Source: a virus
DNA length: 18,430 nucleotides
Virus genome (UHGV): UHGV-0119144
Reading direction: 5' to 3' (one strand)
Part shown: piece by piece, positions 1-18,430 of the stretch
How positions within the stretch are numbered: position 1 is the stretch's first letter
How the letters are laid out: each line of letters opens with the position of its first letter
Position numbers and translations under genes: made by a program
The notes under the pieces: generated by a model
The model's input: only the letters and a program-made list of their open reading frames with translations
What the model was told of the DNA's origin: nothing
Database searches by the model: none

Positions 1-62
1 GAGCACCTCAAAAACACCATCATACACTAAATCAGTAAGTTGGCAGCATCACCTATCACGGC

Positions 63-272
63 ATGCGAATTGAGCTTAAAGAACCAAATGGTAAAGCCCC
101 GACGAAAGAGCAGATCGCCTGGATGCGCAGGCTTAGAGAGGAAGGTTACTACGTCGTTCTTGCGTATGGTGCAGAACAAGCGATAACCGCCATCCTGGAA
201 TACATGAGCCTTAAAAAGGGTGAGGCTATTGAGCATGTATTGAACGGTGACAAGTGTTTGTACGCTACGTGA
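63..272 (+). CDS. Small protein resembling the C-terminal half of a VRR-NUC (PD-(D/E)xK) domain; probably a truncated remnant
   Basis: 69-aa ORF; IELKEPNGKAPTKEQIAWMRRLREEGYYVVLAYGAEQAI matches the E-x-K ... Q..W ... G..V half of VRR-NUC proteins. The N-terminal Asp-containing half is absent and an in-frame stop lies at 36-38. Confidence 0.35.
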   Translation: MRIELKEPNGKAPTKEQIAWMRRLREEGYYVVLAYGAEQAITAILEYMSLKKGEAIEHVLNGDKCLYAT

Positions 273-288
273 AATAATAAATTAATTA

Positions 289-495
289 GTGCATATGTGT
301 ATCTTTGATACAGCGCACATTAACATCGGGAGAATAATCGTGTCATCCAAGGCTAATTATGAATCGCTGGCATCGATCATGCCGCGTAATGAACAGGAAG
401 CAGATGCTGTAGTGGACCCGGTAATCGCTGAAATGAATGCTCGCCTGGAGGCTGAATTTGCAGCTGAGAATGAACATACCACCCAGGGCGACTAG
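289..495 (+). CDS. Small acidic hypothetical protein (more likely starting at GTG 340 behind GGGAG)
   Basis: ORF in track; acidic, alanine-rich C-terminus; its end overlaps the start of the next gene. No family recognised. Confidence 0.3.
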   Translation: MHMCIFDTAHINIGRIIVSSKANYESLASIMPRNEQEADAVVDPVIAEMNARLEAEFAAENEHTTQGD

Positions 496-1099
496 GACTG
501 TTTTTTGTGTCGGTAGCGGTCCGTCACTCACTCGTGAGGACTGTGCTGCTATAGAAAAAACTGGCTGTTCAATCATCGCGGTTAACAATTCCTGGCAGAT
601 GTTCGATGACATTTATGCCTTATACGCCGGTGATTTGTCATGGTGGAAGCAATACGGATCCACCATACCGGGAGGGAGATTCCGCAAAGTGACAGCCAAC
701 CTGGCGGCGGCGAAATCATTTTCGTTGGAGTACAGGCGATATTGTGGACCGGCTGAAGGGGTTAATAGCGGCGCGCAGGCTATCAGTCTGGCGGCTGAAT
801 CAGGGGCTAAAGTAGTTGTATTAGTCGGCTATGACTGTTCTCTGCAAAACGGCCTTCATTGGCATGGAGCACACCCTCAAGCACTACGGAATCCAACGCA
901 GGTGTCTATTTCAAAATGGCAACAGCAGTTCCTGGATACCCGCAAAAAACACGCAGATTTACATATTTTGAATGCAAGTAGGAGCAGTGCAATTCAATGT
1001 TTCCCAAGAATAAATTTAGAGGCAGTGATCGCGTTATTATCGTCGGCAGTGGCCCAAGCGCCGCAAACTTTGTTGCGCCGCGCGGAGTGCCGATTATAG
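470..1099 (+). CDS. GSGPS-motif protein, paralog A (sialyltransferase GT42 / DUF115-fold-like)
   Basis: Motifs VFCVGSGPSL, IIAVNNSW, NSGAQAISLA, VVVLVGYDCS arranged as in CstII-type/DUF115 nucleotide-sugar enzymes. Alternative start ATG 437. Tandem paralog of the next ORF with similar length (209 vs 208 aa). Confidence 0.5.
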   Translation: MNIPPRATRTVFCVGSGPSLTREDCAAIEKTGCSIIAVNNSWQMFDDIYALYAGDLSWWKQYGSTIPGGRFRKVTANLAAAKSFSLEYRRYCGPAEGVNSGAQAISLAAESGAKVVVLVGYDCSLQNGLHWHGAHPQALRNPTQVSISKWQQQFLDTRKKHADLHILNASRSSAIQCFPRINLEAVIALLSSAVAQAPQTLLRRAECRL

Positions 1100-1623
1100 C
1101 GGTCAATGGGGCCATAGACTGGCTTAACCGCGCTTCTTATTTTTTCACCCTTGATCCATCGCCAGACAATATGCGGCGCGTTGGTCGTGGCCGCCGTCGC
1201 CGTGGTGTTTGTTATTGCATGGCGCTACCCGATGTTAAAGAACGTGAGGTCAGAGACGGCGTTCTGTGCTTCCGTCGTGTGGCTGAGCGCGGCACGGAGC
1301 CAAAAAATACGAATTCTCCCGAGTGGTGGGCGTGGCGCTGGTCCGCACATTTCGGCCTTTGCGAAGATGAGAATGAAATTGCCAGCGGCAATAGTGCATA
1401 TGGTGCTCTGAACCTGGCTTTCCATATCGGATTCAAACATGTCGCCCTGGTGGGCGTTGACGCTACACAAGAACCACGCGTTCACTCCGGCGGCACGCCA
1501 AAAAATCTAAGTCACCTGCCTTTGTTATTCCAGTCTGCGCGTGAACAGATTGACGTTGTTTCATGCGGGAAAATGGGAGGTATTCCGCAGATGACTCTTA
1601 AAGAATGGCTGAAGAATACATGA
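997..1623 (+). CDS. GSGPS-motif protein, paralog B
   Basis: [38 protein letters not shown] motifs collinear with paralog A; overlaps the end of paralog A by about 100 nt; contains an Arg-rich stretch [11 protein letters not shown]. Confidence 0.5.
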
Positions 1624-2297
1624 TGGCACCAACAATTTATCACCGTATCGACGGTACCAAATACAGGAATATCTGGGTTGTTGGTGATCTGCATGGTTGC
1701 TACAACAGACTGATGTCCGAACTCCATCGTGTGGATTTTGACCCGGCGCAGGATTTACTGATATCGGTCGGCGACCTTATCGATCGCGGTACTGAAAATG
1801 TCGAATGTCTGGAACTATTGCAGATGCCCTGGTTCAGGGCAGTGATGGGGAACCATGAGCGGCTGATGATTGATGCGTTAAGTCCAGATGGCAACGTGAA
1901 TAACTGGCTAATGAATGGCGGACAATGGTTCTTCATGCTGGACACTGATCAGGAAATATTAGCCAGGGCGCTGGTGGAGCTGGTAAAGCGTCTGCCCTAT
2001 ATCATTGAGTTGAACACCGGGCAAGAAACTATCGTTATAGCCCATGCCGACTATCCGGATAATGAATACCAATTCGGTAAGGAGGTGCCGCTTTTCAACG
2101 TTGTCTGGGCGCGCGAGCGTATCAGTGATTCGATGGATGATATTGGTGGCGAAATTTCGGGCGCAGATCGTTTTATCTTTGGTCACACTCCGGTGAAAAG
2201 CCCGAAGACATTCTGGAATCAGCATTATATCGATACTGGTGCCGTATTTTGCGGAAACCTGACATTGATGAAAGTGAAAGGTGATGGTGCAGCATGA
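1605..2297 (+). CDS. Ser/Thr protein phosphatase, PPP/calcineurin-like family (lambda NinI / PrpA-like)
   Basis: Signature motifs GDLHG, GDLIDRG, GNHE in canonical order. Likely true start is ATG 1623, overlapping the upstream stop (TGATG). Confidence 0.85.
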
Positions 2298-2995
2298 AGA
2301 TTGCTTTAGTTCTTCGCTCTGGTGGTGACTATAACGCTTCCGATGTGCAGTGGCTGGTTAATCAACTGCCAAAAGGCTATGAAATTATTTGCCTGACAGA
2401 CCTGAAGCGTTTACATGTACCTGGCGTCAAAGTTGTCCCATTGATCAACCAGTGGCAAAAGTGCCGTGGCTGGTGGGCGAAAATCGAGTTGTTCCGACCG
2501 GATATAACCGATGATCTGTTCTATCTGGATTTGGACACGGTTATTGCCGGTGATATACGCCCAATCCTAGAGCATCCACCAACCAGCTTCACCATGCTTA
2601 GGGATTTTTACCATCCACAATATCGTGGCAGCGGTGCCCTGTGGATACCAAATAGTGTTAAAGCGCATATCTGGAGTTCATTCTGGCAAGATCCGGAAGG
2701 TTGGATTTCTCGTTGTGTCACTACTGAGTGCTGGGGTGACCAGGGGTTCTTACGAAAGGTTATGGGCGATGATACACCAGCATTTCAGGATCTGTATCCA
2801 GGATGGTTTGTAAGTTACAAGGCCGATGTTGTGGAACCTGGTTCAAAATATGCGAGCGCGCGTTACTCCAGGGGGAATGGGGCATTACCAAAAGACTGCC
2901 GAATAATCTTTTTCCACGGCAAACCGCGACCTCGCGAAGTGTCAGAGGATTGGCTTCCCCTTATCAGCTCATTTTTTGAGCGAGAATCAGAATAA
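2294..2995 (+). CDS. GT-A-like glycosyltransferase-family protein with DxD motif (function unknown)
   Basis: 233-aa ORF; start overlaps the phosphatase stop (ATGA); N-terminal beta-strand-like [11 protein letters not shown] followed by YLDLDTVI (DxD). Domain call is from motif pattern only. Confidence 0.5.
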
Positions 2996-2996
2996 T

Positions 2997-3013
2997 ATTG
3001 CTCTAATAATTCA
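2997..3013 (+). promoter_or_regulatory. P1 C1-repressor operator-like site (14/17 to ATTGCTCTAATAAATTT)
   Basis: attgctctaataattca immediately after the stop at 2993-2995. Confidence 0.55.
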
Positions 3014-3045
3014 ATATTTTTAAAACGTGATGTACACTCATCACA

Positions 3046-3062
3046 TTTTTTATTAGAGCAAT
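3046..3062 (-). promoter_or_regulatory. P1 C1 operator-like site in inverted orientation (14/17)
   Basis: Reverse complement reads attgctctaataaaaaa; forms an inverted pair with 2997-3013 around the palindrome gtgatgtacactcatcac (3027-3044). Confidence 0.5.
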
Positions 3063-3076
3063 CTGCAAGGTGCACT

Positions 3077-3295
3077 ATGTGGCCATTCCGACGGAAATAT
3101 CACTACTGGCTGATCGCCTTTGTTACGCCGACCGGCGGTATCAGGCATGTCATCACCAGGTATCGCAACAAGAGACTCACCTTAGCCAGAATTTTACAGG
3201 CTGCCATAGGTGAGGGACTGGATACAAATTGCGTAGTCCTTCCACCTTCATACTTAGGAAAAATGACCGAAGCACAAGCTAATACGGAACTTTGA
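3077..3295 (+). CDS. Hypothetical small protein (72 aa)
   Basis: ORF just downstream of the paired operators; AAGGTG 7 nt upstream of ATG; no recognisable domain. Confidence 0.3.
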   Translation: MWPFRRKYHYWLIAFVTPTGGIRHVITRYRNKRLTLARILQAAIGEGLDTNCVVLPPSYLGKMTEAQANTEL

Positions 3296-3451
3296 AATGA
3301 GCACTTCAGCACAAAACCAATCAATCGAAAATGTATCTAGAGGAAACTGCGGCAAGAAGACTTCTCGATGTTTGCTATGCACGTAGCGATGCATGGGAAA
3401 AAGAGAACGGCGGCACTATTTACGTTCGCTGATAGTTACAGTGTCACTTTT

Positions 3452-3486
3452 AATGCTGGTGGAGTGCTCCCACCAGCATTTTTTTC
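3452..3486 (+). terminator. Rho-independent terminator
   Basis: 11-bp perfect stem aatgctggtgg / ccaccagcatt with 7-nt loop, followed by a T7 run. Confidence 0.7.
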
Positions 3487-3504
3487 GTCCAATGAGGAGG
3501 GCAT

Positions 3505-4008
3505 TTGAGTATTTTCAATAAACACGCACACCAGGAACGTCCGTACATCGTCATAGTAGATATTGATGGGACGATATCAGAGGCAACGGAAGACAGGCTG
3601 CATTTACTTCCACCACCTGGCAAAGGTGCATTAACAGAGCACTGGAACGAGTTTAACCTTGCCTGTGACACTGATGCTCCCATCACTCCAGTTATTGATA
3701 TGGTGCGCCAGTTGTCCGGCATTTACACCCTCTGGTTTGTAACCGGGCGCTGTGAGATAGCCAGGGATAAAACACGAGCCTGGTTGCGTAAGCACGTAAC
3801 AAATGGGGCTGAGCCTTTGCTATCTATGCGTCCTGCCACCGATGACAGAAATGACGGTCCAGCAAAGATTGATCTCCTGAAGAAAATTGGTCTAAGTAAA
3901 ATTGCGTTCGCGCTGGAAGATAAGATTGAAGTGGCGCGTGTTTTCAGGAGTCACGGCGTACTTACGTTAATGGTCAGGGAGTATGAAAATGCGCTTCTTC
4001 ATCAATAA
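3505..4008 (+). CDS. HAD-superfamily phosphatase-like protein
   Basis: TTG start 7 nt after GAGGAGG; N-terminal VIVDIDGT (HAD motif I, DxDGT). 167 aa. Confidence 0.55.
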   Translation: MSIFNKHAHQERPYIVIVDIDGTISEATEDRLHLLPPPGKGALTEHWNEFNLACDTDAPITPVIDMVRQLSGIYTLWFVTGRCEIARDKTRAWLRKHVTNGAEPLLSMRPATDDRNDGPAKIDLLKKIGLSKIAFALEDKIEVARVFRSHGVLTLMVREYENALLHQ

Positions 4009-4010
4009 TA

Positions 4011-4027
4011 ATTGCTCTAATAAATCT
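4011..4027 (+). promoter_or_regulatory. P1 C1 operator-like site (16/17)
   Basis: attgctctaataaatct directly after the stop of the HAD-like gene; best consensus match in the window. Confidence 0.65.
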
Positions 4028-4109
4028 TGATTTTTAAAGCAAAGAAAGTGAAAATAAAAACATGCCGCAAGGCGCGGCATGTATCCAATCAATCACAGGA
4101 GCTGAAAAT

Positions 4110-4196
4110 ATGAACACGGCATTCAAAATCATTATGGCCGCGATCTATTTCTGGCTGTTCTCTATCACTTTTGGCGGCATCGTCGCGCATGGGTAA
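4110..4196 (+). CDS. 28-aa hydrophobic peptide (predicted single transmembrane helix)
   Basis: ATG preceded by AGGAG (acaggagctgaaaatATG); translation MNTAFKIIMAAIYFWLFSITFGGIVAHG. Not in the ORF track because of size. Confidence 0.4.
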   Translation: MNTAFKIIMAAIYFWLFSITFGGIVAHG

Positions 4197-4230
4197 GGGG
4201 AGTATATTAGCCATTTGGAACCCCACGGTC

Positions 4231-4260
4231 TCTTGCGGGTTTAATTAAGAACCCGCAAGA
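4231..4260. other. 11-bp perfect inverted repeat (stem-loop) between convergent genes
   Basis: tcttgcgggtt ... aacccgcaaga with palindromic loop ttaattaa; T-run upstream and A-run downstream, so not a canonical terminator on either strand. Confidence 0.4.
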
Positions 4261-4275
4261 AAAACACGAATTGGG

Positions 4276-7200
4276 CTATATTTTTCCGCCTACGTCTTTA
4301 AACTTCTCAATAAACGAGACGATTTTCTGGAAAACTGCCTGTTTTTTCGTTTTATATTGCGGATTTAACGGACTAAGTTTTGGTAATGTTTCGTTTAATT
4401 CTGTGCCATTTTCGGTGGCATATTTGCGTTTTAAAGATGTGCGAATATAGCGTTTTGCTGCATCTTCATTGAGATTTTCTTCTTTAATCAACGCTTCTGC
4501 TTCACGTAGCTGTTCGTGTTGAGCAAAGGTAAAGAACGCGTCAATGATGCTGGCTTTGTCTGGTAAATCATCCAGGTTCGTTTGCTGAATAAAATCGACC
4601 ACCAGGCCCTCTTTCGCCCGGTTCCCCAGGCTTGAACGAATTAAGCGTTTGACCTCTTCGATCATTTCGCCCTTGCCTTTATTTTGTCTGTTATGTTCGA
4701 AAATCAGTCCAAGGATATAATCCAGGTTTATTTCCTGAGATTTCAGCAAATCGACCTCAAAAACTACGTCATCCCAGTCAGTGGTTGATTTCTCTTTTTT
4801 CTCAGCTTCTTTCTCACGGCGCTGCCAGTCGCGAATATCGTTATAGGCAGAACGATAATCCTGAATCTTGCGATCAGCAGGGAGACGAATTGTTTGCAAT
4901 TCAGCGAACTTTTCATCATCCACATAATGTTCTGCTTTGAATTTTTCTACCGCAACAGGATCGCTAAGATCGATTTGTTGCAGGGCTTTTAGCGTGGCAA
5001 ATTCATCATAGTTTTGCAGGATGTTCTCGGCACGCAGGTATTCGCCAAACAGTTTAACGAAGTCTTTCTTCTCTTTTTCACTTTCAATACTGGCAGGGTC
5101 AGGGAACCGTTGTTCCAGTTCTGAAACTACTGTCATGAAGCCGCGTTTAGCTTCACCTGTAGCAGCATCAGTAAAGCCTTCCATATACTCTGTATAACTC
5201 TTTTCTAACACCACATTTTTGGTGTTTTTGTCACCAAACAGCGTTATGGCATCAATAGTTGAGCGTTCCAGATCCCGGAAAGTGACGATATTACCGAAGG
5301 TTTTAGTTGCATCATAAATACGGTTGGTGCGGGAAAATGCCTGCATCAGGCCGTGAAAACGCAAGTTTTTATCGACGAATAGCGTGTTCAATGTTGGAGC
5401 ATCGAAGCCGGTTAAAAACATCCCCACGACAATTAGCAGATCGATATCCTGATTTTTAACCCGCTGGGCTAAATCACGATAGTAGTTCTGAAAACCGTTA
5501 CTGTCGGTGCTAAAGTTAGTTTTAAAATGGCTGTTATATTCACGAATTGCAGCGTCCAGAAACTCTTTAGCACTGCTGTCCATTGCGCTGGTATCAAAAG
5601 TTTCATCGGAAATTTCACCAATGGCATTTTGTTCTTCATTGGCGGCAAAGGAGAAGATTGTCGCAATACGCAGCGGTTTATAGGTAGCCGATTTATTAGC
5701 GGCTTCTTCTTGTAACCGTTTAAACGTCGCATAATAGGCTTTCGCGGCATCCACGCTGCTCACTGCCAGCATGGCATTAAAGCCTTTGGAGCCTGGGAAG
5801 GTACGGTGGGTTTTCTGGCGGAAGTTGTTCAGGATATATTGCGTGATTTCCTGAATACGCATGGGATGAAGAAACGCCTGCTGATTTTCAGCCGCACTTA
5901 GTTTTTTCTCGTCAGTTTCTGTCTCTAAAGACTTAAACTGTGGCCGCACATCGTTGTAGTCTACCTTGAATTTGAGCACTTTTTCGTCACGAATCGCATC
6001 GGTAATTACATACGAATGCAATTCACGACCAAATACGCTGGCGGTTGTTTCTGAGCCTAAGGCGTTTTCCGGGAAAATAGGGGTGCCGGTAAAACCAAAC
6101 TGATAATAGCGTTTGAATTTCTTCTTCAGGTTTTTCTGCGCTTCTCCAAACTGGCTGCGGTGGCATTCATCAAATATAAACACCACTTGCTGATTATATA
6201 CAGGCAGGTCGCTTTCTGCTTTCATCAGGTTATTGAGTTTCTGAATAGTGGTGACGATAATTTTGTTATCGTCCTTATCCAGATTTCGTTTAAGACCTGC
6301 GGTATTTTCCGAGCCGTTGACGCTGTCTGGCGAAAAACGCTGGTATTCCTTCATGGTCTGGTAATCGAGGTCTTTCCTGTCGACCACGAAGAAGACTTTA
6401 TCAATAAAGTCCAGTTCTGTTGCCAGACGCGCGGCTTTAAAGCTGGTCAGTGTTTTACCAGAACCGGTAGTGTGCCAGATAAAGCCACCGCTTTCGGGGT
6501 TAGACCAGTTTTTCGCTTTATAGGAGCTGTTGATTTTCCATAAGATTCGTTCGGTGGCGGCAATCTGGTACGGTCGCATCACCAGTAGCGTCTGACTACT
6601 GTCAAAAACGCTGTAGTTCACCAGAACATTCAGCAGAGTATGTTTCTGGAAAAAGGTAGCGGTAAAGTCTTTGAGGTCTTTAATCAGCGTGTTGTCTGAT
6701 TTCGCCCAATTCATGGTGAAGTCAAAACTGTTTTTATCGCGCTTTGTCGTGTTGGCAAAATAACGGGTATCGGTGCCGTTAGAAATGACAAACAGTTGCA
6801 GATACTTAAACAGGGAATTTTCGCTGTTAAAACTCTCTTTACTGTAACGATGTATCTGGTTGAAAGCCTCACGAATCGCCACCCCGCGTTTTTTTAGTTC
6901 GATTTGCACCAGCGGTAAACCATTAACCAGGATCGTGACGTCATAACGGTTAGCATGAGAACCCGTCTGTTCAAACTGCTGGATAATCTGCACCTTATTG
7001 CGCATGAGATTCTTTTTATCTATCAAATAGATGTTCTCAAGACGCTCGTCATCAAAAATAAAGTCGCAAATATAGTCGATATGGATTTTACGGGTCTTAT
7101 CCAGAATGCCATCACTCGGGTTGTCCAGATACTGCTCCGTGAAACGCCGCCATTCGCTGTCATTAAACACCACACCATTGAGGTTCTGAAGCTGTTCCCG

Positions 7201-7392
7201 AACGTTGGCCAGCATCGCCGACTGTGATTTTACGGGTATAAATTCATAGCCCTGATTTCGCAGGTCCTGAATCAGTTCCCGTTCCAGGTCCGATTCACTC
7301 TGATAGCTGTCGCCTGTTGGCTCAGCTTTGATGTACTTATCAAGAACGATAAAGTTATTGGATTCAGCAATGGTGTGTGTCTGATGAGTCAT
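4276..7392 (-). CDS. hsdR: Type I restriction enzyme R subunit (HsdR), type IC / EcoR124 family
   Basis: 1038 aa; PD-(D/E)xK nuclease motif ([18 protein letters not shown]), helicase motifs TGSGKT and FDECH; N-terminus [14 protein letters not shown] as in EcoR124-type HsdR. Confidence 0.95.
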
Positions 7393-7513
7393 AGCGCATC
7401 CTTTGTGCCGTCTGGCAAGGGCCGGAAGGGAGTTAAGGGCGACTTCCGGCGTGTAGAAAATAGTCTATATACTGACCGGATGTTAAGGTGGTCCGGTCTG
7501 TAAAAATGCTCAA

Positions 7514-8727
<1,214 letters not shown>

Positions 8728-8731
<4 letters not shown>

Positions 8732-10290
8732 TTCTGCACCTCGCAGCCTTCAATTTCAGCCACAATCGCATCAATATCTTTACGCAACTGGTCGATTTTG
8801 CTGACCGTGGTTTTCAGCTCTGCATTCAACTCAGCGATATTGATAATTTCGCGAGTATCTTTCGCTTCCACATAGCTGCTTACCGACAGGTTATAGTCAT
8901 TAGCGACAACGGCCTCAAACGTGACAGATTTTGCCAGATGAGCAACATCTTCCTTGCTGGAAAATACCTGCATAATCTGTTCGATATGGGCATCAGTCAG
9001 GATGTTGTTATTAGTCTCTTTTTTGAATAGCTCGCTGGCGTCAATAAACTGAACGTTGGTATCGGTTTTATGTTTAGACAGCACCAGAATATTGACGGCA
9101 ATGGTGGTGCCAAAGAACAGATTCGGTGCCAGTGAAATCACGGTTTCGACATAGTTATTGTCGACCAGATACTGACGGATTTTCTGCTCCGCACCGCCAC
9201 GGTAAAAAATACCCGGGAAGCAAACAATCGCAGCACGACCTTTGGCAGAAAGATAGTTCAGCGCATGTAATACAAACGCAAAGTCAGCTTTGGATTTGGG
9301 GGCCAGAACGCCAGCCGGGGCAAAACGTTCATCGTTAATCAGCGTCGGGTCATCGCTGCCAATCCATTTCACCGAATACGGCGGGTTAGAAACGATGGCA
9401 TCAAACGGTTTTTCATCTCTGAAGTGCGGTTCAGTCAGCGTATTGCCCAGCTTGATATCAAACTTGTCGTAGTTGATGTTGTGCAAAAACATGTTCATAC
9501 GCGCCAGGTTATAGGTCGTATGGTTGATTTCCTGACCAAAAAAACCTTCTTCGATGATATGGTCATCAAACTGTTTTTTAGCCTGCAACAACAGCGAACC
9601 GGAGCCTGCTGCCGGGTCGTAGATTTTGTTAACGTGGGTCTGCCCGTGCATAGCCAGTTGTGCAATCAGCTTAGAGACGTGCTGCGGTGTAAAGAACTCG
9701 CCGCCTGACTTACCGGCATTTGCCGCATAGTTAGAGATCAGGAACTCATAGGCATCACCGAACAGGTCAATCTGATGTTCGTTGAAGTCACCAAGTTTTA
9801 ACCCTTCAACCCCTTTCAGAACCGCAGCCAGGCGGGCATTTTTATCTTTAACGGTGTTACCCAGGCGGTTACTGGTGGTATCGAAATCAGCAAACAAACC
9901 TTTGATGTCTGCTTCTGAAGGGTAGCCGTAAGCAGAACTTTCGATAGCAACGAAGATGCTGTTTAAATCTGCGTTCAGTCTGTCATTGGTATTTGCTTTC
10001 GCAGCTACGTTGCAGAAAAGCTGACTTGGGTAGATGAAGTAGCCTTTGGTTTTGATGGCATCGTCTTTAATGTCATCAGTAATTACGCTGTCATCCAGTT
10101 TCGCATAACAGATGCTGTCATCACCGGCTTCAATATAGCTGGAAAAATTTTCGCTGATAAAACGGTAGAAAAGCGCGCCCAGAACGTATTGCTTAAAATC
10201 CCATCCATCGACCGAACCTCTGACATCGTTAGCAATTTGCCAGATTTGACGATGAAGCTCTGCACGTTGTTGAATACTTGTCATTTTCAT
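8728..10290 (-). CDS. hsdM: Type I N6-adenine DNA methyltransferase subunit (HsdM), type IC
   Basis: 520 aa; SAM-binding motif [10 protein letters not shown] and catalytic NPPY. Confidence 0.95.
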
Positions 10291-10427
10291 CCACTTATTT
10301 CAGGCTTATGTAATTGGCGGTGATTCTACAGCAACTTGGATGCTTTAGCAGTTCGGACATTAGGCTACGAATGACCTGCCTAGAGGTTTGTTAAGCCGCA
10401 AAGTGCTGGTGCTTTATGCCTGTGAAG

Positions 10428-10460
10428 TTTATAATTGTGTACACATAACGAGTACACGAG
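10428..10460 (+). promoter_or_regulatory. phd-doc promoter with Phd/Doc autoregulatory operator palindromes
   Basis: -10 TATAAT at 10430-10435, followed by perfect palindrome tgtgtacaca (10436-10445) and related gagtacac (10450-10457), then GAGG RBS. Confidence 0.6.
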
Positions 10461-10466
10461 GTATTT

Positions 10467-10688
10467 ATGCAATCCATTAACTTCCGTACCGCGCGCGGCA
10501 ACCTTTCTGAAGTGCTCAACAATGTTGAGGCCGGGGAAGAGGTTGAAATCACCCGCAGAGGCCGTGAGCCAGCAGTAATTGTCAGCAAGGCTACTTTTGA
10601 AGCCTACAAAAAAGCGGCGCTGGATGCTGAATTTGCATCCCTGTTTGACACCCTGGACTCCACCAACAAGGAACTGGTTAACCGATAA
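10467..10688 (+). CDS. phd: Phd antitoxin (Phd/YefM family), P1-type
   Basis: 73 aa, [49 protein letters not shown]; stop overlaps the doc start (TAATG). Confidence 0.95.
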
Positions 10689-11068
10689 TGAGGCATATAT
10701 CACCGGAAGAACTTATTGCGCTTCATGATGCGAATATAAACCGCTACGGCGGCCTGCCGGGAATGTCTGATCCGGGTAGGGCAGAGGCCATTATCGGGAG
10801 AGTTCAGGCCAGAGTTGCCTACGAAGAGATCACCGACCTTTTCGAAGTCTCCGCCACCTACCTGGTGGCTACGGCGAGAGGGCATATATTCAATGATGCC
10901 AATAAGCGTACCGCGCTAAACAGTGCGCTGCTATTTCTACGCCGTAACGGGGTGCAGGTATTTGATTCACCTGAACTGGCAGACCTTACTGTAGGCGCTG
11001 CGACTGGCGAGATATCTGTATCTTCTGTCGCCGACACGTTACGTAGATTGTATGGTTCTGCGGAGTAG
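10688..11068 (+). CDS. doc: Doc toxin (Fic-fold kinase), P1-type
   Basis: 126 aa with Fic motif HIFNDANKR. Confidence 0.95.
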
Positions 11069-11072
11069 ATTA

Positions 11073-11252
11073 ATGGCACGTAAATACAACAAATTGTCCC
11101 GTGAAGCGTTAAAGATGCTTCTTGATGGCGTGAGTCGCCGCGAGGTAAAGCAATACCTGGCTGGTAAGCAAATTGGTGCCAGGACCGCTATTGCTGTGTT
11201 ATGCCGTCAGGAAATGGTTGTGCTTAAACAGAGAATGCCGGGCAGCATATAA
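11073..11252 (+). CDS. Small basic hypothetical protein (occupies the P1 pdcA position)
   Basis: 59-aa ORF starting 4 nt after the doc stop: MARKYNKLSREALKMLLDGVSRREVKQYLAGKQIG. The track's longer version (11052) overlaps doc. Confidence 0.4.
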   Translation: MARKYNKLSREALKMLLDGVSRREVKQYLAGKQIGARTAIAVLCRQEMVVLKQRMPGSI

Positions 11253-11279
11253 AGCCCAATCAGTGATTAAAGGTGTGAT

Positions 11280-12323
11280 GTGAAAGCCGTAATTACTCCC
11301 TTTGTACAGAAAGAACTTGGCCTCGCCACGTTCAAAGTGGATCAGGAGGTCAGAAAGCTGGTGGAGGCTGGCCGTAAATTTATTATGGAGCCGGTGCCGC
11401 GTGAGTTAATCGAGCACATGGACGACGGCCTCGTTGCTTCCGAGCAAACTATAGCAACAAATGAGGCGTTGCAGCCGTTTTTTAACAGCGATGAACTGTT
11501 TCGCCGTATTGGTGGAATTGACGCGCTGGTGGCGTGGTTGCGCAGGAAAGAGGGGCAATGCCAGGCCGCAGATCGTAGCTGGTGTGACAACCATATTGTC
11601 CACGCTGAACGAGACAATAGCGCGGTGTTGTTGTGCTGGCATCACGATAACCATTACCGGATGCGTGGTTTTAATGAGCTGAAAGAAACGCTGCACAATA
11701 ATCGCGTTAACTGGATACTGGATGTCGCCCGTCAGGAAATGGGCCTTTCAGATAGCCATGATTTAAGTATTCAGGAGCTGTGCTGGTGGGCTTTCATGCG
11801 TAACATGATGCACCTGATGCCGGAAGAAGTCTGCCGCATATCAATAAATAAGATGAAGGCTGCTCCGCAGGATAGCGGACCTCTGAAAGAGGCGGATATT
11901 CGCCCGTATGACGATCGCGCTACAGCATATGTTCAGATGATGGAAGAACGCGCCGCGCCGATGCGTGCAAAAGTATGCCCTGTGGATGTTGACTCCGACC
12001 CAGGTATGGCGCATTTCAAAATACCAAAACTTCAATCGCTAAAATTGCCCGAGTACATGGACTTTGTGGCTTCCCGTCCATGCTGTGGCTGTGGAGCTGC
12101 GGGAGCTGGCGCTCACATTACGCCTTATATCGTTCGTCATAGTCGATTATGCGCGCATGACATTTACGCAATTCCTCTGTGCCAGTCATGCCAGCGTGAT
12201 ATTGAGCGTGACCGCGATAATTGGGAGAAGACGCACGGTAGGCTGGCGATGCATCAACGATTGTTCTTTGATTACGCGCTTGGAGTCGGCGCTATCACAA
12301 GTTACTCGTCGAGCGTTAGATAA
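11280..12323 (+). CDS. Cys/His-rich hypothetical protein (occupies the P1 pdcB position)
   Basis: 347-aa ORF, GTG start behind AAGGTG; metal-ligand-like clusters [15 protein letters not shown]...CWHHDNH and C-terminal CCGCGAAG...LCAHD...CQSCQRD. Confidence 0.5.
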
Positions 12324-12324
12324 A

Positions 12325-12341
12325 ATTGCTCTAATGTATTG
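12325..12341 (+). promoter_or_regulatory. P1 C1 operator-like site (14/17), with an overlapping partial repeat ATTGCTAT
   Basis: attgctctaatgtattg immediately after the stop at 12321-12323; followed by inverted repeat gattag/ctaatc around TTGACA (12376-12398). Confidence 0.5.
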
Positions 12342-12411
12342 CTATTTCTTTAATCGATGGTATTATATTCCACGTTGATTAGTTGACATGGGCTAATCAG
12401 TAGGTGACAGG

Positions 12412-12726
12412 ATGTTACTTAACTGGCAGGGACGCCACTTCATGGAAATAAATCACTCACGAATAACATCGTACGAGATTGCGAATTACATGATCCGCAC
12501 TAAATCTCTTCTATCAGCGAAAGAACTCGCAGCAATTCTTGAAAAGGAATACCCGCATCTGGATGTCGATAAGCGCGATGTTTATCTGCGCTTAAAAGCT
12601 ATCGCTGTGTCTAAGTATTCGTCTGTTTTGATTGATGACAGTACGAACGAAAGCGTGAAAATAACTGGTCAGTGCTGGAAGCAGCTGAATTCATCGAGGC
12701 GCATGGCGGGAAAGTGCCGCCCCTGA
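12412..12726 (+). CDS. Hypothetical protein (alternative start ATG 12442); possible late-activator (lpa-position) gene
   Basis: ORF downstream of an operator; no domain recognised; overlaps the next ORF by 55 nt. Confidence 0.3.
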
Positions 12727-13043
12727 TGCTGGAGCAAATCAAAGCCGATCTGCGTGCTCCTAAGACCAATACCGATGATGAGGAAAGGCAAACAGCCGTC
12801 GGTGGCCCTTCTCTTGAAGATCTGGACAAAGTTGCGCGAGAACGGGCCGCCAACCGCCGCGCCGATGCCGCATTGTGGATTGAGCAGCGTAGGGAAGAAA
12901 TCGCCGATATCGTTGATACAGGCGGTTATGGAGATGTTGATACTGAAGGTGTATCAAACGACCCATGGCTGGAACAAGACCTGGACGAAGACGAGGAGGA
13001 AGACGAAGAAGTTACCCGCAAGCTATACGGGGATGATGATTAA
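12672..13043 (+). CDS. Acidic protein translationally coupled to terminase large subunit (possible small-subunit remnant)
   Basis: GTG start; C-terminus [12 protein letters not shown]...DDD; stop overlaps the ATG of the next gene (TAATG). No cluster of TGATCA/G pac hexamers seen in 12300-13100. Confidence 0.35.
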
Positions 13044-14956
13044 TGGCCAGAAGTTGCGTAACGGATCCACGTTGGCGCGAGCTGGTGGCGCTATATCGTT
13101 ATGACTGGATTGCGGCCGCTGATGTTTTGTTCGGCAAAACACCTACCTGGCAGCAGGATCTGATTATTGAGTCTGTGCAGGAACAGGGTAGCAAGACATC
13201 TGTTTCGTCTGGTCACGGTACCGGGAAATCAGACATGACTTCTATCATGATCATGTTGTTCATAATCATGTATCCCGGTGCCCGCGCCATTATCGTTGCG
13301 AACAAAATTCAGCAGGTAATGACCGGTATATTCAAGTACATCAAGATAAACTGGGCTACTGCCACCAGCCGTTTTCCATGGCTTGCTGATTATTTTGTTC
13401 TGACAGAAACCGCTTTCTATGAGGTTACTGGTTGGATTTGCCCCTATATTTCCAGACACCTGTTATCACTTAACCCATTACTGGCTTGCTGCCGTAGATA
13501 TTCCCGTGGCGAGCGATAACCCAGTGCACTATGCGGATGCCATTCGTTATAATGCTCGAACGCCTCTGCAAGGTTCTTTGCTGCCGTTAACCCGTCTGGT
13601 TTGGGCATGACACTGATGTAGTCACGCTTTATCGTTTTCACGAAGCTCTCTGCTATGCCGTTACTCTCCGGACTCCGCACCGCCGTGCTCTTCGGTTCAA
13701 GCCCCAACATCCGGGCAAACTGCCGTGTTTCATTAGCCCGGTAGCATGAACCATTATCCGTCAGCCACTCTACTGGAGACGCCGGAAGCTCGTTGCCGAA
13801 GCGGCGTTCCACCGCTCCCAGCATGACGTCCTGTACTGTTTCACTGTTGAAGCCGCCCGTAGTGACCGCCCAGTGCAGTGCCTCACGGTCACAGCAGTCC
13901 AGCGCGAACGTGACTCGCAGTTTTTCTCCGTTATCACAGCGGAACTCGAACCCGTCAGAGCACCATCGCTGATTACTTTCTTTCACAGCCACTCTGCCTG
14001 TATGTGCCCGTTTCGATGGCGGTACAGCAGGTTTTCGCTCAAGCAACAGCGCATTCTGGCGCATGATCCGGTAAACACGTTTGGCATTGATCGCAGGCAT
14101 ACCATCAAGTTCTGCCTGTCTGCGAAGCAGCGCCCATAACAGTGAGGAATCACCGCTGGTAACGTCAGAATTTATCAAAATGAAGCTGGCGGAGTACGGC
14201 GGGCGTGATAACCCTATGTACATGATTAAGGTACGCGGCCTATTCCCTAAATTACAGGACGGCTTCCTTCTTGGACGTGATGAGGTTGAACGTGCGACGC
14301 GGCGGAAAGTCAAGATTGCCAAAGGATGGGGCTGGCTTGCATGTGTGGACGTTGCTGGTGGTACAGGACGGGATAAGTCCTTTATCAATATCATGATGGT
14401 GTCCGGCCAGCGAAATAAACGCCGTGTAATCAACTATCGAATGCTGGAATACACAGACGTTACAGAAACGCAGCTTGCCGCCAAAATTTTCGCAGAATGT
14501 AATCCTGAGCGATTCCCCAATATCACCATAGCGATAGACGGCGATGGCCTGGGTAAAGCAACGGCGGATCTGATGTACGAGTATTATGGTATTACCGTAC
14601 AGCGTATACGCTGGGGTAAAAAGATGCATAGCCGTGAAGATAAGAGCCTGTACTTTGATAAACGTGCTTATGCCAACGTTCAAGCCGCAGAGGCCGTAAA
14701 ATCTGGTCGTATGAGACTGGATAAGGGTAATGAAACTATTGAGGAAGCGTCGAAAATCCCTGTAGGGATTAACTCCGCAGGTCAATGGAAGGTGATGAGT
14801 AAGGAGGATATGAAGAAAAAACTCAACCTGCACTCACCAGACCATTGGGATACATATTGTTTCGCTATGCTGGCGGATTATGTTCCCCAGGACGAAGTGC
14901 TTAGCGTCGAAGACGAAGCGCAGGTTGATGAAGCTCTGGCATGGCTTAATGAATAA
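13043..14956 (+). pseudogene. Terminase large subunit (PacB-like) interrupted by an IS2 fragment
   Basis: N-terminal 130 codons (13043-13432) carry a deviant Walker A (SSGHGTGKS); C-terminal part (about 14139-14956) is terminase-like. The two parts are separated by 706 bp of IS2 and are not joinable in frame. Confidence 0.55.
13433..14138 (-). mobile_element. insD: IS2 (IS3 family) 3' fragment: right terminal region plus C-terminal ~230 codons of insD
   Basis: Minus-strand translation 13444-14136 matches IS2 InsD from [28 protein letters not shown] to NRCLEI; IS2 terminus TGGATTTGCCCCTATATTTCCAGACACCTG at 13433. insC and the left end are absent. Confidence 0.88.
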
Positions 14957-14959
14957 ACA

Positions 14960-14976
14960 CTTGCTCTAATAAATTG
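14960..14976 (+). promoter_or_regulatory. P1 C1 operator-like site (15/17), Op51-like position upstream of immI
   Basis: cttgctctaataaattg, 4 nt after the terminase stop. Confidence 0.55.
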
Positions 14977-15107
14977 TGTTTTTTGACTGCCGATGTTACA
15001 TTGAACCTGACCTCTTGCGCCTTGAGGCATTTTCGGTTTATGCTTATCAGGCACCTCATTAAAACGGGTGCCGGGATTGAGACCCCGGATAATGTCAAAG
15101 GCGACAC

Positions 15108-15130
15108 AGACGCCGAAAGCGTCTTTTTTT
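15108..15130 (+). terminator. Rho-independent terminator / attenuator inside the immI leader
   Basis: Stem agacgc / gcgtct with loop cgaaa, followed by a T7 run. Confidence 0.6.
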
Positions 15131-15315
15131 GTGTCATGCCATCGCACAGCCATACGTAGCGTTTAGCTCCGAAATCAATGGTAGTGCTGGCTGGGCTGCC
15201 GAAAGGCAGGCCGGTTCCCTTTGACGCCGGTAGTCTCAACCCAGTCAGTGCTACCGCCATTGAGATTGAGACCTCACGCGGTAGCTCCTTAACTTAGTCA
15301 AAGGAGGCTGCCATT

Positions 15316-15537
15316 ATGGCTACTGTCCCTACCCCAATTCATCCTGAATTTATCTGGCGCTTTTACTCCTGCCAAAAACGTCACTATCACTTCGTTATTG
15401 CACCGACAGAAGATGAGGCCCATTCTCAGCTTCCTGACGCTCCCTGCATTTTCTCTGCCCGCTTTTCAACCGATTTGCGCAATTCTCTCAGTTACTGGTG
15501 CCTCCCTGTTAACGCTTCTGCTCAGGAGGGACTATGA
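15316..15537 (+). CDS. Icd-like small protein (73 aa), translationally coupled to ant
   Basis: AAGGAGG RBS; stop overlaps the ant start (ATGA); size and position match P1 icd. Sequence identity not confirmed from memory. Confidence 0.45.
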   Translation: MATVPTPIHPEFIWRFYSCQKRHYHFVIAPTEDEAHSQLPDAPCIFSARFSTDLRNSLSYWCLPVNASAQEGL

Positions 15538-16648
15538 GAACGTCATTAGTTACCCGTGAAGAGATGATCGAGGCAATTGAACAGCACACTGCCTGTATCA
15601 GTACTAGGGATATACCGGGCGTTATTGCCAACTACTTCATGATCACCAAACAACTTTACCGGAGAAAGGACAAGAACGCAGTTCACCGCATCCTGCTGTC
15701 TGATATCCGCGAATACCTGCTCGAACAGGGGCATCTGAATTACGCAACCGTCGCAGCCGAAGCACGCAAGGAGGCACACAGAATGAAAGCTACTAACGTT
15801 AAATCAGAAAAAGTTCATGCACCTTCAGTTCAGGAATCAGAGCTGGTGGTTGTTCAAAATCAGTCGGATGAAATTCCCGTTCTGGAGTGGCAGGGAGTGC
15901 GTGTCGTAACAACCGAAACTCTTGCTAAGGGGTATGGTACAGAAGCGATTCGCATTCGCCAGAATCATCATGAGAACAAAGTACGCTTTGTTGAAGCGAA
16001 GCACTTTTTCAAGGTTATTGGCGATGAGCTGAAAAATTTGCGGGTAGCTTTAAACTACTCACAAAATCCAGTCTCCCCCAAAGCGCGCTCTCTCATCCTC
16101 TGGACAGAACGAGGAGCTGCCCGTCACGCTAAAATGCTCGAAACCGATCAGGCATGGGCATTCTTTGAAAAACTGGAAGACAGCTACTTCCGACAAAAAG
16201 AACAGCAACCGGTCGCAATCCCCCAGACGCTTCCAGAAGCTCTGCGCCTGGCTGCCGAGTTAGCTGAACAAAAGCAACTTCTGGAACAGAAAGCCCACCA
16301 GCTAAATCAGCAGCTGGTGGCTGCCGCTTCTAAAGTCGATTTTGCCGACCGGGTATCAGTAGCTAAAGGGATCCTGATTGGGAATTTTGCAAAGGTCGTT
16401 GGACTTAAACAAAATGCGCTGTTTGCCTAGTTACGGGAGAACGGCATTCTGATAGCGTCCGGAGGCCGTAAAAATGTACCGTTCCAGCAGTACATCAACG
16501 CGGGTATTTCACGGTGAAAGAAGTGGTGCTGGATGATGAAGATGGCTACCAGATACGGTTGACGCCTCAATTAACGGGTAAAGGCCAGCAGTGGTTGACG
16601 CGTAAACTGCTCGATGCTGGCTTGTTAAAACCGGTGGCGGCTGAATAA
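15534..16648 (+). pseudogene. ant: Antirepressor (AntA/Bro-N-like core plus KilAC-type C-terminus) with nonsense and frameshift lesions
   Basis: Open to TAG at 16428-16430, sitting where KilAC proteins have an aromatic residue (LFA*LRENG). The downstream KilAC-like sequence continues in frame as ILIASGGRKNVPFQQYINAG, then shifts by one frame near 16502 into GYFTVKEVVLDDEDGYQIRLTPQLTGKGQQWLTRKLL. Confidence 0.6.
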
Positions 16649-16655
16649 TGGAAGA

Positions 16656-16686
16656 ATGCCCGGTTGATGCCGGGCATAATTTATTG
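16656..16686. terminator. Hairpin between convergent ant and c1; candidate bidirectional terminator
   Basis: Stem atgcccgg / ccgggcat with loop ttgatg, followed by AATTTATT. Confidence 0.45.
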
Positions 16687-17532
16687 CGCGCTTTCGGGGT
16701 TGTCGTTTACTGGCTGCCCCTTCTTGGTTTTACGGCTGCGCGTAACTGATGCGGCTGACTTAACCTTTTTCTCTTCGCGAGTGATGGCAATTTGTTTTTT
16801 TACATTTTCAATATCTGCCAGGCGATATATTTTTGCTTGCGGCCAGCGGTCGCAGATGATCGGTTCTATGGAGTCATAAAGGCTAAATTTTGCTTTTTCG
16901 AATTCACCGTTGATGATAATTCCATCACGGAGAGTTTCATCGCAGATAAACACGCCACACAGTGGCACATGGTAACTAACTGATTTACCATCATTGTAGT
17001 TAGGGCTACTGGAAATGTAGTGGACGCGCAGCATTGTTTCGCTAAAGCCGTGTACGCGCATACGGAATTTTTCATCCTCCGGGTACTGCTTCATTAGCTC
17101 TTTTGTTGCTTCCAGGTTCTCTATGTATTTCGCACTGTGCTCATTGATCCCCGCGCTTTTTTGGATGCGAATGTCCTTATCAATCAGATGAATAATGCGG
17201 CCAGCGGTCATGTTGACGCTGTTCACAGCTTCTGTCTGATAAGTTGTAACCTTACGCACACCGCGAAGGATGTTAGGCACTGGATATAAAATAGTCTTTG
17301 GGATATTGAGGTCTGGGTACTGTTCCAGTTCCCGCGCCATTAAAGTCCATTTATCAATTTCAGCCTGAATGCTGTCAGTTTCTTTGAACGGTAGAACGAC
17401 AACCGGGCGTACAGGACGACCGTCGCTGGCTGTATCAACGTGTTGGGCGCGTGCAACAGCTTTTTTTAGAAAGAGATCCCTGAAGCTGACGAACTCCTGG
17501 TACAGTTGTTCGCCGTAGACATAATTTATCAT
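16681..17532 (-). CDS. c1: P1 C1 repressor of lysis
   Basis: 283 aa, MINYVYGEQLYQEFVSFRDLFLKKAVARAQHV...; strong RBS GGAGGAGG; TATAAT in the upstream intergenic region. Confidence 0.95.
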   Translation of the reverse strand: MINYVYGEQLYQEFVSFRDLFLKKAVARAQHVDTASDGRPVRPVVVLPFKETDSIQAEIDKWTLMARELEQYPDLNIPKTILYPVPNILRGVRKVTTYQTEAVNSVNMTAGRIIHLIDKDIRIQKSAGINEHSAKYIENLEATKELMKQYPEDEKFRMRVHGFSETMLRVHYISSSPNYNDGKSVSYHVPLCGVFICDETLRDGIIINGEFEKAKFSLYDSIEPIICDRWPQAKIYRLADIENVKKQIAITREEKKVKSAASVTRSRKTKKGQPVNDNPESAQ

Positions 17533-17626
17533 TGATCCTCCTCCAGAATTGACATGGTCAATAACGCCCGGCTGAGAAAACCGGTCATTACTGACCTATA
17601 TTATAGAGGGATCAAACGAAAATAAT

Positions 17627-17643
17627 AGATTTATTAGTGCATT
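17627..17643 (-). promoter_or_regulatory. C1 operator-like site (14/17) in the coi-c1 intergenic region (Op99-like)
   Basis: Reverse complement aatgcactaataaatct; an adjacent overlapping partial repeat follows. Confidence 0.5.
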
Positions 17644-17852
17644 TATTGTGAGTCTAACTGGTTAGTTGCCATGAGATATTCGATTGTGTCAGTGAGGTCA
17701 TCCAGGTCGTCTTGGGTGATGCGGTACTCCTGATTGGATATCTTTGAGTAGTGTTCAGCAATGGCGCGGGCTGCGTCGGTTTCGGCAGGGTCTACAGATA
17801 AAGCGTTAGAGCAATGTCTAACGTCGTCGATGGTTGGTTGAATGAAAGCCAT
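17643..17852 (-). CDS. coi: Coi, C1 inactivator
   Basis: 69 aa, MAFIQPTIDDVRHCSNALSVDPAETDAARAIAEHYSKISNQEYRITQDDLDD; directly upstream of c1 on the same strand. Confidence 0.9.
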   Translation of the reverse strand: MAFIQPTIDDVRHCSNALSVDPAETDAARAIAEHYSKISNQEYRITQDDLDDLTDTIEYLMATNQLDSQ

Positions 17853-17971
17853 AATTATGCCTCACTGTATTGACAACACAGAGCCTGAAGCTCTGACCTA
17901 CTGTTTCACCCATGATCCATGCTGGGGTAATCTAACAACATTGCGCTGTGTGTAAGATGAGCAATGCATAG

Positions 17972-18430
<459 letters not shown>

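Follow-up and report, generated by a model that had tools for sequence, protein, structure and literature searches.

The question raised by this locus is what a compact set of predicted enzymes is doing in a phage genome. The window, by which we mean the whole stretch of 18,430 nucleotides analysed (UHGV virus genome UHGV-0119144), is a P1-like phage-plasmid, and the part of interest is the pmgO-pmgP-ppp-pmgQ...pap region, already named in P1. The original prediction postulated one translationally coupled module of five enzymes bracketed by C1 operators, a candidate undescribed system that could act on phage DNA, a host surface polymer or a signalling nucleotide. What had been observed was borne out for the open reading frames, junctions, motifs and operator positions, but not for a single bracketed operon. 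In the interpretation the folds stood, but neither the five-gene unit nor the undescribed status did: the genes have P1 names, and RefSeq labels them sialyltransferase, glycosyltransferase and metallophosphoesterase.

The five co-directional reading frames were reproduced, all on the + strand: pmgO (437..1099), pmgP (997..1623), ppp (1605..2297), pmgQ (2294..2995) and pap (3505..4008). The overlapping junctions are real. The first two genes share 103 nt (997-1099), the pmgP stop TGA (1621-1623) lies within an ATGATG at 1620-1625 and overlaps in-frame starts of ppp (alternative starts 1620 and 1623), and the stop of ppp and the start of pmgQ share the ATGA at 2294-2297; ppp is translationally coupled at both ends. 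The pap gene has a TTG start with an AGGAGG ribosome-binding site and is not translationally coupled to any gene.

Several elements had been overlooked. The C1-controlled pmgN-pmgQ unit begins with the small open reading frame pmgN (289..495, +; phrog_2350, unknown function), which overlaps pmgO by 59 nt; the P1 annotation gives it a shorter form of 51 codons, and in a module-profile search it was detected in P1-like loci only. The operator which the P1 annotation assigns to this unit, Oppp/Op83, lies at about 280-296, upstream of the span. Downstream of pmgQ are pmgR (3077..3295, +), a head-completion gene (PMC9024508) which is a neighbour and not a member of the glycosylation core, and a 29-codon remnant of pmgS (3297..3386, +), left by an out-of-frame deletion of 1,125 bp with its junction at 3338/3339 (the blastn break falls between 6285 and 7411 of P1, L001).

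The three C1 matches are the annotated P1 operators OpmgRa (2997-3013, +), OpmgRb (3046-3062, -) and OpmgT, or Op88 (4011..4027, +; one mismatch to the consensus), and the window holds six C1-operator-like sites where 0.11 are expected. They do not bracket an operon. OpmgRa and OpmgRb are a divergent pair inside the span, between pmgQ and pmgR, with a hairpin and T-run (3027-3044) between them, and in the region 2997..3062 the pmgN-pmgQ unit ends and the pmgR unit begins; OpmgT opens the next unit. An intrinsic terminator (3452..3487, +), an 11-bp stem (3452-3480) with six GC pairs followed by TTTTT, sets pap apart from pmgR and the remnant of pmgS. The span is thus split by operators and terminator, and pap belongs to a C1-controlled unit other than that of pmgN-pmgQ, behind the terminator.

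The fold assignments made for the five proteins (CstII/DUF115-like for the two with a GSGPS motif, DxD GT-A, PPP and HAD) were upheld by profile searches and by fold comparison of models. PmgO and PmgP carry their motifs in the same order, G26-S-G-P-S30, A48-V-N50, N110-S-G..LA119 and L129-V-G-Y-D133 in PmgO and G17-S-G-P-S21, A35-V-N37, N132-S-A..LA141 and L151-V-G-V-D155 in PmgP. They are true paralogs, as had been proposed: after one fusion protein was taken out of the alignment, hhalign pairs them with a probability of 98-99% and E values of 1e-12 to 1e-15. Both models match the Maf flagellin glycosyltransferase best, with MptE and CstI/II next in order; the Foldseek values for PmgP (pLDDT 94.6) are 9e-4 for Maf, 1e-3 for the HPPK MptE and 0.03-0.08 for CstI/II. 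The invariant Asp, the N-S motif and the G-x-D Asp are retained in both paralog families, and the distance from Ser to Asp is 22 residues; it is 23 in the Maf of C. botulinum, where that Ser and that Asp both proved essential. We regard the two as putative CMP-ulosonic-acid glycosyltransferases of a Maf/CstII-like (DUF115/MptE-like) fold, probably working as a pair. Within the module PmgP shows the strongest conservation, and its family has 611 representative clusters.

PmgQ, a GT-A enzyme with an invariant D79-L-D81, belongs to phrog_1962 'glycosyltransferase', and its sequence profile resembles GT8 retaining glycosyltransferases: the family profile matches the Skp1 alpha-galactosyltransferase 6mw5 (E 1.1e-7) and a GT8 enzyme (5gvv) and glycogenin (5e-5 to 1e-4). 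Pfam, Glyco_transf_8 included, gave no match in any of the 51 family members searched.

About 20 independent loci in Gamma-, Beta- and Alphaproteobacteria, Bacteroidota and Gemmatimonadota have genes for all three proteins, mostly side by side, and the named hosts are without exception Gram-negative bacteria that make LPS. Natural fusions join PmgO to PmgP (P0051), PmgP to PmgQ in both orders, and PmgQ to PmgP and a methyltransferase (PmgP/PmgQ fusion proteins P0299, P0366, P0391 and P0347). Some clusters carry an extra fourth GT-A enzyme, a GT2-like enzyme or a SAM methyltransferase, as would be expected for glycan assembly. The usual setting is after a capsid gene, next to terminase or lysis genes, or amid adhesin genes. 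The cluster lies directly 3' of the major capsid gene and before the head-tail adaptor in L096, L098, L110, L112, L114 and L120, between terminase and major head gene in L196, between lysis genes and terminase in L195, and in P1 it adjoins pmgR. Copies on chromosomes are interspersed among five Big_1/invasin adhesin genes, with no phage genes at these islands. The co-occurrence from Enterobacteriaceae to Bacteroidota and the fusions are new in this analysis.

We tentatively favour a late-expressed cassette of three glycosyltransferases, not five enzymes, which builds a glycan on a protein acceptor, possibly on head proteins of the virion. PmgO, PmgP and PmgQ would most likely build a short glycan, expressed during lytic growth from the C1-repressed promoter of P1 and probably also from a late promoter upstream of pmgL. 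Likely donors would be host CMP-Kdo for PmgO and PmgP and a UDP-hexose for PmgQ, a proposal with roughly even chances of being right. To our knowledge E. coli K-12 has no CMP-activated sugar acid other than CMP-Kdo; since the module also carries no sugar-nucleotide synthesis genes, the host pool is the candidate source. Maf enzymes can use the CMP-Kdo of ordinary E. coli and put Kdo onto Ser/Thr (bioRxiv 10.1101/2020.06.03.131540). A protein was missing from the three targets originally listed, but it fits the genomic contexts best, and we would look first to a virion (head) protein; as an identification of the acceptor this is possible rather than probable. Precedents by analogy would be flagellin glycosylation by Maf and capsid glycosylation in mycobacteriophage. 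Published P1 knock-outs of these genes are non-essential, form normal plaques and keep antirestriction activity, as expected for a virion decoration dispensable in the laboratory.

The main rival, itself unlikely, is remodelling of the LPS inner core or another envelope glycolipid. On this view PmgO and PmgP would extend the lipid A-Kdo2 core with further Kdo in the manner of the Kdo III transferase WaaZ, and PmgQ would add a hexose as do WaaJ and WaaO, the core enzymes of family GT8. P1 adsorbs to LPS core glucose, and overexpression of waaZ truncates the outer core; an altered or truncated core, the receptor of P1 and many other phages, would reduce superinfection or the loss of progeny on debris. 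All named hosts make LPS, a host target would explain portability among unrelated phages, and accessory-gene-like sites beside Q and lysis genes suit a host-directed role. There are weak matches to the WaaZ model TIGR04437 (E 2.9e-4 for the fusion P0051, 0.11 for PmgP), a faint precomputed match to PF27901, an hhalign match to E. coli WaaZ across the NS..GxD region (E 0.002) and a weak one of the PmgQ profile to WaaJ of E. coli, 154 columns long at a probability of 58%, which takes in both the DxD and the C-terminal G..P motif. However, the WaaZ scores are 12-20 bits against a cutoff of 200 and extend no further than the common nucleotide-binding motif, and among structures the nearest neighbour glycosylates a protein. 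In the lysogen C1 represses the genes, which are placed in late or head modules; expressed late, they would leave the LPS already at the surface unchanged. The enzymes are conserved although LPS cores vary widely across Enterobacteriaceae, Bacteroidota and Gemmatimonadota, and the adhesin islands need no LPS explanation.

That all five enzymes form one pathway, acting on a small molecule, glycan or nucleic acid, is improbable. Ppp, a lambda-type PPP-family Ser/Thr phosphatase, has GDLHG, GDLIDRG and GNHE motifs, 61.4 bits to Pfam Metallophos and 279 and 241 bits to the PrpA/PrpB-like NCBIfam models, both below cutoff; Pap (phrog_415, DIDGT motif) is a stand-alone HAD phosphatase with 44.1 bits to HAD_PNKP against a cutoff of 27.6. 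The case for a common pathway is the coupling of ppp between pmgP and pmgQ, kept in the relatives L088, L129, L146 and L154 where the PmgP match is only 60-73% identical, and the position of pap about 1 kb downstream. But both phosphatases are absent at every non-P1 trio locus examined and from every fusion protein, a distribution first seen in this analysis; neither was seen outside P1-like elements. The P1-sized relative L115 has pmgQ directly after pmgP, in other phages the slot of ppp holds a fourth glycosyltransferase or a methyltransferase, pap has its own unit, and the single knock-outs are all silent. We conclude that ppp is an insertion of the P1 lineage and that it and pap lie outside the conserved core; both would have been gained separately, with substrates of their own.

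Still less probable is that PmgO and PmgP are ATP-dependent pyrophosphokinases of the MptE/thiamine-pyrophosphokinase type acting on a pterin, vitamin or signalling nucleotide. Maf outscores MptE in the structural matches, the N-S and G-x-D motifs correspond to residues which Maf requires, and the constant partners, even fused, are GT-A glycosyltransferases, one or two of them, with a methyltransferase in some cases, which fits glycan assembly and not cofactor activation. Below this we place, as a slim chance, a polymerase in which PmgP and PmgQ alternate sugar acid and hexose into a free or lipid-linked polysaccharide during infection. The two-domain fusions are similar in layout to the bifunctional capsule polymerases of Neisseria W/Y, but export, lipid-primer and chain-length genes are absent beside the cluster in every locus, and a capsule late in the lytic cycle has no obvious use. 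Very improbable is glycosylation of phage DNA bases against restriction, in spite of the L192 cluster amid RNR, ThyX-like and dNMP-kinase-like genes: P1 DNA is a standard restriction substrate, and antirestriction is unaltered in the knock-outs. Phage enzymes attaching Kdo or other sugars to 5-hydroxymethylcytosine exist, but the Kdo-to-DNA enzyme has a GT-B fold and such systems require a C5-methyltransferase and TET-like dioxygenase, or a hydroxymethylase, for the acceptor base (bioRxiv 10.1101/2023.12.21.572611), and these genes are absent from the window and the other loci. DNA and a signalling nucleotide are the least supported of the three targets first listed.

Among known systems, Ppp has all the PPP motifs of the lambda protein phosphatase/NinI (64% identity to the lambda phosphatase according to the P1 annotation), and Pap the DxDGT nucleophile motif of the phosphatase domain of T4-type polynucleotide kinase-phosphatase, without the kinase domain; no link of either to the glycosyltransferase trio is seen outside P1-like elements. 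With 233 aa, PmgQ falls short of the matched GT8 chains (263-501 aa; glycogenin, Skp1 alpha-galactosyltransferase, WaaJ/WaaO); its size and GT-A layout are compatible with that family and the DxD and surrounding strands align, but its C-terminal F-H-G-K-P-R-P and the H-x-x-G-x-x-K-P-W of GT8 are not in the same register. WaaZ of E. coli K-12/R2 and Salmonella (283 aa, waa operon) shares with PmgO and PmgP the N-terminal (I/V)xxSGP(S/T)...IIAVNG motif, the A..A....G.D region and the proposed donor; no WaaZ structure was among the matches of two PDB searches. The GT42 enzymes CstI and CstII of Campylobacter jejuni reach sequence E values of only 0.1-0.7, and CstII uses a lipo-oligosaccharide acceptor and CMP-Neu5Ac, which E. 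coli K-12 does not have.

The best match by fold is Maf (motility-associated factor; Magnetospirillum, PDB 5mu5), a nonulosonic-acid O-glycosyltransferase of flagellin. Maf proteins run to about 630 aa and have N- and C-terminal domains presumed to bind flagellin, whereas PmgO and PmgP consist of the bare domain, about 200 aa, without a flagellin or nonulosonic-acid synthesis context; they are only 12-16% identical to Maf, and the PF01973 score is below cutoff. The adhesin-island copies may be compared with the heptosyltransferases Aah and TibC, cytoplasmic enzymes which divert the LPS precursor ADP-heptose to O-glycosylate surface adhesins (autotransporters); this is an analogy only, with an unrelated fold and a different sugar. 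For the phage copies, virion glycosylation cassettes of Che8-type mycobacteriophages were reportedly described by Freeman et al. in 2023. They too consist of phage glycosyltransferases, sometimes with a methyltransferase, in or near the structural genes, and plaques form without them. Such cassettes are mentioned in PMC11256854. Their enzyme families, donors and hosts (Actinobacteria as against Gram-negatives) differ from those of the trio, and they decorate capsid and tail proteins, where for the P1-like phage a virion glycan is putative.

The conserved functional unit of this region is a glycan-assembly set centred on PmgP and PmgQ. Profiles built for the individual genes were run against the ORFs of comparison loci (numbered with an L below), taken from unrelated genomes and from viral contigs. 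Both scans of viral collections gave mostly near-identical P1 copies, and the diversity comes from the genome scan, protein look-ups and roughly a dozen viral loci other than P1. These unrelated loci carry PmgO, PmgP and PmgQ together, mostly next to one another on a single strand, and come from hosts such as Pantoea, Pseudescherichia, Buttiauxella, Serratia, Citrobacter, Pseudomonas, Zhongshania, Microbulbifer, Methylophilaceae, Ochrobactrum, Brevundimonas, Commensalibacter, Sinomicrobium (Bacteroidota) and Longimicrobiales (Gemmatimonadota). The PmgP family comprises 611 representative clusters in an exhaustive profile search. Natural fusions join PmgO-PmgP, PmgP-PmgQ, PmgQ-PmgP, PmgQ-PmgP-methyltransferase and methyltransferase-PmgP, and never, among those found, include a phosphatase. 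The profile search of the loci did not find PmgN or the two phosphatases, Ppp and Pap, beyond P1-like elements, and the single PmgR-like match outside them is weak (E 2e-4) and belongs to L115, a P1-sized relative in which pmgP runs directly into pmgQ without ppp. Ppp and Pap are P1-lineage additions which lie outside the conserved functional unit.

In other phages a fourth small GT-A-like enzyme often takes the slot between pmgP and pmgQ; its conserved gene, coding for about 190 aa, goes with the trio in many phages other than P1 (L112 10254-10835, L117 8555-9139, L122 9222-9797, L097 7636-8184, L003 9757-10335, L194 8252-8827). All five homologues searched (5/5) match PF03407, a nucleotide-diphospho-sugar transferase model, and only weakly; the gene has no PHROG match and is absent from the window. 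A GT2-like enzyme or a SAM methyltransferase can occupy the same slot.

PmgO and PmgP have a modified GT-A/Rossmann fold common to Maf, CstI/II and MptE (structure models with pLDDT 86.4 for PmgO and 94.6 for PmgP). Their family profiles align end to end with an hhalign probability of 98-99% and E values of 1e-12 to 1e-15, obtained with P0051, a natural PmgO-PmgP fusion protein, left out of the alignment. The two are true paralogs with a Maf/CstII-like (DUF115) fold. The Pfam model PF01973 covers only the C-terminal motif and stays below its gathering threshold of 34.6 bits (PmgO 24.1, PmgP 20.9), and some homologues carry a precomputed match to it. In the PmgO family G28, P29, S30 and N50 are invariant, forming a G-x-G-P-S nucleotide-binding loop followed by an Asn; in the PmgP family G19, P20 and S21 are nearly invariant and N37 is invariant. 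Both families also share an invariant Asp, an N-S motif and the Asp of G-x-D.

PmgQ is by its sequence a GT8-like GT-A glycosyltransferase. Its family profile finds the Skp1 alpha-galactosyltransferase with E 1.1e-7 and glycogenin with about 1e-4, and the invariant D79-L-D81 aligns to the DAD/DSD of GT8 structures (E 1.1e-7, 4.6e-5). None of the 51 family members matches any Pfam model at E<=0.01, Glyco_transf_8 (PF01501) included. The C-terminus carries a nearly invariant H208-G-K-P-R-P213.

Ppp is a lambda-type PPP phosphatase; GDLHG, GDLIDRG and GNHE are all in the sequence, PF00149 scores 61.4 bits against a cutoff of 21.5, and the NCBIfam PrpA-type model scores 278.7 bits, under its equivalog cutoff of 326. 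PADLOC defence-system models gave no match except one at chance level, of 13 bits, for Ppp. Pap is a PNKP-type HAD phosphatase domain (PF25109, HAD_PNKP, 44.1 bits against a cutoff of 27.6) with the DxDGT nucleophile motif as D-I-D-G-T at residues 19-23. Its 167 aa hold the phosphatase domain only, and no kinase model matched. The profiles and structure models thus bear out the motif-based fold calls of the original prediction, for which RefSeq and PHROGs already held similar labels.

Over its first 4.2 kb the window shares 97-99% identity with phage P1 and P1 relatives, and the P1 reference annotation gives, all on the plus strand, pmgN (289-495), pmgO (437-1099), pmgP (997-1623), ppp (1605-2297), pmgQ (2294-2995), pmgR (3077-3295) and pap (3505-4008). 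The original prediction saw in 437-4008 one operon-like unit of five coupled genes, bracketed by operators for C1, the P1 repressor. The junctions are as it described them: ATGA at 2294-2297 joins ppp and pmgQ, the pmgP stop is overlapped by ATGATG at 1620-1625 at the ppp junction, and pmgO and pmgP share 103 nt. Since the PmgP start is kept among homologues and the conserved stretch of PmgO extends to about codon 200, this last overlap is partly constrained in both frames. pmgN and pmgO overlap as well, by 59 nt.

The operators are also real. The window has six C1-operator matches where 0.11 are expected, and the sites at 2997, 3046 and 4011 are OpmgRa, OpmgRb and OpmgT in the P1 annotation. 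They do not bracket a single operon, because the pair at 2997/3046 falls inside the span, between pmgQ and pmgR, and the operator Oppp together with the promoter PpmgN, annotated in P1 for a pmgN-pmgQ unit, lies upstream of pmgN. Membership of pap in the coupled unit was rejected because a strong intrinsic terminator at 3452-3480 precedes it. The coupled unit is therefore pmgN-pmgO-pmgP-ppp-pmgQ, and pmgR, a pmgS remnant and pap make up a second unit. The region was likewise rejected as a demonstrated structural operon. pmgN, for which profile searches gave no homologue beyond P1-like loci, came out as essential in a CRISPRi screen and is non-essential by deletion (PMC10695390). Three further C1-operator-like sites at 12325, 14960 and 17627, with 2-3 mismatches to ATTGCTCTAATAAATTT, suggest that the window's right half contains additional units under C1 control.

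In P1 pmgS, a gene of 1,263 bp, lies between pmgR and pap. In the window a deletion of 1,125 bp has reduced it to an out-of-frame remnant of 29 codons (within 3296-3504) and leaves the essential neighbour pmgR untouched. pmgS is intact in all 12 of the best plasmid matches and in the comparison phage phi456, and it is reported as "extremely conserved" in P1-like phage-plasmids (PMC9603915). Downstream of pap the window diverges from P1: between pap and the remaining P1-like backbone there is a complete EcoR124-type (type IC) restriction-modification locus on the minus strand, 4276-10290, with hsdR at 4276-7392, hsdS at 7514-8731 and hsdM at 8728-10290. Reference P1 has at this position only a short stretch, whose annotation notes similarity to the sequence following the EcoDXXI and R124 hsd loci, and P1 may carry the scar of such a locus, or the position may be a recurrent insertion point. 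Directly after OpmgT there is a small plus-strand ORF, 4062-4196, hypothetical in the phi456 annotation, whose final 28 codons, from the ATG at 4113, would encode the very hydrophobic peptide MNTAFKIIMAAIYFWLFSITFGGIVAHG; its product could be a small membrane peptide. A minus-strand terminator-like hairpin lies at 4060-4082. Beyond the restriction locus a Fic/Doc-family toxin gene (10688-11068), a gene for a DUF968 protein (11280-12323) and an ORF6N/ANT antirepressor-like gene (15534-16430) are ordinary P1-type accessory genes. At the other end the match to P1 begins at base 54, and the ORF at 63-272 is the C-terminal part of pmgM only. phi456 matches from base 1 and has IS1 insB directly upstream of a truncated pmgM, and the window therefore probably starts at an IS1 junction.

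The glycosyltransferase genes occur within structural or late blocks, which is the feature of virion glycosylation cassettes that is seen here. In six HK97-type prophages (L096, L098, L110, L112, L114, L120) the cassette directly follows the major capsid gene and is itself followed by a head-tail adaptor or head-closure gene. In L196 a trifunctional enzyme separates the large terminase from the major head protein, L195 has the cassette between lysis genes and terminase, and in P1 it adjoins the head-completion gene pmgR. About half of the loci have it beside lysis genes or Q and not head genes; in L003, L004, L101, L121, L122 and L194 it lies within the lysis cassette, next to it, or between the holin and antiterminator Q. 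Exceptions are L192, where it sits among nucleotide-metabolism genes, and L193, which is chromosomal and has no obvious context. A chromosomal trio in Pseudescherichia (L113, 18.6 kb) is interleaved with five Big_1/invasin-type adhesin genes, one of them for an inverse autotransporter, and with zero phage genes; in Serratia plymuthica (L004) two Big_1 genes stand beside leftover phage lysis genes, and a lipoxygenase and a lipase are also present. These chromosomal copies may be dedicated adhesin glycosylation islands. When Ser/Thr-rich extensions were sought in the capsid proteins beside the cluster only short Gly/Ser ends, of uncertain specificity, were found.

The mechanism we propose is that PmgO and PmgP, probably a pair since their genes overlap and a natural fusion exists, would transfer a CMP-activated sugar acid, and that PmgQ would transfer a hexose from a UDP-sugar to give a short glycan. 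The donor for PmgO and PmgP would most likely be CMP-Kdo, because the module contains no genes for sugar-nucleotide synthesis, E. coli K-12 has to our knowledge no other CMP-sugar acid, and all named hosts of the trio make LPS. There is also a precedent, since Maf enzymes put Kdo onto Ser/Thr from E. coli's own CMP-Kdo (bioRxiv 10.1101/2020.06.03.131540). The acceptor would be a protein, most plausibly a virion head protein. A protein is favoured because, for each enzyme type, protein-directed enzymes are among the closest relatives with solved structures, because of the late and head positions and the adhesin-flanked chromosomal copies, and because the published P1 knock-outs have neither a plaque nor an antirestriction phenotype. 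Taken as a whole, the proposal that P1 and many temperate Gram-negative phages O-glycosylate their own virion proteins through a portable PmgO/PmgP/PmgQ cassette, with a glycan of Kdo plus hexose, methylated in some cases, made from diverted host LPS precursors, is a tentative one which we judge rather improbable. If true, it would be without a precedent known to us, both as a natural Ser/Thr-O-Kdo protein modification and as a virion glycosylation system in Gram-negative phages.

The strongest rival is that the trio remodels the LPS inner core. P1 uses the LPS core as its receptor, LPS-core enzymes are found in each of the enzyme families (WaaZ in one, WaaJ/WaaO in the other), and the WaaZ model (NCBIfam TIGR04437/NF007333, cutoff 200 bits) has weak matches to PmgP (11.8 bits) and the fusion P0051 (20.3 bits) and none to PmgO, scores which are nevertheless far under threshold. 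A host target would explain transfer between phages with unrelated capsids and the frequent accessory-gene positions. Against LPS remodelling, core structures vary across the host range, and the genes are repressed in the lysogen and expressed late in infection. A role of PmgO and PmgP as pyrophosphokinases is permitted by the fold and fits poorly with the constant glycosyltransferase partners. Glycosylation of DNA is unlikely: known systems need enzymes making a hydroxymethylated base and have GT-B transferases (bioRxiv 10.1101/2023.12.21.572611), genes for such a base are absent here, and antirestriction is the same in the knock-outs. Synteny and fusions both contradict the single five-enzyme pathway of the original prediction: among the loci examined the phosphatases were seen only in P1-like elements, and none of the fusions found includes one.

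Few phages are used as much in bacterial genetics as P1, and resistance genes are commonly carried by P1-like phage-plasmids. The region matched 800 plasmid records, and its genes still stand under position-based "putative morphogenetic" labels. Three of them now stand out as a conserved, widely travelling glycan-building cassette, set apart from the two phosphatases, and one that is cheaply testable because knock-outs of the single P1 genes are already available. A virion protein as acceptor would extend phage glycan coats from mycobacteriophages to phages of Gram-negative bacteria, which matters for how antibodies recognise phages used in therapy, and would make Kdo a natural protein modification; with LPS as acceptor, the phage would encode core remodelling of its own receptor. 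In the strict sense the system is not undescribed, since its sequence and gene names have been known for a long time and databases already give the fold labels. The literature searched, a limited body that is no proof of absence, contained no description of the PmgO/PmgP/PmgQ cassette, its fusions or its head, late and adhesin contexts, nor of phage Maf-like clusters or P1 virion glycosylation.

Compared with known systems, Pap differs from the T4 Pnkp-type bifunctional enzyme, in which a P-loop kinase is fused to the phosphatase. Direct hhalign comparisons with single E. coli sequences are weak, both for WaaZ and WaaS and for WaaJ and WaaO; in the GT8 motif H-x-x-G-x-x-K-P-W the G and second P of PmgQ align to the G and P of WaaJ and the His register differs. 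With 220 and 208 aa PmgO and PmgP are much shorter than Maf (632 aa) and are devoid of its large N- and C-terminal flanking domains, and no flagellar genes were found in any locus examined. Maf activity needs E324/D415 in MmMaf and D272, S334 and D357 in CbMaf, and the candidate equivalents, D66/S111/D133 in PmgO and D53/S133/D155 in PmgP, are invariant, with a Ser-to-Asp spacing of 22 against 23 in CbMaf. The P1 knock-outs, finally, are silent, as are losses of dispensable virion decorations.

Follow-up and report, generated by a model that had tools for sequence, protein, structure and literature searches.

The closest described counterparts of the locus analysed here are the C1-controlled operators of phage P1, of which 15 annotated ones were compared; these differ from the 17-bp C1 consensus ATTGCTCTAATAAATTT by 0 to 7 mismatches, with the variation mostly at positions 14-17. 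A perfect 13-nt core is present in seven of the 15, Op86a and Op86b among them, and Op99e (ATTGCTCTAATAATTCT) is almost identical to Op86a. Two P1 operators, Obanab (Op72ab) and Oc1ab (Op99ab), are bivalent, i.e. they consist of two asymmetric 17-bp sites, the first on the plus and the second on the minus strand (convergent), combined with a sigma-70 promoter whose annotated -35 element is the TTGCTC in site a; owing to an overlap of 6 bp between the sites the total is 28 bp, with the centres 11 bp apart. For Op86a and Op86b, now OpmgRa and OpmgRb, the P1 record AF234172 uses the label 'monovalent C1-controlled operators', states that they control pmgR and pmgS, and annotates a predicted sigma-70 promoter, PpmgR, with the pair, and the P7 record (AF503408) carries two annotated C1 sites at the equivalent place. 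The annotation notes cite earlier deposited sequences for Op68, Op82, Op88 and Op94, with none cited for Op86a/b, and in the literature searched (the P1 genome paper, Lobocka et al. 2004, excluded) we found no published experiment on C1 binding at this pair. The gene pmgR is an essential head-completion gene of P1.

We report that the window, i.e. the whole stretch of DNA analysed (18,430 nucleotides, UHGV virus genome UHGV-0119144), is a degraded P1-like plasmid prophage from E. coli. The surroundings of the locus are 97-99% identical to P1, P7 and approximately 700 P1-like plasmids from E. coli, Salmonella and relatives, with 98% identity to P1 (AF234172) across the operator region. Alignment to AF234172 places window positions 54-3339 at P1 79210-82494 and 3338-4200 at P1 83620-84482, and the local gene order is ppp, pmgQ, the operator pair, pmgR, a truncated pmgS and pap. 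According to the list of open reading frames pmgQ (2294-2995, plus strand; orthologous to P1 pmgQ, 81449-82150) is the last gene of the pmgN-ppp-pmgQ unit and its stop codon ends 1 nt upstream of the first operator, while the controlled gene pmgR (72 amino acids) is located at 3077-3295 on the plus strand behind an AAGG ribosome-binding site at 3067-3070. The pmgS remnant (3297-3386, plus strand) comprises 29 codons followed by a stop, due to an internal deletion of 1125 bp relative to P1 (P1 82495-83619 missing) with its junction at 3338/3339. Among 682 matching plasmids only NZ_CP010179 (E. coli H15 plasmid A) and NZ_CP086387 have this junction; two further plasmids carry different deletions at the same spot, and the coiled-coil gene pmgS therefore looks deletion-prone. 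Upstream of pap, a strong terminator-like hairpin with 11 pairs, six of them G-C, and a T5 tail (3452-3480, plus strand) closes the pmgR-pmgS unit. The cognate repressor gene, c1, is present on the same element (16681-17532, minus strand) and its product is 99% identical to P1 C1 (281 of 283 residues compared with C1.100).

The remainder of the window departs from P1 at several places. A type I restriction-modification cassette (4201-10390) with hsdR (4276-7392), hsdS (7514-8731) and hsdM (8728-10290), all on the minus strand, replaces P1 pmgT through humD (P1 84483-87969). In the P1 record the DNA on both sides of that gap is 96-98% identical to the flanks of the EcoDXXI and R124/3 hsd genes, and the cassette appears to represent the link already known to exist between P1 and the EcoDXXI/R124/3 hsd loci. 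A strong terminator-like hairpin (4060-4082, minus strand) lies near the P1/hsd junction, approximately 190 nt downstream of hsdR. At approximately 12642-12644, within an open reading frame at 12412-12726, 1097 bp are deleted relative to P1 (P1 90224-91320). The missing DNA comprises the 3' half of lpa, LPpac (a late promoter) and the 5' two-thirds of pacA, and of the 131 positions in the Pfam model for Lpa the remnant matches no more than 1-64. The prophage is probably unable to activate its late genes or to package DNA. The pacB gene is interrupted by a stretch of approximately 700 bp that is absent from P1 (13431-14138, with a minus strand open reading frame at 13444-14433) and that encodes an integrase-core (rve) domain; the stretch resembles part of an IS3-family element. 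A second insert absent from P1 is located between pacB and c1 (14957-16681) and carries an open reading frame (15534-16430, plus strand) with ORF6N and KilAC antirepressor domains; at the start of this insert, approximately 570 bp upstream of the gene, there is an operator-like site, CTTGCTCTAATAAATTG (14960-14976, plus strand), with two mismatches. The gene may encode an extra C1-controlled antirepressor.

The two operators of interest are OpmgRa, ATTGCTCTAATAATTCA (2997-3013, plus strand), and OpmgRb, ATTGCTCTAATAAAAAA (3046-3062, minus strand), each with 14 of 17 positions, i.e. all but three, matching the consensus. They are the orthologues of P1 82152-82168 and 82201-82217, both annotated as C1 protein_bind features. 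The gap between them (3014-3045) is 32 bp and the total span 66 bp; 13 nt of one site and 13 nt of the other form a perfect inverted repeat, ATTGCTCTAATAA/TTATTAGAGCAAT. An earlier note on this DNA, made from the letters alone, had described two 14/17 C1 operator matches in opposite orientation 32 bp apart, at the junction between an enzyme module and the small genes that follow, and this description is borne out: the coordinates, mismatches and gap are as described, the sites lie at the boundary between pmgQ and pmgR, and their positions are precisely those of annotated C1 operators in the P1 records. A 14/17 match is normal within the P1 C1 operator family. Since the pair corresponds base for base to operators annotated in P1, and P7 likewise has two annotated C1 sites there, it is already known. 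Within the 66 bp the window differs from P1 at two positions only: 3013, the 17th position in operator a, where C has become A, and 3045, where G has become A; both substitutions are private to the window among the approximately 190 loci compared. The same pmgS deletion is present in E. coli H15 plasmid A, which is the closest plasmid, but its operator region reads as in canonical P1.

We give virtually no credence to a functionless chance cluster of AT-rich operator-like words: each site does match at only 14 of 17 positions in an AT-rich region, but the window has six consensus matches with at most three mismatches where 0.11 are expected (200 shuffles of the window, none of which reached six), and the perfect 13-nt cores are 96-98% conserved compared with 23-73% in neighbouring DNA, so that this explanation is already refuted.

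To follow the region across P1-like elements it was collected from approximately 190 loci among phage hits, plasmid hits and IMG/VR contigs; a scan of species-representative genomes gave two loci only, both identical to P1, and the diversity was supplied by IMG/VR and by BLAST searches against phages and plasmids. The loci represent 21 distinct variants, 19 of which are exactly 66 bp long, while the other two are off by one base in a homopolymer run. Five variants are divergent, with neighbouring genes approximately 70% identical (Cronobacter phage JK004, a Salmonella Newport plasmid and the loci L086, L087 and L088). In these five the operator cores are 98% (a) and 96% (b) identical to P1, compared with 67% for the spacer, 64-73% for the hairpin stems discussed below, 50% for the loop, 56% for the 20 nt upstream and 23% for the 10 nt downstream. 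The cores are far more conserved than their surroundings and both sites are under purifying selection, and such strong selection on the pair out to the Cronobacter phage supports real C1 control of pmgR. Taken together with the annotation, it is very likely that we are dealing with the promoter-operator region of the P1 pmgR-pmgS unit, with OpmgRa and OpmgRb acting in C1 repression.

The predicted promoter PpmgR, as transferred from P1, occupies 2998-3026 (plus strand) with its -35 element TTGCTC (2998-3003) inside operator a, a 17-bp spacer and the -10 element TAAAAC (3021-3026). This -10 element does not have the critical T at -7, and it reads TAAAGC or TGAAGC in the divergent relatives. An alternative candidate is present at 3010-3038 (plus strand), with the -35-like TTCAAT (3010-3015), again a 17-bp spacer, and the -10-like TACACT (3033-3038), which coincides with the loop of the central hairpin. 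Within the P1 clade the loop hexamer reads TACACT, and in the remaining lineages TATCAT or TATTAT; it is the sole -10-like hexamer that keeps A2 and T6 in every lineage. In the window TTGCTC-17-TAAAAC and TTCAAT-17-TACACT both score 7/12 and a simple sigma-70 consensus scan calls neither; the best promoter score, 9/12, was obtained for TTTACT-16-TATCAT in JK004. As a candidate the loop hexamer is better conserved than the annotated TAAAAC, which suggests that the -10 element annotated for PpmgR may be misplaced. With the loop as -10, transcription would start at approximately 3045-3046, site a would overlap the -35 element and site b would cover roughly +1 to +17. Two other promoter types were considered. 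Nothing similar to an Lpa-dependent late promoter (a 9-bp -22 box of the AAGTGACTTT type, 4 bp and a -10 element) was seen in 2997-3062 when compared with the five annotated P1 late promoters, and a leftward promoter using TTGCTC of operator b as -35 was dropped by inspection, as its -10 positions read AGTGTA or ATGATA.

Between the operators, the sequence gtgatgtacactcatcac (3027-3044) had been read as an 18-bp palindrome. It is in fact a 6-bp inverted repeat, GTGATG/CATCAC (7 bp in P1), around the non-palindromic 6-nt loop TACACT, and it is followed by T6. AAAAC and ATTTT flank the 6-bp stem; with one mismatch the repeat extends to AAAACGTGATG/CATCACATTTT, and TTTTTTATT comes thereafter. The hairpin (3026-3045, plus strand) has the arms CGTGATG (3026-3032) and CATCACA (3039-3045) and the loop at 3033-3038; A3045, the second of the two substitutions, breaks the closing C-G pair, leaving a stem of 6 bp in the window compared with 7 bp in P1. 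The T-tract TTTTTTATT (3046-3054, plus strand) is located directly 3' of the hairpin and overlaps operator b at its 3' end. Through the loss of the closing pair the predicted fold weakens from -8.5 kcal/mol in P1 to -7.6 kcal/mol in the window, with 3-4 G-C pairs.

The stem is CGTGATG/CATCACG in P1 and CATGGTG/CACCATG in the divergent clade; the stem pair 31-48 has changed from GC to AU and the pair 34-45 from AU to GC, and each of the five divergent sequences carries both double changes. Overall 97% of the stem cells are paired, and T columns 50-55 are invariant in the 19 variants. As plus strand RNA the core folds in all relatives (-8.5 to -9.1 kcal/mol), while the minus strand fold falls to -5.8 kcal/mol in JK004 and L086 because their U-G wobble pairs only as plus strand RNA. 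The two compensatory changes separate only two clades, are few as independent events and may go back to one split between lineages. Within the P1 clade, single substitutions (three wobble-compatible and six disruptive) disrupt the stem about as often as they spare it; this is about the ratio expected under neutral change, and they were therefore not used as evidence for pairing.

The locus has the anatomy of an intrinsic terminator, i.e. a G+C-containing stem (at the weak end), a 6-nt loop and a U-rich tail, together with the compensatory change and strand specificity expected for one. A consensus scan flags the hairpin with its T-tract as terminator-like; the scan is unspecific (40 sites in total, 18 expected) and was not relied on alone. 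No covariance-model match to Rfam 15 was found in 2800-3600, and the one match elsewhere was at chance level (E = 0.9). In the literature and data searched we found no Term-seq or other 3'-end data for P1. The half of the P1 record in question (AF234172 50001-94800) has no annotated terminator features at all, and the lack of an annotated terminator at Op86 consequently says nothing. On the predicted structure and its conservation, we would put the chances at about even that the hairpin and U-tract act as a weak intrinsic terminator closing the upstream pmgN-pmgQ unit, which suggests that the upstream operon may be insulated from pmgR.

We propose that in a lysogen one C1 monomer would occupy each 17-bp site. 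Site a would cover the -35 region and site b the start or the early transcribed region, upstream of the pmgR ribosome-binding site; with the two sites at -35 and at the start, the promoter core would be bracketed and so kept shut. Once C1 is inactivated, the host sigma-70 RNA polymerase would transcribe pmgR, and also pmgS in intact phages, to the terminator at 3452-3480. The hairpin would form in plus strand RNA approximately 30 nt past the pmgQ stop codon, where it probably reduces read-through out of pmgN-pmgQ; according to the P1 annotation, this upstream unit is driven by LPpmgL, P1pmgL/O26 and PpmgN/Oppp. Transcripts from the pmgR promoter would escape the hairpin since with either -10 element they would start inside or after it, and pmgR would be a separately gated unit. 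We consider this explanation as a whole, i.e. a C1-bracketed pmgR promoter with a terminator-like hairpin, to be likely. More tentatively, and in our view less likely than not, the layout may be a composite 'terminator inside a promoter', in which the pmgN-pmgQ terminator lies between the C1 sites, its loop is the real -10 element and its U-tract is the AT-rich end of operator b. If so, upstream transcripts would stop at the hairpin and locally started ones would escape, with C1 gating only the latter, and the composite would explain why the operator pair is split by exactly 38 bp compared with the bivalent operators. As far as checked, such a layout has not been described for P1.

For the pair itself the earlier note had proposed looping or the co-binding of a second factor around the central repeat, on the view that an inverted pair is unusual for C1. 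The orientation is the same in the bivalent Op72ab and Op99ab and as such not unusual; the wide separation is what differs, as those sites overlap. Concerning the first proposal, C1 monomers could touch directly or via the co-repressor Lxc, wrap the 32-bp spacer and lock the promoter by cooperative binding or a micro-loop. The almost invariant 66-bp span (approximately 190 loci, 21 variants) would agree with this, as would the use by C1 of plus-then-minus pairs at the bivalent operators, and C1-mediated looping in the c1 regulatory region was reportedly observed by Heinzel et al. 1994. However, the centre-to-centre distance of 49 bp corresponds to approximately 4.7 turns, is far below the persistence length and places the sites roughly 120 degrees out of phase, while the 11 bp between the centres of the bivalent operators is one full turn. 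The fixed span needs no loop, because the -35/-10 geometry and a hairpin of fixed size explain the spacing, and by eye no match to the IHF consensus WATCAANNNNTTR, as a site for a bending protein, was found between the operators on either strand. Beyond the fixed spacing we found no feature of the locus that speaks for a loop or a second factor, and we regard cooperative binding or looping as unlikely.

We find it harder still to favour a long RNA hairpin in pmgQ read-through transcripts, in which a 13-bp outer stem, made by the two operator cores, and an 11-bp inner stem would serve for processing by RNase III or as a stabiliser, uncoupling the message of pmgQ from that of pmgR. In its predicted fold (-23 kcal/mol, z = -5.6) the 86-nt RNA does contain both stems, but an outer stem arises automatically from any inverted identical operators, and 10 of its 13 pairs never vary, i.e. 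it shows no covariation, so that its conservation is explained by C1 binding alone. Moreover, termination at the inner hairpin would mean that transcription seldom reaches the 3' outer arm.

A second factor in the form of a dimeric regulator, with the central repeat as its DNA site and acting with C1, is in our view highly improbable. The repeat is conserved as a repeat and its arms have changed symmetrically between the clades, which co-evolution with a dimeric protein could also bring about. Against this, the repeat behaves as a transcribed hairpin: an invariant T6 immediately behind the stem and an A-run ahead of it are in keeping with a terminator and not with a protein site, and the T-G combination in JK004 and L086 pairs only as plus strand RNA, with collapse of the minus strand fold. 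Furthermore, the repeat is unlike the Lpa -22 box of the P1 late promoters, no candidate protein is known, and Lxc alone does not bind DNA (PMC8546580).

Little changes for the field with respect to the operators, as the P1 and P7 GenBank annotations have carried the pair since the early 2000s. What is possibly new is the conserved, covarying hairpin with its U-tract, the loop of which may be the true -10 element of the C1-bracketed pmgR promoter; this would tidy the P1 transcription map.

Operator copies on either side of the polymerase region are also present at gal (OE/OI) and lac (O1/O3), where dimeric or tetrameric repressors form in-phase loops of 90-115 bp, sometimes with HU. The likeness to Op86a/b is a functional analogy only, since C1 is reported to bind as a monomer and its asymmetric sites are 49 bp apart and out of phase. 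With enterobacterial Rho-independent terminators the predicted one between the operators has in common the stem-loop followed by U6, the preceding A-run and the compensatory stem changes; compared with typical intrinsic terminators the stem is short and weak (6-7 bp, approximately -8 to -9 kcal/mol) and it is nested in a promoter-operator region, where its U-tract at the same time forms the AT-rich end of a repressor site. Within P1, Olpa/Plpa (Op94/P94) and Odmt/Pdmt (Op68) have an operator that overlaps the -35 element by its last few bases, as operator a would if the loop is the -10 element; unlike Op86a/b, Plpa and Pdmt have one operator each, with no second, inverted copy downstream. The bivalent Op72ab and Op99ab share with Op86a/b the order and orientation of two asymmetric sites and the annotated -35 TTGCTC in site a, whereas the Op86 sites do not overlap but are separated by 32 bp, span 66 bp in total with centres 49 bp apart, and have a hairpin and T-tract between them. 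The nearest system is the P1 OpmgRa/OpmgRb pair with PpmgR itself (AF234172, AF234173 and NC_005856), together with the P7 pair: locus, orientation, 66-bp span and flanking genes are the same, and the window differs from P1 in the substitutions at 3013 (C to A) and 3045 (G to A) and in the truncated pmgS downstream.

Follow-up and report, generated by a model that had tools for sequence, protein, structure and literature searches.

Phage P1 is one of the classical models, and about one complete Escherichia coli genome in ten contains a P1-like phage-plasmid, often one with resistance genes. The defined operators of the P1 repressor C1 are few; one of them, OpmgT (formerly Op88), is given in the P1 record (NC_005856, positions 84293-84337) together with two predicted sigma-70 promoters, P1pmgT and P2pmgT, which run rightward into pmgT. 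Control through a C1 operator is also found at kilA, an early gene with an opposing transcript (PaskilA; P53/P53as). Small membrane proteins are common in phage early operons. TisB and DinQ, the LexA-repressed small membrane toxins of type I toxin-antitoxin systems, consist of a single hydrophobic helix of fewer than 30 residues. What kind of gene, then, stands directly behind OpmgT, and how closely does it resemble any of these?

The locus examined here lies in a window of 18,430 nt (the whole stretch of DNA that was analysed, UHGV virus genome UHGV-0119144) that represents a P1-like phage-plasmid, the region around the small ORF matching P1-group phages at 94-99% identity; some 1000 plasmid records, chiefly from Escherichia, match the ORF region in the same range. 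Compared with OpmgT of P1, the operator is identical, it occupies the same place after pap, and it is followed by the same promoter, hairpin, Shine-Dalgarno (SD) sequence and 28-codon ORF (98% identity over 4000-4200). Whereas in P1 the ORF is followed after 9 nt by pmgT-pmgU-pmgV and onward, homology in the window stops at 4200 and gives way to a convergent hsdR of the EcoR124 type. The window ORF resembles TisB and DinQ in having a promoter under repressor control and a product of fewer than 30 residues with a single hydrophobic helix; unlike them, it has no antisense or small-RNA partner and no SD-sequestering leader, and it has no sequence similarity to either. As for kilA, the hsdR transcript of the window could oppose the small ORF in a comparable way, albeit as an accident of cassette insertion, and no dedicated antisense promoter is seen. 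The features of the locus are as follows.

3505..4008, + strand: pap (3'-phosphatase/5'-polynucleotide kinase), last gene of the upstream pmgR-pmgS-pap block
4011..4027, + strand: C1 repressor operator OpmgT (former Op88), 16/17 to the consensus and identical to the annotated site of P1
4027..4055, + strand: predicted sigma-70 promoter P1pmgT, annotated as predicted in NC_005856 and conserved across lineages
4060..4082, no strand assigned: hairpin 1, a 9-bp G+C-rich stem with a 5-nt loop, at about the predicted 5' end of the transcript
4085..4102, + strand: conserved leader box CCAATCAATCACAGGAGC with the SD sequence AGGAG (4097-4101), near-invariant across lineages
4110..4196, + strand: small ORF of 28 aa with a single hydrophobic helix, short form of a small membrane protein family restricted to P1-like elements
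4200..4201, no strand assigned: module junction, where homology to P1/P7/SJ46 stops, four bases past the stop of the small ORF
4231..4260, no strand assigned: hairpin 2, an 11-12-bp perfect palindrome in the 3' flank of the hsd cassette, 16 nt past the hsdR stop
4276..7392, - strand: hsdR, convergent on the small ORF, essentially the HsdR of EcoR124I (type IC; full-length match to 2w00_A, 2280 bits)
4402..4432, + strand: terminator-like site (hairpin plus T-run) in the hsdR coding region, antisense to it and about 200 nt past the small ORF

The 17-bp operator lies directly 3' of pap in both the P1 reference record and the window, whose Pap is 97-98% identical to that of the P1-group phages RCS47, JL22 and phi456 and 94.5% identical to that of reference P1. 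The pap stop of the window (TAA, 4006-4008) comes one codon before that of P1, in which the same codon is CAA, so that the window carries a tandem TAA TAA; the last base of the P1 stop is at the same time the first base of the operator. Two diverged P1-like contigs (L175 and L176) have no pap at all, and in them the unit of operator, promoter, hairpin and small ORF stands directly after pmgS.

The operator itself reads ATTGCTCTAATAAATCT at 4011-4027 and is an asymmetric site that matches the C1 consensus ATTGCTCTAATAAATTT at 16 of its 17 positions. Six operator-like sites were found in the window, compared with 0.11 expected by chance and with none of 200 shuffles reaching six, and the site at 4011-4027 is the best of them, just as the original prediction had it; it corresponds to the annotated OpmgT/Op88 of P1, which P7 also shares. 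The pattern ATTG[CT]TCTAATAAAT[AC]T is kept in all nine lineages aligned. The five remaining sites, with two to three mismatches each, lie at 2997-3013 (+), 3046-3062 (-), 12325-12341 (+), 14960-14976 (+) and 17627-17643 (-); the first two flank the start of pmgR and correspond to OpmgR/Op86 of P1, and the last adjoins coi/c1. Overlapping the operator is P1pmgT, with a -35 element (TTGATT, 4027-4032) that abuts the operator, a spacer of 17 nt and a -10 element (GAAAAT, 4050-4055). In the aligned lineages the -35 element begins at the last base of the operator and reads TTGATT or TTGTTT in eight of nine, being degenerate in L176; the 17-nt spacer is common to all nine, the A at the second position of the -10 element is invariant, and the T at its sixth position is kept in eight. 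A generic promoter scan did not flag P1pmgT because its -10 element is weak. Judged by its sequence and position, the site is a genuine, previously annotated C1 operator that overlaps a conserved, predicted sigma-70 promoter; binding and repression by C1 at OpmgT are taken from the annotation of former Op88 in the P1 record.

Between promoter and ORF, the same order of elements (operator, -35, spacer, -10, hairpin, A-rich spacer, box and ATG) recurs in the nine aligned lineages, with a distance of 82-88 nt from operator to ATG. The more distant members of this set are Cronobacter phage JK004, whose Pap is 72% identical, and P1-like contigs of up to ~94 kb from public sequencing runs. Hairpin 1, CATGCCGC-AAGGC-GCGGCATG, had been described as an 8-bp stem-loop at 4061-4081; it is present there and can be extended to 9 bp (4060-4082), with folding z-scores of -3.2 (+ strand) and -3.9 (- strand). 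A hairpin occupies this position in every lineage, and its stem exists in four or more versions of unrelated sequence. These hairpins do not stay in register from one major lineage to the next, and an alignment of the hairpin alone was therefore used in place of one of the whole leader; for the latter, RNAalifold had proposed only a trivial pairing of operator and SD sequence, with no covariation. Across seven loci of the 53-aa type described below, 79% of the cells in the hairpin-only alignment are paired, as against 21-47% when the partner strand is slid, and five of the eleven pairs change on both sides. The covariation score was reached by one of 500 shuffles, a count that is not to be read as a probability, as only seven related sequences enter it. 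On this comparative evidence, hairpin 1 is a conserved part of the operator-small ORF unit, maintained by what appear to be compensatory changes between lineages.

On which strand does this hairpin act? Wobble pairs give a mixed answer, with L169 and L176 favouring the + strand and JK004, L173 and L174 favouring the - strand. On the minus strand, with TTTTTATTTTC behind it, the hairpin scores as a terminator, on that strand only and in the P1 lineage only. The T-run mirrors the A-rich -10 region on the opposite strand and is missing in the other lineages; the conserved role of the hairpin is hence read as that of a stem-loop which would stand at the 5' end of the operator-controlled mRNA. An Rfam scan returned only a sub-threshold match to GcvB on the minus strand (20 bits, compared with a gathering score of 42), which coincides with hairpin 1 and the T-run of the terminator-like site.

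Downstream of the hairpin, the box CCAATCA(ATCA)C-N-GGAGC (CCAATCAC-GGAGC) is near-invariant in lineages whose coding regions differ by ~45%, and its GGAG stands 5-8 nt ahead of the ATG in all of them. To judge from this alignment, the box is conserved beyond the need of an SD sequence alone. The window contains no second copy of it. The C4 antisense RNA of P1 was considered as a trans-acting regulator of the box and set aside, there being no a or b target sites in the leader and the energy of the C4 RNA-leader duplex being no better than with shuffled leaders. In the predicted fold of the leader, the SD sequence is essentially open and the 5' hairpin is separate from it.

The ORF that this leader serves extends from ATG 4110, behind AGGAG at 4097-4101, to TAA 4194-4196, and its product would be MNTAFKIIMAAIYFWLFSITFGGIVAHG, with a best 19-residue Kyte-Doolittle window of 2.1. 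An AGGAG-led reading frame of 28 codons for a single-helix membrane peptide had been proposed from the letters alone; it is present and belongs to a gene family, for which AlphaFold2 and hydropathy both predict one helix. Conservation across related elements had been put forward as a way of checking the proposal. Of 83 informative close relatives, 81 have the undamaged 28-aa reading frame, the frame is kept in orthologues of 53 aa, and the full unit is found in 564 of 5,426 complete E. coli genomes. Among P1-group alleles there are ~16 variable sites (~10 nonsynonymous, 6 synonymous), too little variation to show selection. Over the first 24 codons the window differs from the 53-aa clade at 16-17, 5-6 and 11-14 sites at codon positions 1, 2 and 3, respectively, and a spared second position is the pattern expected for a hydrophobic helix under selection. 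These comparisons make it very likely that the ORF is a real gene. With its 28 aa, it represents the short variant of a family of small membrane proteins that is limited to P1-like elements. Several elements (L059, L072, P0007, P0013, P0019, P0020, P0031 and P0032) have the ORF disrupted or fused, either at codons 18-20 or at its stop, and the ORF is therefore dispensable. Six of these alleles (L059, L072, P0007, P0020, P0031 and P0032) share a recurrent second breakpoint at codons 18-20 (~4167), where the helix is fused to unrelated sequence.

How could such a gene have gone largely unnoticed? The original prediction held it to be too short for standard annotation, which is only partly so. 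It is indeed unannotated in reference P1 and in all but two of 25 sampled RefSeq E. coli records, so that the reference annotation of P1 misses a conserved gene directly behind a defined C1 operator; elsewhere, by contrast, many records give the same frame at the same locus as a 'membrane protein' or hypothetical protein of 44 aa (SJ46 J46_0098, AMR60016.1; phi456 Orf75; WP_001426503.1), an entry seen on more than 1000 contigs. The 44-aa entries start at ATG 4062, which lies inside the hairpin stem, has no SD sequence and falls at or before the predicted start of the transcript. No other lineage has an in-frame ATG upstream, and the extension is not conserved outside the P1 lineage; among the possible starts, only ATG 4110 is shared by all lineages. 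The 44-aa annotation thus probably uses the wrong start codon, and the comparison corrects a widespread annotation from 44 aa to 28 aa. A literature search found neither the peptide nor its sequence in any of the papers covered. The OpmgT/Op88 operator is already known, and the peptide gene is conserved but uncharacterised.

The 53-aa form occupies the same position in P1-like elements of Salmonella, Enterobacter and Cronobacter (e.g. WP_310836399.1 and Cronobacter phage JK004, region 64589-64750), and database entries for the 53-aa proteins name Salmonella enterica and Enterobacter hormaechei as well. It shares the synteny, the regulatory layout and a homologous N-terminal helix with the window; its N-terminal 23 residues align without gaps (MNTAFKIIMAAIYFWLFSITF in the window, MQVLIKLAVTAFFVWLFSVAV in the 53-aa form), and M1, K6, A11 and W15 are invariant across the family. 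In contrast to the window form, which ends after the helix, it continues into a hydrophilic tail of ~30 residues, of which TSFKPDANM...SYDCDQQ is among the most conserved blocks. AlphaFold2, run on the alignment of the 53-aa family, predicts one helix over residues 2-23 (block-mean pLDDT 86 and 91 over residues 1-20) and gives low confidence to the tail. The median dN/dS of the 53-aa clade is 0.29 (21 pairs), as against 0.91 and 1.15 in shifted frames; together with the conserved tail, this shows that selection acts on the protein in that clade. Purifying selection was measured on the 53-aa clade, and for the 28-aa form itself the evidence is the codon-position pattern described above.

In all 53-aa loci, the stop of the small gene overlaps the start of the next (ATGA). 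The overlapping gene (L169 4159-4473 and equivalents) encodes a 104-aa protein with a match to MarR/TrmB-type winged-helix proteins (E = 2e-6), lying just above the Pfam MarR_2 cut-off in one locus, and it may be a regulator that is co-expressed with the membrane protein. The family is restricted to P1-like elements: when 1.84 billion representative proteins were searched exhaustively with an HMM, only its own members came back, and word-indexed searches with the 44-aa form, the 53-aa form and the alignment found nothing outside the small-protein family. Pfam, PHROGs, NCBIfam and PADLOC gave no significant match to the small protein. IMG/VR and PLSDB contained only P1-group loci, and a scan of one genome per species with a Pap profile found two loci only, both of the E. 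coli type.

Downstream of the small ORF, the loci part ways. In P1, P7 and SJ46 the ATG of pmgT/upf86.8 stands 9 nt after the stop, and in P1 the SD sequence of pmgT (GGGGGA) lies directly past it. Among 84 related loci there are two main junctions, namely TAAGGGGGATGC-ATG of the pmgT/upf86.8 type in 55 and the hsd flank in 25, including the window. In phi456, which is arranged like the window, an inverted hsd cassette comes after pap and the small ORF, with phd-doc directly behind it; the cassette has thus replaced the stretch from pmgT to humD of P1, an accessory operon whose loss leaves the small gene monocistronic in the window. The pap-lxr interval to which all this belongs is a published variable region (PMC6906374, PMC9603915). 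In the window the hsdR-hsdS-hsdM cassette, inverted and of the EcoR124 type (type IC), occupies 4276-10290 on the minus strand and is directly followed by phd/doc (10467-11068); its HsdR is near-identical to the crystallised EcoR124I subunit (2w00). The original prediction further placed the small ORF between two strong hairpins, as one unit. The palindrome ahead of the convergent hsdR end is there, with arms TCTTGCGGGTT and AACCCGCAAGA at 4231-4241 and 4250-4260 (11-12 bp; z = -3.5; no U-tract on either strand), as is that hsdR end itself. The notion that both hairpins flank a single unit does not hold, since the palindrome lies beyond the breakpoint at 4200, is missing in P1, P7 and SJ46 and travels with hsdR in IncF plasmids, all of which assigns it to the hsd cassette.

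Taken together, these features make it probable that P1-like phage-plasmids have an early operon under OpmgT/Op88, repressed by C1, in which the small ORF is the promoter-proximal gene. From the conserved operator, promoter, hairpin, box and frame, all of them observed or annotated, we infer the start of transcription, translation and membrane insertion in the following way. In the prophage-plasmid state, C1 bound to the 17-bp operator abutting the -35 element would hold the promoter off. Upon infection or induction, RNA polymerase would start ~7 nt past the -10 element (~4062), at or just inside the hairpin, which would then form a 5'-terminal stem-loop; the strong, exposed SD sequence in the CCAATCAC-GGAGC box would drive translation from ATG 4110, and the 28-aa product would insert into the inner membrane as one hydrophobic helix. 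In relatives, the next cistron is close by (the ATGA overlap, or the 9-nt gap in P1), and the small gene would therefore head a variable accessory operon. In the window, where no + strand cistron follows the ORF, the transcript would run on through the palindrome and into the 3' end of hsdR, antisense to that gene. The terminator-like site at 4402-4432 is a possible end of this operator-controlled transcript and may be a chance occurrence (two such sites were found, 0.8 +/- 1.1 expected). As to what the peptide does, the safest commitment on present comparisons would be to a non-essential early membrane protein. With its conserved leader hairpin and unusually conserved ribosome-binding box, the small gene offers a cheap, well-defined target for small-protein work.

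Could the 28-codon ORF instead be a C-terminally truncated, functionless remnant of an ancestral 53-aa gene, its DNA kept for the operator, the promoter, the leader and the SD sequence of the downstream gene, and in the window a stump orphaned by the hsd replacement? The conserved tail of the 53-aa form is missing from the P1-type form, with no remnant of it in the window, P1 or P7, so that a truncated remnant is conceivable; truncated and fused alleles occur, the variable sites of the P1 group lean towards nonsynonymous change, and 25 loci in hsd context hold seven protein variants compared with three in 55 loci in pmgT context. This last contrast is, however, not statistically significant, and the loci are not independent. 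Moreover, start, SD sequence and frame have been kept, and second codon positions spared, although the helix-coding part differs from the 53-aa clade at ~47% of its nucleotides; 81 of 83 loci are free of frameshifts and internal stops, while at least two indel variants are seen in the leader, which is noncoding and shorter. We thus regard decay of this kind as unlikely. That translation of the short ORF might serve only to deliver ribosomes to the next cistron, by coupling or reinitiation and with the sequence of the peptide being irrelevant, is suggested by the ATGA overlap shared by all 53-aa loci and by the placing of the pmgT SD sequence and ATG right behind the ORF in P1; it is hard to reconcile with the protein-level selection evident in the 53-aa clade (dN/dS and conserved tail) or with the intact ORF in 25 hsd-context loci that have no downstream cistron, and appears highly improbable.

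The original prediction had seen in this arrangement the architecture of small toxic or lysis-modulating peptides. On this reading the product would be a repressor-controlled membrane toxin or lysis modulator, comparable to TisB and DinQ or to peptides of the holin/antiholin type, and would depolarise or permeabilise the membrane once repression by C1 ends. Its size, its single hydrophobic helix and its repressor-controlled promoter would all fit, antisense control does occur in P1 at another killing gene under C1 (kilA, through PaskilA), and the terminator-like minus-strand hairpin of the P1 lineage, upstream of the SD sequence, could end an antisense RNA or the hsdR transcript. Nothing observed at the locus supports such a role directly, though. 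No promoter-like site was found on the minus strand in 3800-4500, the SD sequence is unsequestered in the predicted leader fold, and the terminator look, being limited to the P1 lineage, is explained by the A-rich -10 region. Neither did Pfam, PHROGs, NCBIfam or PADLOC return a toxin, holin or defence family, with no PHROG or Pfam match below E = 0.05, holin families included; Rfam returned no antitoxin RNA, and C4 RNA has no target in the leader. The lysis genes of P1 lie elsewhere, the neighbours here are pap and hsdR (pmgT in P1), and the promoter is an early, not a late one. Finally, an acidic hydrophilic tail like that of the 53-aa relatives is not known from small hydrophobic toxins. By analogy with known toxins such a function is thus conceivable, yet quite unlikely. 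A broader proposal would see in the peptide, as in its 53-aa relatives, an early effector that is repressed by C1 and acts on the membrane (e.g. depolarising, host-takeover or defence-modulating), with its mRNA protected by the conserved 5' stem-loop and, on hsd plasmids, with a transcript antisense to hsdR that lowers restriction during lytic growth; we consider it very improbable in this form.

The promoter-proximal gene of the OpmgT/Op88 operon has also left a trace beyond P1-like elements. Plasmid records that match the region fall into three classes: those matching over the full length with hsdR adjacent (P1-like, 258 records), those matching 4000-4200 only (P1-like plasmids without the hsd cassette) and those matching 4117-4270 only (chiefly conjugative plasmids). 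According to the P1 record, identical sequence lies downstream of the EcoDXXI hsd locus and, in R124/3, of hsdR. In an IncF plasmid (L171; NZ_LS992186.1, 1749-2660), IS1 abuts what is position 4117 of the window and hsdR follows, so that the hsd cassette carries a stub of the P1 small ORF, its last 80 nt. As these 80 nt of the small gene came along, the arrangement suggests a P1-like plasmid as the source from which IS1 captured the hsd cassette of conjugative plasmids, IncF plasmids among them.

Follow-up and report, generated by a model that had tools for sequence, protein, structure and literature searches.

The window is the whole stretch of DNA analysed here, 18,430 nucleotides of the virus genome UHGV-0119144. 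It contains a complete hsd gene set in the order hsdM-hsdS-hsdR. The genes and the regions that belong to them are as follows.

4276-7392, minus strand: hsdR, 1038 aa, translocase/endonuclease subunit (Pfam EcoR124_C, 5.5e-71)
7393-7513, minus strand: hsdS-hsdR spacer, 121 bp, non-coding, the presumed place of a separate hsdR promoter
7514-8731, minus strand: hsdS, 405 aa, specificity subunit (two Pfam Methylase_S stretches, 5.1e-59)
8183-8218, minus strand: TAEL repeat array, three perfect tandem copies of the 12-bp unit ACCGCTGAGCTT encoding 12 residues, the type IC spacer-length repeat
8728-10290, minus strand: hsdM, 520 aa, N6-adenine methyltransferase subunit (Pfam HsdM_N and N6_Mtase, 2e-121)
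10291-10390, minus strand: region upstream of hsdM, 100 bp, cassette-specific, the presumed hsdMS promoter region

By ORF calls and Pfam, all three genes are intact and full length. HsdR contains the domains HSDR_N, SWI2_SNF2/ResIII, T1R_D3-like, and EcoR124_C (5.5e-71). ORFs of these lengths with these Pfam E-values are far beyond chance. The junction between hsdM and hsdS reads GAAATGAGCGAG. It contains an ATGA overlap in which the hsdS ATG (8731-8729) lies over the hsdM TGA (8730-8728). The span 4276-10290, the intact genes, the overlap, and the 121-bp gap given in the original prediction all hold to the base. It also placed the hsd genes opposite to their neighbors, and the ORF calls agree, with the hsd genes on the minus strand and pap, phd, and doc on the plus strand.

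The hsdS-hsdR spacer contains a 7-bp inverted repeat. It also contains a weak sigma-70-like site at 7486-7457 (TTAACA-18-TATTTT, 9/12 consensus) that is no better than shuffled sequence. The promoter/terminator scan found 7 promoter-like sites in the region versus 11.5 in shuffled sequence, so this match is not evidence for a promoter and only its position is claimed. hsdR probably has its own promoter within the 121-bp gap. No consensus promoter was scored by the promoter scan in 10291-10390. This region is divergent from Pphd, which sits in P1-shared DNA starting at 10391. Rfam and tRNA scans of the cassette gave no matches inside it.

The features that flank the hsd genes, and the slot that holds them, are as follows.

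3505-4008, plus strand: pap, in the P1-shared left flank
4011-4027, plus strand: C1 operator (P1 Op88/OpmgT), one mismatch to consensus, with predicted PpmgT promoters
4060-4082, minus strand: intrinsic terminator, a 10-bp GC-rich stem followed by TTTTATTTTC, in the P1-shared flank
4110-4196, plus strand: small ORF of 28 codons, hydrophobic and conserved (MNTAFKIIMAAIYFWLFSITFGGIVAHG), with an AGGAG ribosome-binding site
4201-10390, no strand assigned: hsd allele of the P1 variable slot, 6,190 bp in place of P1 84483-87969 (pmgT to humD, 3,487 bp)
10467-10688 (phd) and 10688-11068 (doc), plus strand: phd-doc type II toxin-antitoxin operon (Pfam PhdYeFM_antitox, 2.8e-13, and Fic/DOC, 2e-9)

The operator scan found six C1 operator-like sites versus 0.11 expected. 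Op88 and the predicted PpmgT promoters now face the 3' end of hsdR. The terminator lies 194 nt past the hsdR stop codon. The small ORF at 4110-4196 had no PHROG match, and the left cassette boundary is a few bases past its stop codon. On the right, the antitoxin gene is followed directly by the toxin gene, and phd-doc has 98% nucleotide identity to P1.

The slot boundaries were placed at 4200/4201 and 10390/10391 by blastn against P1 and by boundary alignments. Both are sharp and intergenic. The original prediction had proposed an alignment to P1 and a GC comparison as checks. The alignment defined boundaries that coincide with the 4201-10390 block, and the GC content was 43.2% in the cassette versus 47.7% and 49.3% in the flanks, with 38% in hsdS. 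In P1 the slot contains pmgT-pmgU-pmgV-upfM/N/O-hot-lxr-humD (reference annotation, NC_005856), which bears out the position of humD-lxr-hot upstream of phd stated in the original prediction. The canonical P1/P7 allele has the same flanks as the window (pap, Op88, the small ORF, phd, and doc) but entirely different cargo, which lies on the opposite strand and spans 3.5 kb rather than 6.2 kb. RCS47 has a third allele in the slot. The pmgT-humD region is "highly variable region 8" of P1-like phage-plasmids (PMC9603915). In NC_005856, 84263-84482 and 87969-88647 already carry notes of homology to the DNA on either side of the EcoDXXI and R124/3 hsd loci, so the slot breakpoints had been marked before this analysis. 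The ends of the cassette share no k-mers of at least 8 nt (4140-4300 versus 10300-10450). No flanking repeats, transposase, or integrase were found at the ends, and there is no transposase ORF inside.

The proposed P1-like (Punavirus) backbone is confirmed, with 95 to 98% identity to P1 over pmgN-pap, phd-lpa', and c1-coi. It is a decayed P1, with pmgS, lpa, pacA, and pacB disrupted, and it does not contain the full lytic and packaging set of a viable phage. pmgS has a 1,127-bp deletion relative to P1. A 1,100-bp deletion takes out the 3' half of lpa, LPpac, the pac site, and 795 bp of pacA. An IS2 fragment splits pacB, and a deletion lies next to it.

The system is a complete type IC system of the EcoR124 family, as was originally predicted. 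HsdR matched EcoR124I HsdR (2w00_A) with 2280 bits over 1-1038, and about 13 of the 1,010 displayed residues were different, which gives about 98.7% identity. HsdM matched the EcoR124 M chain (7bst_D) with 1154 bits and 6 differences in 520 residues, or about 98.8% identity. HsdR has an intact PD-(D/E)xK nuclease motif D...ELK (YDVT...IELKK), Walker A motif GSGKT, and DECH box. HsdM has the AdoMet-binding motif DPAAGSGS and NPPY. Type I families were originally defined by complementation, hybridization, and antibody cross-reaction (PMC3874209).

EcoR124I and EcoR124II (plasmids R124 and R124/3) have the same gene order, hsdM-hsdS-hsdR. They also have P1-derived DNA on both sides. The window cassette has full P1 backbone at its flanks, whereas R124 and R124/3 have only short remnants. 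R124/3 shares just 84 bp with P1 downstream of hsdR (P1 annotation; matches to query 217-600). EcoprrI is also type IC, and it has three TAEL repeats (PMC3874165) like the window HsdS. The title of Tyndall et al. 1997 gives it P1-like flanks. The window cassette does not encode prrC, as there is no extra domain-bearing ORF in 4201-10390 and the 121 bp between hsdS and hsdR are non-coding. Assignment to the EcoprrI type (type IC with the prrC anticodon nuclease) was ruled out, as the hsd operon has no embedded prrC. A prrC-like insert had been suspected from extra ORFs between hsdM and hsdR in phage phi456, and these proved to be an IS5-family transposase that splits hsdS.

The conserved N-terminal, central, and C-terminal regions of HsdS are identical to those of the EcoR124 S chain (7bst_A). 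Both target recognition domains (TRDs) are unlike those of EcoR124I, so the half-site specificities would differ. Assignment of a recognition sequence by TRD similarity failed, as EcoR124I was the sole characterized comparator and its TRDs are different. The nearest HsdS relatives (P0001-P0003) have 97 to 99% identity, 401 aa, two TAEL repeats, and a 4-aa gap relative to the window. None of the 120 relatives listed has more than two TAEL copies, versus three in the window HsdS. EcoR124II also has three. No PLSDB plasmid covered at least 80% of the window hsdS. An identical 405-aa HsdS gene was called on an ENA contig (L006), so a negative exact-sequence look-up for HsdS is unreliable and is not evidence of uniqueness. 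This copy is distinguished by a rare TRD combination together with the third TAEL repeat, and by its decayed P1 backbone.

The number of TAEL repeats sets the length of the spacer between the half-sites in type IC systems (PMC3874165). With three repeats, the window HsdS is predicted to recognize a target whose spacer exceeds that of the two-repeat sister alleles by one base. The corresponding change from EcoR124I to EcoR124II is N6 to N7.

The arrangement is widespread. The hsdM-phd junction was present in 661 PLSDB plasmids, in 653/5,426 complete E. coli genomes (12%), and in two P1-like phage records. The pap-hsdR junction was present in 257 PLSDB plasmids, and more than 100 plasmids span at least 80% of the whole window. 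Phages phi456 and vB_EcoM-673R5 contain the same cassette at the same locus. They share its breakpoints and neighbors with the window, as does E. coli H15 plasmid A (NZ_CP010179.1), the closest complete plasmid. The breakpoints do not vary among phages and plasmids that come from many different hosts and countries. The hsdS genes differ. That of vB_EcoM-673R5 has other TRDs, that of phi456 is interrupted by the IS5-family transposase, and that of H15 plasmid A is truncated, whereas the window hsdS is intact. The window and H15 plasmid A share two deletions, one in pmgS and one in lpa-pacA, as well as the IS2 in pacB, and the window has a further IS2-adjacent deletion.

The cassette is thus not novel, as phi456, vB_EcoM-673R5, and hundreds of plasmids have it at the same locus. 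The original prediction had named the same hsd cassette at this locus in P1-family genomes as a finding that would refute it, and these phages and plasmids, along with 12% of complete E. coli genomes, supply that finding. The prediction of a cassette replacement holds in that 4201-10390 is an exact alternative to P1 84483-87969, but as an event it is neither new nor remarkable. Type IC hsd loci flanked by P1 DNA go back to Tyndall et al. 1997, as cited in PMC12707154. The arrangement, described in 1997 and present in hundreds of E. coli plasmids, is already known; it is real but ordinary.

We put the probability at about 90% that 4201-10390 is the type IC EcoR124-family hsd allele of a known P1-like phage-plasmid slot that runs from pap/Op88 to phd-doc. 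Given the near-identity to EcoR124I, the same mode of action is expected. HsdM2-HsdS1 would methylate adenines in a bipartite recognition site whose sequence is determined by the two TRDs of HsdS. With HsdR it would translocate DNA using ATP and cut unmethylated incoming molecules at a long distance from that site. The ATGA overlap couples hsdM and hsdS translationally. The host of the plasmid would likely benefit through protection from other phages and plasmids. The cassette most likely moves by homologous recombination in the conserved flanks, among P1-like elements and into conjugative plasmids.

The cassette may instead be an inactive relic in a decaying plasmid, with ORFs intact by recent descent and genes that are unexpressed or inactive. 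With a backbone that lacks pmgS, half of lpa, the pac site, most of pacA, and part of pacB, the system might be silent even with its ORFs intact. The truncated hsdS of the sister plasmid H15-A indicates that the cassette can be inactivated in this lineage, and no strong promoters were scored. However, there are three full-length ORFs with every catalytic motif present and few differences from EcoR124I. Losing phage functions does not imply losing cargo that benefits a plasmid. We consider a relic unlikely.

The hsd genes and phd-doc might also form one selected "stabilization block", as was originally predicted, in which the restriction-modification (R-M) system would be an addiction module alongside the toxin-antitoxin pair. 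As neighbors, hsdM and phd point away from each other across 176 bp. To our knowledge, tests on type I systems have found no resistance to loss. Post-segregational killing is known for some plasmid-borne R-M systems (PMC12707154), but the references for this are not type I-specific, and the kinetic study among them is on type II. Type IC systems are adapted to establish themselves without harm and to alleviate restriction (PMC12707154, PMC3874165). In conjugative plasmids the cassette is accompanied by phd and a portion of doc (P1 annotation and junction counts), but co-travel with phd would be expected anyway from recombination within the flank. phd-doc is a constant right border with other fillings too, namely humD in P1, P7, SJ46, and RCS47. 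Since the humD allele borders on phd-doc too, adjacency is no evidence for an addiction module. The block is therefore unsupported, and we think it quite improbable.

A recent, element-specific insertion by a transposon, integron, or site-specific recombinase would fit the lower GC content of the cassette (43.2% versus 48 to 49% in the flanks) and the opposite strand of its genes, but it is hardly credible and was rejected, as there are no mobility genes and no terminal repeats of at least 8 nt at either end, 3,487 bp of P1 are absent as in a replacement, and the same breakpoints recur across many hosts and countries, in phages as well as plasmids.

As an hsd allele of the P1 slot, the cassette shows in clear textbook form how type I systems spread. 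It sits in a hot spot of P1-like phage-plasmids and can be exchanged there as a unit. Its specificity would have diversified by TRD shuffling and by expansion of the 12-bp repeat. The boundaries at 4200/4201 and 10390/10391 can be used to annotate the slot. The element is a P1 derivative without packaging and late-activation functions that retains immunity, a toxin-antitoxin pair, and defense cargo.

Two further readings are speculative, and both are improbable. The first is that Op88 directs antisense transcription into hsdR and links restriction to lysogeny. In the hsd allele Op88 no longer drives pmgT-U-V, and there is no plus-strand terminator between Op88 and the 3' end of hsdR. C1 derepression on prophage induction could give antisense transcription and less HsdR, which would tie restriction to the lysogenic state. 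The second, separate reading is that the three-TAEL allele arose recently. The rare TRD combination with its third TAEL repeat may represent a fresh specificity that circulates in human gut E. coli.

The window encodes a type IC restriction-modification system of the EcoR124 family. The three hsd ORFs of the original prediction agree exactly with the ORF list, and Pfam and PADLOC concur on them. The toxin-antitoxin genes phd and doc lie just past hsdM.

4276-7392, minus strand: hsdR, 1038 aa (Pfam HSDR_N, SWI2_SNF2/ResIII, T1R_D3-like and EcoR124_C, 5.5e-71; PADLOC REase_I)
7514-8731, minus strand: hsdS, 405 aa (Pfam, two Methylase_S stretches, 5.1e-59; PADLOC Specificity_I)
8728-10290, minus strand: hsdM, 520 aa (Pfam HsdM_N and N6_Mtase, 2e-121; PADLOC MTase_I)
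10467-10688, plus strand: phd
10688-11068, plus strand: doc

HsdR aligns end to end with the HsdR of EcoR124I (PDB 2w00_A; 2280 bits), with about 13 substitutions over the 1,010 residues displayed. Its nuclease motif, GSGKT Walker A motif and DECH box are all intact. Of the 520 HsdM residues, 6 depart from the EcoR124 M chain (7bst_D), and DPAAGSGS and NPPY are retained. HsdS shares the conserved N-terminal, central and C-terminal regions of the EcoR124 protein, but both target-recognition domains (TRDs) differ. The type IC assignment made earlier is therefore upheld.

Because HsdR and HsdM are near-identical to those of EcoR124I, M2S1 would be expected to methylate a bipartite target. R2M2S1 would translocate DNA using ATP and cleave unmodified DNA at a distance. 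We infer the activity, recognition sequence and promoters of the system. Type IC systems establish safely in new hosts by staged assembly through an R1M2S intermediate and not by ClpXP proteolysis (PMC12707154; PMC3874165).

hsdM and hsdS are translationally coupled, with the ATG of hsdS overlapping the TGA of hsdM (ATGA). The predicted 121-bp gap between hsdS and hsdR is also present (7393-7513). It probably contains a promoter for hsdR, as had been proposed, although the sole candidate (7486-7457) resembles the consensus only weakly. A strong canonical intrinsic terminator on the minus strand (4082-4060), 194 nt past the hsdR stop, likely ends the hsdR transcript. It lies within the flank shared with P1, which has no minus-strand gene near the equivalent position. 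The terminator is functionally sensible only with hsdR upstream of it, a hint that the flank coevolved with the hsd allele.

The window was assigned as P1-like (Punavirus), and blastn against P1 (NC_005856) matched both flanks. Window positions 54-3339 and 3338-4200 correspond to P1 up to base 84482, and positions 10391-12644 correspond to P1 from base 87970. The 6,190 bp between them (4201-10390) stand where P1 has 3,487 bp containing pmgT, pmgU, pmgV, upfM/N/O, hot, lxr and humD. The alignment shows the predicted cassette replacement relative to P1, next to phd, with breakpoints (4200/4201 and 10390/10391) that enclose the hsd block. The left breakpoint is a few bases past the stop of a 28-codon small ORF, and the right one coincides with the stop of humD and lies upstream of Pphd. 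The GC content of the cassette was 43.2% (hsdS, 38%), lower than the 47.7% and 49.3% of the flanks. The two cassette ends share no terminal repeats of at least 8 nt, and no mobility gene was found with the cassette.

The C1 operator Op88 is at 4011-4027 with one mismatch. It and its predicted promoters are now oriented toward the 3' end of hsdR, and no plus-strand terminator was found between Op88 and hsdR. Induction-dependent antisense transcription of hsdR from these promoters is a speculative and unlikely possibility. The small ORF (4110-4196, plus strand) follows the C1-controlled Op88 promoter, has an AGGAG ribosome-binding site and encodes a conserved hydrophobic 28-aa product, MNTAFKIIMAAIYFWLFSITFGGIVAHG. 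It was found in every allele compared, is unannotated in the P1 reference and had no PHROG match. Its product may be a small membrane peptide.

The hsd arrangement at this slot is already known and very common. It is not new because misc_features of the P1 reference mark exactly these breakpoints: 84263-84482 ('96 pct identical to E. coli sequence downstream of EcoDXXI hsd locus'), 84399-84482 ('98 pct identical to plasmid R124/3 sequence downstream of hsdR') and 87969-88647 ('98 pct identical to conjugative plasmid sequence upstream of EcoDXXI hsd locus'). Tyndall et al. (1997, cited in PMC12707154) reportedly described type IC hsd loci as bordered by P1 DNA. A survey that took 54 representatives from a set of 77 P1-like phage-plasmids lists the pmgT-humD segment as 'highly variable region 8' (PMC9603915). 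In RCS47 the slot holds a third allele, which is longer. The hsdM-phd junction was found in 661 of 1,291 matching PLSDB plasmids, 653 of 5,426 complete E. coli genomes and two phage records (phi456 and vB_EcoM-673R5), so the replacement is neither a new nor a noteworthy event. The pap-hsdR junction was found in 257 PLSDB plasmids, and 102 covered at least 80% of the whole 18.4-kb window. In many other plasmids, the left-junction match begins only at window position 4117, a short R124-type P1 remnant. Phage phi456 (L005, 9983-12420) has the same cassette, but there an IS5-family (DDE_Tnp_1) transposase, misannotated as 'putative baseplate hub protein', splits hsdS.

It was also proposed that hsd and phd-doc form one restriction-modification plus toxin-antitoxin stabilization block. 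The hsd genes do enter conjugative plasmids together with phd and some of doc, but recombination in the flanks would give the same result. The adjacency to phd-doc belongs to the slot and not to the cassette, as the humD alleles of P1, P7, SJ46 and RCS47 have the same neighbor. The PSK references retrieved do not deal specifically with type I systems, which have dedicated restriction-alleviation behavior. A joint block is very improbable, and the original prediction is partly supported: its observation was confirmed and its interpretation was borne out in part.

The central region of HsdS contains three perfect copies of the 12-bp repeat ACCGCTGAGCTT (8183-8218), encoding TAEL three times. The closest HsdS relatives (P0001-P0003, 97 to 99% identical) differ essentially in having one copy fewer, and three copies were found in none of the best 120 HsdS relatives listed. 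In type IC systems, the length of the spacer depends on how many TAEL repeats are present (PMC3874165). EcoR124I has two and recognizes GAA N6 RTCG; EcoR124II has three, as in the window, and recognizes GAA N7 RTCG (PMC3874165). EcoDXXI and EcoprrI likewise have three (PMC3874165). Judged by its sequence, the specificity allele is a rare recombinant, because no PLSDB plasmid covers at least 80% of the whole hsdS while some share single TRDs. The mechanisms that yield such alleles are textbook for the type IC family. TRD1 of the window is found at the second TRD position in some relatives (P0004 and P0041), which illustrate movement of TRDs between positions within the HsdS family. In P0004 it occupies both positions, and the target would then be palindromic.

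Contigs from human gut metagenomes (e.g., ENA ERZ915976 k127_8482) match the window at 100% identity. The closest complete relative is the IncY plasmid A of E. coli H15 (NZ_CP010179.1; 98.8% identity), which has several lesions in common with the window but a truncated hsdS. The following features are in the remaining backbone.

3297-3432: pmgS remnant, 136 nt, out of frame
13433-14138: IS2 fragment in pacB, 706 bp, 100% identical to IS2 insD DNA
15051-15129: isrK-like RNA, 60 bits
15174-15261: C4 antisense RNA, 75 bits
15316-15537: icd, part of an immI-type module
15534-16430: antirepressor, PHROG 63

pmgS has lost 1,127 bp relative to P1, with a 2-bp microhomology at 3338-3339, and shares this deletion with H15 plasmid A. 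At 12412-13043 (junction 12642-12644), the window is 1,100 bp shorter than P1, and lpa is fused after codon 78 to 3' sequence of pacA. Lost in this deletion are the 3' half of lpa, the late promoter (LPpac), the pac cleavage site and 795 bp from the start of pacA. What remains is a 104-aa Lpa'-fusion ORF and a C-terminal remnant of PacA. P1-style packaging would be impossible for this element. H15 plasmid A has a full IS2 in pacB, whereas another 905 bp are missing from the window there (the rest of IS2 and about 280 bp of pacB), an IS-adjacent deletion. The backbone no longer represents a viable phage. Given the pmgS, lpa-pacA and pacB lesions, the element resembles a plasmid derived from P1 in which immunity (c1, coi and a c4-icd-ant module), addiction (phd-doc) and defense (hsd) have been retained.

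The immI-type module (15051-16430), made up of the last four features listed, is between pacB and c1. P1 lacks it at this position, whereas RCS47 and vB_EcoM-673R5 have it. Beyond cre, H15 plasmid A (80000-96500) contains IS26, IS110-family elements and a heat-resistance island (trx-GI, kefB-GI and psiE-GI); in P1 this place is occupied by the type III res-mod genes.

What the first reader, a model, noticed from the sequence alone, without database searches (positions are those of the whole stretch)
11073..12323. Cys/His-rich 347-aa protein and small basic protein directly downstream of doc
The larger protein has two clusters of potential metal ligands (CxxxxxxCxxH...CWHH and CCGCG...CxxC) suggesting a zinc-binding nucleic-acid-interacting protein. 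Its function is, to my knowledge, uncharacterised, and its position immediately 3' of a toxin-antitoxin pair is conserved-looking.
Basis: inference. Interest (0 to 1): 0.4.

Follow-up and report, generated by a model that had tools for sequence, protein, structure and literature searches.

The report
Phage P1 pdcA and pdcB genes
These two ORFs are the already-catalogued phage P1 genes pdcA and pdcB; PdcB is a zinc-scaffold protein of the prophage YdfU/DUF968 (HNH-like) family that seems to have lost its nuclease catalytic residues, and its position next to the phd-doc toxin-antitoxin pair is a P1-specific accident, not a conserved partnership.

The parts
11073..11252 (+). pdcA: 59-aa basic ORF (pI 10.7). 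An alternative annotated start at 11052 gives 66 aa.
   Evidence: It is 95% identical to P1 PdcA and matches phrog_3345, function unknown. Only close homologs exist (at least 75% identity, Escherichia/Salmonella). There is no Pfam, PDB, PADLOC or Rfam match. Constraint is weak: the nonsyn/syn ratio is 0.48, p=0.053 against neutral, yet the ORF is intact in all 79 copies.
11280..12323 (+). pdcB: 347-aa YdfU/DUF968-family protein
   Evidence: It is 97% identical to P1 PdcB. It hits DUF968 at E=4.9e-50 and phrog_96 at E=1e-128. The AF2 model has pLDDT 88. The polymorphism ratio is 0.14.
11280..11984 (+). PdcB N-terminal domain (residues 1-235), with no significant match to a solved fold
11559..11654 (+). 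N-terminal putative zinc site: C94, C102, C119 and H122, with the invariant CWHHDN(H) motif at a beta-hairpin/helix junction
   Evidence: Conservation is 59/60, 57/60 (C or H), 59/60 and 59/60 (H or C) respectively, with Cys-His swaps that preserve ligand character. Secondary structure is beta 106-111, beta 114-119, alpha 120-129.
12066..12215 (+). C-terminal His-Me finger (beta-beta-alpha) module. The Cys4 zinc scaffold (C268, C271, C301, C304) is kept. The catalytic positions are replaced by Y283, I284, Q305 and E309.
10467..11068 (+). phd-doc toxin-antitoxin pair (context, not functionally tied to pdcB)
   Evidence: Phd hits Pfam PhdYeFM and Doc hits Fic/DOC. The P1 annotation confirms both.
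12325..12366 (+). C1 operator Olpa and promoter Plpa directly after the pdcB stop codon (by colinearity with P1)
   Evidence: P1 features at 89904-89945 map here through an ungapped alignment. The promoter scan hits 12339-12366.
12412..12726 (+). lpa, the conserved downstream neighbour of pdcB; truncated in this window by a 1.1-kb deletion whose junction is at 12644
   Evidence: Pfam BPP1_LPA matches only profile positions 1-64 of 131. blastn against P1 shows the deletion.

Best explanation
SHOWN. The region holds phage P1 pdcA and pdcB inside a defective P1-like plasmid prophage. PdcB belongs to the prophage YdfU/DUF968 family and has two domains. The first is an N-terminal domain of about 235 aa built around a near-universal four-ligand Cys/His site. 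The second is a C-terminal His-Me (HNH) finger held by a Cys4 zinc site. In lambdoid relatives that finger carries the full catalytic set, HH...H-x3-H. In one monophyletic clade of phage-plasmids (P1, JK004-like, Pantoea, D6-like) all four His are replaced and a 5-residue loop is deleted, while the zinc cysteines are kept. pdcB in that clade is under purifying selection as strong as phd and doc.

INFERRED. P1 PdcB no longer cleaves DNA through the canonical His-Me centre. It most likely acts as a zinc-stabilised, non-catalytic DNA-binding accessory protein, i.e. a pseudo-nuclease. It would be made in the plasmid and early phase and is dispensable for plaque formation. Its ancestral role was probably DNA processing or recombination at the end of the early (nin-like) region, just before the late-gene switch.

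SHOWN. The conserved block is pdcB-lpa-pacA-pacB. The phd-doc-pdcA cassette is a mobile insertion upstream of it in P1 proper, so the toxin-antitoxin adjacency is historical and not functional. PdcA is a weakly constrained, taxonomically narrow basic ORF that travels with phd-doc. Whether it is a working protein remains open.
For: Identity: 98% nucleotide identity to P1, the P1 annotation, and 97% and 95% protein identity.

Catalytic loss: the alignment blocks, and the motif table with NJ tree showing YIQE/YLQA/HRHK/FMAE in a single clade against HHHH in 31 other lineages.

Selection: pdcB ratio 0.14, against 0.12 for phd and 0.12 for doc.

Non-essentiality.

Synteny: a late regulator is immediately downstream in 17 of 21 lineages. 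The block pdcB-lpa-pacA-pacB occurs without phd-doc in JK004, E. coli, Klebsiella and Salmonella lineages. D6 has phd-doc-pdcA without an adjacent pdcB. IS26-truncated pdcB sits next to intact phd-doc in IncF plasmids.
Confidence: 0.55

Rival explanations
1. PdcB is an active HNH/His-Me endonuclease, as RefSeq and PHROGs label it. It would use substitute residues, for example H293/D294/E309 or the N-module H121/D123/N124.
For: RefSeq and PHROG label it 'HNH endonuclease'. The His-Me fold is confirmed. Purifying selection is strong. CWHHDN and H293-D294 are invariant. The Gp16 H157A mutant keeps its in-vivo effect.
Against: All four canonical catalytic or metal-binding His are replaced, by Y, I/L, Q and E/A, throughout the clade, and the adjacent loop is deleted. 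E309 is not conserved even among P1-like orthologs, where it is often A. The P1-clade profile no longer matches a characterised HNH nuclease. The labels are transferred by homology and not tested.
Confidence: 0.2
2. pdcA and pdcB are functional extensions of the phd-doc addiction module, as extra regulators or modulators.
For: Spacing is tight: the doc stop is at 11068, the pdcA ATG at 11073 and the pdcB start at 11280, all on one strand, with no predicted promoter or terminator between them. The arrangement is universal in P1 proper (78-79 of 80 loci). pdcA accompanies phd-doc in D6, in D6-like Salmonella plasmids and in IncF plasmids.
Against: PdcB orthologs at 37-70% identity have no phd-doc nearby. 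Only 656 of 1,246 plasmids with this phd-doc carry the full block, and IS26 truncates pdcB in CTX-M-15 IncF plasmids while phd-doc stays intact. phd-doc also occurs without pdcA. PADLOC finds no match. From general knowledge of the P1 literature, phd-doc alone suffices for addiction.
Confidence: 0.07
3. PdcB and the YdfU family are functionally coupled to the late-gene switch, for example as a cofactor or modulator of Lpa or Q, or as a processor of DNA ahead of packaging. This would explain why the gene sits directly upstream of unrelated late regulators.
For: The immediate downstream gene is a late regulator in 17 of 21 lineages. These span four Q or Q-like families (PF06530, PF03589, PF06323, phrog_753) plus the unrelated Lpa. 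The block pdcB-lpa-pacA-pacB is conserved across P1-like lineages whose upstream genes vary.
Against: The end of the early operon is a conserved position in lambdoid genomes whatever gene sits there. D6-like and some Vibrio phages break the rule. lpa has its own C1-controlled promoter. pdcB knock-down or insertion leaves plating intact, whereas lpa is essential.
Confidence: 0.15
4. pdcA is not a functional protein-coding gene. It would be a tolerated ORF in the 3' untranslated spacer of the phd-doc cassette.
For: The nonsyn/syn ratio is 0.48, not significantly below neutral (p=0.053) and significantly more relaxed than phd, doc and pdcB; the first small sample gave 0.74. There are no homologs beyond about 75% identity and no family, structure or RNA match. 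Annotated lengths vary: 59, 65 and 66 aa.
Against: The ORF is intact, with no stops or indels, in 79 of 79 copies and 32 haplotypes. It has a good Shine-Dalgarno sequence at the right spacing. The ratio is still below 1, and it was 0.29 (p=0.002) in a sample biased towards PdcA. The ORF is retained with phd-doc in unrelated replicons.
Confidence: 0.35

Closest known systems
Bacteriophage P1 PdcA and PdcB (post-doc genes; GenBank AF234172; called Fdc and Upf95.7 in P7)
   Same: They are the same genes. Nucleotide identity is 98%, protein identity 95% and 97%, and the order phd-doc-pdcA-pdcB-lpa is identical.
   Different: There are a few substitutions. Here the flanks differ from P1: a type I R-M system lies upstream in place of humD, and a 1.1-kb deletion truncates lpa and pacA downstream.
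E. coli Qin prophage YdfU and lambdoid DUF968 (PF06147) proteins, His-Me finger group 7 of Jablonska et al. 2017
   Same: The architecture is colinear over the full length at 25-30% identity. Shared features are the N-terminal C/C-H/C/H-C site, the Cys-rich His-Me finger, the WE..HG tail, and a position just upstream of the late regulator.
   Different: YdfU-type proteins keep DPHH...CRxCHxxLH. P1 PdcB has TPYI...CQSCQRDIE and lacks the GGMGT loop. Neither protein has been characterised experimentally.
YbcO (DLP12 prophage, DUF1364; PDB 3g27)
   Different: YbcO is a 96-aa single domain that retains the catalytic His (the AH in LAHIR). PdcB has I284 at that position and carries a 235-aa N-terminal domain.
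P1 Ref, a RecA-dependent HNH endonuclease (PDB 3plw)
   Different: Sequence identity is 9%. Ref is an active nuclease with a disordered basic N-terminus (abstracts). It belongs to a different Pfam family (RecA_dep_nuc). No RecA link has been tested for PdcB.
Staphylococcus phage PhiNM1 Gp16 (Pfam HNHc_6, with a secondary DUF968 hit), a RecA-interacting nickase (NAR 2026, PMC12817073)
   Same: It is the nearest relative of the HNH module that has been characterised experimentally. Canonical YdfU-type profiles match it at 94% probability, E=1e-7. The spacing C-x2-C...H...C-x2-H-H-x3-H is the same.
   Different: Its N-domain is NinB/Orf-like and not the PdcB N-domain. PdcB itself does not hit HNHc_6, and the P1-clade profile does not match Gp16. 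Gp16 residues H157, H185 and H189 correspond to I284, Q305 and E309 in PdcB.

Membership tests
Phage P1 pdcA/pdcB orthologs | High sequence identity to P1 PdcA and PdcB, and the gene order phd-doc-pdcA-pdcB-lpa | tested here: met
   Nucleotide identity is 98.2% over 2,254 ungapped bases. Protein identity is 95% and 97%. The order is identical.
Pfam DUF968 (PF06147) / YdfU family | HMM score above the gathering threshold | tested here: met
   The score is 170.4 bits against a cut-off of 27.8, E=4.9e-50, over residues 161-337 and covering profile positions 1-171.
Pfam DUF968 (PF06147) / YdfU family | Full-length colinearity with YdfU-type proteins, including the N-terminal CQ...C/H...LCWH(H/C)DN site | tested here: met
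   phmmer alignments span residues 1-340. The site is conserved in 57-59 of 60 sequences.
Pfam DUF968 (PF06147) / YdfU family | Family consensus catalytic motif DPHH...C-x2-(C/H)-H-x3-H | tested here: not met
   PdcB has T281-P-Y283-I284 and C304-Q305-x3-E309. The same degeneration is seen across the whole P1/D6-type clade.
His-Me finger (HNH, beta-beta-alpha-metal) nuclease superfamily | Beta-beta-alpha fold, here with structural zinc ligands | tested here: met
His-Me finger (HNH, beta-beta-alpha-metal) nuclease superfamily | General-base His at the end of beta-strand 1 | tested here: not met
   The position aligned to YbcO H32 and to Gp16 H157 is I284, and is L or M in orthologs.
His-Me finger (HNH, beta-beta-alpha-metal) nuclease superfamily | Metal-binding His or Asn in the alpha-helix | tested here: not met
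   The family H305 and H309 are Q305 and E309 here, and Q with A in other P1-like orthologs. Gln or Glu could in principle bind a metal, but E309 is not conserved.
His-Me finger (HNH, beta-beta-alpha-metal) nuclease superfamily | Divalent-metal-dependent nuclease activity | not testable with these tools
   This needs purified protein.
Second (N-terminal) His-Me / treble-clef module | Significant structural or profile similarity of residues 90-160 to His-Me finger cores | tested here: inconclusive
Component of the phd-doc type II toxin-antitoxin operon | Consistent co-occurrence with phd-doc across lineages and replicons | tested here: not met
   For pdcB this fails: phd-doc is absent next to orthologs at 37-70% identity, and pdcB is truncated or absent next to phd-doc in about half of plasmids. 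pdcA co-travels more often but not always.
Known anti-phage defence systems (PADLOC) | Match to any defence-system HMM | tested here: not met
   Neither PdcA nor PdcB gives a hit at E of 0.1 or better.
HNHc_6 (PF16784) / PhiNM1 Gp16-type RecA-dependent nucleases | HNHc_6 HMM match and a NinB/Orf-like N-domain | tested here: not met
   PdcB does not hit HNHc_6. hhalign of the P1-clade profile against Gp16 gives E=0.12. Only canonical YdfU-type relatives match Gp16.

The most novel reading that the evidence does not exclude
P1-type PdcB is a pseudo-nuclease. It would be a His-Me finger protein that lost its catalytic histidines once, in the ancestor of the P1/D6-type phage-plasmids, and has since been kept under strong purifying selection with both zinc scaffolds intact. 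It sits in a conserved pdcB-lpa-pacA-pacB block. In this reading it works as a non-cleaving DNA- or structure-binding factor at the early-to-late or packaging transition, or in plasmid-state DNA metabolism. The near-invariant N-terminal CWHHDN zinc domain, which has no solved structural relative, would be the real functional core of the whole YdfU family.
Probability: 0.3. Interest if true: 0.45.

Novelty: already known. Interest (0 to 1): 0.25.

Why it matters
P1 is a workhorse of bacterial genetics, and P1-like phage-plasmids spread resistance genes, yet pdcB remains functionally blank even though surveys of these plasmids find it extremely conserved. The analysis gives three practical results. 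First, the widely propagated label "HNH endonuclease" for P1 PdcB is probably wrong in the catalytic sense. Second, pdcB should not be interpreted through the neighbouring toxin-antitoxin system. Third, its stable partner across many phages is the late-gene regulator, which points experiments at the early-to-late transition and at DNA processing, not at plasmid addiction. None of this overturns current understanding. It tidies the annotation of a known gene.

Tried and rejected
1. Apparent domain fusions. Database proteins join the YdfU N-domain to tail fibre, capsid, portal or Q proteins. I rejected these as chimeric or frameshifted assemblies of lambdoid prophages: they share near-identical N-termini and have implausible partners.

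2. Internal duplication. hhalign of the N-module against the C-module was not significant (E of 0.09-0.14).

3. PDB sequence searches. Neither the single PdcB sequence nor the 43-sequence profile gave a hit. The link to YbcO appeared only with hhalign.

4. Foldseek of the N-domain against the PDB found nothing significant. The afdb50 library was unavailable.

5. The search for related loci with the diverse alignment A3 failed because no conserved stretch was available. I replaced it with subfamily alignments and with the look-up of encoding contigs.

6. PADLOC, NCBIfam and Rfam gave no informative hits.

7. PdcA gave nothing against the PDB and had no distant homologs.

8. The first pN/pS estimate for pdcA used 5 sequences and gave 0.74, which was too small a sample. 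A PdcA-selected sample gave 0.29 but was biased. I kept the estimate of 0.48 from the PdcB-selected sample.

9. My first tally of Q neighbours (13, then 12) was corrected to 14 Q or Q-like after re-examining L035 and L027.

10. The YdfU literature search found no functional study.

Full report
**1. What is there**

The window carries two tightly packed + strand ORFs downstream of doc (10688-11068). The first is a small ORF ending at 11252. The second is a 347-aa ORF at 11280-12323 with a GTG start. Megablast places the whole stretch 10400-12500 at 98% identity on phage P1 and its relatives P7, SJ46 and RCS47. In the annotated P1 genome these ORFs are pdcA and pdcB, both labelled "unknown protein function". 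Protein identities to P1 are 95% for PdcA and 97% for PdcB.

A GGAG sits 7 nt upstream. The PHROG profile aligns from that Met. Most database entries are 59 aa long. PdcA is basic, with pI 10.7.

The element itself is a P1-like plasmid prophage. Its P1 homology starts at 10391, directly after a type I hsdRSM system. It is defective: a 1,097-bp deletion relative to P1 removes the 3' part of lpa, the pac site and most of pacA, and an IS2-like fragment interrupts pacB.

**2. What PdcB is**

PdcB hits Pfam DUF968 at E=4.9e-50 over residues 161-337. It matches phrog_96, labelled "HNH endonuclease", over its full length.

The literature already files DUF968 together with DUF1364 (YbcO, PDB 3g27) as group 7 of the His-Me finger superfamily. 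That paper notes that these genes neighbour RusA and Q. Gram-positive "DUF968" proteins were described as an Orf-like domain fused to an HNH domain.

pdcB is non-essential, both by CRISPRi and by kan-cassette insertion. It is listed among the extremely conserved genes of P1-like phage-plasmids. Its function is given as unknown. No functional study of YdfU was found.

An exhaustive HMMER search found only 135 representative clusters, about 55 of them full length and colinear over residues 1-340.

**3. The two Cys/His clusters**

Across 60 full-length homologs the N-terminal cluster behaves as a four-ligand site. C94 is kept in 59/60. Position 102 is C in 37 and H in 20. C119 is kept in 59/60. 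Position 122 is H in 44 and C in 15. W120, D123 and N124 flank the site and are highly conserved. The Cys-His exchanges preserve ligand character, which is the signature of a metal site.

A confident AlphaFold2 model (pLDDT 88) places this site at a β-hairpin/helix junction: β106-111, β114-119, α120-129.

**4. The catalytic centre is missing in the P1 clade**

Distant homologs read `C-x-x-C-G..AD-DPHH-IIGHGxGGMGTKAHDLFxIPLCRxCHxELH`. This is a colicin-like HH…H-x3-H arrangement. The P1 protein reads `[37 protein letters not shown]`.

By hhalign the second His of `DPHH` corresponds to the catalytic His of YbcO and to H157 of the characterised nickase ΦNM1 Gp16. Gp16's H185 and H189 correspond to the `CH..LH` histidines. 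In PdcB these positions are I284, Q305 and E309, with Y283 beside them, and the five-residue GGMGT loop is deleted.

A motif table on an NJ tree shows this degeneration (YIQE, YLQA, HRHK, FMAE) in one clade only: P1, JK004-like, Pantoea and D6-like, all of them phage-plasmids. All 31 other lineages keep HHHH. Some of those have instead lost the zinc cysteines.

The canonical profile matches Gp16 at 94% probability, E=1e-7. The P1-clade profile does not (E=0.12).

Even so, pdcB is strongly constrained. Its polymorphism ratio (nonsyn/N)/(syn/S) is 0.14, against 0.12 for phd and 0.12 for doc (pairwise values).

My inference is that the fold and its zinc scaffolds are maintained for a non-catalytic role, most plausibly DNA binding. 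The homology-transferred label "HNH endonuclease" is not justified for P1 PdcB. Caveats: there is no biochemistry; invariant H293/D294 or the CWHHDN motif could form another centre; and the Gp16 H157A mutant still inhibited growth.

**5. Is the position after phd-doc conserved?**

Only within P1 proper. Of 80 viral contigs whose PdcB is at least 97% identical, 78-79 have phd, doc and pdcA upstream; the remaining one or two loci may simply be cut at a contig end. Outside that group the link disappears.

- Cronobacter phage JK004 (67% identity) and E. coli, Klebsiella and Salmonella lineages (65-70%) all have pdcB-lpa-pacA-pacB with variable upstream genes and no Phd or Doc domains.
- The Pantoea and metagenomic lineage (37-38%) has pdcB followed by lpa, without phd-doc.
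- D6 carries phd-doc-pdcA at 97.7% identity, but its pdcB homolog (37%) lies about 5 kb away, after a ppp-like phosphatase gene.

The reverse also holds. Of 1,246 plasmids carrying this phd-doc, only 656 have the full block. A large class, the CTX-M-15 IncF plasmids, retains hsdM-phd-doc-pdcA while IS26 cuts pdcB after about 93 codons. Other plasmids have phd-doc-pdcA only, or phd-doc only.

So phd-doc(-pdcA) is a mobile cassette that landed upstream of pdcB in the P1 lineage.

**6. The conserved neighbour**

I dereplicated 101 loci into 21 DUF968 lineages at 85% identity. In 14 of them the gene immediately downstream is a Q or Q-like antiterminator: PF06530 in 6, PF03589 in 4, PF06323 in 3, and phrog_753 in 1. 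In 3 it is Lpa.

The exceptions are the D6-like lineage, two Vibrio lineages, and one lineage where the lysis genes follow directly. In the Vibrio lineages an unannotated 222-aa ORF precedes the lysis genes.

This may reflect no more than "last gene of the early region". Still, it recurs with late regulators from five separately defined families and in two different genome architectures. I keep a functional link to the early-to-late or packaging transition as a minority hypothesis.

**7. PdcA**

PdcA has no family, structure, defence-system or RNA match, and its only relatives are close ones.

Its constraint is weak. The ratio is 0.48, p=0.053 against neutrality, and it is significantly more relaxed than its neighbours. 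A sample selected through PdcA gave 0.29 but is biased. A five-sequence sample gave 0.74. The ORF is intact in all 79 copies.

It may be a fast-evolving small basic protein attached to the phd-doc cassette, or merely a tolerated ORF. This stays open.

No promoter or convincing terminator is predicted between doc and pdcB, whereas Plpa is recovered just after the pdcB stop codon. Read-through from Pphd is therefore plausible but untested. A preprint reports early pdcB transcription during P1vir infection.

**8. Verdict**

It is wrong on conserved linkage to the toxin-antitoxin pair.

The genes and the family assignment are already known. The refinements from this work are modest:
- a clade-wide loss of the catalytic tetrad under strong purifying selection;
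- a near-universal N-terminal metal site in a domain with no solved structural relative;
- conserved synteny with late regulators.

Interest is 0.25.

Noticed in passing
window 12412-13043 (junction at 12644): Relative to P1 there is a 1,097-bp deletion (P1 90224-91320). It removes lpa codons beyond about 77, the late promoter LPpac, the pac cleavage site and about 264 codons of pacA. The ORF at 12412-12726 is therefore a truncated Lpa fusion, and the ORF at 12672-13043 is the PacA C-terminus. The prophage should be unable to activate late genes or package DNA.
   Followed up: partly
window ~13432-14137 (ORF 13444-14433, minus strand): An IS2-like (IS3 family) transposase fragment interrupts pacB, which starts at 13043. 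Flanking pacB sequence is only 84-87% identical to P1, against 98% for the pdc region.
   Followed up: no
window 4276-10391: A type I restriction-modification system lies on the minus strand: hsdR 4276-7392, hsdS 7514-8731, hsdM 8728-10290. It abuts phd exactly where P1 homology begins (10391), replacing P1's humD side. The same hsdM|phd junction occurs in an E. albertii P1-like plasmid and in CTX-M-15 IncF plasmids, so hsd-phd-doc-pdcA appears to move as a block.
   Followed up: partly
L104 (NZ_CP028576.1) 2618-3388; window-equivalent position 11557: In many IncF blaCTX-M-15 plasmids IS26 truncates pdcB after about 93 codons while phd-doc-pdcA stays intact. About a third of sampled plasmid hits end at exactly this point.
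   Followed up: partly
L011 4721-5389 and L021 5419-6087 (Vibrio phages): A conserved 222-aa ORF (phrog_34963, unknown function, no Pfam hit) occupies the slot between the DUF968 gene and the holin/lysozyme genes, where Q sits in lambdoid phages. It is a candidate late regulator of an undescribed family.
   Followed up: partly
proteins P0044-P0054, P0076, P0078 (database entries): These database proteins join the YdfU N-domain to tail-tip, capsid, portal, tail-collar or Q domains. They are most likely chimeric assemblies or rearranged prophage remnants and not real architectures.
   Followed up: partly
family alignment; e.g. L011, L021, P0046, P0071, P0087: There is reciprocal degeneration within the family. 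Several lineages that keep the catalytic HH..H..H have lost the C-module zinc cysteines (patterns CTHE, CTSA). The P1 clade keeps Cys4 but has lost the histidines.
   Followed up: no
L004 904-1482 (minus strand); P1 ref gene: P1/D6-type phage-plasmids also encode an active Ref-type RecA-dependent HNH nuclease (PF16786). In the D6-like contig it lies about 5 kb from the degenerate PdcB homolog, and Ref is the best structural match to PdcB. Any functional relationship is untested.
   Followed up: no
L106 3052-3723 (Staphylococcus phage PhiNM1 gp16): The recently characterised RecA-dependent nickase Gp16 is Pfam HNHc_6, with a secondary above-threshold DUF968 hit. It matches canonical YdfU-type profiles at 94% probability, which makes it the closest experimentally studied relative of the DUF968 HNH module.
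   Followed up: yes

Follow-up and report, generated by a model that had tools for sequence, protein, structure and literature searches.

The region 12325–13043 of the stretch of DNA analysed here (the window; 18,430 nucleotides of the virus genome UHGV-0119144) is, with a probability of about 95%, the scar left by gene decay in the module for packaging and late control of a P1-derived plasmid of the RCS47 type. No data speak against the deletion that formed it.

The megablast search of window 11000–15500 against phage records retrieved Punavirus genomes, which align in 3 pieces with 72–84% coverage. The identity amounts to ~98% with RCS47, JL22 and SJ46 and to ~91–92% with P1 and P7. The annotated order of elements in P1 and RCS47 is phd, doc, pdcA, pdcB, Olpa/Plpa, lpa, LPpac, pacA (with pac inside it), pacB and c1, and the window shares the gene order and the flanks of this module, running from phd-doc-pdcA-pdcB-Olpa/Plpa-lpa to pacB-(ant)-c1-coi. 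Phd, Doc, PdcA, PdcB, C1 and Coi are intact (97–100% identity by tblastn), the retained parts of the lpa-pacA-pacB module are 96–100% identical at the protein level to those of P1 and RCS47, and the flanks of the deleted region are 92–98% identical to both genomes. Judged by these alignments, the window represents a P1-like element of the RCS47 type.

The control region upstream of lpa has been preserved. The C1 repressor operator Olpa (former Op94) is intact at 12325–12341 on the plus strand; its sequence, ATTGCTCTAATGTATTG, is identical at 17 of 17 bases in the window, P1 and RCS47, and its position matches the protein_bind feature of P1 (NC_005856, locus 2826–2842) through a collinear BLAST segment. 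The operator placed at 12325 by the preliminary description is thus borne out, by sequence as well as by position, as Olpa of P1. Olpa overlaps the sigma-70 promoter Plpa at 12339–12366 on the plus strand (TTGCTA, a 16-nt spacer and TATTAT, with TG upstream of the -10 element), which is annotated in P1 at locus 2840–2867 and was also recovered independently by a consensus scan.

Downstream of this promoter the alignment with functional P1-like phages breaks. Window 10385–12644 aligns to RCS47 locus 886–3145 and window 12642–13432 to locus 4243–5033; since the two aligned segments share the trinucleotide TAC, the window lacks 1,100 bp, and the break shows a 3-bp microhomology. The junction lies at 12642–12644, and TAC is found on both parental sides, as seen both from the 3-bp overlap of the BLAST segments and from direct comparison of the parental sequences. 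The deleted interval (locus 3146–4245) holds lpa codons 79–150, the late promoter LPpac (P1 locus 3397–3415), pacA codons 1–264 and the whole pac site, so the window has no late promoter between lpa and pacA. At the junction, lpa codon 78 is followed, in a different frame, by pacA codon 265/266. The full 1.1 kb is present in every phage record of the search. A deletion or rearrangement of the small-subunit/pac region, which had been suspected from the letters of the window, is supported by the alignment with RCS47, JL22, SJ46, P1 and P7: the region is neither collinear nor full length relative to these phages, so the reading as a deletion stands.

The junction also explains the two overlapping ORFs reported earlier, both of which are present: 12412–12726 (104 aa, ATG start) and 12672–13043 (123 aa, GTG start). 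The lpa' fragment (12412–12645, plus strand) corresponds to codons 1–78 of the 150-codon late promoter activator gene and is 98.7% identical to residues 1–78 of Lpa from P1 and RCS47 (tblastn). It matches only positions 1–64 of 131 in the Pfam profile BPP1_LPA and positions 1–79 of 148 in the profile phrog_1704; residues 1–78 are all that the window encodes of the 150-aa protein. As lpa is in frame 1 and pacA in frame 3, the plus-strand ORF 12412–12726, when its translation is set against P1 Lpa, consists of Lpa residues 1–78 and a tail of 26 residues translated from pacA DNA in a non-native frame. The 'pacA fragment (12642–13043, plus strand) comprises codons 265–397 and the stop codon; by tblastn it is 100% identical to RCS47 PacA residues 265–397 and 92.5% identical to P1 PacA, and it matches positions 288–402 of 417 in the terminase profile phrog_1711. 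Only these residues of the 397-aa PacA are encoded. The second ORF is the portion of 'pacA downstream of an internal GTG, in front of which no Shine-Dalgarno sequence can be seen; the homology starts 10 codons earlier. The 123-aa product is therefore the C-terminal third of PacA and not a short small subunit. Searches of the window by tblastn with full-length Lpa, PacA and PacB returned only the fragments described here, so the window carries no additional lpa, pacA or pac. PHROGs does hold families as long as the truncated ORFs (104/104 and 158/158). The overlapping small ORFs would be chance products of the change of frame at the breakpoint, without a role of their own.

The pac site is known to occupy 161 bp within pacA and to contain seven TGATCA/G repeats bearing Dam sites (PMC10028697). 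The absence of a cluster of such hexamers, already noticed in the preliminary description, was confirmed by a TGATCR scan, which found no hexamer between 4877 and 13247 and 17 in the whole window against 22.5 expected by chance. Taken alone, zero hexamers in the 719 bp of 12325–13043 is insignificant (~0.9 expected). The absence is meaningful because the positive controls, P1 and RCS47, do show the clusters: both carry four hexamers at locus 3644–3683 and three more at 3774–3802, with 26–30 hexamers per locus against ~10 expected and none of 200 shuffles reaching such a number. Both clusters (all seven hexamers), the IHF site and the mapped cleavage positions (3726–3735) lie inside the interval deleted from the window; hence nothing is left of the arrangement in pacA, in which 4 + 3 hexamers enclose the IHF site together with the cleavage positions. 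The density of GATC, which had also been proposed as a check, agrees with this: 12 sites lie in the stretch of P1 that is missing from the window, against 3 in 12325–13043.

The midpoint of the deletion, locus 3695, falls close to the cleavage positions of pac, with ~585 bp removed to the left of them and ~515 bp to the right. The chance of such centring is roughly 6% under a uniform model, computed after the fact, so that it is no more than a lead. Together with a microhomology of only 3 bp, it means that the deletion could be the repair product of a survived pacase cut. A combined explanation, in which the deletion arose by resection and end joining at such a cut and the remaining N-terminal domain of Lpa acts as a dominant-negative factor against related phages, appears improbable. 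If the deletion did arise from such a cut, P1-like phage-plasmids could become locked into plasmid life by cleaving themselves at pac.

The decay extends into pacB. The gene following the two ORFs had been taken for the terminase large subunit gene, but it is broken: the open frame that begins at 13043 stops at 13519 (158 aa) inside a remnant of IS2. The pacB' fragment (13043–13432, plus strand) comprises codons 1–130 of 494 and is 100% identical to RCS47 PacB residues 1–130 (tblastn). It is followed by 706 bp of IS2 adjoining the right inverted repeat (13433–14138; transposase frame on the minus strand, 100% identical to IS2 InsD sequences), and then by the 'pacB fragment (14138–14956, plus strand), which comprises codons 223–494 and the stop codon and is 98.2% identical to RCS47 PacB residues 223–494 (tblastn). 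The 494-aa protein is thus divided in two by IS2, and its residues 131–222 are absent.

In three complete plasmids carrying the same insertion, H15 plasmid A, 2273-PO3 unnamed2 and p22AR0118B, the complete 1,331-bp IS2 is found at the same pacB site with a 5-bp duplication (CTGGT), and pacB codons 131–494 are retained. A complete IS2 (IS3 family) possesses 1,331 bp, both inverted repeats, orfA/orfB and the 5-bp duplication. Since the window keeps no more than the 706 bp that adjoin the right inverted repeat, its copy is, by its structure, a remnant unable to transpose. In contrast to the three plasmids, the window carries a further deletion of 905 bp with TA microhomology (junction at 14137–14138), identified by comparison with H15 plasmid A, of which locus L003 10840–11744 is missing. 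Of IS2 it took 625 bp and of pacB 275 bp, along with the 5-bp duplication between them. An ordinary IS2-mediated adjacent deletion was considered as its source and rejected: the endpoint lies within the IS and not at an IS end, so this is not a classical deletion of that kind. The IS2/pacB junction occurs in 0 of 5,426 complete E. coli genomes and was seen in the window only; it may be an assembly collapse.

The distribution of the lpa/pacA junction is different. For the search, a 200-bp query centred on this junction was used, and a record was counted if at least 80% of the query was covered in one place. The junction was found in 3 of 619 E. coli records and in 2 of 618 plasmid records; the other records match its halves separately. 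The three carriers are complete E. coli plasmids, namely H15 plasmid A (NZ_CP010179.1), 2273-PO3 unnamed2 (NZ_CP061751.1) and p22AR0118B (NZ_JBRAVH010000003.1), and the sources of the carrier plasmids are a sheep carcass from the USA, human urine from New Zealand and strain H15. They share with the window both the lpa'/'pacA junction and the insertion site of IS2 in pacB. The exact 32-mer across the junction is also present in a human-gut metagenome contig in ENA, which runs parallel to the window as far as 14138, where the IS2 fragment ends. Five junction carriers show 0–1 differences over 1,108 bp (12325–13432; 99.9–100% identity). In p22AR0118B both fragments are annotated by RefSeq as pseudogenes, “missing C-terminus” and “terminase, missing N-terminus”.

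These occurrences bear on the suspicion that the apparent deletion is an artefact of assembly, i.e. a chimera of mis-joined reads. The window does start in IS1 and end in ISKpn26, like a contig assembled from short reads, and its IS2-internal junction at 14137–14138 is missing from the complete genomes; nevertheless, the lpa/pacA junction is identical in three independently finished plasmids and in the gut-metagenome contig. An artefact at this junction is therefore very unlikely. Because of this identity, the lpa/pacA scar is, on present sequence data, genuine, inherited and already contained in public databases.

Several other features of the window may be mentioned. Its ends, an IS1 end at 1–53 and a copy of ISKpn26 (IS5 family) at ~18040–18430 inserted beyond coi, are typical of a repeat-bounded contig. 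Just upstream of phd/doc, where P1 has hot-lxr-humD, these genes are replaced by a type I restriction-modification locus on the minus strand (4276–10290), with hsdR (1038 aa, EcoR124-type C-terminal domain), hsdS (405 aa) and hsdM (520 aa). The target-recognition regions of hsdS (notably 7652–8662) find no match in relatives that are otherwise 97–99% identical, and those of the three plasmids named above differ from the ones in the window, which implies that the encoded specificity probably differs from that of the relatives. Between the IS1 end and this locus there is a cluster of phage-type accessory genes (437–4008), encoding two MptE-like/sialyltransferase-like proteins, a NinI-like metallophosphatase, a glycosyltransferase and a polynucleotide-kinase-type phosphatase. 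Between pacB and c1, the ant gene (15534–16645) is a pseudogene: compared with RCS47 Ant, it is interrupted by a stop at 16430 and changes frame near 16502, and the RefSeq annotation of ant in the relatives reads “frameshifted; internal stop”.

There is also a match between the ~80 N-terminal residues of Lpa (window 12412–12660) and positions 1–83 of phrog_63, the N-terminus of an Ant-type family, and in one E. coli plasmid (H186) the operator and the first 285 bp are annotated within “antirepressor Ant”. The N-terminal domain of Lpa thus looks like a shuffled module with the deletion breakpoint at its edge.

This arrangement makes it conceivable that the fragment has been exapted: residues 1–78, under C1 control, could serve as a dominant-negative blocker of the late transcription of superinfecting P1-like phages and be kept as a defence. 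The operator, the promoter and the first 78 codons are indeed intact, and the deletion begins at the border of a discrete N-terminal module, which Ant-type proteins possess as well (phrog_63 and H186, as above). On the other hand, no PADLOC defence model was matched by either of the two ORFs, by PdcB or by the upstream accessory genes, those of the 437–4008 cluster included. The allele is rare (the 3 of 619 records given above), other plainly inactivating lesions surround it (the IS2 insertion in pacB and the ant pseudogene), and with 0–1 differences among the five carriers there is no sequence variation for a test of selection; a test for relaxed selection on the scar has no power. We regard such a role of the fragment as hardly credible.

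Lesions in the lpa-pacA segment look common. Among the 691 E. coli records that match it, 550 contain 80% or more of the segment at a single place and 141 do not, and some of the 141 may be divergent rather than damaged. Small terminase subunits of 100–160 aa occur in many phages. That the window holds a functional but short packaging module, with a 123-aa small subunit and a small regulator under C1 and with a pac of another type or located elsewhere, would be compatible with two open ORFs behind an intact promoter-operator and with subunits of such size, but the alignment has already refuted it as far as sequence can, given that the frame of the second ORF is 100% identical to the C-terminal 133 residues of RCS47 PacA and extends 10 codons upstream of a GTG with no visible Shine-Dalgarno sequence, that the final 26 residues of the first ORF are out-of-frame pacA, that the gene of the ATPase/nuclease partner, pacB, is interrupted by IS2 and has lost codons 131–222, and that the complete segment is the rule in the phage records and in most of the E. 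coli records searched.

The preferred reading, decay of a phage-plasmid, may be described as follows. P1 late transcription requires Lpa together with the host protein SspA, and gene 10 is regulated by C1, as is also stated in GenBank feature notes. An illegitimate deletion of 1,100 bp at a 3-bp microhomology eliminated LPpac and all of pac, cut Lpa down by its C-terminal half and deprived PacA of its N-terminal two thirds, so that the C1-repressed Olpa/Plpa survives in front of a dead operon. Separately, IS2 inserted after pacB codon 130, and in the window only, the further 905-bp deletion appears to have taken away part of IS2 and pacB codons 131–222. An Lpa without its C-terminal half should be incapable of activating the late promoters, and in the absence of pac, PacA and PacB neither pac cutting nor headful packaging should take place. 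With late promoters, pac cutting and head filling all lost, the element would therefore persist only vertically as a plasmid, by means of phd/doc, which are in the window, and of the replication and partition genes found in its complete relatives. Mobilisation could be a further route of spread. The loss of function is read here from gene content.

The best match to the window, H15 plasmid A, gives an impression of such an element in its complete form. This plasmid of 116 kb is typed IncY and keeps repA, parA, parB, cre, c1, coi, phd, doc and a holin gene from P1, as well as fragments of a few other P1 genes; no head, tail or portal genes are annotated in it. Its repA, parA and parB genes and the IncY typing belong to a part of the plasmid that lies outside the 18.4-kb window. 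The cargo of the plasmid includes genes for tetrathionate respiration, lactate utilisation, arsenic resistance and heat resistance, along with many IS and a MOBH relaxase. The window itself combines homology to the P1 backbone with the loss of phage-cycle genes, lpa, pacA, pacB and ant being inactivated.

It has been documented that P1-like phage-plasmids can turn into plasmids as they lose genes, and that mob/oriT is often acquired in the course of this (PMC10879196); the make-up of H15 plasmid A agrees with this picture. The P1-derived plasmids without phage functions of that study (Pfeifer and Rocha 2024, PMC10879196) resemble the window in that they retain a remnant of the P1 backbone and have lost packaging and late functions; the comparison in that work is made at the level of gene repertoires. 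No description of the breakpoint between lpa codon 78 and pacA codon 265 with TAC microhomology was found in it. Decay of the genes of a phage-plasmid on its way to a plain plasmid is thus a documented process, and the element is of an ordinary, known kind.

The scar alone raises no new biological question; its value lies in annotation. The element should be recorded as a defective P1-derived plasmid and not as a transducing phage-plasmid, and its “small genes” as pseudogene fragments. The case shows the phage half of a P1-like element being lost while immunity (c1 and its operator) and addiction (phd/doc) are kept.

Follow-up and report, generated by a model that had tools for sequence, protein, structure and literature searches.

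How did the terminase large subunit gene of a P1-like phage-plasmid come to be split by an incomplete copy of IS2, and was the event that truncated the insertion sequence also the one that cost the element its packaging? These questions are raised by a locus in the virus genome UHGV-0119144, a stretch of 18,430 nucleotides that we refer to, at its full length, as the window. An earlier note on this DNA had read the locus as an IS2 insertion followed by an IS-mediated deletion, which took away the left half of IS2 and part of the terminase gene and left the element unable to package.

The window is colinear with the packaging and immunity segment of P1-like phage-plasmids of the RCS47/SJ46 type, with 97-99.6% nucleotide identity to phage RCS47 over the common parts; its nearest relative overall is plasmid A of E. 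coli H15 (NZ_CP010179). A type I restriction-modification (R-M) system is followed by phd-doc, pdcA, pdcB, an lpa remnant, a pacA remnant, the split pacB, immI, c1 and coi, the same order as in the intact RCS47 (Punavirus, FO818745), where it runs phd-doc-pdcA-pdcB-lpa-pacA-pacB-(immI: c4/icd/ant)-c1-coi. Outside the packaging genes, the following features were located:

4276-7392: hsdR of the type I R-M system
7514-8731: hsdS of the same system
8728-10290: hsdM of the same system
15051-15129: isrK-like RNA (Rfam match, 60 bits)
15174-15261: C4 antisense RNA (Rfam match, 75 bits)
15534-16650: ant pseudogene, by comparison with RCS47 ant (372 aa)
16681-17532: c1 (NCBIfam phage_rep_C1, 1.9e-184)

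Together, the isrK-like and C4 RNAs make up the regulatory RNA region of immI, which lies upstream of icd/ant. The P1-type genes for immunity and maintenance (c1, coi, c4 RNA and phd-doc) are thus all present in the order conserved with RCS47. In contrast, lpa, pacA, pacB and ant, which are intact in RCS47 (453, 1194 and 1485 nt for the first three), are all damaged in the window, which lacks the intact Lpa and packaging genes of a functional Punavirus. The lesions in ant, relative to RCS47, are a change of W299 from TGG to TGA, which ends the reading frame at 16430, and a 1-bp deletion near 16502; H15 plasmid A is identical to the window across ant. We take the window, which covers one segment of the plasmid, to come from a P1-like phage-plasmid sampled in a human-gut metagenome and in decay towards a plain plasmid. 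The left end of the contig (1-53) is, by its end sequence, an IS1 terminus, and the right end, from about 17972 to 18430, lies inside the IS5-like element ISKpn26.

The limits of pacB were set by colinearity with the 1485-nt pacB of RCS47. The gene starts with the ATG at 13043, which overlaps the pacA stop (TAATG), and runs to the end of its own stop codon at 14956, in agreement with the 13043-14956 span of the split gene in the earlier note. Two colinear blocks define the damage: window positions 12642-13432 correspond to 4343-5133 of the RCS47 locus (L001), and 14137-18299 to 5409-9572. Within pacB, these features were distinguished:

13043-13432, plus strand: pacB 5' fragment (nt 1-390, aa 1-130; phrog_2), 130/130 aa identical to RCS47 PacB
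13428-13432: surviving copy of the target-site duplication, CTGGT, also single in the unoccupied site of RCS47
13433-14138, minus strand: IS2 remnant (IS2 nt 626-1331; rve/rve_3 Pfam matches), 706/706 identical to the IS2 of H15 plasmid A
13433-13473: the retained 41-bp right inverted repeat (IRR), its tip TGGATTTGCCCC at 13433
14137-14138: junction of a 907-bp deletion, with TA common to IS2 nt 626-627 (complement) and pacB nt 666-667
14139-14956, plus strand: pacB 3' fragment (nt 668-1485, aa 223-494; phrog_2), the nuclease-side half, 267/272 aa identical to RCS47 PacB

Both fragments match phrog_2, the "terminase large subunit" profile, and are homologous to PacB. No Pfam model matches PacB, even as the intact protein, and a PDB sequence search with PacB gave nothing better than E~0.8. 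The 5' fragment retains the Walker A motif GHGTGKS, and its reading frame continues into IS2 as far as a stop at 13519, giving a product of 158 aa. Within the 3' fragment, gene callers report an ORF of 258 aa that begins with the ATG at 14180 and ends at 14956. As the earlier note had proposed, the two halves together are shorter than a full large subunit: they add up to 402 of 494 aa. Residues 131-222, including the Walker B-like LLYIIDEA, are missing, and no uninterrupted ORF of about 494 aa carrying both Walker motifs is present in the window. The halves had also been described as out of frame, and this holds for one state of the locus only. As they stand, the two pieces share a phase (13043 and 14138 each leave a remainder of 2 on division by 3, with a net difference of +429 = 3 x 143) and are separated by six in-frame stops, the first at 13517. 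Clean excision of the IS piece would leave a gap in pacB of 275-277 nt, which is out of frame, and the in-frame union of the halves that the earlier note had named as contrary to its reading does not come about.

Two chimeric reading frames arise from this arrangement. On the minus strand, a 329-aa ORF with a TTG start (13444-14433) joins the antisense of pacB to the InsD core, and on the plus strand PacB residues 1-130 continue by read-through of IS2 to give the 158-aa product (13043-13519). The PHROGs profile phrog_20197, which is exactly 158 positions long and is matched by PacB residues 1-130, may derive from this pacB/IS2 pseudogene product. A look-up of a 259-aa minus-strand ORF that spans the 907-bp deletion junction found it not on record, and a look-up of a 180-aa InsD fragment returned generic chromosomal IS2 copies only. 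For annotation purposes, the 158-aa, 180-aa and 258-aa "hypothetical proteins" at this locus are pseudogene fragments.

The insertion sequence was identified by its match over 706 bp, which at 100% identity is far beyond chance. As had been suggested, only the 3' 706 bp of the 1331-bp element (53%) is present, and it ends inside insD near 14138. IS2 is a member of the IS3 family in which insC and insD are joined by a -1 frameshift; the window is like it at nt 626-1331, whereas the left inverted repeat (IRL), insC (IS2 nt 92-457), the frameshift site and the first ~71 codons of insD, all present in the full element, are lacking. The remnant retains InsD residues ~72-301, including the DDE (rve) catalytic core, and encodes no complete OrfAB. 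Full IS2 is flanked by an IRL of 42 bp and an IRR of 41 bp (PMC3299598). The IRL was absent across the whole window, and no further IS2 sequence was found elsewhere in it. Because the remnant has one end only and no OrfAB, it should be immobile.

A truncated element in a single metagenomic contig could in principle be a product of assembly, the true plasmid carrying a full IS2 and the contig skipping 907 bp. The window is indeed one whole short-read contig (metaSPAdes, ENA ERZ1755946 NODE_586), and IS2 is a multicopy element that was matched in 4498 of 5426 E. coli genomes. The exact junction was also missing from all reference collections scanned: exact searches with 25-30 nt across the junction gave no matches in GTDB representative genomes, JGI metagenomes or IMG/VR, and BLAST against PLSDB and RefSeq complete E. 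coli genomes gave no record that covered it. However, both IS2 junctions recurred, within a stretch of 2577 bp identical to the window, in two more contigs:

ERZ915976 k127_8482, 18,172 bp: MEGAHIT contig from run ERR1620275, a human-gut metagenome (PRJEB15371)
Logan contig, 17,976 bp: from the same run, ERR1620275

Since three different assemblies (metaSPAdes, MEGAHIT and Logan) reproduce the junction, it is not assembler-specific, although all three may derive from one sample. Moreover, the joined points share 2 bp only, so that a de Bruijn (k-mer) graph would be unable to collapse them; the coverage of the contig is 183x; and the contig breaks at the true repeats that bound it (IS1 and IS5-like), not within the IS2 piece. 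A chimeric join is therefore highly improbable, and the collapse of a full-length IS2 during assembly, which the earlier note had named as a way in which its reading could fail, is not borne out. The deleted form is very probably real, and it may be either fixed or a subpopulation in the sample. All three assemblers read through the 706-bp IS2 piece, so other IS2 copies identical to it were apparently not abundant there.

The ancestral state of the locus is preserved in sequenced isolates. A full 1331-bp IS2 occupies the same position in pacB, in the same orientation, in three complete E. coli plasmids, which we call the siblings:

NZ_CP010179: H15 plasmid A
NZ_CP061751: plasmid of strain 2273-PO3, an O15:H12 strain from a sheep carcass, USA
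NZ_JBRAVH010000003: p22AR0118B, from human urine, New Zealand

The siblings share with the window an IRR/pacB junction, the ant pseudogene (annotated as frameshifted with an internal stop in 3/3), the context of type I R-M, phd-doc and pdcB, and a 1100-bp deletion between lpa and pacA that is described below. They differ from it in that they keep pacB nt 391-667, both copies of CTGGT and the whole of IS2, with an intact transposase and its programmed frameshift. In H15 plasmid A (L002), CTGGT is found on both sides of the element, at 5029-5033 and 6365-6369; the earlier note had called for a check of the 5-bp target duplication, and the second of the two copies is the one removed in the window. 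When positions 5740-6646 (907 bp) are cut from H15 plasmid A, the result is identical to window positions 10497-18231, 7735 bp with zero mismatches. The 907 bp break down into 625 bp of IS2, 5 bp for the second CTGGT and 277 bp of pacB. Because this single cut regenerates that part of the window exactly, IS2 was first inserted and then truncated by one deletion, and the proposed order of insertion followed by loss of the left half of the IS and part of pacB stands.

The IS2 copies at this site in the three siblings (L002 5034-6364; L003 and L004, both 6034-7364) are 6 to 38 SNPs apart, with nearly identical flanks. This divergence suggests gene conversion with other IS2 copies of each host.

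With the parent in hand, both breakpoints could be mapped on intact IS2 and P1-like pacB, as had been proposed. They fall between IS2 nt 625 and 626 and between pacB nt 667 and 668, i.e., 625 bp inside the IS and 282 bp outside of it. The parental sequences are GCGCCCATA followed by CCCGACG in IS2 and CACGCTTA followed by ACAGTGAGG in pacB, the break lying between the two parts in each case, and TA is the sole overlap. Within 100 bp on either side of each breakpoint, no direct repeats longer than 7 bp were found. Likewise, there were no IRL- or IRR-like ends at the breakpoints beyond chance, the best similarity being matched by 70-499 of 500 shuffles. The IRR/pacB junction is unaltered in the window. 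Five other contigs that appeared to share the pacB breakpoint at 14137 were rejected, since their pacB runs on upstream and only the homology to the window ends there.

The earlier note had attributed the deletion to the insertion sequence itself, and a transposase-dependent event, in which aberrant chemistry at or near the IRL took the left half of IS2 and the flanking pacB sequence, is not without grounds. The deletion crosses the boundary between IS and host at the IRL, the usual target of IS2 strand transfer (PMC3299598), adjacent deletions have been reported for elements of the IS3 family (PMC11708052), and the parent element in the siblings has an intact, frameshifted transposase. As in a classical IS-mediated adjacent deletion, host DNA beside the IS has been lost, and with it one of the two CTGGT copies. 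However, transposase-driven adjacent deletions start at the IS end and retain the IS (PMC11708052), whereas here the IS has lost 625 bp and one of its ends, neither breakpoint lies at an IS terminus, and the element was destroyed rather than kept. In IS2, the IRR is the sole donor end and the IRL the recipient (PMC3299598), and at this locus nothing has changed at the IRR donor end or in its flank. The absence of sequence resembling either IS end above chance at the breakpoints also argues against this explanation, which we regard as unlikely.

The 2-bp TA overlap, the lack of breakpoints resembling IS ends, the loss of the IRL and the intact IRR junction together favor illegitimate recombination independent of both RecA and transposase, by replication slippage or break-and-join, as the most likely origin of the 907-bp deletion, although IS2 transposase, or nicks near the IRL associated with the IS, may have played some part. 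A microhomology of 2 bp is near the expectation for a random junction and too short to point to one particular pathway, so that the mechanism of the deletion is something that we infer, as is the loss of function.

A longer path to the same junction would involve a second mobile element near IS2 nt 625 or pacB nt 667 that was later lost with the intervening DNA, through recombination, for instance, or an adjacent deletion of its own making. Related contigs do contain more insertions in this interval, one (L008) at pacB nt 567-569, and another (L007) has IS-associated inversions. However, the junction in the window contains neither foreign sequence nor an extra duplication, a single 907-bp deletion accounts for the window exactly, and a multi-step path uses more steps than the data need; we consider it very unlikely. 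The two contigs invoked here present further damage of their own. In L007 (GCA_013352285.1; 8693-9958), pieces of lpa, pacA and pacB are inverted beside an IS, and L008 (27-3887) holds a second IS3-family insertion, with genes carrying RVT_1 (reverse-transcriptase) and GIIM (group II intron maturase) domains among its transposase genes. Both are of the same lineage as the window and were damaged separately.

The 907-bp deletion did not strike an intact packaging module. Upstream of pacB, a 1100-bp gap relative to RCS47 separates the remnants of two further genes:

12412-12644, plus strand: lpa 5' remnant (nt 1-233 of 453), colinear with the RCS47 locus to 3245 and matching residues 15-78 only of Pfam BPP1_LPA
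12642-12644: junction of the 1100-bp deletion, with a 3-bp microhomology, TAC, joining lpa nt 233 to pacA nt 796
12645-13043, plus strand: pacA 3' remnant (~133 codons at the end of the gene, about nt 796-1194), matching 288-402 of 417 only in the phrog_1711 "terminase" profile

Read across the junction, the lpa remnant gives a fusion ORF of 104 aa, which stops at 12726 and diverges from Lpa after residue 78. The gap takes in lpa nt 234-453, encoding the C-terminal half of Lpa, as well as the late promoter LPpac, the IHF site and pacA nt 1-795, two thirds of the gene. When the positions of P1 features were taken from the AF234172 annotation and mapped onto the gap, all four P1 pac cleavage positions (pacA nt ~276-285) fell inside it. 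The window therefore offers the large subunit neither a complete partner PacA nor a pac site. The pacA remnant is annotated in the siblings as "terminase, missing N-terminus". Among 645 matching PLSDB records, the lpa-pacA junction occurred in two, both of them siblings with IS2 in pacB, and it was also found in p22AR0118B.

The earlier note had made the deletion responsible for the inability to package, and on this point it is not upheld. Because a full IS2 had already split pacB, and pac, LPpac and most of pacA were already gone, the 907-bp deletion is not the cause of the packaging defect. From the missing sequence, we infer that packaging was lost before it occurred; the 907-bp event would be a third lesion on a dead module. 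This damage fits the published decay of P1-like phage-plasmids, which turn into plasmids through gene loss (PMC10879196).

The three lesions can be placed in a partial order, with the 907-bp deletion last. We consider it probable that the locus passed through loss of the lpa-pacA segment, insertion of IS2 into pacB and then an illegitimate 907-bp deletion in a decaying phage-plasmid. In an ancestor, the 1100 bp between lpa and pacA were lost, and with them the pac site, LPpac, pacA nt 1-795 and the C-terminal half of Lpa. Either before or after this loss, IS2 entered pacB after nt 390 and duplicated the 5-bp CTGGT. In the plasmid sampled here, a single deletion then joined IS2 nt 626 to pacB nt 668, and took out the IRL, insC and the start of insD along with the second CTGGT and pacB codons 131-222 with LLYIIDEA. 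What it left of IS2 is a fossil, presumably immobile, that has the IRR as its one end and lacks an intact transposase. As packaging had already been abolished, this last deletion would probably have had no further phenotypic effect.

It may be asked whether the remnants are entirely neutral. The 258-aa C-terminal PacB protein is identical in all 18 contigs read, and those compared have differently broken pacB genes. This ORF might be kept and expressed with a function of its own, such as interference with incoming P1-like phages, or selection might have favored the loss of the active IS2 transposase for the stability that this gave the plasmid; we regard such readings as extremely improbable. 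Recent common ancestry and the choice of start codon by gene callers account for the recurrence of the 258-aa ORF just as well.

What the locus holds is an ordinary IS remnant in a terminase gene that has become a pseudogene on a defective P1-like plasmid. Events of this kind are known, and no new biological question arises from it. It does bear on annotation, in that the contig represents a defective P1-like plasmid and not an inducible phage. It is also a small, clean case of the stepwise decay of a packaging module, with an intermediate stage kept in sequenced isolates and an IS fossilized by a deletion that crossed its own end.

The backbone shared by the window and H15 plasmid A is not uniform in its divergence. 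The two differ by 54 SNPs, of which 52 are clustered in hsdM (8687-9736). The hsdS product has 405 aa in the window and 208 aa and 411 aa in siblings, and its sequence also differs. The specificity region of the R-M system (7514-9736) thus looks as if it had been swapped by recombination on an otherwise identical backbone.

Follow-up and report, generated by a model that had tools for sequence, protein, structure and literature searches.

The pacB-icd spacer and the element that carries it

The window (the whole stretch of 18,430 nucleotides that was analysed) is, judging from its sequence, part of a P1-like phage-plasmid of E. coli that belongs to the RCS47 type. Its genes come in the order pacB, a spacer, an icd-like gene, an ORF6N/KilAC antirepressor gene, c1 and coi. 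The features that frame the spacer are:

pacB, ending at 14956, split by an IS3-family element
Spacer of 359 nt, between the end of pacB at 14956 and the start of icd at 15316
15316-15537, plus strand, icd-like gene (73 aa), the first regulated cistron
15534-16648, plus strand, ant pseudogene (ORF6N plus KilAC antirepressor, with Pfam matches to ORF6N and ANT)
16681-17532, minus strand, c1

The icd product matches the NCBIfam family phage_ICD_like (NF033153) with 46.3 bits, well over the cut-off of 25, and shares 78% identity with the Icd of P1. Its stop codon overlaps the start of ant within an ATGA (15534-15537), so that ant is set up for translational coupling to icd. Whereas the ant gene of RCS47 is intact and encodes 371 aa, that of the window carries a 1-nt deletion relative to it, its ORF stops at 16430, and in the identical stretch of the E. 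coli H15 plasmid A the PGAP annotation reads "frameshifted; internal stop". Since ant is a pseudogene here, full-length Ant cannot be delivered by this module.

The 701 bases around the spacer are 100% identical to H15 plasmid A, and the region 14900-15600 is 96.9% identical to Escherichia phage RCS47, within which the stretch 15040-15320 reaches 100% identity to the RCS47 module. Over the whole window, H15 plasmid A gives 95% coverage and 98.8% identity, with a different hsdS; none of the records in the plasmid collection matches it over its full length. The sequence comparison indicates a host element that is an RCS47-like P1 plasmid in decay: H15 plasmid A, the closest of the complete records, has lost most phage genes, its annotation lacks kilA, repL and the morphogenesis genes, and BLAST with three C4 types finds neither a second C4 nor a canonical immI copy. 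The regulatory RNAs described below, icd, c1 and coi are, on the other hand, intact in the window. RNAs of the C4 and isrK types are unannotated in the database records of this locus, which is the same as that of the RCS47-type pacB-c1 insertion. That insertion has been described in P1-like plasmids as "two short hypothetical orfs and ant", with no mention of an RNA (Venturini et al. 2019, PMC6906374).

Two RNA genes and their proposed upstream signals

The following elements, from 5' to 3', occupy the spacer upstream of the target sites:

14960-14976, plus strand, C1 operator-like site CTTGCTCTAATAAATTG (Op51/Oc4 equivalent), two mismatches to the P1 consensus ATTGCTCTAATAAATTT
14974-15002, plus strand, candidate P51a-like promoter TTGTGT-17-TACATT, overlapping the operator-like site; weak, inferred
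15015-15044, plus strand, candidate P51b-like promoter TTGCGC-18-TATGCT, with a putative start near G15051; inferred
15051-15130, plus strand, small RNA of the IsrK / c4-a1b1 type, with two 5' hairpins, the a1 and b1 sites and a terminator
15108-15131, plus strand, intrinsic terminator of the IsrK-like RNA (terminator scan)
15174-15261, plus strand, C4 antisense RNA gene (Rfam RF01695)

Scanned against Rfam at the gathering threshold, the window yields just two matches, both of them within this region. One is the C4 family (RF01695), which aligns over the full model (1-87) at 15174-15261 with 75.4 bits (cut-off, 45); an earlier note on this DNA had likened the spacer to the c4 RNA of P1 immI, and the comparison with C4-type models bears that likeness out. 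The minimum free energy (MFE) fold of the C4 segment is the family structure itself (-46.5 kcal/mol, z = -5.26), with a long closing stem P1, a stem P2 capped by a GAAA tetraloop, a stem P3 with an open loop and then a single-stranded joint. From the annotated ends of the P1 RNA (77 nt), the mature C4 is proposed to span about 15180-15260, that is, 81 nt.

The other match is the isrK family (RF01394; 60.2 bits, cut-off 50, model 1-77) at 15051-15129, a segment with a predicted fold of -24.9 kcal/mol (z = -2.25). In the same register, the c4-a1b1 motif of the C4 clan (RF03163; Weinberg et al. 2010) scores 22.3 bits (E = 0.0017), below its cut-off of 46.7, the scores elsewhere being 51.0 for P1, 48.1 for Gifsy-1 and 44.1 for P4. 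The isrK family and the c4-a1b1 motif describe the same two hairpins: at that position P1 is matched by the c4-a1b1 model, and Gifsy-1 and P4 are matched by both. Despite the sub-cut-off score, the a1 and b1 sites within the IsrK-like RNA of the window match a' and b' of C4, which fits a c4-a1b1 function. By homology, the boundaries of this RNA are proposed to lie at about 15051 and 15130. Its 3' end is marked by a GC-rich stem of 6 bp (15108-15124) followed by a T run, found by pattern scan and coinciding with the 3' terminal hairpin of the isrK model. The terminator once read as an internal attenuator is thus confirmed as a terminator by both lines, although it belongs to a separate IsrK/a1b1-type small RNA. 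Binding of Hfq and trans-activation of the downstream antirepressor by IsrK have been shown for Gifsy-1 only (PMC4825925).

The structure claimed for the spacer is real, the 280-nt leader folding with z = -5.7, but what had been taken for a single structured leader contains two RNA genes. The fold z scores, the two Rfam matches above cut-off and the covarying boxes (see below) show the leader region to be clearly non-random.

Upstream of the RNA genes, the Op51-like operator that the same note had placed there is found at 14960-14976 and is positioned as in P1: it precedes the proposed -10 box by 79 nt, and Oc4 of P1 precedes P51b by 78 nt. C1 operator-like sites number six in the window, where chance alone would give 0.11. 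Since a σ70 consensus scan of the leader called no plus-strand promoter, both candidates being weak consensus matches below its threshold, the promoter proposals derive entirely from positional homology with P1, phiP27 and Gifsy-1. The P51a-like candidate is placed as P2c4/P51a of P1, and the P51b-like candidate has the same spacing between the -10 box and GCACC as phiP27 (TACACT-GTTCAG-GCACC). Gifsy-1 has TATATT at the matching -10 position, and its mapped start agrees with the numbering used in PMC4825925.

Pairing boxes and their covariation

Two short sequences, a and b, recur around C4, whose joint and P3 loop carry their complements:

15077-15083, plus strand, a1 box UUGAGAC, in the loop of hairpin 2 of the IsrK-like RNA, exact complement of a'
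15094-15101, plus strand, b1 box GUCAAAGG, exact complement of b'
15218-15225, plus strand, b' box CCUUUGAC, in the loop of C4 hairpin P3
15233-15239, plus strand, a' box GUCUCAA, in the single-stranded joint of C4
15250-15285, plus strand, a2-presenting hairpin GCUACCGC/GCGGUAGC (strands 15250-15257 and 15278-15285), with a2 in its loop
15266-15272, plus strand, a2 box UUGAGAC, in the loop of that hairpin
15297-15304, plus strand, b2 box GUCAAAGG, overlapping the icd Shine-Dalgarno (SD) sequence AAGGAGG at 15301-15307

All of these complementarities are exact in the window, 7/7 for a' with a1 and with a2 and 8/8 for b' with b1 and with b2, and the icd SD ends eight bases upstream of the ATG at 15316. 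The direct repeat gattgagacc (15075-15084 and 15264-15273) and the complementary gtctcaa (15233-15239) had been reported earlier, and both read as reported in the sequence; they correspond to a1/a2 and to the a' box, which covary with one another in the relatives. While this a' pairing stood, the second one, of b' (15218-15225) with b1 and b2, had been overlooked. On its own, an exact 10-nt repeat within some 360 nt is only mildly unlikely (about 0.06 expected by chance).

The covariation set comprised 80 viral loci with close Icd homologues, to which P1, D6, RCS47, several plasmids, Gifsy-1, four Stx/lambdoid phages and P4 were added. Sixteen modules, from P1-like plasmids, P1/P7-type elements and Stx phages, were parsed automatically, and the boxes of Gifsy-1, which lay outside the parse, were read by hand. 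The 16 modules display eight a types and ten b types in 16 different combinations, with a mean cognate complementarity of 6.94/7 for a1, 6.97/7 for a2, 7.25/8 for b1 and 7.97/8 for b2; b1 is the weaker partner, matching at 7/8 in many of them. When each C4 was set against the flanks of other modules with a differing box, none of the 214-228 non-cognate pairs was fully complementary, and this control, because it removes the bias of picking the best match, provides the main evidence for the box pairing. Two a types (GUCUCAA and GUUCCAA) and two b types (CCUUUGAC and CCUUUUGC) occur in the RCS47/D6 lineage, in all four combinations, and a1, a2, b1 and b2 change to match each time. Read from these sequences, the a and b boxes reassort independently. 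Furthermore, in the five viral contigs that hold two icd modules, the paired C4 RNAs differ at least in b' in every case (5/5). The energetics are less telling: single-sequence duplex energies are modestly better than those of shuffled targets (z between -1.4 and -3.4) and weakly discriminating, and the best downstream duplex of the a segment by these energies falls at an alternative site at the SD, not at a2. The case for box pairing is therefore built on covariation and homology.

The a2 box is presented in a hairpin of its own. A gctaccgc/gcggtagc stem had been described here before and is a real, covarying one, although its strands lie at 15250-15257/15278-15285 and not at 15244-15251/15280-15287. 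For a count of base pairs, ten divergent modules were aligned from a' to the start codon: 95% of the cells of this stem are paired, and four of its eight pairs are changed on both sides. It is also folded in the MFE of the downstream segment. Since its 5' strand is the 3' strand of the closing stem of C4, the hairpin competes with the C4 fold; the same stem overlap was seen in other members of the family and was read as a possible terminator (Weinberg et al. 2010).

Comparison with P1, Gifsy-1 and P4

The C4 RNA is, in P1 and P4, a stable RNA that is processed in an RNase P-dependent manner and represses in trans, and the CI RNA of P4 is an established RNA. The immI operon of P1/P7 and its c4 were reportedly the subject of Citron and Schuster in 1990. 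P1 c4 is regarded as an established RNA (PMC2864571, citing Citron & Schuster 1990), and the P1 immI operon (NC_005856) runs Oc4 (Op51), P51a, P51b, a1, b1, c4 (77 nt), a2, b2, icd and ant1/2. The order of elements is common to P1 and the window, as are the C4 fold (RF01695, 68.8 bits in P1 and 75.4 in the window), the 7-nt a' in the joint and the 8-nt b' in the P3 loop, the position of b2 on the icd SD and the C1 operator upstream at a like distance (a predicted site in the case of the window). Unlike P1, the window has an upstream RNA that scores as isrK and not as c4-a1b1, with a much stronger terminator; its antirepressor is an ORF6N/KilAC protein, and a pseudogene; and its locus lies between pacB and c1, whereas immI of P1 adjoins sim, kilA and repL. 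The boxes of P1 (CUGUCAA and CACUAAC) also differ from those of the window, and heteroimmunity between both is therefore predicted.

In Gifsy-1, the C4 model (RF01695) matches with 69 bits between isrK and anrP, exactly over "orf45", so that an isrK-family RNA with its terminator, a C4-family RNA and an antirepressor-type gene follow one another as they do in the window. Gifsy-1, by contrast, has no icd, its C4-overlapping ORF runs directly into anrP, and its boxes are different. The compensatory mutants G28A/C162U and G31A/C159U published for that prophage (Hershko-Shalev et al. 2016, PMC4825925) can be placed on the boxes: G28A and G31A fall in a1 (UUGGCGU, nt 26-32), and C162U and C159U in a' (ACGCCAA, nt 158-164), which validates the a1-a' pairing in that module. 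The numbering from the transcript start that was used for this reproduces the published positions A107 and U120/G121 in two AUGs. In that system, IsrK supplied in trans raised the translation of anrP more than 100-fold, and processing of orf45 yields STnc1160, an RNA of about 80 nt (PMC4825925); each of these findings is therefore direct evidence, in a homologous module, for a decoy role of a1/b1. The authors of that work took the orf45 region for a translated ORF rather than an antisense RNA, and c4 and P1 go unmentioned in their paper (PMC4825925). A 2025 review also lists IsrK and c4 as unrelated entries. The supplement of Weinberg et al. 2010, on its side, recalls that Citron and Schuster had originally proposed a competition of a1/b1 with a2/b2 for C4.

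The immunity region of P4 (CI RNA, seqA/seqB/seqC) matches both Rfam families, C4 with 74.9 bits and isrK with 60.8 bits, and its layout of a1/b1, a'/b' and an a2 in a hairpin is that of the window. P4 differs, however, in having neither icd nor ant, and its CI acts mainly via premature transcription termination of the left operon, not by blocking the ribosome-binding site of icd.

Proposed mechanism and alternative readings

Taken together, the pacB-icd spacer is read here as controlling an antirepressor operon of the immI type whose plan is that of the Op51-P51a/b-a1-b1-c4-a2-b2-icd-ant region of P1, a reading to which we assign a probability of roughly 85%. By sequence, its C4 and its IsrK-like RNA make up an ordinary, hitherto unannotated member of the P1/P7/P4/Gifsy-1 family of immunity RNAs. 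For the way in which the region would work, the RNA ends, the processing, the repression in trans, the decoy function and the promoter positions are all borrowed from the work on P1, P4 and Gifsy-1. Transcription would start near 15051, and a second, upstream promoter is probably overlapped by the C1 operator. Most transcripts would probably end at the terminator (15108-15131), yielding an IsrK-like RNA, about 80 nt long, with the a1 and b1 sites; those that read through would carry C4, probably excised as an RNA of about 81 nt. On the icd-ant mRNA, a2 and b2 would then be bound by the a' joint and the b' loop of C4. The overlap of b2 with the ribosome-binding site of icd would leave this gene untranslated, and the translationally coupled ant would in consequence be off. 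As exact mimics of a2/b2, the a1 and b1 boxes would act as a decoy for C4, either in cis or as the free IsrK-like RNA, and the ratio of IsrK-like RNA to C4 would set the threshold of derepression.

Three other readings have to be weighed, of which the protein-coding one bears on how the region has been annotated. The spacer had been described as containing no ORF; mechanical ORFs do overlap it, two on the plus strand (61 aa and 39 aa) and two on the minus strand (104 aa and 91 aa), and none of them is credible as a gene. Those with a bearing on the argument are:

14946-15260, minus strand, ORF of 104 aa
14878-15153, minus strand, ORF of 91 aa
15178-15297, plus strand, ORF of 39 aa, called "ash family protein" by PGAP in the identical stretch of H15 plasmid A

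The two minus-strand ORFs were rejected as genes, both being antisense to the two RNA genes; the 104-aa one has no Pfam or NCBIfam match. That the leader encodes a small Ash family protein, and that its conservation is that of a protein, is suggested by the PGAP call, by a match of the 39-aa ORF to Pfam PF10554 (Phage_ASH; 28.3 bits, cut-off 26) and by the detection of a tagged orf45 product in Gifsy-1 (PMC4825925). The frame itself, however, is not conserved: the ORF over C4 has 39 codons here and 14 in P1, where a stop intervenes, and 31, 45 or 116 (fused into icd) in other types, which led us to reject a conserved coding frame over C4. No SD precedes the ATG at 15178, as read in the sequence, and the amino-acid differences between the versions of the ORF follow the RNA pairing boxes. 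The PF10554 match, moreover, reaches 45 bits only once the translation of the leader is carried past a stop codon and over the IsrK gene, as is expected if the profile models translated RNA genes, and the counterparts of C4 in P1 and P4 (c4 and CI) are established RNAs. A protein-coding explanation of the conservation is hence very improbable. As a separate observation, both the PF10554 Ash family and "orf45" of Gifsy-1 appear to be translations of these RNA genes.

A leader that works purely in cis, through attenuation at the terminator and masking of the icd SD by a ctcctt/aaggag hairpin and without a trans-acting RNA, would account for the terminator, which is real by pattern scan, and for the SD hairpin, which forms in the MFE of both the downstream segment and the full 280-nt leader. 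In the latter fold a1/b1 pair in cis with a'/b' and the a2 hairpin forms too, an arrangement that resembles the inactive "structure A" of Gifsy-1 (PMC4825925) and that is, in the window, a single-sequence prediction. The SD-sequestering hairpin lies where it had been described (ctcctt 15285-15290, aaggag 15301-15306), but it lacks conservation: among the ten divergent modules it is 65% paired with zero compensatory changes, and it is confined to the RCS47/D6 lineage and missing from the L020-type and P1-type leaders. It was accordingly rejected as a conserved element. A cis-acting leader also leaves the three-way covariation of the boxes and the tRNA-like fold of C4 unexplained, and folding in cis is in any case compatible with action in trans, all of which makes it improbable that cis-acting elements are the whole story. 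A reading that deserves more weight, doubtful as we hold it to be, is that the module is a relic, with RNA genes that are intact in sequence, have no useful role and owe their conservation to recent descent from an RCS47-like phage. It fits the frameshift and internal stop in ant, the split of pacB by an IS3-family element and the loss of kilA, repL, the morphogenesis genes and a second C4 from H15 plasmid A. Against it, the boxes, stems and terminator are all intact, the stretch 15040-15320 is the same as that of a functional-looking RCS47 module, c1, coi and icd are intact as well, and C4 together with C1 could still confer superinfection immunity. The immI-type module may either be a recent relic or go on controlling icd and providing C4-type immunity in trans.

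Meaning for the family of immunity RNAs

The system is of a known kind, a standard member of the C4 and isrK families, and it leaves the basic understanding of c4-type control unchanged. What changes for the window is its annotation, since defined genes for two regulatory RNAs, together with the sites these target, take the place of a "hypothetical/ash family protein" and an unexplained spacer. The by-products reach further: a proposed unification of the P1, P4 and Gifsy-1 systems, a proposed combinatorial code of two boxes and a likely artefactual Ash family. The relationship between c4 and the a1b1 motif is already present in Rfam and in Weinberg et al. 2010, and IsrK and c4 were kept separate in the papers of 2016 and 2025; the present comparison links the three systems, the link to P4 relying on Rfam matches.

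We lean slightly towards a joint reading, according to which the c4-a1b1 pair of P1/P7, the CI-seqA/C pair of P4 and the IsrK-"orf45" pair of Gifsy-1 would be one and the same two-RNA device, consisting of a terminated decoy RNA and a processed antisense RNA. Its boxes would form a combinatorial code for immunity classes, with at least eight a types and at least ten b types reassorting freely across P1-like plasmids, P4-like satellites and Stx/lambdoid prophages, and PF10554 and "orf45" would be mostly conceptual translations. This would matter for surveys of satellites and Stx phages, in which PF10554, a profile that appears to model translated RNA genes, serves as a protein marker: if the joint reading is true, 'Ash/Rha' domain architectures would be artefacts, as would the marking of P4 epsilon by PF10554. 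For the RCS47-like P1 phage-plasmids, a widespread group that often carries resistance and other cargo genes, the boxes of the window give a predicted immunity specificity, namely a = GUCUCAA and b = CCUUUGAC.

Ash family and the C4 RNA genes

What the Pfam family PF10554 ("Phage_ASH") models appears to be the IsrK/a1b1-type and C4 RNA genes in conceptual translation; the family has been taken as a marker of epsilon in one published survey (PMC8628076) and treated as a domain of unknown function in another (PMC8951638). The loci that bear on this overlap are:

15051-15297, the window
8168-8584, minus strand, P4 (L095)
551-1210, phiP27 (L096)
377-1399, Stx1_14040 (L098)

When translated through a stop codon, the leader of the window matches positions 6-86 of the PF10554 profile at 45 bits. 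In P4, the Ash match sits in an obsolete "cI protein" ORF overlapping the CI RNA, which is itself an Rfam C4 match (74.9 bits), and the Pfam match of P4 epsilon is PF25738, not Ash. In Stx phages, CDSs annotated as "Rha/Ash" or "Ant" carry N-terminal extensions that run through isrK and C4.

A comparable case is Gifsy-1 (L093), where an Rfam C4 match (34131-34214, minus strand; 69 bits) coincides with "orf45" of the Gifsy-1 IsrK paper (PMC4825925), in which neither c4 nor P1 is named anywhere. The compensatory mutants of that study fall in boxes a1 and a'. The Gifsy-1 RNA STnc1160 (~80 nt) is probably the mature C4 RNA.

Other features of the element

The antirepressor gene ant (15534-16648, downstream of icd) is a pseudogene in the window, with a 1-nt deletion relative to ant of RCS47 and an internal stop at 16428-16430; the RNA regulators upstream of it are intact. 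An IS3-family insertion sequence splits the gene for the large terminase subunit, pacB (13043-14956), and pacA is also truncated in the closest plasmid record (H15 plasmid A), which leaves the element unable to package DNA.

13444-14433, minus strand, IS3-family transposase ORF, inside the pacB interval
4276-10290, type I restriction-modification system (hsdR, hsdS, hsdM), upstream of the module

H15 plasmid A is otherwise nearly identical to the window, and its hsdS is shorter than, and different from, that of the window (405 aa), which suggests that the specificity subunit has been swapped or rearranged.

The consensus of the P1 C1 operator has five further matches in the window (1-3 mismatches; 0.11 expected over its whole length), which probably mark other C1-controlled promoters, e.g., close to c1/coi and in front of the pac operon:

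2997-3013
3046-3062, minus strand
4011-4027
12325-12341
17627-17643, minus strand

Decayed and doubled modules in relatives

An intact C4 is missing from two relatives, pANT_2 (L008) and L067, which are examples of module decay. In pANT_2 (about 1440-1600), IsrK has been lost entirely and C4 has lost its 5' half, both replaced by unrelated sequence adjoining a DUF968 gene; all that remains is b', a', a2, b2 and icd, and the ant gene carries an internal stop. Several P1-like elements (IMG/VR contigs) carry two icd modules each (locus pairs L031/L088, L054/L079, L069/L081, L022/L074 and L077/L080), combining an RCS47- or L020-type with a P1/P7-type module or two of the P1/P7 type. In every case the two co-resident C4 RNAs differ at least in b', as avoidance of cross-talk would predict.

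Follow-up and report, generated by a model that had tools for sequence, protein, structure and literature searches.

An ISKpn26 insertion in imcA of P1-like phage-plasmids and its predicted effect on expression of coi

The immC region of bacteriophage P1 (AF234172) encodes C1, the primary repressor of lytic functions, and Coi, which inactivates C1. A LexA site overlaps a coi promoter, and Coi made during the SOS response inactivates C1 (PMC4713147). P1-like phage-plasmids carry ESBL and other resistance genes, and inducibility decides how such genes move. Here we describe an immC region interrupted by an insertion sequence in a viral genome (UHGV-0119144), of which the whole 18,430-nucleotide stretch that was analysed is referred to as the window.

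Much of the P1 immC organization is retained in this window. It contains c1 with its autoregulated Pc1/Oc1ab, and coi lies directly upstream of c1, overlapping imcB and with Oc1c inside. Gene order, Oc1ab, Oc1c and Pc1 are shared with P1, and the two proteins are nearly unchanged, with 97% identity for Coi (67 of 69 residues) and 99% for C1 (281 of 283 residues of P1 C1.100). What the window lacks is a contiguous imcA-imcB-coi arrangement with P1coi/Oc1d and the LexA-controlled P2coi. Relative to P1, imcA is interrupted, the upstream promoters and operators have moved at least 1.2 kb away, and the c1 leader sequence has been replaced. Features of the window, together with the P1 control sites that bear on coi, are collected in Table 1.

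Table 1. Features of the window and the P1 control sites of coi. Coordinates are those of the window unless P1 is given.
Feature	Coordinates	Strand	Description	Basis
hsdR	4276-7392	-		
hsdS	7514-8731	-		
hsdM	8728-10290	-		
lpa-pacA fusion	12412-13431		lpa codon 78 (of 150) to 3' pacA; join 12644/12642	comparison with P1
IS2 fragment in pacB	~13432-14138		707 bp; ~277 bp of pacB lost	comparison with P1
ant/roi-like gene	15534-16649		KilAC-domain antirepressor, pseudogene; nonsense codon 16428-16430 and 1-bp deletion near 16501	
c1	16681..17532	-	primary repressor of lytic functions, 283 aa, intact	NF041318, 611.6 bits (cut-off 500)
Pc1	17600..17629	-	promoter; -10 TATAAT 17605-17600, -35 17629-17624	P1 annotation transfer
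Oc1ab	17616..17643	-	bivalent C1 operator overlapping Pc1	identical to P1 over the operator
coi	17643..17852	-	C1 inactivator, 69 aa, intact	P1 Coi alignment; Coi annotated at the same position in RCS47, P1 and JL22
Oc1c (Op99c)	17799..17815	-	C1 operator inside coi/imcB overlap	identical to P1
imcB	17818..17913	-	31 aa, intact	ORF list; P1 and RCS47 annotation
imcA 3' remnant	17932..17971	-	last 40 nt of the 114-nt gene	P1 alignment; RCS47 'imcA part 2'
ATAG	17968..17971	.	left copy of 4-bp target-site duplication	deduced from relatives
ISKpn26 (IS5 family)	17972..18430	+	first 459 bp; element runs past window end	identity to PGAP-named copies
Transposase gene	18040..18430	+	first 130 codons; direction away from coi	NF033581 match; CDS coordinates from pE2 and H15 plasmid A
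P1coi (former P99d)	P1 94634-94663		sigma-70 promoter with C1 operator Oc1d	P1 annotation
P2coi	P1 nt 41-68		across record origin	P1 annotation, prediction
LexA site	P1 nt 46-65		overlaps P2coi, past loxP	P1 annotation, prediction

The earlier note had placed an IS5 at the end of the window, with a left inverted repeat starting at 17972 and 119 bp separating it from the coi start. The position was borne out: the 16-bp transposase-proximal terminal repeat GGAAGGTGCGAACAAG is read at 17972-17987 (plus strand) and, with the coi ATG at 17852-17850 on the minus strand, the intervening segment 17853-17971 is exactly 119 bp long. The repeat conforms to the pattern of about 16 bp, GGAAGGTGCGAA(C/T)AAG, and the right repeat, cttattcgcaccttcc, was read in relatives. 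The 130 N-terminal amino acids of the encoded transposase matched NF033581, the IS5 family transposase profile (E 3.9e-37, profile positions 1-107), with a score of 128 bits that falls below the 140-bit whole-protein cut-off because just 107 of the 285 profile positions lie in the window; the full coding sequence in relatives with the whole element specifies 326 amino acids. Membership in the IS5 family therefore stood, while the assignment to IS5 itself did not. Positions 17972-18430 share 99.8-100% identity with ISKpn26 copies in more than 3000 plasmid records, mostly from Klebsiella, which PGAP labels 'IS5-like element ISKpn26 family'; identity of the same 459 bp to classic IS5 (phage 434 nmpC::IS5) is just 90.2%. 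The E value and this near-identity to known copies together indicate that the match is not due to chance. Judged by these identities, the element is ISKpn26, a member of the IS5 family and not IS5 proper.

In order to locate the insertion, the P1 annotation was transferred to the window through a gap-free alignment (offset +15899). Left of the IS, 572 bp match P1 with 94.4% identity, and homology stops at P1 nt 94521, within imcA (94482-94595). The IS thus lies inside imcA, the first small ORF of imcA-imcB-coi, and splits this gene of 37 codons (114 nt) at codon 25-26, leaving imcB undamaged, which agrees with the earlier proposal that an immC gene upstream of coi had been disrupted. That note also described the site as the edge of immC, and it took an absence of further expected immC sequence at this position to speak against its proposal. 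The P1 map indicates otherwise, which leaves the proposal standing: past the insertion point lie the rest of imcA, P1coi/Oc1d, Oc1e, P4cre, loxP and then P2coi/LexA, so that the site falls in the middle of the imcA-imcB-coi(-c1) unit.

The right end of the IS and the second copy of its 4-bp duplication, which the earlier note expected beyond the window, were both read from relatives. Plasmids pE2 (NZ_CP086663) and H15 plasmid A (NZ_CP010179) have the same left junction and a complete, solo element of 1197 bp, in which the element end cttattcgcaccttcc is followed by ATAGctgtaatgcc, P1coi, loxP, cra and cre. The junctions of pE2 and RCS47 read gcaATAG before the IS and ATAGctgtaat after it, and the empty site in JL22 and P1 is gcaATAGctgtaat. 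In phage JL22 the site is uninterrupted, with 99.7% identity to the window across the 572 bp. From the junctions in pE2 and H15 plasmid A and the empty site in JL22, the insertion in pE2, H15 plasmid A and RCS47 is a simple transposition with duplication of ATAG and no loss of flanking DNA. The closest relative of the window is H15 plasmid A (99.98% identity, window 14137-18430). The window could hold either a solo copy or the left arm of a dms composite bounded by ISKpn26 copies, like the one in RCS47. Elsewhere in the window, a type I restriction-modification system occupies the minus strand at 4276-10290, upstream of phd-doc; its hsdS region is the most divergent part relative to relatives, with match gaps at about 7650-8660.

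The replaced c1 leader lies between Pc1 and the c1 start (17552-17601, minus strand), where about 45 bp differ from P1. A long hairpin is equivalent in both, at -27 kcal/mol (z -4.35) in the window and -33.5 kcal/mol (z -4.55) in P1; structure is kept while sequence is replaced. Full folding of the hairpin may occur only in transcripts from upstream promoters, because its 5' arm overlaps the expected Pc1 start.

The junction is common among P1-like elements. In PLSDB, the immC stretch was found in 702 plasmids, uninterrupted in 569 and with the identical ISKpn26 junction in 84. Among 5426 complete E. coli genomes, 698 (about 13%) carry the stretch, which is uninterrupted in 565 and bears the junction in 67. 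Approximately one tenth of P1-like elements therefore have exactly this insertion. Their hosts include E. coli, E. marmotae and Cronobacter, with human, poultry, gull and sheep sources. A derived class of about 50 further PLSDB plasmids, a number extrapolated from evenly spaced rows, has IS1 in place of the left part of ISKpn26 and the 4-bp flank (ATAG). Two records in which homology ends 4 bp earlier, NZ_LR130553 (2789-4525) and NZ_CP063469, were considered as independent insertions at a hot spot and rejected, since the ISKpn26 right end and ATAG persist in them. The DNA past IS1 in NZ_CP063469 is unrelated (it holds an HNH endonuclease gene), which points to an IS1-mediated rearrangement. 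Plasmid pHS30-1 (NZ_CP147010, 1791-2579) has an independent IS1B in imcA, flanked by a 9-bp duplication, GCCGTTGTA, on a backbone without ISKpn26 and 20 bp from the ISKpn26 site; a hot spot in imcA is not established by this single case.

By the transferred annotation, the insertion cuts imcB-coi off from both annotated promoters, P1coi and P2coi, as it falls mid-unit in imcA-imcB-coi(-c1), and read-through into c1 is severed with it. The IS leaves no native coi promoter on its coi side. About 1.2 kb or more of foreign sequence, in antisense orientation to the transposase gene, separates imcB-coi from their sole two annotated promoters. On the promoter side, the imcA frame continues for 26 native codons, then reads GRCE and stops within the terminal repeat, 5 codons into the IS, so that any transcript running from P1coi or P2coi towards imcB-coi would include more than 1.1 kb that is not translated. 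Such a transcript would meet, about 100 nt in from the right end of the IS, a terminator-like hairpin on the coi-sense strand. Rho-dependent polarity is the textbook expectation for a long untranslated RNA, and it is thus expected here. A scan for LexA-box-like sites found none in window 17400-18430. Additionally, a consensus scan, which also misses the genuine Pc1, found no coi-facing promoter-like site scoring at least 9/12 in the IS or at the junction; the best candidate, 8/12 with a TG, is native sequence also present in P1 itself.

From this arrangement we infer a polar effect. Expression of coi would be silenced or strongly reduced, and neither C1 loss nor an SOS response would induce it any longer; c1 would still be expressed from the autoregulated Pc1/Oc1ab. 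The plasmid (lysogenic) state of the element would thereby become more secure. Since c1 retains Pc1/Oc1ab, repressor supply should be intact and maintenance is more likely preserved; the earlier note had suggested that lysogeny maintenance may be changed. This loss of C1 and SOS control over coi is favored by the alignment, in which Pc1/Oc1ab and Oc1c do not differ from P1, and by a lineage that is widespread and stably maintained (84 PLSDB plasmids, 67 complete E. coli genomes). However, transcription through the IS, or from a weak outward promoter, may be compatible with the consensus scans, and P2coi and its LexA site are themselves annotation predictions. On balance we consider polar silencing of coi, with c1 unaffected and the plasmid state reinforced, to be somewhat probable.

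Alternatively, the insertion could be a neutral scar of cargo acquisition, left by a single ISKpn26 hop or as the remnant of an ISKpn26-dms-ISKpn26 structure, with no meaningful effect on the choice between lysis and lysogeny. The argument is that no effect would follow because coi is dispensable and control is exerted mainly via c1/Pc1, lxc and immI (c4-icd-ant). RCS47 shows both junctions around an 8.4-kb dms composite, pE2 has dms genes elsewhere and mostly resistance cargo, and the sequences of coi, imcB and c1 are unchanged, all of which would fit such a scar. Against it, every annotated coi promoter is removed, so that coi expression could hardly remain quite the same. The state of the phage genes in the window and in other elements with the junction also bears on this alternative.

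An intact lpa, a pac site and intact pacA/pacB, the hallmarks of a functional P1-like phage-plasmid, are absent from the window. The lpa-pacA fusion lacks P1 nt 90224-91320, a deletion common to the window and H15 plasmid A that takes away the remainder of lpa and, of pacA, the 5' two-thirds, together with the late promoter LPpac and the pac cleavage site. Plasmid pRHB14-C22_4 has a complete IS2 at another position in pacB, 117 bp away from that of the fragment in the window; the two differing positions indicate that IS2 struck pacB more than once. Between pacB and c1, this lineage has an ash-icd-ant module where P1 has nothing, and the intact counterpart of the ant pseudogene in RCS47 and JL22 encodes 371 amino acids. 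The element in the window is thus already defective for late gene activation and packaging.

Similar losses were seen in other elements with the junction. Intact lpa-pacAB next to c1 is absent in six of them (H15 plasmid A, pE2, pCrono684-2, pEC21Z063-100K, p276M-CTX-M-55 and phi456), and at least three different lesions account for the losses among junction-bearing elements. Plasmid pE2 consists mostly of resistance and metabolic cargo. We searched with a 7.3-kb query from RCS47 extending from lpa through the IS. Twelve plasmids cover at least 94% of it, several of them by false joins to an IS copy elsewhere, and a truly contiguous, complete lpa-pacAB-ant-c1 block is present in about 4-5 of the 84 junction-bearing plasmids. 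Among the matches listed, 2 of 30 junction-bearers belong to the 12 high-coverage plasmids, and of P1-like plasmids overall 559 of 687 retain at least 80% of lpa-pacAB; these figures are bounds plus sampling, and the comparison ignores shared ancestry.

The few plasmids with a complete block are consistent with a neutral scar, yet intact lpa-pacAB is strongly depleted in junction-bearers relative to P1-like plasmids overall, which also counts in favor of polar silencing of coi. NZ_CP029181 and NZ_CP073970 are examples of carriers that are otherwise intact. This depletion suggests a lineage drifting from phage-plasmid to plasmid, and does not imply the IS as the cause of decay; it may simply reflect an IS-rich, cargo-laden sublineage. 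Overall, we regard a scar without regulatory effect as doubtful, though it merits consideration beside polar silencing of coi.

A third reading, in the direction suggested by the earlier note, is that the IS activates coi. IS5 activates neighboring operons, such as bgl, glpFK and flhDC, in a setting where its transposase-distal end (IHF/bent DNA) lies next to an intact but silent promoter. By analogy, outward transcription from the IS would give low, constitutive coi expression independent of C1 and LexA, with more derepression and spontaneous induction. With ISKpn26 upstream of rmpADC, promoter activity in a reporter was about 30% higher (PMC11363291), a result that also counts against polar silencing of coi. 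Furthermore, phi456, which bears the same junction, was published as a spontaneously induced phage (PMC10967188). Its induction rate was reported to be about 1e-5 (PMC10967188), and its deposited genome (OR339795.1) gave no megablast match to lpa-pacA-pacB, so that it weighs little for activation. In this genome, an IS1 lies between a truncated pdcB and a truncated ant. The phi456 genome is hard to reconcile with autonomous plaque formation, and for the missing lpa/pacAB match and the IS1 between truncated pdcB and ant we rejected it as a demonstration that a viable phage can carry the insertion. Activation of coi is quite improbable in our assessment, given that the transposase-proximal end faces coi and not the distal end known from IS5 activation, that the promoter scan described above found no outward site reaching its threshold, that C1 at Oc1c within coi would, by the annotation, still block incoming transcription in a lysogen, and that an allele giving constitutive Coi, which should destabilize the plasmid state, would hardly be as widespread and stable as this one.

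If Coi-mediated induction is indeed blocked, as polar silencing of coi would predict, the junction would be a simple sequence marker of elements locked in the plasmid state. One could further propose that imcA::ISKpn26 was a step of 'plasmidisation', in which the uncoupling of Coi led to poor inducibility, then to relaxed selection on lytic genes, and finally to independent losses of lpa/pacAB and to plasmids carrying resistance cargo. We consider this sequence of events unlikely. The insertion itself is already known, being deposited and annotated in public records including RCS47, and it is an ordinary IS insertion. In a limited survey of published papers on P1-like plasmids, the insertion was not mentioned. 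The idea that the allele marks non-inducible, decaying P1-like plasmids is the sole part that goes past routine annotation.

The locus can be compared with several described systems. RCS47 (FO818745 / NC_042128) has the same left junction (99.5% over 1031 bp), the same orientation and ATAG at its outer right junction, and its GenBank annotation lists 'imcA part 2', 'insH IS5D' and, past the second IS copy, 'imcA part 1'. It differs in that two direct ISKpn26 copies, the left one truncated by IS1, enclose IS1, dmsABC, torD and a ferredoxin gene in the 8.4-kb composite, and in that RCS47 retains lpa-pacAB, which the element in the window does not. The sequenced P1 reference strain likewise carries an IS5-family element in a P1-type genome, mod749::IS5, but there the locus is mod. 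ISKpn26 is best known for disrupting mgrB, wcaJ and rmpA in Klebsiella, and the element described here has the same 16-bp repeats and, as read in relatives, the same 1197-bp length and 4-bp duplication; the host replicon in this case is an E. coli P1-like plasmid. The target preference of IS5 is YTAR, from which the duplicated target ATAG differs at the first base. Finally, the activation of bgl, glpFK and flhDC likewise involves an IS5-family element within or next to a regulatory region, or ahead of an operon, whereas here the genes are split from their promoters and the opposite end of the IS faces coi.
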